Assembly: GCA_000320545.1 (NCBI GenBank)
Contig: ADNK01003302.1
Location: forward strand, 62,001 to 126,000
Source of the DNA: Bigelowiella natans CCMP2755
Lineage: Eukaryota > Protista > Cercozoa
DNA: 64,000 nt
Reading direction: 5' to 3'
The notes beneath the pieces were generated by a model that worked only from the letters and a program-made list of their open reading frames with translations, was not told the DNA's origin and searched no databases. This document shows positions 1-64,000 of the stretch, in pieces (the first letter of the stretch is position 1; each line of letters starts with the position of its first letter). The position numbers and the translations under genes are program-made.

Positions 1-230
1 ACCGGTAAAATAATAATCAAGAACAGAATGAGGATCAGACAATATCATGCAGTGATCAACATCAACAAAAAACCATCGTATGCGAACATCTAAAATACCA
101 TGCTCGATGAGATGCGAGAAATTCGGCCGCGGTTTTACTTCATCATTATCACTTTTATCATTAAATATATCTTTGTATTTTTGTAATATATGCGATTGAT
201 ATCTTTTCCAATGTTCACGCTTTAAATTAG

Positions 231-2974
231 GCCGCTCTGTTCCAATGCAAGACCGTATCGAAATCCTTGCTGAGAGAGCTCAAAAGTGGGCGACACTTCG
301 TGCTATTCCTAATGCAGAGAAGAAGCTCGCGATTACAATCTTCTCGTTCCCTCCTGATAAGGGGAATGTTGGTACAGCAGCTTACCTGAATGTGTTTGGT
401 TCGATCCATGCTGTAATGAAAGAATTGAAACGAAAAGGATACGACGTCGAGGTTCCTGATACCGTTGAGGAGCTCATTGATGGTGTTCTCAAAGATAAAG
501 AGGCAGAGATTGCATCTCCTGAACTGAACGTTGAGTACCGTATGTCCATGGACGAGTACAAGAAAAAGACTCCTTACGCAAAAGATCTTGAAGACAACTG
601 GGGTCCTCCTCCAGGAAATCTCAACAGTGATGGAGAGAATCTCCTTGTCTACGGAAAGAAATTCGGAAATGTTTTCATCGGCGTGCAACCTAGCTTCGGT
701 TACGAGGGCGACCCAATGCGTCTGCTGTTCGCTAAGAGTGCCAGCCCACACCACGGATTTGCCGCATACTACACTTACATCGAAAAAGTATTTGGTGCAA
801 ACGCTGTCCTACACTTTGGAACACACGGATCGCTCGAATTCATGCCTGGAAAGCAAGTTGGGATGTCTGGAAAGTGCTATCCTGATCGCTTGATTCATGC
901 GCTACCAAACATCTACTACTATGCAGCTAATAACCCTAGTGAGGCTACAATTGCAAAACGTCGTGGATATGCTTCCACGATTTCCTACTTAACCCCTCCT
1001 GCAGAGAATGCTGGCCTTTACAAGGGATTGAAAGAGCTTGGAGAGCTCGTAGGTTCTTATCAGGGACTCCGTGAGACTGGTCGAGGCCCAAGCATCGTTA
1101 ACTCTATCGTTGCGAGCGCACGACAATGCAACCTTGACAAGGATATCACGGATCTGCCTTTGGAGGAAGAAGATGCTAAAGAAATGGACCAAGATACCAG
1201 AGATAGAGTGGTGGGGAAGGTGTACAACCAACTCATGGAGATCGAGTCGAGACTACTACCTTGTGGACTTCACACCGTCGGTGTTCCCCCAACCGTTGAG
1301 GAGGCTGTCGCTACTCTGGTGAACATTGCATCTCTCGATCGACCTGAGGATGGCTTCAAGTCGCTTCCTCGCCTTGTTGCTGAGAGTGTTGGACGAGATA
1401 TTGAGGAGATTTATCGAAACTCTGACAATGGTGTACTCGAGGATGTGCAGTTGAGGCAGAACATAGTTGAGGCGACACGTGCAGCAGTACGTGCTGCTGC
1501 CATGCAGTCGGCTAACAAAGATGGTAGGATTGAAGAAGTAAATCCAATGGCCGTTCAGCTGCAGGGTCTAGTAGGCATCAAGTCACCTTGGCGGCAAGCT
1601 CTCAAGGATACAGGTTTTGACGTTTCGGAAGCTGAGCTCACTCCATTGTTCAAGTACCTCGGATTTTGCCTCGAGCAGGTAGTAGCAGATAATGAGCTGG
1701 GAGGTCTGATGAGCGCTCTTGATGGAGAATACATTCTCCCAGGGCCAGGAGGAGACCCTATCCGTAACCCAAAGGTCTTGCCAACGGGCAAGAACATGCA
1801 CGCCCTCGACCCTCAAGCAATTCCTACAAAGGCTGCCGTTGACTGCGCGAAAGTGGTTGTAGATAGGTTGCTTGACAGGCAAAAGCAGGATATGGGTGGT
1901 CAATACCCGGAATCTGTTGCTCTTACTCTCTGGGGAACCGATAATATTAAGACATACGGTGAATCTCTCGCACAGGTAATGTGGCTCGTAGGAGTCCAGC
2001 CTGTAAGTGATAGCATCGGTCGGGTGAACAAGCTGCGACTGATTCCTCTTGAGGAGCTTGGACGTCCTCGTGTTGATGTTGTCGTCACATGTTCAGGAGT
2101 CTTCCGCGATCTATTTATCAACCAGATGAATCTTCTCGATAAGGCTGTTAAGATGGCAGCTGAGGCAGATGAGCCTCTGGAGATGAACTTTGTGCGCAAA
2201 CACTCACTCGAGCAAGCTGAAGAGCTTGGAGTAGACTTAAGGGAAGCGGCACAACGTGTATTTTCGAATTCCGCAGGATCCTACTCTGCGAACGTTGGTC
2301 TTGCAATTGAGAACGGGGGCTGGAAAGATGAGTCACAGCTTCAAGAGCAGTTCCTCGAGCGTAAGAGCTTTGCTTTCAACGCTGACCGCCCCGGTGAATT
2401 GAACAAGGCGGATGCCGTATTCAAGAGCTCTCTTGCGAAGGTTGACGTCACCTTCCAGAATCTAGACTCTTCAGAGATCTCTCTATCGGATGTGAGCCAC
2501 TACTTCGATTCTGACCCTACCAACGTTGTAAAAGGCTTGAGGAAGGACGGAAAGAAGCCAACCTCTTTTGTGGCAGATACTACCACTGCCAATGCGCAGG
2601 TGAGAACGCTTTCTGAGACTGTACGCCTTGATGCACGTACGAAACTCCTAAATCCAAAGTTCTACGAGGGAATGCTTAACCAAGGATATGAAGGAGCACG
2701 AGAGATCACTAAACGTCTTAGAAACACAATGGGATGGTCTGCAACTGCTGGTGCAGTCGATAACTTCGTTTACGAGGATGCTAACTCTGTGTTCATCGAG
2801 GACCCTGCTATGCAGAAGCGCCTGCTTGACACCAACCCTAACGCCTTCCGTGACATGATTCAAACATTCCTCGAGGCGAACGGCCGCGGTTACTGGGAGA
2901 CATCCGAAGATAATATTGATAGGCTTCGCAAACTCTATCAGGACTGTGAGGACAAGTTGGAGGGCATCGAATAA
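231..2974 (+). CDS. chlH: Magnesium chelatase subunit H (terminal exon; 5' part lies upstream of the window)
   Basis: 909-aa ORF with ChlH/CobN motifs ([68 protein letters not shown]). Acceptor AG at 229-230 extends the frame as (G)RSVPMQDR. Confidence 0.96.
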
Positions 2975-3756
2975 GCATCATGATGACGACACCACCAACA
3001 TCATTACTACATACAAGTTACATGAGAGCACATAAGAACATAAGCAAAAGAACCACTGTACTGATGAGAAACCTTACAACGCAAGGACAGCATATGGCAT
3101 AGCTTTAATTCAGCAGTAATTCGAAATACTCCTCGTCACTCTTACTGCATCCCTGCATCTGTACTCAATCTGCCCAAAATTCCCTCCGCCAAGTGCTGTA
3201 GACGAATGGATTCGTAACATACGTACCCCACATACACATTCTACCAATTCGTACGAACACTCAAAAGATAAATTGTATCTCGTGTTTGTGTATAGGTTGT
3301 GTCTACGTTTACCTTAATTTATAATCCCACTCATACTAGTTTTAATTCCATCTGGAATCAAATAGAGAATCCTGCTTAAATATGTCGTTATTATTCGGCT
3401 GTTGCATGTTCTGTCAGAACACCTTTAAATAACAATGAGAATTACTCATCTCGATCAAAGCATTACTTGCTTCCGCAATGATTAACATCGGCCTCGCTAA
3501 ATACATAGCCAGCGCAAAATTCGCAAATCACTTCACCACTATTACGTAATTGGATTATGATTTTAGTCAACATGCGTGCGGGAGAAGCAGTGTGTACTAG
3601 CTAGCTAGTAGAGCAAGCGTGTGCGCACGTCTGAACTGCTGTGCCATCTGGCTAGCTGAGCTATGTGCGTGTACGTGCAACATGTGTGTCTAGATGCAAA
3701 CATGCAGGATGCATGCTAGTAGCTAGCTAACAGCACCCATCTAGCCATACTAGCAT

Positions 3757-3844
3757 AGCTAAGACGGACACAACACAAATCAATTGAATTGATTCAATGG
3801 TCATCCTCATGTAGCTGCTGTGCAATGCAGCGGCTACAGCGCTA
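3757..3844 (-). repeat. Dispersed convergent-junction element, copy B
   Basis: Reverse complement tagcgctgtagccgctgcattgcac...gctacatgaggatgaccattgaa...tccgtct aligns by eye with 28461-28547, 41385-41493 and 57317-57388. Confidence 0.75.
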
Positions 3845-3923
3845 CCATTGCTAGCATGTGCAATGAAGCAATTTCGATCGAACACACATGCATTGATGAA
3901 TGCGTAGCGCTGCTGTGATGATA

Positions 3924-4595
3924 ACGACGAAATGAGAGCGCCAGCTTGCTAGCTTGCTGGAATCGGGGCAGTCTAGCAGTGCATGTGGAAGGCGGCCAAA
4001 CAAAGAGAGACACTCGGATTTGGAAGGGCACGTTCTCATTTTTGTTCTCTAGCTCAGAGGAAAGTTCACGTGGAGGCAAAGACGACTGCGTCAAAGATTT
4101 TGCCCACCGCCAATCCCATGCAAAATCCAATGGGAAAGTTGCATGCACTAGCACATGACATGGAAAAGTGATGGTTTCCCCCAGCTGAATTCGGAGCTCG
4201 ACCAGTGCCTTTCATTTGTCCTTCCAGGTTTTCTGGAACTGGAGAAAAAGGAGACTTGTTCCACGATGTGCGAGAAATCTTGCGATGTGGGGCAATGGCG
4301 CGATGCTCTGGCGATGATTTTTGCATTGCTTATTATATGGATATGCTTTGTCATTTTGACAAAAAGAAACGTGCTGTGCCCATGTGTTTTTTGCCATGTC
4401 ATTCTAGCAGCTCAGTTCAGCACTAGAGCAGCAGGTCCGCAGCAGTGGGCAAAAGCTTGGGTTGTGAATTTTGGGGCATTTTCCTGCCACATGAGCAGAT
4501 TTAGAGATGGTCAGAATTTGAAACTGGGGCATGATGTGTGCTCTGTTGCTAGCGTGTGTCAGCTCAGAAGCTGCTTCTAGCTTCGGTCCGATCTG
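3924..4595. mobile_element. TpA-depleted intergenic tract, probable degenerate non-autonomous transposon relic
   Basis: Hand count: 8 CTAG, 1 TTAG and one 4-TA island (4331-4343); otherwise no TA in ~670 nt. Shares aatcccatgca[a/g]aat (4112-4126) with 44977-44991. No TIR or TSD identified. Confidence 0.4.
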
Positions 4596-5081
4596 CTACC
4601 CTGCACAGTACCGCTACGTAGTCCGCCAACAATGACATCACGCGCGCAACAACGTGCGCAATGACATCTACGTGAACAGAATAGAACGAACAACAGTGCT
4701 CAGTGCACGACAGTGCACAGTGTTGCCACATGCGGTAGCGCGCCATGCTAGCATGGCACTAGCTAGCGGCACACATGCACGCTAGCGCACGGCATTGTGC
4801 GCCTACGCACATGATGCGAACCTGAGGCATTGCCATTGCATTGCGGCGTGCTCTGCTGGCTCTGCTAGCGCACGTGCTAGCGTGCGTGCCTGTGGTGCGT
4901 GCACTCTTGCTTTCACGTGCACGTCTAGCTAGTACGTTGGATGCGATGTGACAAATTGCCAATTTCTTTTCATCAGTAACTTCAACAGTATGCGATGCGC
5001 AATGGCATCATGTTAGTGTCACAGATTCTTCAAAGCCTCTCTGCCGCATAATTACTAAGCAGAGAAGTTGAGTCATCATTT

Positions 5082-6626
5082 TCATCTTCGCTTTACACTG
5101 ACAGTCACGAGCTCTGCAGGTTCCTTCATTTGATGGTCCAAAACCAGGACATTTATGCCCACCCCGGGAGTTTCTTCAACATTGCAACACCCATCAGGTT
5201 CTGTCGTGACAGAAAAGCCATTTTCATAGTGAAGATCCTTAGAAAGGAATATCTCTGTACATGGAGTCGAAGCACATGTTACATTTTCTCCAATGTTGAC
5301 TTGCTGTCGTAGCGAAGGCCAGAATTTTAGGGTAAAATCACCATTAGTGGCATCGAATTTTAGGGATGCAACATCCCCAGCAACTGCTCGAGGATAGGAA
5401 CGAGCCAATTCTCTGCGGTAATCTGTAGCCGGAGGAACTTTGTCCCAATATATCCAACTCAAGGGCATCTTATCTCCTTCAGAGGATCCATCTCCATCTA
5501 AATGCTCGGCTACGAAACGCACTTCTGCCAAACCGGTTGGTGTGTCACTAACAGCCCCAAATTCCGTCACGATCCCGGCAGTTCGAAGACGCCTAATATC
5601 CGACCTTCGTTGACTGAGTTGAAAACCGTCGTTGAGATGACAAAAAGATTTGCTGAGCCACGTGGTCGGTCCATCGCCGTCGGTTCCAGTCATACAGTAT
5701 ACGTGAAATGCCATCGGCTCATGCGGAAGAAATCCATTCTCATAGCCGACCCTACGCATTAATCGATTGTTGACCTCGGCAGGAGCAAACAAGATCGGTG
5801 TCTCTGCATCTACTTCTCGAATAACTTGATGAATTTTTTGCATGAAAGATCCCAGGGCTGCCCCCTCAGCCTTGCCAGCACGAGTCAATAGCTCAGGATG
5901 CGAGATATGGTCTCCCACCCAAGGCTCATTTAGCATCTCGTAAGCTAAGATTCCTGCTTTCCCTTGTAGTTGGGAAGCGACTGTACGCCAATGTTGTACC
6001 ACCATTTTGCCTAGGACTCCGACTCCGTCATACATCTGTTGGAAAGCCTTTCCGCATGCATCTGTCGCATAGAACATTGACCAGCCGATAGACTTCAGTG
6101 GGCCTGACTCCTCGCAATCCTGTTTCGGAGCCCATGATCCTGTGTGCGGGTCTGGCTTGGATGTATTCGAGAAGCGAACGGGCTCTGGGAATGGGAGGGA
6201 ATTTAGGGTGGAAGCGTTCAACATCCATTGTGGGGTTCCCTCTCCACATATGATGGGGCTTAGAACATCCTGATGAAGGTCAATGACCGATGCTATGCCA
6301 GCATTCCATAGCAGATCAATGATCCTCTCCACCTCAGAGAGATACGTGGAGTTTGGCTTAGCATCAGGAGTGGGGAAGACGCCTGGCATCATGACTCCGA
6401 GGCGTACGACATTAGCTCCTATTAGCTTCAAGTCTTCGATTGTCGCCTCAGAGACTTTAGGCAGGAAGTCGCCTGATTTGGTTACGAAGTTCGTCCCATG
6501 GAAAAGCCTCGTTCGATTGCTACCGTCGCGGAAGACAAAGGTTTCACCATCAACACGGATACGATCCCAAACTGGACGGCCACTAATGAGAATTGGGAGG
6601 GTCACAGCAAGTATGGTAGCTAACAT
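5082..6626 (-). CDS. Secreted GH5 glycoside hydrolase, endoglycoceramidase-like (intronless, 514 aa)
   Basis: Signal peptide MLATILAVTLPILISG; FHGTNFV; NVVRLG; IDLHQD; acid/base motif YEMLNEPW; nucleophile motif VTEFG; LARSYPRAVAG followed by a C-terminal beta-sandwich typical of EGCases. Confidence 0.88.
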   Translation of the reverse strand: MLATILAVTLPILISGRPVWDRIRVDGETFVFRDGSNRTRLFHGTNFVTKSGDFLPKVSEATIEDLKLIGANVVRLGVMMPGVFPTPDAKPNSTYLSEVERIIDLLWNAGIASVIDLHQDVLSPIICGEGTPQWMLNASTLNSLPFPEPVRFSNTSKPDPHTGSWAPKQDCEESGPLKSIGWSMFYATDACGKAFQQMYDGVGVLGKMVVQHWRTVASQLQGKAGILAYEMLNEPWVGDHISHPELLTRAGKAEGAALGSFMQKIHQVIREVDAETPILFAPAEVNNRLMRRVGYENGFLPHEPMAFHVYCMTGTDGDGPTTWLSKSFCHLNDGFQLSQRRSDIRRLRTAGIVTEFGAVSDTPTGLAEVRFVAEHLDGDGSSEGDKMPLSWIYWDKVPPATDYRRELARSYPRAVAGDVASLKFDATNGDFTLKFWPSLRQQVNIGENVTCASTPCTEIFLSKDLHYENGFSVTTEPDGCCNVEETPGVGINVLVLDHQMKEPAELVTVSVKRR

Positions 6627-7326
6627 CTCAGGGTAGCCAGAATTGTGTTCCAAGATGTGAACGTTCCCTGTAATGCTTATTTTTGTACGAGCTTGTAGGG
6701 ACTTGAGTAGATCTAGAGCTTGAATGGATCTGCAACGCTACAACGCTGCTGCGCTGCTGGAGGGTATCTATCTGCACATTCCTCCTAATTGCCGGGTGGT
6801 TTCTTTTTCCTTTTAGTATGGTACCGGTGCCGTTACCGTAAAGGAAACAACGATGATATGATGATGATGATGATGATGTTTTTTAGGCCAAAATGATCGT
6901 ACGGGCTTTTGAAGAAATGGATTTCCCTGTTGTTGACGCAGAGAAACATTCCCTTCGATTTCAGGCCGGTGCTTCCTTCTTCCAGGAAACTTCCCATTCA
7001 TTTCTATCTTACCAATTTAGACTTCATGCGACATCAAAACAACGCGTAAATCCTGTGAAATCCCCGTATCTGCCTGTTTTTTCCCGGAGAACCGGGATTT
7101 CGTAGAGGAATTCTGAACGCATGCTAAGTAACGAGAGGACTCCTTCCGAAATACAGATTCTTGCCATGAATTATCTTGTCGTATGTGGTTTACACCCTAT
7201 ATTATTATTAAAATATGAGAACTTCGTCTACATTGTGTCTGAAATCTTGCTCAACTTGAACCATGGCTCCCGGCTGGGCCTCCGATAAAAAGAAATAACA
7301 GCTTGAGTCGGGTACCACAGTGCCGT

Positions 7327-7726
7327 ATGAGCAAGCGGCGGTTACGCGGAAGGAGAAAAGAAAGCGTATGGCAGTACCAAAACATCGCAGATAGCATATG
7401 TCCGACCATCTCTGTCTCCAAGTTCGTGGTAAAAAACAACATGTAAACGTGCACCCACGTCTCCCTTCAACTACGGGGCAGTGGGGAAAATCAATGACGT
7501 GAAATTGCCATACCCTATTGAACGATTTGTACTCGTTGCTGTAGTTTGCCTGAAGTTGTCCAACTGTTTTAGACGAGGAGCTCTGAGCCTAAAGGTGAGT
7601 CGAAACGTTACTTAATTGAAAATGCATACAAATGGCTCTCAAAGCAATCGTCGGCTGATCAATACGAGGTTCGTTTTCATTCCATACAATGAATTTTGTT
7701 TATTCATCATATCATAAGCCCACTTA

Positions 7727-7774
<48 letters not shown>

Positions 7775-10700
7775 CACATATGCACACATGCACATATGCA
7801 CACATGCACGCATCACGAACGCAACGTTTATCTTCTCTAATGTGTTACTTTTCAGATACTCAAGGTGAGAAGCGATCCAGACTGGTTTCAAGCGTTTAGA
7901 TCTATTTGTGAGACATGCCGCAAGGAGAAAGTTGACGGCGTGTTCATCTTTGTGGAGTCTTCTGATTTCAGTATTGGACAGGATAGGCATTCAAATCACT
8001 TTAGGTTTTTACGATGGGATCAGCTCATTGGCAATATGGTGATGGAAAAGGATCGCTCGCCTACAAGTTCCCATAGCAAGAAAGAAGAGGATGCTGAGAA
8101 ATGTGCCGAGAATGTAGGTGCACAACGTCTCACGAGTAATAGTAGAGACGACGATGGAGGCGGCAGTAGCAGCAGCAGCAGCAGCAGCAAAGAGAACAAA
8201 CAAATAGCTGGAGAGCGTCAAAACTACCAAAACGTCCACTTCAGCGGCAACAATGAATCCCGTGAGCTTTTGCAGAGCCTTCGTGTCGGCATCAGGAAGA
8301 AAGAAGGGATCGAATTAAGTCTCGATCCCGAAATTCTACGCACTCGTGGAATGAGAGACGTGCAGTATCTGTTAGACATAGCAAGCACTGAGCACTACTT
8401 AGCTCATGCAGGGACTATTCACGACCGCTTTCTTAACACTGTCATTCAAACGGGCCGTCTAGATCCATTGGCAGAGGTTGCTCACCACACTCGAGGTTGC
8501 GTTCCGGAGATGGTGAAAGTGTGTGTTTATTCGGTAATTCTGTCTCTGATAACAAATGCAACCCGCAACTTAACATATAAAAACATTTTGAATGCTTCTT
8601 GATGGGGAACATGTAAAAGAAGCAAAACAGTCCCAAAGTTGCCTTGCAGCCTCAAAACCTCTTTCTCATCTTGCAGGTAGCGGCGTTTGTGGCAAAGCGA
8701 ATCCAGATGGCTTTGGTGGCAAGCTTTCAAGCTGCTGCCACCACCTCTTCTGCTTCTTTGTCTGCTTCTAATTCCCTCTCCGCCCTCCCCAACAGTACTG
8801 CTGCCAGTAGTAGTACTCGTGCGGGATCATCAACTTTACACATATCGAACAGCAGCCATACTGCGCACCACCACCACCACGCTAGCAACCCTCAATGGTC
8901 TATCTCAGGAGGAGGGGGAGGGGGGAACCATCAATATCACCAGCAACAATTAAATGGTAGCAATGATAGATCATCATCATCTGGTTTTTACCACCATCAC
9001 CACCACCACCACCCATCATCATCATCATTCTCTTCTTCCTCATCATCTTCCAACAAGAACAAAGAACGCCGTGACCCCAAGCACATTATGCGAGCATGGG
9101 CTGCCTTGGATAAGCCGAACCGCAAGTTGATCTTACAACGCCTTGAAAGGCAAGAGGCAAAAGAGGAAACTGGTATCGAGATGGGAGCGCTCGTGAAGGT
9201 GCTCGATATGTTTCTCGATAGCGGTGTTGATATTTTCACCATTGAAGAGTGGTTGAAGCCTGCTTTCGTCCCTTCGATCGAGAGCGCTCGAGATGCCTTA
9301 CTGACCAACATTTCAAGATTAATAGGAGAAGACTTGCTCAACAGTGAAGAAGCTTTGGCCAGGAGAATTCTCAACCAAAAGCGCAAACGTGTGGTAAAAA
9401 AAAAACGGCGAAAAGAGCGTCAGGCTGCGATGCAGGCCGCCGTCCAAGAGCGTGAACGGCTTAAGAGAGAGAAGAAAGCGGCACAAGAGCTTGAAGAGAA
9501 AACAAGGAGGGAGAAGAAAAGAAGAGAGCGTAAGAGGAACAACCAACTGCAACAGCAAATGCGGCAACTTCATCATCGTCATCATCACACAAAGACAGTG
9601 GTAGCAGCAGCAGCAGTTCCACCCGGTTGGCAATATGCAGAAGACATTGTTGATGAAGATCCCCCGCCGGGAACTAAGAACAATTTAAGCCACAATGATA
9701 GTAGTGGTAGCACGAATAATGTTAGTACTATTACTAATAAAACTAATATTGGTAGTAGTTATAGTAGTAGTAGTAGTAGTTGTTGTAGTGGTCGTTACGT
9801 AGAACTTAGCAGCAAAGGAGGCACAAGTAGCTGCAATGGCCAGCATCGCAGTGGTGGGAGAGTCACTACTACCATCAAGAAAGGGGGGGGGGGACGGCGA
9901 CGCTTAAAGAGCGGAAAGTCACGCTCTCGCAGTGGTACTCGGAGAAAGAATAAAGAACATCAGAAGATCTTAATGATAGTTGCTCCCCCACCTCGTGCCG
10001 AGGTCGAAGCTACCTGCCGCAGCATCATTCTAGGTCCGTTGATGAGCAAGACCTTTGCGAATGTGGCTAAAAGGCAAGCTAGACGTGTGAAGAAGAAACT
10101 CAAGAAGGAAAGGAAACAAAGACAGTTTATGTGCAGAGAGTTACTACTTAATTCTATTGTAGGGCCTGCCTTGGATGTTGCCTCGAGCTGCCATAGATTA
10201 TTAGAAGGAGGGTGCTCCTATTATGAAGCGAAAGAAGAAGAAGAAGAAGAAGAAGAAGAAGAGGGAGAAGAAGAAGAGGAAAAGGAGGTTGTAGAAGTAG
10301 GAGGTAGTACAGATTTGAAGGAATATACTACTACTACCACATCTGTAAGCAACACCATGACAGGAGCGGAAGGATCAGCAGTTGCTGAGCCAATAAAAAA
10401 AGATGTGAAGGAAGCAGGGGGGGGAGCATCAAAGTCGAAGAAGAAGAAGCCAATTACAACTAGGATTGCTTCTACACGCACTACTAATACTGCTACTAGC
10501 ATTCCTATAAAAAAGAATAGTATGATGAAGAAGGCCCAGCAGCAATCACTCAGTACTGCTGCTACTGCCACTTGTGAGGGGGATGAGGGGAAAGAGGTGA
10601 AACCTAAAGAGGAATTAGTGAGTAATCATCATCCAAGTACTCACCAGCGTATAATCAAGGCCCTACAAAATACAAGGCTCTTGCCTGCAAGCATTAGCAC

Positions 10701-11151
10701 AACTTCCCCCCCTCCCACCAATCATCAGGAAGGAGCAGGGGCAGCAGCGACTGCGGCGACTATAGGTAGAAATCATACAGCAGAGAACTATACTGACAGC
10801 AAAATCACAACAACAACAACAACAACAACAACAGCAACACATGTATAAACCACAGAAGGAGCTCGTACATATTATCGCACTACTACCCTCATGACTGCTG
10901 TTGACCTTATATATTCTTCCATTTCTAAAGGTACTCCTCCTCCTCCTCCTCCTCCTCCTCCTCCTGCTCCTCCTCGTACAAGTGCGCTGCAGCAACCTAA
11001 CCGCAAGCAACAGAAGAAACACATGGTGCATGACAACTATGTGTCATCAGTACTACGGCAGCAGCAGCAGCAGTCCTCCTCTTCCTCCCCTCTCCATCAT
11101 CGTCCTCCTCGCCCTCCGCACCATCATCACCACTATCATCACCCTCGGCAT

Positions 11152-11182
<31 letters not shown>

Positions 11183-13742
11183 GTAGATTTGGTAGTAGTA
11201 GTGCTGATCAGCCCCCTACAAACAGCAACGACGCCAATCTACTCGCACAGGCGTCTATGGTGCAAGGTAAGGTGCCGAACATCGATCCTCTCTCCCCCTC
11301 CTCCCTTAGGCTTCATCGTACTGTTCTCAACGGTATCGATGCGTGTGCAAATTATGTCGAGCAGGCAGGGGGGGCAGATATAGTAAAGCAACTGCACCAC
11401 AATGTCCACGATATGGCCTCGGCCTTAAACGCATTGAGCCTTGAGCGTCGTCCGATTCAAATGGCAGTCGTCAACGCTCTTCGTGTGGTTGTAACATCTC
11501 TCTGGCCAGGTGCTCGGGTAGAGGTATATGGTTCCTTCGCAACGCAACTGTGTGCGCCATCGTCCGACATCGATCTTGTAGTGTGTGATGTAGTTCAGCA
11601 CTATCAATCCATATTATCTGACATAAAGCCCAAGGAGTCGTGTGTTGCTCAGCTTGCACGGCATCTAAGGAAACAGCACTGGGTACAGGTTGTGCAGACG
11701 ATTGAACGAGCGGCAGTACCAATTGTCAAGGTGACTGCCACCTTCCAAGAAGCTGCAGGAATCCAGATTGATCTCTCTTTCGATTCCCCCTCACACCGTG
11801 GACTATCTACTTGTGCATTCGTACGAGGCTTGTGCGCTGAGTTTCCCATGCTCGTCCCCCTGACCTTGGTGTTGAAGCAGTTTCTAGTCACTACCGGCCT
11901 CAACGATCCGTATTCTGGTGGTCTCTCTTCCTATGGCCTTGTGCTCATGATTACTCGTGTATTGCAGCGAGATCGACTTTACCGTCAATATATAAAAGCT
12001 ATGGCAGTAGAAGACACTGCTGCTGCTGCTGCTGCTGAACGTGGCGAAAGCGCTAGGGATAACAACATCATCAACAACAACACAACCCTGACAACAAAGG
12101 CGACAGCAGCAGCTACAAAGCGGACAAAAGTAGTAGCAGCACCAGTAACAAAGACAACAAAGACAACACAGCAGCAGCGGAGGACAACACAGGTGGAGCA
12201 GCAGCTTTATGATGGTCATCATCATAACCACCAGCAGCACCAGGAGGAGAAGGAGGAGGAGAAAAAAGGGAATATAATTATCATCCCAGCGAAGACCGGG
12301 GAAGAAACACTAAGTAGTACTGATGAAAATAATGTTGAAGAAGAAATTGTAGCAGTATCAGCAGCAACAACAGAGAAATTTAGAAAGAAGGAACTACAAC
12401 GACGAGGAGGAGGAATTGATTGTAGAGGAGGACCTAAGAACAATACCACCGCTGCTGCTGCTGCACTATTCTTGTCATCTTGCTTTTCATCGGATGATGC
12501 CTCTTCTCGCTACGAGGCCCAACGACTTAGAGAGATATTTGGCCGCAACTTTGAGCTTGGCCGCCTTTTCGTCACTTTCCTTGCCGAGTAATATATTATT
12601 CCAGAAACGATGTTAGGATTTACTCATTTTCCCTATCACTTGCGAACTGACAGCACAACTGATGAAGTTGAGATTGTTACGTTATCAACATTGCATTATT
12701 TGAGAAGCATAGGAGCAAACCTGTCTTGATGCTTTGGTAATAATCTTCCTATATGTTTTCAATGTAGGTATGGTCGTGTGTTTGAGCCGATGCGAAACGC
12801 TATATCGGTATTTAACCAAGCGGAGGAGTCCGACTTCGTGTTTGCAGGAGCAAAGTATCGCCGACTATTTCTCGGTGACCCTCTAGCCATTATCGATCCT
12901 TTCGATCCGACCAACAATATCGGGCGGACATGCTATGGAATTGGCCAGATCCAGAGAGAATTCGATGCAGCGCTAACAAAGATTCAAGAACGCTCTGAGA
13001 CATGCACGCTGCAGCAGGTGCATCATCCACAGCAAGAGCGAGCGTACAGCAACAGCAGTTTCTGGGGGGGGGGGGAATATACGAGGACTTCGGCGGCAGT
13101 GGAGACGCTGAGGAATAACAGCAAAAGCAAGCAGAAGAATGACGTGTCATTCTCCAATAGCAACAAATACAACGCTGACGTCAAGCAACGAAGTGGACAT
13201 CAGCACCACCACCATATACAGAATCAGCACTATTATTATTCTTCCCCTCACCCATACCGCGATGCTGCCGTTGGGCTCAGCAAGAAATCTGCCGCAACAA
13301 AAGCAGGGGGAGTGGTTGACTGGAAGAAAGTTAGAGCGATGAGCTCTGCAAGGACGGCGACAACGAAGAAAAGCAGCAAAGAGGTAAAACAGACATTTGC
13401 TGAGAAGCTACGATCTTCAAATCAGAAAGCTAAAGCTAAGAATGCTGCTTTGCCAACACGCACCAGTGGCATTCCAAGTAGCAGCAGTAGCAGTGGTTAC
13501 AATGAGAGCATAGGAAGTTCCTCGTCGCCTCCTCCTCCAATCGATAATAGTAGAAATAATAAAAATAGTTTGATCAAGCAAACACCCCTTGGTGCAGTGT
13601 TCAACACGCAGAATCACAGTTCCGTCGTCAGATACACTCGGCAGTTGCTCAAGCGAGCGCAACCACCTCAGCAGCAGAAGCGGCAGCCCACAAACTCAGC
13701 AGTGGCTGCAAGAACCACAAATCTTCCTCCTCCTCCTTCCCG

Positions 13743-13780
<38 letters not shown>

Positions 13781-14029
13781 GCCATCGAGATCGTCCACCA
13801 CAACATTCTACTACCAACGCCACGAGGAATGCTGCTGCTCACGAAGGTACAGCTGCTCTTCCGACAACTGCTAAGGCAACAACAACTCTACCAAGAGGAA
13901 GCTACAATGGTAATAATACTAATACTACCATTTCAACAGCGGCTATGGCAGTGGTAGGCTTAGATCAGCAACAGCAGCAGCAGGAGGAGGAGGAGGAGAA
14001 GGATGAGGGTATGATCCTGGGGGAGAGGG

Positions 14030-14062
<33 letters not shown>

Positions 14063-14371
14063 GCGCCGCTGCATTGAGTCAGCCCCTTCCGTCGCCGATG
14101 TTGCCTCCACCAGCACCCCCCATTCATCATCATCAACAACAACAACAAAAACAACCCCAACATCAACATCAGCAGCAGCACATGAGCATGCACAACGGCC
14201 AACCCCATCCTTCTCACCCTCACCACCGCCACCAGCAGCAGCAGCAGCAGCAACAACAACAACAACAGCTGGAGGAAAATAGCCACCACTTAGTACCAAC
14301 AGTCATTATGTCAGACCACAACAACTCAAACACCACTGCACTGCCAACAAAATTGGAGGCAGCAGCAGCAG

Positions 14372-14409
<38 letters not shown>

Positions 14410-16233
14410 CATCAGCAGCCGCCATCCATTGAGGGGCGAGGGCTCCGAGGAGCAAAGGAAGGTTCATCATCATCACCATACGGTGGAGTTTCTACTACTA
14501 CTACTACTACTACTACTACCGCGGTGACGACGACATATGAAACACCACCCTACCACTACCATCCTCCCCGCCATCATTATCATCCCCCCCCCTCTTATAC
14601 ACATTCCGACAATAGTTATAGTACAGCTATCGGTGGTGTCGTCATCGACGCATCATCAGCCCGTACTACCGCTACTACTACTACCGCATACCGCGGTAGT
14701 AGTAGTAGTAACCCCCCCATTCATCATCGCTATCATTTTCCACCACCACCAGGAGGAGGAGGAGGAGGAGGAAGAAGAAGGCATGGTGTAGGGGAAAGTA
14801 CTTCTCGTCAGCAGCCAAAGCAGCAGCAGCAGCAGGATCAGCAGATGTTGCATTATCATTCCTCGTTCGGTGAAAACTTTCATCCTTCGTCATCATCACT
14901 ACCCCACCCTTCCTCGTATACGGAGGGACAGAACCACAAGTTGACACCGTTGCAGAAGGGGGTGGAGAAAAATGCGGAAGGAGGAGAGGGTGCGCGTCTT
15001 GGAGTAGTAGTAGTAGTAGGGCTTATTATTCACCAAACTGTTGAGAAACTCCTCGACAAAGCAGCCGTAATTGCGGGTCTCGAAGAGGAGAGAAAAAGCG
15101 ACGATGTGGAGAAGCCAACAACAGCAGCAGCGGCACCGCTAGGGAGCAGCGAGAGTAGCAGAAGAAAACAGAGAGATTATGAGAAGGCACATAGGAAGAG
15201 AAGAAAGAAAATACCAACAATCAATTTCGTTGAGAAATCACTTGAGAAGATATTGGAACCTCCTCCTCCTCCTCCTCCTCCTCCTGACAACTGTGGCAGT
15301 CCTTGCCCAATAGGGATATGTGTACAAAGGATTCTTGATCTCGAGCAAGAAGTTGTAACTCGAGGCAGTGATGAAAGCAGCAGCAGTACTGGAAATGATA
15401 ACGTTGATAATAAAGCAACTAGTTCTTCTCCTTCTAAAGATGGTGACAACAAGTTGCTGCTTAGGGTTGCGCAAAACTCGAGAATCCACGACGAAAAGCA
15501 GGATCAAAGGGATGATATAATAGCACCAGATAGGATGATGATATCTGTAACATTATGGCGTCATCTCCTGGCACGATGCCTTATTAGCAAGGTTCTATCC
15601 CCGCCCCTTAATCTTCTCTTCTACCGCGCTCTCGAGAATGCGTGTCGAGGACCGCTCCCTTGGTTACGAAAACAGACAATGGTGCTCAGCCTTCAGTGTG
15701 CACGTGTCTTACTGATGAATAAGGGGGATGGCGTCGTCGGCACAGAGGGGCTTCTACCGTCATCATCATCACCCTCATCATCGCCATCATCATTACCATT
15801 ACCATCATCGTCGGAATATTACTATCGTATTTGGTCATCGGTGCTGCTGACACTTGGACAATGGATCGGTTCTATCACTCTAGCTGTTGATCGGCCAATA
15901 TGGCTTCGCCTGATCGATCTCAAGACCATACTTTCTGATGCTAAGCAGCAAGGTAATCTAGGTGCGGTCGTCCCTTTTGTTGTGGAGATCCTCAGTGCAT
16001 GCTGCGAATCGCGGGTGTTTCGCCTACCAAACCCATGGCTTGTGGCTGTGTTGAGAGCCGTGTACGCTATTCGAAGAGGGGATGGGGAGCGTGCTCCGCC
16101 GCAGCTGCAGGCGTTTGCTATTGATTCTTTATTCCGGAAGCTCGGTATAGAACCTGAGAAAGATCTAGCGCATGTTATGAGCACAGGGAAAAAGTACCAC
16201 GGGAGCAAAGCTAGAATGGAGTCGTACAGATGA
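7327..16233 (+). CDS. TRF4/TENT4-like non-canonical poly(A) polymerase with PAP-associated domain, long low-complexity regions and a C-terminal NOT1 MIF4G-like domain (~2700 aa)
   Basis: Phase-compatible GT-AG exons 7327-7428, 7573-7668, 7856-8518, 8677-10765, 10931-12587, 12768-16233; the 5' exons are less certain. NTase motif YGSFATQLCAPSSDIDL, third Asp in IQIDLSF, GGLSSYGL, and PAP-associated FLAEYGRVF...IIDPFDPTNNIGR. Confidence 0.85.
7730..7771 (+). repeat. (AC)n microsatellite in intron
   Basis: Uninterrupted acac run. Confidence 0.9.
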
Positions 16234-17016
16234 TAACGAAGAATTTATTACCGCTAATGTATGTATATGCATGTGATAAAGAAATTATGTCATACCTTCA
16301 AATACTGGTATGCATTTCTAGATGACCATCACTGGCATGGTGTTCTACTGAGAATCAGAAGAACACATTTACGCTACATAACATTGACTATAACAGAGAC
16401 CAGAGACCAAATGTATGCAGACCTTAGCTATGCTAGCATGTTGATGTGTGTACGTCCAAATCCTGCGTGACTTCCAGGCTCAGGGCGCGTCACATGCACA
16501 TGCTAGCATGCTCCGCTTGACATCGCTGCTTATTGCGATTGATGTTATCATCATCAGCGTGCGTTGCTACGCTAGCAATATCGCATCGTTGAAGTTTATA
16601 CGATACGTATCTGCAGATGTAGCTAGCATCGTAGTACAGATAGCTAGATAGCTGCACCGATGATCAGGCACTCATCCAGGCTAGCAGGCTAGCAGGGCAG
16701 ATACATACATCTAGACATGTCTATTATAGACGTGCATTACAATGAATTTCTCTCGATATATATAACACGATAGCGATGCGATGCGTCATTGCCACGTACA
16801 TAAAGCACAAACATGCGCATGCGATGTACCAGACTAGAACACACACGCACACACACACACACACACACGCACTTTAAATGCAGGCAGCATCGTGAGGCTA
16901 ATGTGTTTTCATTCTCATGGGCGTTACAAATTGCAGATGCTTGATTCATACATGTATGTTGAAAAATACCCCTTACCATTCTTGTTTAATTTCGAAGATG
17001 TAATGGAGAAATGCCA

Positions 17017-17420
17017 TTATTCCTTTTTGTTATCACTCTTATTGTCGTCGTCACCCCCTTCTTCATCATCTTCTTCATCGTCATCATCTGGAGCTTCAGC
17101 AATCACGCGTTTACCGTTGTCAGCAAGCTGCCATTGCAAGTTCCTGATGCCTAGCGCCTTACAGAGATCATCTGTATTTGCTCCTGGTTTGGGAGGTACC
17201 TCCCACTTTTTCCTCCACATCTCAAGCCTTACGGTAAGTGCGTCCTCTATGGGTTTTAAAGCTGCCAGCTTCGCCTCGTAATCAGCCTTGAGTGCTCTCT
17301 TTTTAGCAATTACTTCGTCCGTGTCACTGATATACTTTATTGGCTGCTCCTCGAATTTGACAGTCGATGGCTGCTTGCTCACGATGACTTTGTGACCCCT
17401 TATGTTGATCAAGTCTCCTG

Positions 17421-17454
<34 letters not shown>

Positions 17455-17626
17455 GAGAAGAGAATACATCATGCGTAGTAGTATATTCACGATATATTAA
17501 CAGCACATTCTAGAATTGGAAAAAGGAATAAGGGGTTGGGTAGCAACAGGCTCGAAAGAGAGCACATGTTATAGTAGCACTCACCACATGCGAGATCATT
17601 GAATAAGGTACTACTACTACTACTAC

Positions 17627-17658
<32 letters not shown>

Positions 17659-17961
17659 ACGGACGTCAACACAGCACCTGGCTTTATTTTGTGCATTTTC
17701 TTCTTTACTCCGTTGACAGTGAAGCTAGTAGTTCTGCCTTTGAGGTCCTTTAGCACCCCTTTCCAATCAATCTCACAGTGAAATCTAGAGATGTTACTCG
17801 TGCTCAACACCTGTAATATAAACATCAGTTAACTATCTACTATACTACATTGGGTATATATTTGGTGAACAAGTATACATAGCACGTACAAAAGCAAATA
17901 AATAGAGAGTTGGGAGACATTGGAACTATCAAAACACAAATACAAAGACGAGGACGCGTGG

Positions 17962-18009
<48 letters not shown>

Positions 18010-18810
18010 ACGTTTAGTATGCGCGACAATAATAATAACAACAATCAACCATGTCGTTCCCGTTGGTCTTTCTTCCGATCTTGAACACTTTCTTCTTATT
18101 ATTCTCATCGATGTCGAGAACGTATAACTTGCCATTATATTGCAATGTTAGCTTCCCGGGTACTACTATACGCTTAGGTGGAGGCTTAACAGCAACAGGC
18201 TCAACAGAGCACTTTTGGTCGATAAAAGATCGGAAACTAGCCTTTTTCACGCTTATTCTTGCCATGTTCTCTAATGAAGTAGTTGTGTACAGATGAGGAG
18301 AAGGAGGGAGAAGATGGTAGTGAGGAGGAGGGGGAGGAGGGAGAAGATGTTAGTGAAAGTTGGAATTCATTGTAGATTCATTGTCGTAAGCAAGTTGGGA
18401 TTCATTGTCGTCTCCTCGCTCGCATGTTTGTGTGCGTGTGTGCATGTGTGTGTGTATCAGTGTCTTCCTCAAATCCAAACTTACTTTCAATCTCTCTTTT
18501 CACATCAAATTTTTCCTTCTGATAGCTGCGAAGCGCTGCCGCGTAGTCGTTTATCCGCTTGGTGCCGCCAAATTTTTTACCCGAAAAATTTAGCATGTAC
18601 TAAAAAGGGGAGGGGGGGAGGGGGGGGAGGAAACAAAAGTTAGATAGTCACAGGAGGAGTAACAAAGCCAACTTTCTACTTGGAGAGAGATAAGATCGAT
18701 AATAAATGAAACGATTCTTATTGAGATAACAACAACAACAATATCATCACCATCATCATCATCATCATTATCCTCAACAATTGTTATTATGATTAGTTAT
18801 TATAATGATG

Positions 18811-18873
<63 letters not shown>

Positions 18874-21800
18874 ACAACAGAGCACCTTATTCCGCCACTG
18901 ACCCCTCTGGTAGTAGACTGCCTCAAATCCTACCCCAATGCATTTCAGCTCCCACAGTGTTTGTAGAAGCAAATTTCTTTGCGCCTCTTCTGTCTGTTTC
19001 TGATTAGCCTTACTGAGCTTGCTCTCCTCCTCCTCCAGCTGCTGTTGTGCCAAACGTGTCTTCTTCTCTGCCAGGGTTTCATCAAAGCCTTGACGATATG
19101 TGTCAATCAAATCTCGTTCCCGCATTGCCCGTGCAATATCGACATTATGTTGAATATCATCATCATCCATGCTGACGAAGATGGTAGAGCAAGGGGATAC
19201 CAGATATACCAAGATGCCGCTCTCTTCCTCCTCGTTTTTCACCGTCTTCTTCCTCTCCATCTTATGATTATTATTATTCTCGTTGTTCTTTTCTCTTAAT
19301 TCATTGAGTTTGTTGAGCATATCCTGAGGAATGAGCTTTGGGTGTCCCTCGAAGTCCTTCACGCACTTGCGCTTCTTCCACCCTCTAGAAGCTAGTTGCT
19401 TACACCATTCTCGAGTAAGTACTTTGTGCTGGTTGATGAGGCTATCAATCTCCATCTTTGCAGATCGTAGAGCTGCGTTGTACTCACCCAATAGTCGCTT
19501 AATGTCGGCCTTATGAGCTGCACTTTGCTGTTTACCAAATTGCTCCTCGGAAAGAGTCGCTGTGCTGAACCAACGATGGACAGCTCTTAGGTCATCCAGG
19601 GGTTTATTGTTAGGAGAAAAATACATGTAACTCGTCTCCCCATACATCTTTTCTAAGCGCCAACCCATCTCTGCAAGTCTAGTCCATATAACTGACCGCA
19701 TCTCACGATTTCCAGATTGGAGGTAGTTCCGAATCATGAGCATGAGGTTGCGAGCTTTAGGGTCGTTAGAGATGTTCCTTAATTTGGAGTAGCTTGTTAC
19801 CGCTCTTTCAACTGCCTTATCAGAATCAAAATCCTTTTCCCCATTCCATTTGGGTACGTCTTTTTCGTATGACAGTCTTCTTCTGTGGTGGTAGAGAGCG
19901 TAGCTGAAATCTTGCATCTTGTTGTGAATGAGCCATTTTAAAGCAACCAACCCGGCTACATACACGTCTTCTGAGAAGGTGATAATGACGTCCTCCTCCT
20001 TCTCGCAGCAGTCCCCCCCTGCCTTTGATGATGATGTGGATGATGGGGACGACGACGACGACATGGTGAAATCGTATTCCTTGATCCACTTGAGCAACTG
20101 GCGATGTCCTACTCCAATTTCTTCTGCTAGCACCTTCCTTGACCACTTGGGGTCTCGAGAATTAAGCTCAGCCATCAGCTCTCTGCAGATGTCCTTGGAG
20201 CTTTGCATTTGGACATTATCATCTAATGTGGGAAGCTCTTCCTCCTCCTCCTCCTCTTCCTTGTGCTCTTCTTCACCGTTGTTGTTGTTGTTGTTGTTGT
20301 TGTTGTCCAAATAGAACTGCTGTGACAGCGTTTGCAGCGATCCAGGAGTCGGAAATGTAAGAAACATCGCAATTACCTCTGCCCACATCTTCTTTGGTAA
20401 TTTCTGGTGTGCAGCCTTGGTAGTGCCGTTTCGCGTCGAGACGACCTTGAGGTCAAGCATAGCCATAATATCTTTCATCACACTCCCCGAGAAACTGTGA
20501 AAAAAGATAGTACTCATTGCACCGATACAACAGACCAACGCCAAAACGACATCATCAGCACTGCTACTTACTACTACTACTACTACTACTACTACAACTG
20601 ATTATAATACTAATATCAGTGATGACAGATTACGAAGAGACATTACGTGCCTCTATCACATTTTCCTCCTCCTCCCACATATTTGCTGATATGATTAGGC
20701 ATTATCTTTCCCTCCACCCCCCCCCCCTCTTCCACCACATAATCTCTTATTAAACTACTTTCCTACCCAGATTGCGACTTATCTGACTCTATGCCTCGAA
20801 CCAGACGGAGGTACAACTCTGCGACTGTTTCCTTCCATTTGGCTCTCTCCTCATCGCTAGAGTTATCTGTTGGAGCCTTGATGTCGGGGTACTCAGTAGC
20901 AACACCTGCCCAGGCTTCTACTTTCGGTTGAACAGTATTCTCATTGAACCCCCCACCACCTCCTCCATAGAGGAGGGCATGCAGTCTGCTCTTTGTTGCT
21001 AAATGTACTGCTCTGAATCTTCCCCTGAAGCCTTCAATGTCTCCTAGTGTGAAACCTGGCAGCATCTGCACCTCAATAACCCTTGCCAGTCGCTTTTGTA
21101 TCATATTATTTTTGGTGTTGCAGTTAATGCCGATTCTCGCAAATTGGTCAGGCCGAAGCTCTCCAATAAGCTGGTTCAAGGCAGCAGAATGATGATGATG
21201 TATTGAGTTATTATTATCTTCTATTTGCATTGTTTCGAATGATGCTGCACCCCCTAGAGCTTCCTGCTGAGCTTCTTCTTCTTCTTCTTCTTCTTCTTCT
21301 TCTTCTTCTTCTTCCATCGTCAAATCAACCATATCTTCCTCCATTTCGTTAGGGATCAGCCATTTCTTTACTTTTTGTGCTGAGTGAAGCGTGAGCGTAT
21401 CGTCGTTCCATTGAATTTCGTAAGATCTCCTCACTTTCCTTAGCACTCTACCTGCCATCAGCTTTCCCTTTCTCTCATGCTGCACTGTTCTGCCAATGGG
21501 ATCATCGTCATCATATGTCGTTCCATAGCCACTACTTTCCGACTGTTGGCGGTTCATCATGAGTTGATCTGCTTGTTTTTGCTGTTTCGACTGCTCGGCA
21601 AATACAGAGCTCTGGGCTAAAGCGACATTTGTGCCCTGGTTTGAGGCCTTGTAGTGCTTTTGGCAAGAGGGGCTGCAGAGGATGAAGCATGCCTGCTTAG
21701 GGTGAATTTGTCCCATGTTGATGAACCTCTTGCACTTGTTAGTGATGTGATCTTGTGCGTAATTACTTAGATGATCTTCGCAGTAGGCAGTAGGACACAT

Positions 21801-24800
21801 CTCGCAACGGAAGAGCATTCCTCCAACTGCAGCAGCCTTACGAAAGCAAACACTGCATGAATGCGATGGACATGTCCACTTGCCCATCACTTCTTTTGGG
21901 TCACCACCAAGACAATCGAGATGATACGCAGCAGGACAGAAGTCGCAGCAAATGAGAGAACCACCATCCCAGCAGTTCATGCATACAGCCATGTGATCAT
22001 AGTCACGCCCTGCAACTTGCCTCCCTGTGTGCAGACTGTACGCCGCAGCAGCCGAAGAGTTGTTGTTGTTGGTGTCCTCCTTTGCCTCTCTTTCTAATAC
22101 AGAAGGTTCACCATCCTTCATACTGTACATGTTTTGCTTGGATACTTGGTATCCATCGACGGTTACGAATCGTGACTTCCGGTTTCTTACAGATCCACGT
22201 TTCTTAACATCTTCTGCCCATGCGAGAGCGATATCCTTCATCGACGAGTTATTCTTCAATGTGCTATAGTCTAGTCCCTCGAATAGCTGCATTGCTCTCA
22301 TAGGTGCTACGTCATTGAATTTTGCAACAGTGGAGAGCTGGTCTTTTTGTAGCGAGGAGGTTTGCCTTTTTATGGTTTCTGTTGATGCTGCAACTTTCTC
22401 GTCCTCCTTCTTCTCCTCCTCCTCCTGCTGCTTCTTCTTCTTCTTCGCGGGATCTACGCGCTCTATGAGCTCTTCGATGTCTTCTTTCGATAGGTATCTA
22501 GTAGCATTATTGTCTACAGCATCGCTATTCTTGCTCAGCACACGGTCTATACCGAAGGTCAGAGCTTCAAAAATCTCCTTTGTGCCCATCTTATCCATTT
22601 TCTGTGCTTGCGATGTGGAGCCTCTATTTACCATAGAATCCAAGAATAACTTCTTCTGCGCCCTCTCCACCACTCTTTCCTCCATAGTGCCTTCGCATAT
22701 AAAGCGATAAACATGCACAATCTTCTTTTGGCCAATACGGTGGCATCGAGCCATAGCCTGCATATCGACTTGCGGATTCCAGTCCGAATCCAGCAGAATC
22801 ACTGTATCTGCAGTTTGAAGATTCACTCCTAACCCGCCAGCTCTTGTTGTCATGATAAACGCAAAGTATGGAGAGTTCGGTTTGTTGAATTCCTGTATAT
22901 CTATCATTCTTTGTACGCGATTTGTAGCGCCATCCAAGCGTGCAAACTCGTAGTTACGCATCCTCAAGTAGTCATCAACAATGTCCAAGAACCTGGTAAA
23001 CTGGGAAAAGATCACAACTCGATGGCCCTTTGCTTTTAAGGCAGAGAGGAGGCGGTCAAGATTTTCCATCTTCCCTGATGCTTGGACTATGCTCTCATCG
23101 CACGTCATGTCCATGGCAGCACCACGGATAGAGTCTTCTGCCCCTGCAAATAGAAAGGGATGGCAGCAGCATTTGCGTAATTGCATCATGAGAGACTTGA
23201 GCCTCTTCCAATCTGACCCCCTTTCATCTTCATCTTTGGCCATTTGATTCTTTGCACCTCCTCCCTCTTCACCGCCAACCCGCATCAACGTTGCCTTGTT
23301 CTTCAGAAGCAGCCGCTTATACCAGAATCTTTGCATATCAGACAGCGGGCACATAACCTTTGTCTCAATGCGAGGGGGAAGCAGTTTTTCTACTTCTGTT
23401 TTTAATCTTCGCAGCATAAATGGCCTAAGCATATAGTGGGCTTTCTCGAGCATTTCTCGATTAATTTGAATCTCAGATGCATTCAATTCGAAAGCAGATT
23501 CAAATGGAGTCATATCGGTGAAACTTTCCGGATGTAGGTAATACAGAAGACCCCATAGTTCTCGCAGATTATTTTGGAGGGGGGTTCCTGTAAGCAGCAG
23601 TATTAATTCAGACTGAATTTTTTTCATTGCTATGGAAATGGCCGCCTCGTGATTTTTGACTCTGTGCCCCTCATCAAGGGCTACAACTCGCCAGGAGATT
23701 CGAGAGGCTAAGCATGCACGCATCTCGGGAACCTTGACGAGATCATACGTTGTCAAGATAACATCGTATTTTCCCACATCTGCACTTATAGACTTTCTCA
23801 GCCGTTCCCTTTCGGCCCTGTCTGCGCTGTGGAGTCTAACAACACGCATTGAAGGGCACCAACGACGAAACTCATTCAGCCATGCACTCAACACGGAAAG
23901 GGGTACTACGACTAGGTGGGGTCCAGATATTCCTCTTTCCTTTAGTGCAGCAAGAAATGATATTGTCTGCAATGTCTTTCCAAGACCCATCTCATCTCCC
24001 AGGATCATGTTCGTGTTGTTCCGATACATGTAGAGCATCCACTGCGAAGAAGAGACGAGAGAGGTGAAACATCAAACACAAGTCAGCACGTGAAGGGAAA
24101 GCAATCTCAACATATTGATGATCATGATGGAATCTACCTCTAATCCTTTGAGTTGATAAGGCCTCAGTTTGCCATAAATAATAGATTGCGGCTGCTCGAC
24201 ACGTGCCTCTGCTTCAAGATCAACAGTAGCTAAGCGCATATCCTCGATCTCAACCTCTGAAAGCTTCGGCAGTTTGTTCAGAACCTGCCATGGGGAGTAA
24301 ATTTTCAAGCGTACTGTCCATTGCGAGAAAGATAAGACATGATTATTACCTTCAAGGGAACGAAGGGTTCGATTAGGTGTTTGTGGAAAGCCATAAACTT
24401 CGCTCGTTTTTTTCGCATTTCTTCACGAGTACTCTTCATTTTATTGTTATGTAACTGCCGGGCTGAAGGAGGTTGCTTCTTTTTCGGTTTAGAGCGTTGT
24501 TGTCTCTTCTTCTCGGCCATTTCTCTGGCAAGTTGCTGTAATATATACCCACAATTAGAACAGTGACAGTCATATTACATTGTTTATCACCTCCTGCTTA
24601 CGATTCTGCTCCTTTAGTATTCGTTGTTGATCCTTTTCTAGAGCCATCCGAGCATCTTCTGCGATTTTAATAGCCTTCTTCTTTGCTTCATAATAGGATT
24701 CCTTCATTTCCCTACTACGCTTTTCATAAACTTCTCGTTCTTTTTCATTGAGCGCCCTCCAAAGTTCAGCCATTTTTTTCATGAATTGAGAACCAAAATT

Positions 24801-25125
24801 TTTTGTATCTGGATTGGACCTCTTTTCCGCACAAAATAGTTGGAAGCTGGTCTGGGGCTTTGGATGTGCTACTTCTACTTTGGCAAACTTTCGGCCCTCA
24901 TGCTGGTAAATACTGGATTCTCCATCTTCCAGGCTGTAGTCGTTGAGCTTCAAAACGGTGTGTTCTACATACGTTAGGATTCAGAGAATAATCATATAAA
25001 TGGGAAAGAAAAGTATCAAAACCTCCATAATGGACGTAGCGGGTCTTTCGTTGGCGCTTGCTCCTTCGAACATCATCTACATTCTCGTCAGTCGATATGT
25101 TCTTACGACTTCTCGAGGACGACAT
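17017..25125 (-). CDS. SNF2-family chromatin remodeler: HMG box, SNF2 ATPase/HelicC, PHD-C5HCH, Tudor-like, DEK-like, HTH-like, MBD-like repeats, FHA (~2187 aa)
   Basis: Ten phase-compatible exons: 25125-25023, 24964-24591, 24535-24350, 24284-24138, 24041-20767, 20494-18886, 18599-18485, 18270-18050, 17810-17678, 17417-17017. Motifs: PKPQTSFQLF...W (HMG); LRPYQ; GDEMGLGKT; DEGH; LTGTPLQNN; TRAGGLGVNL; DWNPQVDMQAMARCHRIGQ; CxxC...CCxxC...HxxC; FHA IGR...SRFH...VNG...PGDLI. Confidence 0.85.
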
Positions 25126-26068
25126 TTTGCCGGACGGAGTCCAAGAATTTCCAAATCCTTCGTCCACAGACTTAGCCTATTAATCGAACCTTCCTTTTAT
25201 TTTCAAGATGGTTGGATTTGGATAGCTAGCAACGATGAGCAGCAGCGAGTATAAGCGTGATAGCTTGGACGCGCGCAACTGGATGTTATAAGCACTGAAG
25301 ACGTTCTACAACCAAATAATACTTTGCACTCTCTTCATCCGAACGCCATCTGTTTCTGTACTACGACATAGCATTGCTACCACATACATGTATGCAACTC
25401 GATCAAGTTTTGTTCCCGTTTTTTTTCGGTTTGAGAAAAAGCCAGTGCAGCAGTTGTCGCAAGTTGTTGTGTTGTGTTGCAAATCCGAAAACCTAACTTC
25501 CTGGATTCAAATACCCCCTTCGTGAATTTTCCCACTTTTGCATTCTAGTCTAATCTTTTCGGCATTTATTTCCGCGTGCCGCAAGAGTTAGACCAGACCA
25601 AAAGCCATAATTTTGGTTATGGATTAAAGTGTAGTGTATTCTTAGTCTGCTTTGTGCGATTATGTAGTCGTACCATAAAAATATACGGCATTATAGTTGC
25701 CGGTAAAATCCTAGTAAACACAGGAATGGCTCCCGACGCCGTTAGCTGAGAGCAAGCTGGAAAATCGAGTACATGCCGTGTTTGAAGTTCAATATATGTT
25801 TGGAGTTCGATTCCTGAGGCGTTGTTGTTTCGTATGACGTTGCTTTGTTGAACCTAATTGGTCCTTGACATCACAAGAAACATTTTCTATCGTATGTGAA
25901 TAACACGGAATACAATTGAACATTGACCTCTAATCAATGACGACAAGCTGTGTTCCATATAGTCTCTATCTCACTTTCTTTTCTATAGCTTTCTTCTAGT
26001 TGAGTCCCTTAATTTTGATTTTCTCCCTAGCGAAGGATGAATAAGAAAATTATATTAACCCCACAGGC

Positions 26069-27604
26069 ATGTCTCGGGGACTCGGTGTAAATGGCACGAG
26101 AAGGAATGCATGGAGATTAATCTCGATGGCTTGGGTGACGGCGCTTTCATTTGCGGCACTCTTAGTTCCTGATTTGGTTTCAAGAATCGATGAATCCCCC
26201 CAGTTAAAGCGAAAAAGTGACACTTGGAAAAGGGGGTGTGGTAGCGCATCATGGCCTAACCAGAGAGGAGCACATTCACTGGCATTAGTTCTTTCTAATT
26301 CAAATGCTGGTGAACACCTGACGCCTAGGCTTGCAGTTAATATTTTGCGCGGAGGAATGGATCCGAGCGATGTTATAGATATAACGGCCCGCAACAAGTC
26401 AGATCTGAACCCGTTGCATGAATTTGGCCCCGCACGAACAAAACGATACCGCTCAAAAAGGCTGGTTGCAAGTACAAAGTCAGGCTCTTCAGGTGGACAA
26501 CAAGTCAAGAAGAAAAAAAAGAAGAGAAGGTATGCACTCTCTAATGAAGAGCGTAAAGAACGTATTTTGAGCACATGTGAAGAGCTGAAGGAGCATAATC
26601 GGGCAGTTCGACGGAATAGATCGAGAGAGATTAGGCAACAAATCGATGATATGGCAAAGCAAGTCCCAGACCCCCCTCAGCATGAGGTGGACAAAATAAA
26701 TCTTCGGTATAGTCTCACTAACAAGCAGGAAAAGCTATTGAGGGAAAACAAGATTCTAAATTGCACGTTGAAAAGATTTCATGAGATGGATCTATGCCAA
26801 TTGAAGCAATGGTAACTTGAGATAGATTCTTCCTTTTTTAACTTCATAATCCCGTGGAATTGTTTCTGAAAATCATTTGTACTCTACCTGTCAACCCTAA
26901 CTCTAACTAGCCCCTCCCCCTATGATACACTCATTGTTTCGCTTATACTTAAAAATACCTGTTCCTCTTACTTATATGCCCCCCCCCAAAGGTTGGAAGC
27001 AGCAGGGTACAATCCAAAGATGCCTCCGCATAAACTGAAGACAGGGGCAGGAATCTTCAAAATACCATCGAAACGACTCTTGCTGGAGAGTGGGACAGTT
27101 TATCTGTAAGTCTTACTTCCCGAAGCTCTCTTCTGTTCAAAAAGTACGGTTTGATATGAACAAATAACTTGTAATTTATTTAAGGTTTAAGCTGAAGAGA
27201 CAAATACTGAAACGGCGTGAGGAATTGGCCTCTCAGCGACATCCATCGTGGTGGGAAAATGGCACGATTTTTAATCCTGCTGATTGGGAGGTAGGAAATC
27301 ATTTCAGTAGTACTGCTCGGTCCTTTTTTTGTGTCAATTACGCCTCATTATTTTTGTTGTTCATATATACCAGCTACCCAAACTGAATAGATGGGTTAGA
27401 AACAAGAAAATAAGAGAAGAGGGCTTGGAATACGGAGAAGCCCCAGATTGTAGCCGCCATGCATCTTTCCTAGGAGATTTTACTTTGTATCACCCAAATC
27501 GGGAATCTCTACCTGAAGAAGAATTACAATGGAGCATGGACTACGAAGGGAAGAGGAAGAAGAAGAAGAAAAAGACGAAATCAAACACAGTTGCGAACGC
27601 ATAA
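26069..27604 (+). CDS. Basic protein of unknown function with hydrophobic N-terminal segment and weak SAP/HeH-like helix
   Basis: Phase-compatible exons 26069-26811, 26992-27105, 27185-27290, 27374-27604. Hydrophobic WVTALSFAALLV, LRGG motif, two poly-Lys runs. Confidence 0.6.
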
Positions 27605-28460
27605 ATGGAAAAACAAAGGGAGGGCAAACGCAGGAAATATGTAAATACATGTTACTCAATTTAGTTCAGCATCGGCAGAATTTAAACGTACGAGTGTTGC
27701 GAATTCGATGTTAAAATCAAATGCATTTGCAAGTCCACATACCTGCTGTTTGTAAAGTCTAATATAGGTTGTTTTGATGTCGAACGATTGTGCAAAGAGC
27801 AATGCATTTGTACGTGGATCATTATCGATCGAGGCTTCTCACTAGCATAGCACAATAAATGGTCTACACCTGCTAGATAAAAGCACACACACACAAATCT
27901 ACATATACGCTGCTACATCTAGACATGTATGTATGCACATGCAGCTAGCATGTGCTATCTCTAGATCTGCTACTGGTTGCACACGTTGGATGTCTATGTG
28001 TTATTGCATCCCAACGTACATTGCTGCTGCACGCTCATCGCGTCCAACAATGAATCGAACGCGAGCTAGCTAGCGAGTATGCATGGCATGAGTGAGTAAC
28101 ATGACTATCAGAGATTTGGCAATTCTATTTTCTTCAGTATATCCGTCACTGTTAAAGTCACTCCGTACGTCACATGCTAGCATGAACAACATCTCGATCG
28201 ATACGATCAAGATCTAGATGACGTACAGCACCGTACATATGCTAGATATGCCGTATAACCGTACACCAGCAATGCCATCGATCATGAATCGAAACGATGA
28301 TGAGACGAAACGACTATGTAAATTAAATGAAGCTGAAAAAGGCGAAAGAGGCACGGACCGCTGCGCGTAGCGCACGCTAGCACGACATCGACGACAGGAT
28401 GCAGATGCTTTCAAATGCATAAAACAAATCATCATAAACGAGACAAAATAGACACAACCT

Positions 28461-28547
28461 AAGCGCTGCAGCCGCTGCTTTGCATAGCTACATTAGGATG
28501 GCTATTGAAAAGATTTAATATCACTTCATTACATCCGTCTCACATGC
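28461..28547 (+). repeat. Dispersed convergent-junction element, copy A
   Basis: aagcgctgcagccgctgctttgcatagctacattaggatggctattgaaaag...ttacatccgtctcacatgc; homologous to copies B, C and D. Confidence 0.78.
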
Positions 28548-28647
28548 CGTACCGCGCTACAATGCAATGTATCTGCTAGCTAGATCTTGAGATATATGCT
28601 TACATATCTAGATATATACACACTACACGCACATACGCCACACATGC

Positions 28648-28700
<53 letters not shown>
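28648..28700 (+). repeat. (AG)n microsatellite
   Basis: Nearly pure agag run. Confidence 0.9.
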
Positions 28701-28706
<6 letters not shown>

Positions 28707-28966
28707 CATGTACACACATATAGAGTTAAAGAGCTACACCAAACATCAGACATTGAGACATCGAGTGGCGGATTTAAAAATCACTGGCGGAGTAGAAATC
28801 TGCTGGCGATGGGATTGCATTAGCCAGACTTCATGTTCCGTCACTAGGCATGCAAATGTTACAAGATATCGGTGGAAGTTTAATCATCAAACGCAGTAAG
28901 AAAAGTAACGCTTCTTTACTGTACGGCAAGTGTTCAGTCATCATTACCACAAAACGACTAGTAACA

Positions 28967-29536
28967 TCATAACTCTGATCCTATAGATTGTGCTGGAGCT
29001 CCATTCTGACCAGAAGCAACAGGTGCTCCTCCCGCAGGTGATGATGTTGTGACAACAACACCAGATGTAATTCGCATACGTGGATCAGCATCTCGGCGGC
29101 CCACGTCACTGCTCTTCAGGAAGCAGTAACCTTCGAGCTGTGTAAATAATGCATCATCATCTTGTTCATTATCATCATCATTATCATCATTATGATTGAT
29201 CATCTTGATGGATTCTCATAGTGAACAAGTTCTCAAAATAATGCACATTAGGGTTACATCAGATTAATACACGAACACAATCTTCAATCATCATCACTGC
29301 TGTCATCATCATCATCATCATCATCACCACCACAATTCCACACTTCACTGTTAGTACGTACATCCTCTGCGCTAGTAGATTCCATGAAAGTGAAGCCTTT
29401 GCAGTCATCAGCGGCGGCACAATAGTCACAACATGCCTGAAGGGAGAAGACAGATATGAGATGTGTCAGAACATATTGCTATGAGAATCACAAGATTAAA
29501 TTCACCACTACCACCCCACCATAAATACTACTACTG

Positions 29537-29567
<31 letters not shown>

Positions 29568-30493
29568 CTGCCTATCCTTTCTTCTTATGGTTCCCGAGGG
29601 GAGATCATGGGATGAGAAATCAACATCCTTCTGCAGGAAGAAAGAAGACGAGGAACAGAAAGAAGAGGATAGAAGTATCAATCACAACAACGATAATAAG
29701 TAAGTGTTGTTTTTGCCTCCTCCTCCTCCTCCTCCTCCTCCTCCTTCTCCTCCCCCCCCCTCACTAGTGACACATTGCTGATAAATATGTTGTCCACCTC
29801 GAACGAACATGTCGCTGATGGAAGATCTTGGCTTAGAGAAGGACGCCGCGCGCCGCTTCTTTGTCCTCCACTCTGGCCACCCCCAGCTTTGGCATTAAGA
29901 GCTTGTACAGCCTAACGGAAATGAGAGCGGCGACATTAATTTGAAGTGAATAACTGAGATTGTACCACATCCACTTCACCTCTCCACACCATCATCATCA
30001 CCATCACCAGCACCATCATCACTAATATGACCTCTTCTCGCTGTGCATCCGTTATGGTTCCCGACACAATTCCCATTGCAGGGTCTGTGGGGACTTTATT
30101 AGCGACTGCAGATTTAGGATAGCAAGTACCCTGCTGCTGCTGCTGCTGCTGTGAGGATCCAGACTCTGATGATGAATCTTGGCCCGGCTTGAAGGTGTAA
30201 CCCTGCACAAGAAGAAGTAGAAGAAAAAGAAAAAAAAAATCATCGTCAATATGATGATTTCATCAGGTAGTAGTAAGACGAGTTGCGTGCATTTGTTCAT
30301 GTTTAACATCATCCGATGATGGCTATCACAATACATCCCACCGTCGATTCATCTTAGCTATTCTTAACTTACCGCACACTGGGGAATGATTGTGCACACG
30401 CCGCAACATGCCTCTTTACTTGCAACTCTCGAGACCCCCTGGAATGTCCAACAAACGAGTAGAGATGATGGCGAACATTTGATACACACACAT

Positions 30494-30525
<32 letters not shown>

Positions 30526-32729
30526 CGCATAATTTTTAAGGTGTGTGTGTGTGTGTGTGTGTGTGGATATATTATCTAATTTATGAACACCCCAATGCTA
30601 TCAACACCAACAAATAATGATGGTGAAAGTGACAATGATCAATAGGGCAGCAGTGGCGGCAGCAGCAGCAGCAGCAGGAGCATCACTGATCAGCAGCATA
30701 TACCTACCTCCTCTATTGTTCCTCCGTAAAAATCTACGTTATGTTGGAACTTCTCGCTCGCAGGGCACAACTCTACGGGAAATAATAAGTGACGATAGTA
30801 GTTACATGTAGTATATATATTCTAGTTATATGCTTGCAACTAATATGAGGAGGACATGTTCGTCGTATTATATCGTGTAAAATAATTTAGGATTTTACAA
30901 ATATTGTCACAAAAACGATTATTTACGCAGTGCTTTTTAATCAAATCAAACAGAAACAGTGTCAGTTCTTGTAATACTATGTGCAGTAGCAGCAGCATAC
31001 CAGGTAATTTCTTCTCAGCTTCCTCGAGCGTTGTTTTCGCCTCCTATTAAAATTGGATAAATTACAGCCGTGCTGTATGTGTTGTGTGTTGTGCGTTGTG
31101 CGTGTGGTGCCTATGTATGATATTGTGTTTCAAGGATTCATCGCAACAACTAGGCAACAACAAAACAGCAGTATAAGTGTTCAGGACTAGGAGAAAGGTG
31201 CATTTGCAGACCATGCACTTCTTTATTGCACTGTGAGTCGTCTCAATTAACGCCTTCGCATCAGCGCCCGGTAGCTGGCCTACGTACGTATAGTGTATAT
31301 ATTCTAAAACGACGACGATATCTCTTATCATCATCATCATCATCTTTACACTGGGAAGCAACGCAACCGACCGACAGCAGAAAGCAGCATGTGCAAGAAG
31401 AAGAAGAAGATGATAATGATGATGATGATGATGTAAAAAAGGAGGAAGTATAAATCGGCACGCACCGATTATAATTTTGATAAAAACAAAATAATAAGAT
31501 ACCCATGGGTTCAGCGCGACATAGGAAGAGGAATGTTGGCAGCCCTTGAACGCCTTCAGCCAAGCTGCAAGAGGGTACGACAGGGAACAAAGAAAGTAGT
31601 AACAATGATTTCCCATTATCACTACATATGGCATGAAGGATTCCATGTTGTTACACGTTGTCGTCTATGCGTGCTCTATATTGATTGATGCTCCTCTTCA
31701 CCTTGGAAGGCGTTGCGCATTGATCTTGAGGAAAGTGGCAAATTCGTGATATTCCTGAGCCAACCGCCTGTGGAATCGTTCGCCACACGAAGTAGAGGAT
31801 AAAAGAGTAGGAGGAGGAGGAGGAGGAGGAGGAGGATGAACAAGAGAGGGGAAAAGGGAAAGAAAATGAGTAAGATGGGAGGAGAAATAAAGAAAGTAAT
31901 TCAACAACTGATGATGGCGAGAAACAAAGTCGCGTCAAAACAAGAAAAGAAATGATCGATAAAAAAAAAAGGGAAAAAAAGCTTCTATTTTGAAGTTTGC
32001 GCTTGCGATTCTCCAACTTCGCCGTGGTAATTTTTCAGAATTTGCACAACAACAATTTGATATTACTCATAGAGGGGCGCGATCTGCACGCAGTAGGGGC
32101 AATTTGGCCCGTAGAAATCAATGACTACGGTATCGTGTGTTGTCTCGTTCTTGAAGAGAGCAACTAAATGCTCCGCGCTTAAAACCTACAGCAAATTATT
32201 CCAACACTCAACGTAAATATTTCAATGTATAAATATATACTACAGTTGTCCGCATGAATCATCATTAACATTGTACATCATGCATGTTTGCAAGGGCCTA
32301 GCCCCTTACAATGTTGAAATAATTGTTGACCTCGTGTGTGAAGGACTCTTGGACAGCACTAGACGATCTACCTGCACCAACATTACCATTCTCCTGGTTA
32401 TTTCCACGTCCAAACTTCCACCACGGACCTCCCAACTGTTGCTCCTGTTTATTATAAGGATGTGTTCAATGTGTTACTGCGGAAGAGCTCATAGGGCCCA
32501 TCACAACACCATGCACTAATAACTATGAGAATGCTCTTTGTTCATTTAAATCTAATCATTGTCAACTTTTCAGGACTACACTGGAAGAGATACAGAGAAT
32601 TGCGTTTACCCGAAAGGATGCTGCCAAAATCATCATCACTCCAATGCAGAATAGCAGCGACTTGGTGCAGGTTGGGGTGAACCAGGTCCTCCTCCGTATG
32701 GTAGAGGAGGGAGGAACTAGGAGAGGCAT
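28967..32729 (-). CDS. Secretory-pathway thioredoxin (NCPYC) fused to two PAN/Apple domains (~14 exons)
   Basis: Spliced translation gives signal/anchor SLLFCIGVMMILAASF, then VVIDFYGPNCPYCVQIAPLYERLAQEY...FLKINA...VQGLPTFLF...GADAKAL (thioredoxin fold). Two Apple domains follow: C...VDFYG...ACCGVC...CAGYTF...CYPKS and C...VDFSSHDL...ACCDYC...CKGFTF...CFLKS. Ends in GSEL. Confidence 0.82.
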
Positions 32730-33526
32730 ATCTAATGTTCAGAAATACAAGCCTATTTAAGACTTCCTGGTTAAGATGAAATTCCTTCACCTCCCGCATC
32801 TTCCCATACCCACACCACACATACACACAGGCGCGCTGCAGAGGCTCAGGAGAATGGAAGTCGCTCCTTCCTCGAAAACAGAAGTTGAAAATATTGCATA
32901 TAATTCACTCCGGCTGAAAACGATCTCTCATGCGCCGAAACCTCGCTCTCGGATGTTCGAGCGGGGGGGGGTTAAAACCTGCAGTGGTACTCATTTGTAA
33001 GTCTTAAATGTGCGCTGTGAATCGGCTCCAGACCGAAGCAACGTGAAGCAAGAAACGTTAAAAATCAATTGTATTATGGATATCATACAAAGATTCGCCT
33101 GTATTTTTAAAACGTTGCTTCTTCCCGGGACCATCCAATCGGAGCCTAAGCGAAACGAGCCGGCGAAGGTTGATCTCAGATCAAAACAATCTCGATAAAT
33201 TCCATTGAGTATGCTGTTTATCCTGGCAAAATATGCTACGTCAATTGAAGCACAAATAATCTTGGTTTTATCAGGAAGTCCTTTTTCCACGCACAACCAA
33301 ATGTTCATCTGAGATACGATACTTTCGGTGGAATTCTGAAATCCAGAGACTCTCCGGGGATGAAGATAGGTATGGTAATACCCGATATTTTTCGGGTATT
33401 ACCTACAAAGAAATTCACTTCTTTTCTGAGCCCCGAAGGAGGGAAGGGGAGAAAACAGAAAGGAGGAGACCAGAGAAAAGAAAGAGAGCGGAAAAGAGAA
33501 AGAGAGACGTCACTCCTGCATAAAAG

Positions 33527-36169
33527 ATGGTCGACAGCAATATTTCGTCCAAGATTGAGATGTTCATCTCGTGTAGGAATCTCATCAACAAGGTCCACAA
33601 CCGATGAGATTGGTTAATGATGTCAGATTATGCCTTATCCCACGCTCACAGAGTGGTCATAAGATCGATTTATAATGTTCCGATTCTCTTCTATATCCAG
33701 TGCGCAAATCAATGTTAATATCCCAACTACATTCCCCCCCTCCGCCCCCCCTCAACAGGACACATTCTCAAAGTCAGACCCTATGGTTAGTGTGTTCATC
33801 AAAGACGGGGTCGCTTTCAAGAAATTCTCTTTGATCGATAGAACGGAAGTCATCGAGTAAGTTTTTACAAACCTTGAAGACTGTGTATTTGCTTATGTGT
33901 TGCTTCCTAACTTCACAAGCTTGATCGTAAAATAAAACATGAGATTTATCACCTTCGTCTTCAATATTTTCATACTTATGGTGTCAATTATGGTTTGTTC
34001 ATATTCTACTTGTAATCTTCATACTTATGATGTCAATTACAGTGTATTCACATTCTACTAGTAATCGCTTGATAAATTGTGTAAATTTTCACAGCAACAA
34101 CTTGAATCCGAACTTCAAGAAGCGTTTCGTGTTGGATTACCATTTCGAACGCAGGCAAGAAATTATTCTAAAGGTATCATGTTTGCTCTTTCTCGTGTCT
34201 GTGTGTACAGATTGCTAATGCTGTACTAACGGCATACCCACACTAGCAAATAATTTCTCTTCTTTCGTAACTAATTGCAACATAAAACTGATGAGTAGGT
34301 TTTTGATGTGGATTCTGCACGATTGAGCCGACAGAGCGATCATGATTTTCTTGGTAGTAGTAGCAGAATACCCTACCTACTTTGAGTCATTATACAATTC
34401 GATTTGTTTCAACGACTTACAGCAATTTAACGTGGACATTAGGAATGGCGCGAACAACCTTAGCAGATCTGATATCACGAGGAAAGGCAGCTCTTCCACT
34501 TACGGACCAGAAAGGGAGGCCGATGCGGAGGGGGAAGGGCTCCTTGGTCAGTCGATATCACTTAGTTGATCAAAATGATGATGTTGCTACGATGCATGAT
34601 AGTTATTAACCAATATATTTTGAGTGTGTGCATGACTGCTGCACATCTTTATCATAAAGTATTATCTCAAATCTTCTTCTTAGGCAATTATTCGGTGCAA
34701 TGAGATCGGCGACAGTTCAATGCGATGCAAGGTACTATGCAGTAGTAGTGATGAAGATGATTGAGGGGGGGTGGACAATGATGGAAGTTCATTCTCACAA
34801 TCGTAGCAAGCATGTTCGAGTACAAACTTTATCTCTTACACACTCCATCCATCAGCTTAACTTAAAGGGTGACGGGCTACCGAAGATGGACCTTTTTGGT
34901 CAGTTTTGACGTAATGCGGTGGTGATTCCTGCAATGATATCTATATCTATATGCATGCATGATGTAAACAAGATACAACAAGGTGGTTACATGAATCATA
35001 TTCTTGGATAATAAGCAATATACTTTCATTTCCAAGCTTGATGGTGTATCTGGTAGCATAAAGGGGGCATTGCTTTATTGGCTGTGTTGAAAATAAGTTC
35101 ACGCTCTCTTCATTGGTATATCATCAGGTCGGGCGGATCCATACTTAGAGATCTACAAGAAATCGGTAAAAAGCAGCATTATCTTACTAGACAGTCTCTC
35201 TCACCAATGAACATGCATGTACCGTATAGAGCCTGTGTGTCAAAATTTAGACGGCGTATATAAAGAGCAATGTTTCTAATTATCCTCGTTCCTCTCCCTT
35301 GTCTCTTTAACCCCTCTCTTCTGATCTTGTGATAATTGTTGTCCATCTATAGCTGCACGATGAGACGTGGTTACCCGTGGATAAAACAGAGGTAGTAGTT
35401 GAAGTAGTTTTCACCAGCAAGAGAAGCAAGAGCTCATCGTCGATAGTAGTTCTCACTAGCAAGAGGAACAAGAGCTCATCGTTGAAGGAAGGTGGGGGGG
35501 GGGGCTCTCAACATTATTGAGAATGATGGATATCCTGATATCCCCATTATTGACCTCATCCTTCTCCTCCTCCTCAGGTGTGCAAGTACACTTATAACCC
35601 AAGATGGAAGATTAAAGATATTTCACTTGCGGACCTGTGCAATGGCCAGAGAAAGCGCCCACTTCTCTTCAAATGCTTTGATTGGGACAAGTATGTACAG
35701 CTTGCTGCTATTTATGATGTGTCGTCTTTGTGTGCTTATAGCATGCACATATGACTTATGTTTCCACTAACTTGTGATGCAGGAACTCTAGTCCGGATTT
35801 TATTGGTCAATTTGAGACATGTGTGCAGGTGAGAAGCAATGATCTCACAATAGTCTACGCTGCAGCTCTCTTCCAACATGATTGCTTATGCACCGTATCA
35901 ACCTCCTCCTCCTCCTCCTCTTCCTCCTCCTAATTTACCCTAGGATCTCGAGGAAAAGTCGCCGTTGTGCGAGTTTAAGCTACGGAAGCCAAAGGATGCC
36001 GGAAAGCGCAGACCGAAGGACCGTGGCAGTATCAGCGTTGGGATTAAGATGTATAAGCAGCATTCCTTCCTCGATTACGTTAGGGGGGGTTGTCAAATCA
36101 ATCTCATGATAGCAATCGATTTCACCGCATCAAACGGTTTGTTTGTTGTCGCAATGTATAGCTTAGTAG

Positions 36170-36208
<39 letters not shown>

Positions 36209-37005
36209 AGAAGCCCCTCTCAGCTCATGTCATCCAATGTCATGTCATATCATGTCATGTCATGCAGGAGATCCCAGTAACAACCGCAGCCTGCATTACA
36301 TCGGTAGCGGACATGCCAACGCCTATCAACAGGCCATTGCAACTATTGGGTAAGGAGGGAGAGCAGAGAGAAAGGGGAGGAGGGGGGGGAACAAAATTGC
36401 TACGACTACAAAGTTTTTCTCTATGCCATAGCCTCATTCGTATTGGGATGCTATCATTTTTTCACGTCGTATCTCCTTCCCGCTCCTCCTCCTCCTCCTC
36501 CTCCTCCTCCTTCCTCCTCCTTCCTCCTTCCTCCTTTCCCACCACTCTTGTTTTTTTCCCTGTATCATCATCATCATAATGATTATCATTATCACCAACA
36601 AACGAGCAACAAAACAACCAACCGATCAGGAACATACTGGTGCCGTATGATAGTGATAATAAATATCCTGTCTTTGGATTTGGAGCTAGAATTAAGGTGC
36701 TGGGTGGGGTGCTAATACATACATCATGCAGTACGATCATCATCATCATCATCATCATCTTCTTCTTCTACTTCTTCCTGTACTTAGTAGTAGTAGTAGT
36801 AGTAGTAGAAGTAGTATAGTAGTAGTACACACACAGCATCCTCCTTCGTCAAGCCATTCCATGTGTGTAGATCAACCAAGCAACCATGTACTACTTGTTA
36901 TTGTTATGTAGAGGACTAACAGCGTGGAGCATTGCTTCGCACTTAACATGAATGACTCAAATCCAGAGATATCTGGTGTGCAGTCTATCCTCAATACCTA
37001 CAGGT

Positions 37006-37041
<36 letters not shown>

Positions 37042-40000
37042 TCTTAGAGAGAGGAACAGGAAAAAAAAGAGGAAAAAGAAGATGATGATGATGATGATGA
37101 TAATCAAGGAGGAGAGTGAATGGTAACCGTTTCGGTGGTCATGATCATCATGATCATGATCATCATCATCATCATCATGATGGTCATCACCATCGTCATC
37201 ACCATCATCATCACCACCACCACCACTCAGTTACATAGTTGCTCATCATGCCCTTGTAGTAGTAGATACGCACTTATCCCTCCTCCTCTCATTAACCTTC
37301 TAATCTGTTCTTCTTGTAGGGCTGCATTCAATCATGTGTTGCTCTCTGGTCCGACTTATTTTAGTGAGGTACTACTATACTATACATATATGCTGTTACT
37401 CAATCATTTTAATCCGTACTCCTCTTTACCCCCCTCCCTCCCATTTTTTTTTTGATTTTTTACTTGCTAAAATGGTCAATTTATTCCGTGCTGGCTTTGG
37501 GGTTGTGTCTTCCCTGTTTCATAATCCTCCTTCTCCTCCTCGTTCCTCCCCCCCAAGGTCGTTGGCACAGCTGCAGCGAACGCATCTTCAAGTCAGTTTG
37601 ATTCGTCGAGGCAAGAGTGAGTAGTGAAAACACCAAACGATCAATAGTATTATTATTGTTGTTATTGATGATAATGATCATGCTCGTGGTGGTGGCAAAG
37701 AATGCTGCTACTACTGCTGCCGCTGATGATGATGATGATGATGATGATGAGTATGAGCTTGATATCCATCGATAATTTCTCTCTTGTTCTTCTATAAATT
37801 CCACCTCTCCCCCTCCTCTCGTACCAGTATACTATACTACTGATTCTAACGGATGGCAGGTAGCAGCGGCACGACATAAGATTCACACAAATAATGAGGT
37901 CTCCAATCAGATACGACATAAGATTCACACAAATAATAATGAGGTCTCCAATCAGATGGTGGCACCAATTTGAGTATTTGTTGTCTTGTGGTGAGAAAAC
38001 AGAAAGGAGCCGTGCATTGGACCTTCATCGTTTTGTTATGCTCCTGCTCTTGTGTGATATCCTTCTGCTCTTGTGTGATGTGTTGTGACGTTTTTGGTTG
38101 GCATAGTCGTCACTTATACTTGTTACTTCTCACCCCTTTTCCGCCCCCCCCCTTTCAGATTCGACGATGAGAGACAGACAATCGACCAAATCGTTGGTAT
38201 TATCATGTATTTTGTGGGGGAAGGGGCACGCGAGATGAAGAAGACGGAAAAGAAACAGAAGAATGTCATTTCATAAAAGAAAATTAGAGACATTGTTGAG
38301 GAGTCAACTTCCCAGCCTAATCTTCACTAACGACCCCTTCCGTCCTTACAGTAATATGATTTTTAAAATATGATCTGATATGATTGAACAAGGTGCCTCA
38401 ACTCTTCCTTTAAGCATTATCATCGTTGGGGTGGGGAATGCTGACTTCAGGTAGTTGGTTGCTGCCATTATTATCATCCCATCATCATTGAAACATGAGT
38501 AGAACAATATTCAACAAGAAGAACCGTTTCGATGATTCCCAAGTTGCTGCTGCTAATGCTGCTGCTAATGCTCTCTCTGATGATATGTCTGCCATGGGTA
38601 TATCGGTTGTCTGCAATGTGTGTTCTTCTTCATTAGTGCAATGGAAAAACTAGATGGTGATGAAGTGCGGTTATGCTCCTCGACAGGACAGGTCATCATC
38701 ATCATCATCATCATCATCATTATCATTATCATCATCATCAATATCTTTGTTTTGTTCTCTTCTTCCAAGAGGGCATACCGAGATATCGTACAATTTGTTC
38801 CCTATCGGAAATTCAACTCGCCTGAGCTGCTTGCGGTAAAGATAATGCTGCTGCTGCTGCTGATGATGATGATGAATGATGTATGGAACATGGTCATATA
38901 TCCATACTTTGATGATACTATTTTAGAGCAGCAGCAGCACCTGTGACATTGCCCTGTTCTTCCCCTCCCACCCCCCCCTCCTCCTCCTCCTCCTCTTCCT
39001 CCTCTTCTACCATCTTGCAGAAGGAGACTCTACAGGAAGTTCCGCACCAATTTCTTAGTTTTACGAAGCTTAAAAGTAACAATAGCAAGTAGCAGTAGTA
39101 GTAGTAACAGTAGCGGTGATGGTGGTGGTTATACGTGCTGTCTTCGTCTTCCCATATGCTTGTAGTAGTAGTAGTAGTGATTTGATATTACAATGAATGA
39201 GTCTCTTGTCCATCTTTCTTCCCCTTCCATCCTCTTCTTCTTCTTCTTCTTCTTCTTCTTCTTCTTCCTGCATCCTACTCCTCCTACCTCTTGTCAGATG
39301 TAAAGCCTTTAGACACTAAGTACGACTTCAATGCCTCCGTATCCGAGCTACCTGTACTTGCTCATCAGCCATCGGCGCATGTGCTTTCTAGGTCTTCTTC
39401 TTCTTCTTCTTCTTCTTCTTCTTCTTCTTCTTCTTCGACTTAATGAACGTTTCGTGCCATCAACGTCGTAAATGTGCATCAGTGTTTCCCAATGGGACTT
39501 TCTCACTCTTCTTCTACTTCTTCTTCAGAATGGCTACAGCCTACGATCTCAAGACTAATAAGCCGCCGCTAGGAGCAGCTATGTACCATGCCGCTGCTGC
39601 ATCCTCTGCTACTGCCAATGTACTTCTCTCGGTACTTTAGTACCATTACCAATAGGAGCAGTAGTTGCAATAATAATAATAGTTGTTGTTGTTGTTGTTG
39701 TAAGTAGGTCGTACTCACACACGCATGCACACGTCCATATATATATATATATATATATATAGATATATATTGTGCGTATATACGCAAAGTATGCAACTGT
39801 CTCACAGCGACTCTCACGATGATTATTAGTCGTAGTACGTGATTGGTTTTGCTTACTCCTCCTGCTGCTCTTGCTGCCTCTCTGTCTTGTCTACCAATGC
39901 ATCCTAGTAGTAAGTACTAGTAGGGTGGTCTTGTTATCTTAATAATTCCTCGTTCCCCTTTGGTGGCTTCTTCCTTAACAATATACTCCTCCCCTTTGTA

Positions 40001-40277
40001 GGTTCCTCCTCCTCAAGCTGCTGCTACTTCTGTTGGTGGTGGTATAATCGGGAGGAATCATATCACAAGGCCAACTGTCCCAACGACCTATTCAACTCCC
40101 TCCTCTTCGCAATATCAGCATCATCAGCATCATCAGCAACCAGCCATTGTTACTACTACTACCGTAGTGCCTACCCCCACCAGTACCACCATCCCAACAA
40201 CCTACCAACCACCACACCAACCGCCTTCAGGAGCAGGATGGTGGCAGAGCGCCGCTGCTGCACAGGTACTACTACAC

Positions 40278-40309
<32 letters not shown>

Positions 40310-40946
40310 TAACAACATGGAAAGAAAGAAACCAACGTTTTTGGTTTGCTCCAGCATGCGAATATGCGATTGTACCACCAATAAACTGAACACTCAGCCT
40401 TATTATACATTTCATTTTTCTCTACCACTCTCATGATTATTCGTCATCAGCCACAAGTCGTATTCAGTGCACCACAATCACAGCAGCAGCAGCAGCCGCA
40501 AGTAGCACATTCTTCAGGGACAGCATACTACGCTCCCCCAACGCAGACAACGCCAACAACAGTGGTAGTAGTAGTCGCTCTTTCACACCAAAGATGCATG
40601 CCATCATCATCCCCTCCCGCCCCCCCTCTCATAAATTTGATTGTTGAAACTATAGCAGCAACCAACTGCTGCACAACTCCAAGCACAAATCAGGGCTGCT
40701 GCACAGCGAATGGATTTTGTTACGGCACAGAAACTAAAAGAGCAGCTTGATAAGCTCACAATCTCACAGCAGCAGCAGCAGCAGCAGGTGATCCTCTCGA
40801 CCGATTCTTTTCTGATTGCGACAAAGTACAATGTGTGATGCAAAAATGATATACATTCGTTCTTCTGAAGCATTCCTCCCGCCTTCTTTCATCTATAGGG
40901 TGCCAGTGCTCCACCGCCCTCTTTCGAGGCAGCAGTGTATAGATGA
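33527..40946 (+). CDS. Copine (C2-C2-vWA) with Pro/Gln-rich tail and C-terminal UVR-like coiled-coil; more than 20 short exons
   Basis: SCRNLINKDTFSKSDP, NLNPNF, second C2 domain (MDLFGRADPY...DWDK), IDFTASNGDP...SLHYI, YDSDNKYPVFGFGA, LSGPTYF, LLILTDG, LPLSIIIVGVGNADF, RDIVQFVP. One junction (37615-37827) is not phase-compatible with canonical GT-AG. Confidence 0.9.
37871..37957 (+). repeat. Direct tandem duplication (42/45 nt) in a copine intron
   Basis: acgacataagattcacacaaataatgaggtctccaatcagat occurs twice; the second copy has an extra aat. Confidence 0.9.
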
Positions 40947-41384
40947 GTTTTTGCGTGTAACGAGCTTCATATTGTGTAGCATAGCATACTTAGATCACAG
41001 AATGCTACCATCATTACATTATTCATATTCTGCACACGATCCATCTACTAGATCATACCTAGTAGTTTCACAGGCTTTGCAAGCTATGTGTGAATGATAT
41101 ACATCCTGCTGGACTTTACATGTGCGATATGTATATGTGTCCATACCGTTCAGTAGTGTTGCAAGACTATTCTTCAAGCTGTATTAGCAGCAGCAGAATA
41201 GCTTGTATTAGCAGCGCATTCTGCTGTGATGCGCGTGGAGCTTGGCTTCGATCATATGTATGCGGCTATTCTTGTACACCATGTACATGTATCTATGCAC
41301 AGCACTACGTGCTTAAATGCAAGTTGCGTGCTATAGTCGGATCACATTAGTGGTCGATGCTTGTTAATGTAACTCGTAGCATCG

Positions 41385-41493
41385 CGATGTGAGACGGATG
41401 TAATTAGCAAATGGGATCTTTACAAAGCTAGCTGCTAGAATGGTCATTCTAATCTAGCCATAATGTATGCAATGAAACTGCGGTACAGCACTT
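41385..41493 (-). repeat. Dispersed convergent-junction element, copy D
   Basis: Reverse complement aagtgctgtaccgcag...ttgcatacatta...attagaatgaccatt...aaagat...ttacatccgtctcacat. Confidence 0.65.
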
Positions 41494-41517
41494 GCATCGC
41501 GATCTAGCGATATGCGT

Positions 41518-41560
41518 GCTAGCTAGCTAGCTAGCTAGCTAGATAGCTAGCTAGATAGCT
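41518..41560. repeat. (GCTA)n / CTAG tetranucleotide array
   Basis: gctagctagctagctagctagctagatagctagctagatagct; self-complementary unit. Confidence 0.9.
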
Positions 41561-41909
41561 AATGAAGCCTAGCTTTGTGTCTAACCAGCGTACGCTAGTA
41601 CGTGCCGAAGTCACATGCACTCCACGCACTATAGTCTAGTACTGTGCACAGTCTAGCAGTGGCCTTCTAGCCTTTCTAGCTACGCTTTATTTCAATCTTA
41701 CTATGTCCCTGCCTACTAGCTGCGTGTGATCGACCACTTGACGCACATGCACAGCACTCGATCAGCAACGCTCTAGCTAGCGCTAGAATGTAGCGCATAT
41801 CTCTAGAGCTAGACATGCATGGCTAGATGGTGCAATAAACTATTGCAATATCTTAACATATTCCCCACGCATTTCTATGCAAAAACAACTCAACATGTAA
41901 GGTGATTGC

Positions 41910-43924
41910 TTATTCGTCTGTTACACATCCTTCGGATGCAGATTTCACAAGACGGACAAATTTTCCAAGCGTTCCCCTTTCAGCGGGGATTGGAGGTGGG
42001 GTGAATTTGGCCCTTCTCGCATCCATCTCTTCCGGACTCAATCTCACATCAATTGTAGCTTTCGTCTCCTTTGTGCTATCGTCAGGCACGATGATATCGA
42101 TCATATCCCCATCTTCAAGCAATGCAATTGGTCCCCCAACCTGCGCCTCACGAGTAACGTGACCGATAATAAAACCGTGAGATCCTCCCGGAGAAGCGAC
42201 CGTCGTGATCAGCGCACAGTCAAGATGCAGCCTGCTCCAACAATGGCTGATGTTGGTGTGAGCATTTCAGGCATTCCTGGCCCACCTTTTGGGCCCTCGT
42301 ATCTGATCACAATTACATGCTTCACTCCCTTCTTTATCTTACCATCCTCTAGAGCCTTTAGCATATCCTCCTCGGAGTCATATACAAGTGCCGAACCAGT
42401 AAAGTTGTTTCCTTCCTTTCCTGTGATCTTCGCTACTGCACCACCGGGAGCGACATTTCCGTAAAGAATGCGGATATGACCGGTGCTCTTAATCGGTTTC
42501 TCCAGCGGCATGATAATGTCCTGCGCCTGGAAGTCGAGATCCTTCTCCTCCTGGAGGTTCTCAGCAAGAGTTTTCCCGGTGCATGTCATACAATCACCAT
42601 TAATTAGCCCGCGCTGGAGTAGATACTTAAGGACCGCGGGAGTTCCTCCAATGCGATGCATATCTTCCATTACATATTTGCCGCTGGGCTTCAGGTCTGC
42701 TATGAAGGGTACCTTTTGACTGATTCTGTTAAATTCTTCGATGTCAAGTTTCACACCAGCCGAGCGAGCCATTGCGAGAAGGTGCAGAACCGCATTTGTA
42801 GACCCTCCGAGTGCCATGGTAATTACGATTGCGTTTTCAAAGGACTCTCTCGTCATTATATCCCGCGGTTTGATGTTGAGCTTGAGGAGGTTCTTGATAG
42901 CCTTCCCAACCTCAAGGCATTCATCCTGTTTCATCTGACTGTCCGCAGGAAATGATGACGAGTGTGGAAGCGACATCCCCATAGTTTCAATGGCAGTAGC
43001 CATTGTGTTCGCCGTGTACATTCCCCCGCAAGCACCAGGGCCTGGGCACGAGTTCCTAACGATATCTTTCCTTTCATCTTCATTCACACTGCCAGAAATG
43101 AACTGCCCATAGCTTTGGAATGCAGATACAATATCAAGTGTATCACCCGAAAGCTTGCTGCAACCAGCACGGATTGTTCCTCCGTACACCATGATGGAAG
43201 GACGATTAAATCTGGCCATGGCCATGACACATCCTGGCATATTTTTATCACAACCAGGTAGCGAAATGTTGGCGTCGTACCATTGCCCACCCATTACGGT
43301 TTCGATAGAATCAGCAATAAGATCTCGAGATTGTAACGAGAAGCCCATGCCCCTAGTCCCCATCGAAATACCGTCGCTAACACCGACAGTGTTGAAACGA
43401 TATCCAACCATTCCCTCTTTCTGAACACCCTCTTTCACCTACAATAACAAAAACTATTGAGCAAGTTGGGAACTTATTTTCAAAATCAATAAGAAACCTT
43501 TCCTGCGAGGTCCAGCAGGTGCATATTGCAAGGATTGCCCTCGTACCATACGCTAGAGATACCGACTTGAGGTTTTGCCATGTCCTCCTCTTTCAATCTG
43601 CAGGGGAAATTCAATTGGTTCTTAGAGGGTGTAGTACCAACTCGAGATAATACATACCCGGTTGCGTATAACATAGCCTGGGACGCACCTTGCTTTTTTG
43701 GCTGATTAATGCAACCAATGGTCAAGTCCTGCATACCCCCCCCCCACCCCCGCCCTCATTCAACACCCTTCATTAGTTTTCCATCATCATATTCGTAGAA
43801 CCTGCGTAATATTTTTACTGAATCTATTCAGTTCTTCCTCTTCTGTGGAGAAGCATCGAGTGATCTGGCTTCTTCGGTTGGTTAGTCGGCGCAGAAGGGC
43901 ACGGGGGGGGGAGACTCTCCACAT
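41910..43924 (-). CDS. ilvD: Dihydroxy-acid dehydratase with mitochondrial-type presequence; frame broken by indels at ~42185-42235
   Basis: Exons 43924-43802, 43701-43658, 43597-43498, 43438-41910. Motifs [56 protein letters not shown], [12 protein letters not shown]. Arg-rich acid-free N-terminus ends in RCFST. Confidence 0.9.
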
Positions 43925-44067
43925 CGTCGACAGCGAGAACAAGATCAGGAAATGGTGTTATTTTTATCTGACGACATATGTTTTTTTATTGTCGCAGTAT
44001 GAAAAGCAGACGCTCTTTTTCAAAGAGCGAGAGACAACCGAGGAGACTACTTGCCGGAGCAAATGTA

Positions 44068-45252
44068 GTTTTTCATCATTGTTCTCATGTCACACTTTGG
44101 AGATGATGTGGTTTTTCATCATTGTTCATTGTTCATTGCACTGCGTTTCGCACACTGCAATCATTGTCTTGCAACACTTTGGAAGTGCAGTTTGTCATCA
44201 TTGTTTCATGGTTTCACTTGGGGAGAAGCAGATCTGGTCGTTCAACACACAAAGTGTCTTTCTGCTTGCCGGGTTGTCTCCAGCTAGCCAGTGGTCGCAG
44301 CCTTGAAGGCAAAAATTCTCATTTTCTGTGGTGATGCAATTGATGCTGCTGAAATTGCGGAAATGATCACAATCAGTGATGCAGTTTTCTGCGCCGCGAT
44401 CGTTCTTGATGCAGAAACAGAAACACTTCTTCTTCAGTGACATTTTTCCCACACGCCGCAACGGTGCAGAACAAGTGCACGTCCTGTTTGTCTGTGCGAT
44501 GGAAGCCGCGACGAACACGCTTCGTGCATGCGAACCTGGGAATCAATGATTGATGTGTTCACTCATTGTTCGTTCCATCCCCAGCCAGCCAGCCGGCGTT
44601 CATTGGCACCCGGCGTGTGCAATGATGAAGAATCGAAGGCTGGAATTCCTGTCATTCACCTCGGACGATGAGTTGCTGTCGTGCGCCTGAGATGATGCGA
44701 TGGACAGAGTGCACTGGTGCAATGCATCCATTCCACGTTGAATTGAGCGCTAGCAGCTCTCTAGCTCTCCATCTTGCAATGATGTTGATGAGTGAGTGAT
44801 GAAGCAAGTCTTCCAGTCTTGACAAAAGTGGAAAATGTCTGATGAGCACCAGAGCATCTAGCTAGCTAGAGCGTGCTAGCATGCGATGCTGTGAGCATCT
44901 GATGAGTGCGATGCGTGCAATGAAGGCATGGAATCCGCAAATAGAATCGAATGTTGAATGAGCCCCATCATCGGAAAATCCCATGCAGAATGACTAGATG
45001 AATCCATGAAAATTCATGTGATGAACGAGGATGAAGATGTGCACGCACGATCATGCTCACATCGCATGAAGAATGAAATGCAAACCGCGTGCGTGCAGTG
45101 CTGCTAGAGTGTGCAAGCTGTTGCTGACGACAGCAACATGTCTAGGTGTGTGCTGGAGTTGGATGGCAACGTGCAACTGACACCATGCAAGCATGCGCGG
45201 TGCCATCTAGCCATGGCAGCAATGCCAAACAGCGCGATCGAGCATGAATCTT
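44068..45252. mobile_element. TpA-depleted intergenic tract, probable hypermutated repeat/transposon relic
   Basis: Hand count: 12 TA in ~1185 nt, of which 11 CTAG and 1 ATAG. Sharp return to TA-rich sequence at 45253. Internal triple repeat at 44064-44206. No coding homology recognised. Confidence 0.45.
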
Positions 45253-45512
45253 TACTCTCTAATCTTGTTTCATCAATGTGTTGAATAATTGATGTTCTAG
45301 TTTCTTTAATTTATTTTGAATTGGTTTATAAGTCAATTAACACGCTAATAAACGAATAATACGTGCAACCGCTCGAACTGTATGCTCTAACTTTAGAGTT
45401 ATCAAAATCCCAATGCAATGTGGAGTGGCCACGTTTTGGCTTAAATTTCTCAACTTTCAATATTAACTGCACCATTTATTCTTCATGATGAGAACTAACC
45501 AGCTGGAGGTTT

Positions 45513-48500
45513 TCACTCAATTGGAATTCCACGTTTAGGAACGTATGGGCCATCCCTTGGGACCATCGAAATACAGTCTATTACAGGACATACACTGAGG
45601 CATAGTGTACAGCCCGTACAATCTTTGTTGACGACTTCAGGAAGGTGAGTCATCGCATCAAAAGTTATTGCCTGATAGCCATTGTCATTGCAGGTCATGT
45701 AGCACTTACCACAATTGATGCAGAGATCTGGATCAATTTCTGCTATGACATGCTCCTTCTGGCTGAGCTCGTGCCATGCCCCAATGCGAGGAACAGCAGC
45801 ACCCACCACATCATTGATAGATGGGATAGCTTTGCTCGGTTGAGGTGATGGACGTGCACCAAAGTTAGCGGGAGGCATTGGCAGAGGCTCTTTCTTCCTG
45901 TTTTCTGCAGCCAGATGCTCCTTCTGTTTGTGGTAGGGACCGAAGTCGGGCAATCTGTGCTTACCAGGGTACGGCTTCACCCATGGGTTCTCACGCGCCT
46001 CCTCAATTGGGCGAGACTGGCCGTTCCAGTCGCTGAGGTCTTCTCGGGATTGCATATACAAAAGCGCTTGCAAGCCGGTGATGTAGTCCTGAACAACAGT
46101 GTAGTCTTGGTTTTGCACTGCACTGCAGATTTGCACGCCACTTGCACCAGCATGAAGGAATTGCATAGAAACGGCCGCGCTATCGGCTCCTCCAGTTGCC
46201 AGGATTGGGTATCCAGGGAGTGCCTTGGAGATGGCAGACACAGCTCGTAGGGCCATGGGACGGATGGCGTTACCGGAAATGCCTCCATATGTCGTGCGAG
46301 CTTCCGAGCCTACATTTGGCCAAGCCTTGGCCTCGCTGTTGAGATGCATCAATCCTGAGACGGTATTAATGGCAGTGACACCATCAGCTCCTCCAGCCTT
46401 GGCACGTTTGGCAATTTCCACGATATCAGTGATGTTTGGTGTAAGCTTTGCGAAGACTGGGACAGACTCCATTTTGCCATCTGGTCCTTTGCGGACAGCA
46501 GCCTTCTTAACCCAGCGGCAAATATCCTCCACATAGTCAGGGTTTTGACCACAGGCGAGACCCATACCCTTCTCTCCCATACCGTGCGGGCACGACATGT
46601 TAAGCTCGAGAGCGTCCGCGCCAGCCTCGACTGCGCCCTTAGCTAGGATCTCCCAGTCCTCCTGGTTGTAGGCAGCCATAACAGATGCGATGAGCACATT
46701 CTTCTCCTTTGGAAAGTCGGCCTTGAGCTCTCTAATCGACTGCTCCCAATACGCCTGCGACTTCTCAGAGATGAGCTCGATGTTCAGGAAGGACCCCTGC
46801 CCTGGGCCATAGAGCTCTCCCGAGGTAGCGCCGCGGACGATGCGCGGGGATACGTTTGTGACAATGTCCTTGTCGCGTCCGTAGGTTTTAGTGACAGCGA
46901 AACCCCATCCAGCTTCGAAAGCACGACGGATCATTGCAGAGGTGGTGGTAGGTGGAGCAGATGCGAGTCCGAAGGGGTTTGGGAGACGCAAGCCTTCGCA
47001 CACATCCACACTAAGATCCACTTGATCTACGGGGGTGCAGAATCCTGGCATCTCTGGCTCCTCAGGTACTGTGAGACCCTCGAGATCTTGAAGATACTTG
47101 TGCATGTACCATGCCGCCAGCTTTCCGTCTGCAGCAGCCTCAACCGTAAGTTTGGTAACACCTCCAAGATCTCCACCCACGAATAATGATGGCTCAGATG
47201 TCGATTGTGTCATAGGATCAACGACAGGGTAGCCCCATTTATCCATGTCGCACACTGCGGAGAGGCTATCACGAACAGGACCAGGAGCTAGCTCGCTGCC
47301 GAACGCTGAAATCACAGCGCAGCACTGGATTGATGCAGAGCCATTGTGCTCACCATCGCTGCTCTGGTTAGATTGGACCTCGAGTGACTTTATCTTGCCT
47401 GTTTTCTCATCGATGCGGACTGCAGTTGGCGAATGAAAGGGAAGCAATTCGCATTTTTCTTGAATAGCGACTTCAACCTCTTCTCGGCAGGCACGGATGC
47501 CCTGAAATCCTTTGCGGAAGATAACGTAAACACGTCCTGCACCGCATCTCAGAGCACTTGTGGCGCAGTCGAAGGCGGTATCCCCTGCTCCAAGCACGAC
47601 AACATCCCCGCCATTAAAGCGTGGAGGGGGCATAATTGGACGACCCATCTTTTCGTTTGCTTCTTTCATCTCAGGTTTGCTAGAAACAGCAGCGAGTGGT
47701 AAGAAGTCCTTACTGGTGTAAAAACCTTGCTTCATGGAAAGACCCTTGAATTCTTTAGTTATCTTCGGAGTGGGAAGTCCTACACCAACAAAGACCGCCT
47801 TGTAGCCATCCTTCTTAAGCGATTCGACAGTGAAATCCTTACCGAGCTCACGCCCCGTAACAATGTTGACACCAAGGTCTTTCATCAGCTCTGCCTCGTA
47901 CTTCACCATTTCATACGGCAATCTGAATGACGGGATCTCAGACGAGGAGAGGCCACCGATATGCGCATCTCTCTCAAAGATCGTGATATCTGTGTATCCT
48001 AGCCGAGCAAGGTAAGTTCCACAACTGATGGATGCTGGGCCGCATCCAACGAGGGCTATCTTGGCTTTGTAGGACTTGGGAAGGGATTCAACCGGTGGAA
48101 GCGACGGGTCTCGAATTTGCGGAATATTCATTGACATGAACGCTTCGGTTGCAAAATGTTGCAGTCCTCCAATGTTAATTCCTCCTTCTTCGGTTGCGGC
48201 AAGGTTGCAGCCACCAACGCACAACTCGCTCACAGGACACACCATTCCGCACGATATACCAACAGGATTGTCGGAGAATATCGTCTGATAACATTGAGGA
48301 GGCACGAAAGTAAATTAGAACTCTCACTCAATGAAAATAATTTGTTCTCTTGTTGTACACAGTAAAACACGTAACCCACAGTGTTGTTATGGGATCTATT
48401 CTTCAACTACCTTTGCTGCACCGTAAAAATTCTTGTTGGAAATCGAGGTAATGAAGGACTTAACGTCAACTTGAGAAGGACAGGACTTCTCGCAAGGAGC

Positions 48501-49249
48501 ATCGGCACATTTTAGACATCTTGCTGCTTCCTTAAGTCCCCCACGTTCAGATAGAGTGGAGTGCTGAGATGTACAGTTGTCATTAGAAGCTTCAATTTGA
48601 AAATAACAAAACCATACCAATTGACTTTAGAAGGAATCACAATGCATTACTAGATTAAGGTGAAGATAGGAAGGGAAGCATAAAGTCGTAATATATCTTC
48701 ATTTAGTTATTATGTCTCGTGGTATTTTTGTTTTGTGCCTAAATGAGTGTTTGACGGGGAGATGCTGCATGAAGTGTCGTCAAGTAACCTTAATGTCATC
48801 CCAATTATTATCAAGAGTTTCGGGGCTTGGCTCATCGTATCTTTTCCAATGCTCACGAGCAGCTTGAGTCTAACATTTAAAAAATATCAGCCTCTTTCTC
48901 CTTGGGAGCGGTTGAGGTGACTTGTTTTTGAAATATACCGTTGCAACTGGAACAACTTTAGCCCTTTTCATTCTCTCGGCCCTTGGGTTGAGATGGAGGA
49001 GATTTTGAACATAGTCATCATCCTGTATCATATTTGCGATAACCAACCGGATTATAAGGAGCCATGTTTGTAAACGAGGATGTTGGGTCGAACTCTGAAG
49101 TAACACACGGAAACCACCTTAGATTGGGATTTAACTTCAGTGGAGAAAGATCTAGCAATGATCCCTCTCTTCGCAACACTCCTAGGCTTCACAATGCGTG
49201 CGGGTGTGCATTGAAGCGAAACAGGAAGACCCTTGGCTAACTTAAGCAT
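45513..49249 (-). CDS. DPYD: Dihydropyrimidine dehydrogenase (full-length, animal-type) with N-terminal presequence
   Basis: Five exons (approx. 49249-49098, 49023-48939, 48869-48790, 48563-48411, 48284-45513). Motifs [19 protein letters not shown]...[32 protein letters not shown], catalytic [11 protein letters not shown], and C-terminal 2x[4Fe-4S] CINCGKC...CTGCTLC. Confidence 0.95.
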
Positions 49250-50023
49250 CGTCTAAAAAAGAGCGAGAGAGGGGAAGAGCCTCTCGCGATGCTGATTCTG
49301 GAATCTATGAGGCTTTGCTTTTACAAATAAATCCTGTGGAAATCATATTCAATTCTTGAGGAAGACAACCCTTTTACATATGTCGCATGCGATAAATCAG
49401 AATTAATGGTGTCCGTTGCCAAACTCTCTGCTGATGGACACGACATTTCTCCCTTGTTTTTTTATGAAGTTTCCCGAATATGATTGCGGCAACCGTACCT
49501 TCGGCTATAAAAGCGGAGTATCCTTTAGATACAGGCCCAGCCAAATTCGCCACATACCGTACCACCTCAAGGAGATGTAAGAAGTTTCAAAAAAAAAGCA
49601 AAAAGAAAAGCGTTTTTCCCTGTCGTCTACGTGGTTTGTGCGCTTCAGTAGGAATTCCGGGACTACCTGCCAGAATTCTTCGACGATCATGGAAGTTCAG
49701 AAGTCGCAAGATAAAAATACTGGCTATTCATGCATCAAATTTAGAATTTAAGTTGACCGGTTTCCATCCTATAGAATGCAACGAAGTTGCGATCTAGTGG
49801 AACAGATCAAATGATCTTATCAGGAAAAGAGTGATAATTTTTTGGATGTTTCAAGCATCAAATATTATCTGGAAAAAGGAGAATGCTGCGATTCAATGAA
49901 CTCTTATTTTGAAAACATTCCCTTGTCTTAGTGATAAAATGCCCTCCTTGCTGCATTTGTCGTTGTCGAAACCGAATTTAGCTAATTCAGTAACCGGCCC
50001 GCGGGCGCTTGGGCGTGTTTGTA

Positions 50024-50058
<35 letters not shown>

Positions 50059-50329
50059 AAGTCGGAAGGGCTACAGGCAAAGCAAAAGACACGAATTACT
50101 TTACAAGGAATCATATGAGGCACCACCAAGACCTCGAAAAGTCGAGAAGATAAGCATCAGATACCATAAGAGCTTGAAGGTATTTGTCCTGTCTTTCGGA
50201 ATTATCATAATATCTAATCTTACTTTCTTCTGAACAGTTTATACTGGCGTCACATCTGTTGAGAAGCTATCGTCTCGTTTCTTGCAATTATTGAGATAAA
50301 TTCAAAACATTGATTCCCCGCGGGAGAAT

Positions 50330-56769
<6,440 letters not shown>

Positions 56770-57316
56770 GTGGCTATGAGCATGGTCTGAACCGCCACAA
56801 AGCGGGGATCTGTACCACCACAAAGCGGAGATATTGGAAATTCTGTGATGTTCTAGCCGGCGACGTTGTCGTCCTCATTTGTTCGTGTTGTCGGTTTATA
56901 TTGTATATGGCCAAACATGAGTTGCATGGCGTGATACTGAGGTCTTTCTAGGTTGCATAAAACAAACTAAAAGGCTGCGTAATTTTTTAGAATGCGTTAT
57001 GTTCTCATCAGATTTCGCCGCTTGATCGCAGCATTAATCAACCATGGCCATGTCAGATAATAATTTTTTCGCCTGCATCGTTATATATATTTGACACTTT
57101 CGACTCTCACATGCATGAATGACAGAACAGCAAAACGAACATATGTAACTTGAGTGATGTAACCGCTGCTTTGCATGACTAGATGCATGAAGATGACGAT
57201 TGAAAAAAATGACTGTTCGCTGCATCCCTAGATCCGTCTGCCATGCACATGTGTATAGCGAATATGTTTATGTGTGATTGCGGAGACCAATGAGACCAAT
57301 GCAACAAACAAAATCT

Positions 57317-57388
57317 GAGCGCTGCAGCCGCAGCATTGGGATGACAATTGAAAGAATACAATTCATTCATTGCAACCGTCTCATATGC
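57317..57388 (+). repeat. Dispersed convergent-junction element, copy C
   Basis: gagcgctgcagccgcagcattgggatgacaattgaaag...ttcattgcaaccgtctcatatgc. Confidence 0.75.
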
Positions 57389-57883
57389 ATGTGCCTAGTG
57401 CTGTCGTAGCTGTGTGCACGTAGCCATTGTGGCATGCCGCCTTTCAATAAGTGTCGGTGTAGTAGTCAGCGCGCTGCTCATGCAACGAATGTTGATGTTG
57501 GTCCTTCCGGGCACCATGCATTTCATCATGTGCAAAGAATGTCGTGCGTTTTTTCGTTCATTTGCTTGCTGTTGCATGCATGCTCACGGTGATTTAATGC
57601 TGAGCAGGCGGGCACGGAAATGCTGCTTTGCTACGTCTCCAATGGGAGCTGTCCTCTTAGATCGCGCTGTTATTCCTTCATCTTGCCTTCTAGATCGGTT
57701 ACTGCTTTAAACGAGTCAATGATGCTATTTTGTCTTCGGCGATGCAAGTAACAACTGCAAGTAACAGACAACGGTTGCTAATAATTTCTAGCACGTCGCC
57801 AATTTTGATGGCCGGCGGTTCTGGAACAAGCAGAACTCATAAACCATTTTAGGCGACAGATGTCCTTTTCATCATCATCTTTG

Positions 57884-59180
57884 TTATTCGTATTGAAATG
57901 GGCGACTGGTGTTGTATTCGATGCCCTTGAACACTTCCTGCACCTGAAGCAAGTTTAGGTGTTAATACTTAGTAGTAGTAGTAGTAGTAGTATCAGCAGA
58001 GTTGAGTGCGGTAAAGCCTTTCATCATTTCGTGATTTTACGGACCATCGTACCTTGTCTCTGTCCTCAGACTTAAGCGGTTTCCGAGACTTTCCCATAAT
58101 CTGTTCCTCCGCGGCGTAGAGTGGGTTGAAATTAAGCTCCTTGCCAGTAGGAAGAGGGAAAAGAATTAGAATGAGATTCAGCGCTGCCGATGAGAAGGTG
58201 CTAGCTGCTGCTGCTGCTGCTGCCTTAAACAACAATTACAACATACCTCTAGATTTGGCATAATAGGTGGCTTTGCTGATTTGCTTTTCACCTGTTTGAG
58301 GGGTACAACGACAGAGACGATAACGACGCCATAAATAATGTAGGATATCCAATCAAACTTATGATTTTAGGTCTGAATCTTGAGAGTTTTCAATCATTAC
58401 TTCTTCCCAGTCGAAGCCCTCATCATTCTGAGAGAACCACGGGTGCTCCTTCACTTCTTCCCAGAAGTTTTCAAACCCTGCGATTATTTCTTTATTTCCT
58501 CATTTATTCATTTATAATGATATGTATGGTAAAAAAAGAAAGAGCAACAACCAAAAATGAGAAAGGGGGGGCTGTACGCTCGCAATAGCATGTTGTTTGA
58601 GCGGAATAAGAACGAGAATGCGAGTGATAATAATAATAAAGCCATCAGCATCCAATGCTCAGCCCAACAACCATAACCTAAGCGTTTTGCTTCCTCAAAT
58701 GCACAGAGACGTCGAATAAGGTCACGACACTCCGAAGACACATTCTTTGGCAGCCATGGAGTAGGAAAGTTCTCCCTTTTTACCTGTTGTTAGCATTGAT
58801 CGGTCATCAGCAATGGACAGAAAGACTGACAAGTACAGATTAACAAACGACTTGTAATGCATGGATTGAAAATTCGTCTTCTCGTTGTGAAATCTATATT
58901 GTTGTTGATAGATGATATCATATGAGGGACGAAGTAGGACAGTGATAAAGGGCTGTTACTATGGAAACTAGGAAGAGGATATTGCCACATCATTATCGAC
59001 ATCATCGTCATCATCATCATCATCATCATCGTCGTCATCATCTAAATACTGAGTTCTTATCCATTAGCTTCGTGCTGAAAGGAGTCGTCTTCGATATCAG
59101 CCGTGCAAGTGTAGCTCCGAACGTGAAGAAGTCAGGCATAAACCCATACGATTTCATATTGATCAACTGCAACATCGTTA

Positions 59181-59211
<31 letters not shown>

Positions 59212-59282
59212 CGATGATGATGACGACACATCATCGGCTAAGCTGTGCATTTGCTGTCCTCTTAGCAACCACTTTACTTTAT

Positions 59283-59349
<67 letters not shown>

Positions 59350-61022
59350 TTTGTTTTTGTGAGGAGGTGATTCTCTACATGCTTTCACCTCAGGAGCTAT
59401 GTAGCCAGGTGTTCCTGCACACCCCCTTGTACGCATATGATGGGGTGGGGGATATCTGTCAGCAAACAACGCATTCTTGTTCTCCCTATCAATGCATAAT
59501 AAAATATTCATTTGGGGGGGGGGTTCAAATATAAAGTTAATTGTCGAAAATCTTGTCCTCACACTCGTCCTCATAAGCATATTCAAGATATACATCCCTA
59601 GAGTATTGTGCAGCAGCATGAGCCTACTTATCTCTCTCTGAAAGCTCGATGGCAAGACCAAGATCCGTGATGCGTATATGTCCCTACATAGAGTGAAGAA
59701 AGCAACGACAACAAGGTTACTACAGCAGCGATGAGGAGGAGGAGGAGGAGGAGGAGGAGGAGGAGGAAAAGAAGGAGGAGGTCATGGTTATAACAAAAGT
59801 TACAGCAGCTAAGTCTTCATTCTTATATGCTCGTTCTGGTGCTGCCGATGATTAATATATTTCGATGTCATCACAGGATTGACCGATGTACTCTCATGAG
59901 TTCAACTTATACTTCTCCTCCTCCTCCTCCTTCTCTTCCAATGACTACTACCATTACTACCTCTGCGTCCAATAGCACGTTTTCGAGTTTAAGGTCACGG
60001 TAAACATAGTTTAGCTTGTGGATAGCCTCGATCCCCAACAACATCTCAGCTGCATAGAAACTAATGAATAATGGTAAAAGGAGAAGTACATATCAACAAC
60101 TACTAACAGCAAGATGATGGAGAAAGAACAGGGAAGAGCTGTCTCCCCGTTTAAAAGTACATGGTACTCTAACTTCACCAATGAAATACTATTAATTATT
60201 GAAAAATGCAGCAGCAGGCTAGTTCTTCGTAAATGCCGAATTTATTGACCAACACATCATTATTATTATCTATAATACACTACTACTACTACTAACTATT
60301 TCACACCGTGCTTCTCGCTCTGACATGGCCCCCCCTCTTTGCAAGTAGTAGCCAAGATCCCCACCACGCAAAAAGGGCATAACAAAAACTAAATCCAGAT
60401 TGTCCAAGAAAGCGTACTAACGTCGTTTTAATGAAGAAAGGGGATGAATAAACGCAACCGCCTCCACTATGATTATGTTGTCCATCATTCCTTAGCAGTC
60501 TACCTTCAGTTCAACCACAAAAGGCGACTTCACTTTACTCATAAGAGATCTTTCTGTCCAGGCATTCTGCCACAGTTGGGTCTTCTGAATTAGGCTCTTA
60601 AGATCCTAAGATGTGCATGAGATCAACACCAAGCTCATAAAATCAAAGTATTTATGAAGATCCGTTTAGACGATCAACCTGAAACTTCATCGCAAAGTAT
60701 GGAGTTTCTCGTGCGTAGATAGAACGTTTTCTTCCGGTAATCTTGATCTTATGAATCATTTTCCGATCTTGAGCGACTTTTACCTTTTTTCATCATACGT
60801 GCACATACATAGCAGCCTCTAGTTTCACCGTGCACTTGGCAGCTCGAAACCCACTCCAATTGTTGTTGGAAAATTGAACCATGTTTTCAAATATAATATA
60901 TAGCATTCTTCAAGTAGTACCTTTCCAAATCCTCCTTTTCCTATAGTGGAGAGAATCTTAAAATGAGTTTTGTCAACTTTCTCCGAGTTGATCCCTTCAG
61001 AGAGGCTGACGCAGAGCCCCAT
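57884..61022 (-). CDS. AGC-group Ser/Thr kinase (STK32/YANK- or GRK-like, no RGS domain) with N-terminal acylation motif
   Basis: Spliced translation: MGLCVS..., [58 protein letters not shown]...DW, AGC C-terminal tail. About 13 GT-AG exons. Confidence 0.88.
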
Positions 61023-61742
61023 ATTCGCGTAGAAGAAATGCGGGGGGATATCCAAATCCAACCAAAGTCTTGTCTAGGAACACACTCGTAAGAAATCTCC
61101 TGATGAAAGCACAAGAACTGGTAATAGAAAGAATCATACGAAATTGACGGGACTTCAATTTTGACAGGTGAGGAGCCGTAGATCTACATCTTTTCAAGCG
61201 TGATATTTAAGGAACATATAAGTAATCGCTGTCCTTCTAAAGCATTTAGCTAAGAACAAAATGAAACAAAATTTCTGGGTAGTTGTTACATCCTCACGTT
61301 TGATCCGACCCCATTCTGAGAGAACATTGATCGACTACCTTTTCTGCATTCAAGTACCACCATTCGGGGGAACGTGTTAAGATTTTAGAGTTCTTTACCC
61401 TGAAATATGTCCTCTTAATCATTGTCGCAACACAAAAATCACAACAATTTAAGACCCTTTCAAAACTTGATCGAAACCGAATCTCAGTTACAACATTGAT
61501 GTCGCATTTCAGAGTTGTCCGACCAAGTTTGATAAAATAATAATATCGAGGGTTTCTGTTTCTGATGATGTGAGGAACATCCTGCAGTTCCAATTGGAAA
61601 TACAACAATCGACAGCAGTAGTTCATTCGTGCACAGAAAAATAACAATAATAACACAGAATAACAACAACAACAACAACCAGGAAGACGAAACGCCAACG
61701 AGGAAGGGAGCGATAACTTTCCACCCATTCGGTTCTCTAGCA

Positions 61743-62816
61743 ATGGAAACTTCGCTGTCTGACGACAGCCTCCTAGAGATAAACCCCCTAGCCATTCCTC
61801 GGGGACAGAAGCTGGTCTGCGAGGTGACTGGGCAACCGGCTAGGGTTATATGTCATGGGTGCAGGTTGACATTCTACAGAAGTAAGGAAGAGCAAAGCCT
61901 AGATTGGCAGGGAATTCATTGCAAAATTTGCAAGCTTGTGGGGAAGCTTCGAGGATCTAAGGGTGCCCTCAAGTCTGAAGAAGAGCGAAAAAAGGCACAA
62001 TCGGAAGATATGGAGCTGAACTTGCAACTTCTTAAAATTTGTAAAAACGAAGCACATAAGCATTTGATCTCCGGGTCATTTTCCCTGGCAGTAGTTGCAG
62101 GTCTGCAAGCCCTTCGTTATTCGAAGGCCGTTTACGGGACAAATAGCTTGGACGTTATTCCAGCTTATCTCCTACTCGCAGAAGCTAATATGGGTCTCAA
62201 TCGTCTCGAAATGGCGAACAAATATCTCGAGTTTGGAAATTGGGCCATACTTAAGAATCCCAATTGCACCTATGAGCTGCGATCTCAACTCCACAGAAAT
62301 TTTGGAAAGCTTTACACGTCACAAGAAAAATATTCAAAGGCCCTAACTGAATTCGCAAAGGATGTGTATGTGTGCTCACTCGATCATGGACCAGAACATG
62401 TTCGAACTGCGGCAGCCTATTATTATATGGCAAAGAATCTCTTCAAGATAGGTAAAGAAACTGCAGGACTGGGGTTTTGTACCAAAATCATGAAAATTTG
62501 GCATAAAGCTTTGGAAACGGAAAAAAAAATTCTGGAAAATCTTACCGAGGCTCAGATGTGCGAGGGAGAAGAAATCCTAACTAGTATTTTCGAGACACGA
62601 AAACAAACATATGGGGCAGAAAGTATTTCCACTGCAGAAGCTGCATTTACGTTGGGCCTCATCAAATGTGAGATGAAGCGATTTAATGAAGCAGAGCTTT
62701 TACTAGAAAACGTCCTAGCAACATACAAGGGGAAATTTGGTGGAGATGATTTGAGGACTTCTAAGGTCCAAGCTGCACTTGAGTTGGTCTTTGCTGTAAT
62801 GAAAGCTTCAGAATAA
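61743..62816 (+). CDS. ZMYND12: ZMYND12 homolog (MYND finger + TPR; axonemal inner-arm dynein-associated), intronless
   Basis: INPLAIPRGQKLVCE...C..C..TFY...DWQGIHCKIC, followed by TPRs (PAYLLLAEANMGL, LHRNFGKLY, GPEHVRTA). Confidence 0.88.
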   Translation: METSLSDDSLLEINPLAIPRGQKLVCEVTGQPARVICHGCRLTFYRSKEEQSLDWQGIHCKICKLVGKLRGSKGALKSEEERKKAQSEDMELNLQLLKICKNEAHKHLISGSFSLAVVAGLQALRYSKAVYGTNSLDVIPAYLLLAEANMGLNRLEMANKYLEFGNWAILKNPNCTYELRSQLHRNFGKLYTSQEKYSKALTEFAKDVYVCSLDHGPEHVRTAAAYYYMAKNLFKIGKETAGLGFCTKIMKIWHKALETEKKILENLTEAQMCEGEEILTSIFETRKQTYGAESISTAEAAFTLGLIKCEMKRFNEAELLLENVLATYKGKFGGDDLRTSKVQAALELVFAVMKASE

Positions 62817-63130
62817 AACACTTGTGAATCTTAGTTGCCACTAAATGAAAACCTCAAAGATGTGCATGTGCAGGTGTGTACACAACTGCTGGCAATGTTG
62901 TTCATCCACATCGTCGCAGCGCGCGCACACATCGACCTACAACCATGTGTGGGCCGACTACCACACGCACCCCATCAGCCATGTACGCATGCAGTATGTA
63001 CTCTGTACATGTGTTGATTGGTGTACGTGCGATGTAGTCTTGGTGGCTATGCTGTTACGTCGTTGAAGTCACATAGCGTTTCAATTGTCACATGGTCTCT
63101 ACATCTATCAGCGGCGTATACGTAAACTAA

Positions 63131-64000
63131 CAAAAACACATCAGCAATGATGTGTGTGAACGCGCCTGGCTAGGCGTGCACAAGCTAGCAAGCTAGCTAG
63201 TGGACGGGCCTGTCTAGCTGTGCAAGAGAGCCTGCAGCTCATTTCGTGAGATGCCAAGGCATGCTTGTTGCACGTGTGCGGTTGTGTGCTGCTGCAAGTT
63301 GTAGTGGAGCAGCGTTCGTCATCAAATAAGCTACAAAGGCAATCGCCATATGTCTAGACATTGGCGCCAACAACAACAGCATGTCGGCCTACCACCACAA
63401 TGCTCTCGCAATGCTCATTGCTAGATTGTGTGCTCATGTCCAGCTAGAGCGAGGGTCGCGCCACCTGTGTGCATCCACAGCTCGCCAGCAAATGCATCGC
63501 TGCACAGCACGTCGGCCAACCATCACAATGCTCATGTGAGCATTGTGTGCTCAGGTCCAGCTACAGCGAGGGTCGCGTCGCCTGTGCATCCACGCACAGC
63601 TAGCCATTGCATTGTGCATGCAGCCCTGCAAACTGCGCTTGAGCATGCGTGTCGATGCACATTTCAAGACCATGAGGCGCTAGCTAACAAGATTGCGTGC
63701 GCTTGCCATTGCCTCAGTGGCAAGTGGCACATGCAAATTCGGGCCCCATGCTGGCATGGCACATGTGCAACTACATGCATGCTCTTGTTGGGTGATCCAA
63801 TGGCTTTTGTGCTTCAACAGCCACGCGTGGTGAGTGCCAACGTGTGTCAAACAATGACAACAAAATGTCATCGATGACGCAGGCTTTCAGCGCACCCAAG
63901 TGGCCATGGTGGACGCATCTCATGTTGTGCATGAATTTCGTCGAACATTCGGAATGATGAAGTTGCATGCGGAGGAGAAAGTGGAAGAGGAGGATGAGGA
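63131..64000. repeat. TpA-depleted tract with internal ~105-nt direct repeat (63377-63487 / 63505-63606)
   Basis: Hand count: 18 TA in 870 nt, 16 of them in CTA or TAG context (10 CTAG), none after ~63774. Duplicated cagca[t/c]gtcggcc...attgtgtgctca.gtccagcta.agcgagggtcgcg... Confidence 0.7.

What the first reader, a model, noticed from the sequence alone, without database searches (positions are those of the whole stretch)
11500..16233. Tail-adding TRF4/TENT4-type polymerase fused to a NOT1 CAF1-binding MIF4G-like domain
Seen in sequence: the PAP-associated domain and the C-terminal LGQWIGSITLAVDRPIWLRLIDLKTIL...VVPFVVEILSACCESRVFRLPNPWL...IDSLFRKL (~15850-16160) lie in one uninterrupted ORF (12778-16233). 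Established: this closely resembles the CNOT1/Not1 MIF4G segment (LGxWLGxITLAxNKPI...VVPFVAKVL...FRPPNPW) that docks the CAF1 deadenylase. Inference: one polypeptide could both add tails and recruit or sequester CAF1-CCR4 independently of the NOT1 scaffold, a tail write/erase coupling I do not know from model organisms. Some interface positions look diverged.
Basis: partly seen in the sequence, partly recalled or inferred. Interest (0 to 1): 0.8.

Follow-up and report, generated by a model that had tools for sequence, protein, structure and literature searches.

The report
Tail-adding enzyme carrying NOT1's CAF1 dock
A marine alga (a chlorarachniophyte) and a few related protists make one very large protein. 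It joins an RNA tail-adding enzyme of the Trf4/TENT4 type to a copy of the NOT1 domain that normally holds the tail-removing nuclease CAF1, a combination not described before, but CAF1 binding is still untested.

Summary
ORF 12778-16233 (1151 codons, no stop) ends in a domain that matches Pfam CNOT1_CAF1_bind at 83-87 bits (cut-off 33.4). Its AlphaFold model superposes on the human NOT1 MIF4G domain at Z 18.9. The upstream exon encodes a Trf4-like nucleotidyltransferase with the GS, DxD and third-Asp motifs intact.

RNA contigs from three studies splice out intron 12588-12767 and join the two halves in frame. The only strong poly(A) site (16397/16402) lies after the MIF4G.

The same architecture occurs in other protists:
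- one intronless 1157-aa ORF (P0001);
- a Gymnochlora transcript (P0005);
- P0006, P0154 and P0155.

Their MIF4G domains form one clade (support 100/98), apart from 42 NOT1 domains. The genome has a separate full NOT1 and one canonical CAF1.

The gene is larger than reported, about 7857-16233.

The CAF1-contacting loop (V-F-x-x-P-N-P-W) is invariant in the clade. Helix α1 and the E-x-N-F patch used by DDX6 are not kept. CAF1 docking is therefore the best-supported reading, but it is inferred, not shown.

I rate this a new variant of known kinds: a new domain architecture with no report found. Tail add/remove coupling in non-covalent complexes is already known.

The parts
7857..8533 (+). Exon encoding a conserved N-terminal region of unknown fold (DPDWF...DGVFIFVE...). 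At least one more exon lies upstream, ending near 7594.
   Evidence: tblastn of P0005 and P0006 is collinear with 7853-8536. Alignment A3. Acceptor and donor read from the sequence. No Pfam or Atlas match.
8677..10765 (+). Exon with a second conserved region (9052-9492), a lysine-rich stretch and the RIIKALQNTRLLP motif (10639-10713). The 3' boundary is inferred: putative GT..AG intron 10766-10930.
   Evidence: tblastn. ORF 8644-10848. Splice sites read. RNA depth is low in bin 10800-10996. The boundary was not seen directly in reads.
10931..12587 (+). Exon with the Trf4-like nucleotidyltransferase core: palm 11458-11787, GS...DxD at 11527-11583, third Asp in IQIDLSF at 11761-11781, and the start of the PAP-associated domain at 12556-12587.
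   Evidence: Pfam PF22600 67.7 bits. Best solved relative is yeast Trf4 (3NYB) at 72 bits, against 38 bits or less for URT1 and Cid1. 68% identity over 275 aa to P0001. Motif coordinates.
12588..12767 (+). GT..AG intron of 180 nt that splits the PAP-associated domain.
   Evidence: The joint 12587->12768 appears in contigs of three runs from three studies, and depth drops about tenfold inside it. The joined reading ...FLAE|YGRVFEP matches P0005 and P0006.
12768..12990 (+). Rest of the PAP-associated domain (YGRVFEP...DPFDPTNNIGRTCYGIGQIQ).
   Evidence: 67% identity over 69 aa to P0001, whose intact domain hits PF03828 at 24.6 bits.
12991..15555 (+). Open, low-complexity linker rich in S, T, P, Q, A and H, holding the family-specific motif PLGAVFNTQNHSSVVRYTRQLL at 13582-13659.
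   Evidence: No stop codon. Composition. The motif is conserved in P0001, P0005, P0006, P0154, P0155, P0157, P0167 and P0168. All non-repeat parts are covered by RNA contigs.
15556..16176 (+). NOT1-type MIF4G domain: eight confident helices matching human NOT1 1121-1299, with a low-complexity loop at 15718-15831. CAF1-contact loops lie at 15886-15924 (D-R-P-I-W...K) and 16006-16038 (S-R-V-F-R-L-P-N-P-W).
   Evidence: Pfam PF16415 83-87 bits. PDB sequence hits. AlphaFold model pLDDT 76. Foldseek's top 11 hits are all NOT1 MIF4G. VIA-align Z 18.9 to 4gmj_C. An RNA contig covers 14848-16405 unspliced.
16231..16402 (+). Stop codon (16231-16233) and 3' UTR up to the poly(A) sites at 16397 and 16402.
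   Evidence: Raw RNA reads pile up at 16119-16512 with untemplated A-runs after 16397 and 16402. The genome has no A-run there.

Best explanation
Window 7857-16233 (+) is one gene of a chlorarachniophyte-type alga. It encodes at least 1720 aa from the ATG at 10891, and about 2700 aa with the upstream exons. In order, the protein has two lineage-specific N-terminal regions, a Trf4/TENT4-like terminal nucleotidyltransferase with an intact catalytic triad, a PAP-associated domain, a conserved LGAVF motif, a long disordered linker, and a C-terminal paralogue of the NOT1 MIF4G domain. Shown: the domains, the splice, the single 3' end, conservation of the architecture in at least five other sequences, a separate canonical NOT1 and one canonical CAF1. 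Inferred: the MIF4G paralogue still docks CAF1/POP2, and through it possibly CCR4. It keeps the CAF1-contacting loops but has lost helix α1 and the E-x-N-F patch that NOT1 uses for DDX6. The enzyme would then hold a 3'-5' poly(A) nuclease beside its own tailing site, outside the NOT1 scaffold. Tails it adds could be trimmed on the same RNA, either setting tail length as in GLD-2/PARN or tagging the RNA for decay as in TRAMP/exosome.
For: - One reading unit: the ORF has no stop for 1151 codons. Spliced contigs cover 11189-13724 and unspliced contigs cover 14848-16405 in three studies, with gaps only at repeats. There is one strong poly(A) peak, after the MIF4G.
- Conservation: P0001 has NTase, PAP_assoc and CNOT1_CAF1_bind (113.6 bits) in one intronless ORF, L003 4836-8474. 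P0005 is a Gymnochlora MMETSP transcript with the same three domains. P0006 has the NTase and the CNOT1_CAF1_bind domain; Pfam finds no PAP_assoc in it. P0154 and P0155 score 135-139 bits on PF16415.
- Library search: the fusion family scores 137-366 bits, then a gap to NOT1 proteins at 99 bits or less.
- Tree: the fusion MIF4G domains form one clade at 100/98.
- Fold: Z 18.9, rmsd 3.2 Å, 185 residues aligned to 4gmj_C. NOT1 chains score 4 to 6 Z units above the next best fold.
- CAF1-contact positions of Petit 2012 (PMC3510486): V1251, F1252, P1255, N1256, P1257 and W1258 are kept in all 9 fusion-family sequences (V1251 as V or I). K1218 is kept in 7 of the 8 sequences where the position aligns. 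P1209 is kept in 5 of 9.
- DDX6 side: E1137, whose E1137R mutation abolishes DDX6 binding (PMC4138323), is Pro or Gln in the members where this stretch aligns. Helix α1 is not modelled or aligned.
- Partners exist: NOT1 on C1203 (identical to P0096 over the aligned MIF4G) has all NOT1 domains. CAF1 on C1219 scores 147.7 bits to human CNOT7.
- Catalysis: GS, DID and IQIDLSF are present and align to Trf4.
Against: - No binding data and no complex model exist.
- The invariant F-x-x-P-N-P-W loop also has a structural role (a cis-proline and loop packing; Petit 2012), so its conservation may reflect fold rather than partner.
- Several contact positions differ: N1207D, H1212L, V1250R, P1254L and L1211W.
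- In the P0154/P0155/P0028 subclade P1209 is Ala or Val.
- The organism's CAF1 itself differs from human CNOT7 at A137G, E138A, M141I, I184L and L187T.
- No single read or contig spans the repeats between 13725 and 14847, so full-length continuity of the mRNA rests on depth, the open frame and the orthologues.
- Nucleotide specificity and activity are untested.
Confidence: 0.55

Rival explanations
1. The fusion protein is real, but its MIF4G paralogue no longer binds CAF1. It has been repurposed to bind another partner, such as a DEAD-box or other helicase as most MIF4G domains do, another nuclease such as the PARN-like gene on C3574, or the enzyme's own catalytic core.
For: - The fusion clade sits on a long stem (0.61 changes per column in the 136-row tree; about 0.7 between the two clades).
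- It has clade-specific invariant residues not found in NOT1: Trp in D-R-P-I-W and the P-P-x-N-L-L-F/Y motif.
- Several CAF1-contact positions have changed, and P1209 is lost in one subclade.
- MIF4G domains commonly regulate DEAD-box proteins (PMC5096884).
Against: - The surface NOT1 uses for DDX6 is the part that is missing or changed: α1 is absent and E1137 is Pro or Gln.
- The central CAF1 knob P1257/W1258 with F1252 and V1251 is invariant in all nine members, including the very divergent P0157.
Confidence: 0.3
2. The domain binds CAF1 but acts as a decoy. By competing with NOT1 for the single CAF1, it protects the tails the enzyme has just added, so it antagonises deadenylation rather than coupling to it.
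For: - Only one canonical CAF1 locus was found, so NOT1 and the fusion would share it.
- A precedent exists for a NOT1 paralogue that opposes NOT1: Plasmodium NOT1-G (PMC8562791).
- TENT4 enzymes are known to counteract CCR4-NOT (PMC11102861).
Against: - In the NOT1-CAF1 structure the nuclease active site stays open when docked (Petit 2012), so docking alone should not inhibit it.
- Nothing in the sequence speaks to stoichiometry.
- The genome search counts are lower bounds.
Confidence: 0.1
3. Artefact: two adjacent genes, a polymerase and a NOT1 fragment, that merely share a frame through low-complexity repeats, or a decaying pseudogene.
For: No single RNA contig crosses the repeats at 13725-13795, 13961-14279, 14400-14534 and 14735-14847.
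Against: - The same architecture lies in single ORFs or transcripts with short, non-repetitive linkers in P0001, P0005, P0154 and P0155.
- There is no poly(A) peak between the domains.
- The chance of the open frame is 8e-25.
- The MIF4G is 47-54% identical to its orthologues, with invariant motifs.
Confidence: 0.03

Closest known systems
NOT1/CNOT1 MIF4G (CAF1-binding) domain of the CCR4-NOT scaffold (PF16415; PDB 4GMJ, 4B8A)
   Same: Same fold (Z 17-19). The profile match is well above the cut-off. The L(α8-α9) loop V-F-x-x-P-N-P-W, K1218 and, in this subclade, P1209 are kept.
   Different: It is not part of a NOT1 scaffold: there are no TTP-binding, DUF3819 or Not1 C-terminal domains. Helix α1 is missing and the DDX6 patch E-x-N-F is replaced by P-P-x-N-L. 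It carries clade-specific residues and a low-complexity loop insert. It forms a separate clade from 42 NOT1 domains.
Trf4/Trf5 (yeast TRAMP) and TENT4A/B non-canonical poly(A) polymerases
   Same: A Pol-β-type palm with GS, DxD and a third Asp, followed by a PAP-associated domain. Yeast Trf4 (3NYB) is the best solved match. Like TRAMP with the exosome, it may pair tailing with a 3'-5' nuclease.
   Different: It is far larger, with lineage-specific N-terminal regions and a C-terminal MIF4G. Orthology to Trf4/TENT4 was not tested by phylogeny, and the genome has at least five other PF22600 loci. Air and Mtr4 partners were not examined.
Non-covalent polymerase/deadenylase pairs: GLD-2 with PARN in the Xenopus CPEB complex; GLD-2/GLD-4 against CCR4-NOT in C. 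elegans (PMC2323027, PMC6845980)
   Same: A tail-adding and a tail-removing activity act on the same RNA in the same assembly.
   Different: In those systems the enzymes are brought together by RNA-binding proteins. Here the polymerase itself carries the deadenylase's scaffold domain.
Plasmodium NOT1-G, a NOT1 paralogue (PMC8562791)
   Same: A lineage-specific duplicate of NOT1 sequence that may assemble an alternative CAF1-containing complex.
   Different: NOT1-G is a full-length scaffold paralogue. Here only the MIF4G module was copied, and it is fused to an enzyme.

Membership tests
NOT1 CAF1-binding MIF4G domain (PF16415) | Profile match above the curated cut-off | tested here: met
   83.3 and 87.2 bits against a cut-off of 33.4. 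Orthologues score 80-139 bits.
NOT1 CAF1-binding MIF4G domain (PF16415) | MIF4G fold of five HEAT-like helical hairpins (ten helices) | tested here: inconclusive
   The model has eight confident helices that align to human 1121-1299 of the 1093-1317 domain (Z 18.9). The first helix is low-confidence and not conserved.
NOT1 CAF1-binding MIF4G domain (PF16415) | CAF1-contact residues in loops α6-α7 and α8-α9 (Petit 2012) | tested here: met
   The window keeps P1209, K1218, S1249, V1251, F1252, P1255, N1256, P1257 and W1258. It changes N1207D, K1208R, H1212L, V1250R and P1254L.
NOT1 CAF1-binding MIF4G domain (PF16415) | Physical binding of CAF1/POP2 | not testable with these tools
   No multimer prediction or binding assay is available. 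CAF1 is present in the genome.
NOT1 CAF1-binding MIF4G domain (PF16415) | DDX6/Dhh1-contact residues (α1 F1098/L1101; E1137, F1140) | tested here: not met
   E1137 is Pro and F1140 is Leu in the window. Helix α1 is not alignable.
NOT1 scaffold protein (orthologue of NOT1/CNOT1) | TTP-binding, DUF3819/CAF40-binding and Not1 C-terminal domains in the same protein | tested here: not met
   None was found in the window gene. They are present in the separate NOT1 on C1203, which matches P0096.
Trf4/TENT4-type non-canonical poly(A) polymerase (Cid1 family) | Pol-β nucleotidyltransferase palm with G-S, D-x-D and a third catalytic Asp | tested here: met
   YGSFATQLCAPSSDIDLVV at 11527-11583 and IQIDLSF at 11761-11781 align to Trf4. 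PF22600 scores 67.7 bits.
Trf4/TENT4-type non-canonical poly(A) polymerase (Cid1 family) | PAP-associated domain after the palm | tested here: met
   The domain is split by intron 12588-12767. The exons were searched separately. They are 67% identical to the P0001 domain, which passes PF03828 at 24.6 bits.
Trf4/TENT4-type non-canonical poly(A) polymerase (Cid1 family) | Closer to Trf4/TENT4 than to Cid1/TUT/GLD-2 subfamilies | tested here: inconclusive
   The best PDB hit is Trf4 at 72 bits, against 38 bits or less for URT1 and Cid1. For P0001 the scores are 83.7 and 49.8 bits. No NTase phylogeny was built.
Trf4/TENT4-type non-canonical poly(A) polymerase (Cid1 family) | Adenylyl (or mixed A/G) transferase activity on RNA 3' ends | not testable with these tools
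   This needs an enzyme assay.

The most novel reading that the evidence does not exclude
This protein is the scaffold of a NOT1-independent tail-editing machine. A Trf4-like polymerase holds CAF1, and perhaps CCR4, on its own C-terminus, so that addition and removal of adenosines happen on one particle. It would also be a natural 'Rosetta stone' fusion, predicting a direct physical link between TENT4-type polymerases and the CCR4-NOT nuclease module in other eukaryotes.
Probability: 0.35. Interest if true: 0.8.

Novelty: new variant of a known kind. Interest (0 to 1): 0.6.

Why it matters
Poly(A) tail length is set by competing polymerases and deadenylases. In the systems studied so far these are brought together by adaptor proteins. 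A conserved natural fusion of a Trf4/TENT4-like polymerase to the NOT1 module that holds CAF1 would show that evolution has hard-wired the two activities together at least once. It gives a simple, testable prediction: the MIF4G paralogue binds CAF1. It would also show that the CAF1-CCR4 nuclease module can be used outside the NOT1 scaffold. If binding fails, the domain is still a clean case of a NOT1 MIF4G module repurposed for a new partner.

Tried and rejected
- Two-gene or artefact reading: rejected on RNA and orthologue evidence.
- DDX6/helicase docking through the NOT1-type surface: judged unlikely because α1 and E1137 are not kept.
- Recent duplication from the lineage's own NOT1: neither supported nor rejected. 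The free tree places the fusion clade apart from all NOT1 domains, but the AU test gives p 0.23 for a position next to the genome's own NOT1.
- N-terminal regions: no Pfam hit, no Atlas hit, and an AlphaFold model from a 4-row alignment reached only pLDDT 51, so no inference was drawn.
- C-terminus of the same-genome paralogue: no Pfam hit.
- Literature: no paper found on a polymerase-NOT1 MIF4G fusion. A 2025 CCR4-NOT review contains neither 'nucleotidyltransferase' nor 'Rhizaria'.
- A first tree run timed out and was repeated with a simpler model.
- One PDB query was sent in the wrong frame and corrected.
- Spliced model: exons were searched one by one by reference.
Full report
**Observation**

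The window holds an uninterrupted ORF at 12778-16233 (+), 1151 codons. With its base composition the chance of no stop is about 8e-25. Its last ~230 residues match Pfam CNOT1_CAF1_bind (PF16415) at 83.3 bits, or 87.2 bits when scanned alone, against a cut-off of 33.4. The match covers profile positions 104-206 of 225. They also hit the solved yeast and human NOT1 MIF4G chains at E 2e-13 to 6e-13.

The preceding ORF, 10891-12591, carries the nucleotidyltransferase palm (PF22600, 67.7 bits). Yeast Trf4 (3NYB) is its best solved relative at 72 bits. URT1 and Cid1 score 38 bits or less. The G-S and D-I-D motifs (11527-11583) and the third Asp (IQIDLSF, 11761-11781) are present.

**Gene structure and RNA**

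A GT..AG intron at 12588-12767 separates the two ORFs. Contigs of three public runs from three studies carry the joint 12587->12768, so they are RNA-derived. The joined reading ...FLAE|YGRVFEP... matches the orthologues.

The RNA contigs cover these stretches:
- One spliced contig covers 11189-13724.
- Another covers 14848-16405 without any joint, including the low-complexity loop inside the MIF4G.
- The gaps between contigs (13725-13795, 13961-14279, 14400-14534, 14735-14847) coincide with simple repeats, where assembly graphs break.

A raw-read RNA run with strong 3' bias shows one large peak, at 16119-16512. It has untemplated A-runs after 16397 and 16402, where the genome has no A-run. There is no comparable 3' end between the polymerase and the MIF4G. 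No single molecule was seen to cross the repeats, so full continuity is inferred.

Orthologue-guided tblastn shows the gene reaches upstream to at least 7857. Further GT..AG introns read from the sequence are 7595-7856, 8534-8676 and probably 10766-10930. These three are inferred, not seen in reads.

**Relatives**

A word-index search with the C-terminal region found P0001. This 1157-aa protein has PF22600, PAP_assoc and CNOT1_CAF1_bind (113.6 bits) and is encoded by a single intronless ORF, L003 4836-8474.

The exhaustive representative search with a two-sequence profile gave four hits at 137-366 bits: P0001, P0005, P0006 and the fragment P0007. After a gap come NOT1 proteins at 99 bits or less. 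The further members are:
- P0005 is a transcriptome ORF of Gymnochlora sp. CCMP2014, a chlorarachniophyte. It has NTase, PAP_assoc and MIF4G.
- P0006 (JGI) has the NTase and the MIF4G. Pfam does not detect its PAP_assoc domain.
- P0154 and P0155 (Logan assemblies) are further fusions, scoring 135-139 bits on PF16415.
- P0157, from metagenomes, keeps a degenerate copy at 17.5 bits.
- An Amorphochlora model (P0156) is partial.

In a careful tree of 50 MIF4G domains the eight fusion-type domains form one clade (UFboot 100, SH-aLRT 98), opposite 42 NOT1 domains. The AU test does not reject a position next to the genome's own NOT1 (p 0.23), so the age of the duplication is open.

I did not verify the species.

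**Partners in the same genome**

A genome-wide PF16415 search finds only two loci. One is the window. The other is C1203 at 258.7 bits. It is identical over the aligned MIF4G to P0096, a gene model with TTP-binding, CAF1-binding, DUF3819 and Not1 C-terminal domains. A canonical CAF1/POP2 gene, split by introns, lies on C1219 and scores 147.7 bits to human CNOT7. The other CAF1-family hit, on C3574, looks PARN-like by eye.

At least six PF22600 loci exist. One of them, on C3295, is a close paralogue: 46% identity over 334 aa and the same post-PAP motif, but no MIF4G.

**Structure and interfaces**

The AlphaFold model of 15415-16230 has pLDDT 76 and pTM 0.71, with eight confident helices. Foldseek's top eleven hits are all NOT1 MIF4G chains. 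VIA-align gives Z 18.9, rmsd 3.2 Å and 185 aligned residues to 4gmj_C. Model residues 43-252 map to human 1121-1299. NOT1 chains score 4 to 6 Z units above other helical-repeat folds such as CDAN1, CWC22 and UPF2. The first helix of the NOT1 domain has no confident counterpart.

I compared the family with the contact lists in Petit et al. 2012 (PMC3510486).

| Human NOT1 position | State in the fusion family |
|---|---|
| V1251, F1252, P1255, N1256, P1257, W1258 | kept in all nine family members (V1251 as V or I) |
| K1218 | kept in 7 of the 8 members where it aligns |
| P1209 | kept in 5 of 9 (present in the window) |
| N1207, K1208, H1212, V1250, P1254 (window) | D, R, L, R, L |
| L1211 | Trp throughout the window's subclade |

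On the opposite face, E1137 is Pro in the window's subclade and Gln in P0154 and P0155. The E1137R mutation abolishes DDX6 binding (Rouya et al. 2014, PMC4138323). F1140 is Leu, Ile or Val. The CAF1 side is thus the better conserved one. These loop residues also have structural roles, so this is suggestive and not proof.

**Mechanism**

Shown: a conserved single protein joins an apparently active Trf4-like polymerase to a NOT1-type MIF4G, alongside a separate NOT1 and one CAF1. Inferred: the MIF4G docks CAF1, and via CAF1 possibly CCR4, next to the polymerase, outside NOT1. The added tails could then be trimmed on the same particle.

Rival readings:
- The domain is repurposed for another partner (confidence 0.3).
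- It acts as a decoy that withholds CAF1 from NOT1 (0.1).
- It is an artefact of two genes sharing a frame (0.03).

**Comparison and novelty**

Coupling of tail addition and removal is known in non-covalent complexes: GLD-2 with PARN under CPEB (PMC2323027) and GLD-2/GLD-4 against CCR4-NOT (PMC6845980). TRAMP with the exosome and TENT4 mixed tailing against CCR4-NOT I cite from my own knowledge and PMC11102861. A NOT1 paralogue with an opposing role is known in Plasmodium (PMC8562791).

I found no report of a polymerase fused to a NOT1 MIF4G. A 2025 review of CCR4-NOT diversity contains neither 'nucleotidyltransferase' nor 'Rhizaria'. Databases auto-name the fragment P0007 as a CAF1-binding-domain protein, so the domain hit itself is visible in public annotation. 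I class the finding as a new variant of known kinds and score interest at 0.6.

**Limits**

- There is no binding or activity test.
- No read spans the repeats.
- The taxa of P0001, P0154/P0155 and P0157 are unknown.
- NTase subfamily assignment rests on best hits, not on a tree.

Noticed in passing
G000:C3295 (L015 3069-6500, minus strand): A same-genome paralogue of the polymerase. It is 46% identical over 334 aa and has the same motif after the PAP domain and a similar lysine-rich upstream ORF (L015 7087-9825). It has no MIF4G, and its C-terminus has no Pfam match. The C-terminal module therefore seems exchangeable within this enzyme family.
   Followed up: partly
P0001 aa 230-268; P0005 about 583-615; P0006 about 554-590: An F-box (PF00646, 25.1 bits when scanned alone) sits upstream of the polymerase in orthologue P0001. 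It is weak in P0005 and P0006, and I could not see it in the window gene. It hints at a link to SCF ubiquitin ligases in some members.
   Followed up: partly
window 7857-8533 and 9052-9492: Two N-terminal regions conserved with P0005 and P0006 have no Pfam or ESM-Atlas match. An AlphaFold model from four sequences reached only pLDDT 51. Fold and function are unknown.
   Followed up: partly
window 13075: RNA contigs from three studies read C where the assembly has G. This changes codon 100 of ORF 12778 from Glu to Gln. It may be a strain difference or an assembly error.
   Followed up: no
G000:C1219 (L005 1201-2408): The canonical CAF1/POP2 gene is split by several short introns. Compared with human CNOT7 it differs at NOT1-contact positions A137G, E138A, M141I, I184L and L187T. 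NOT1 and the fusion both keep K1218, whose usual salt-bridge partner E138 is Ala here.
   Followed up: partly
window 13582-13659: The short motif PLGAVF-x-T-x-x-H-x-SVV-x-Y/F-x-RQL is conserved after the PAP-associated domain in all relatives, including those without a detectable MIF4G (P0157, P0167, P0168). It is a family signature of unknown role.
   Followed up: partly
window 7727-7775: A (CA)n microsatellite followed by CACATGCA-type repeats lies inside the intron just before exon 7857.
   Followed up: no
window 15718-15831: A Ser/Pro-rich low-complexity insert of about 38 aa sits in the loop between two MIF4G helices. It is retained in the mRNA contigs and absent from P0001 and P0005. It shows how freely this genome expands coding repeats inside folded domains.
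   Followed up: partly
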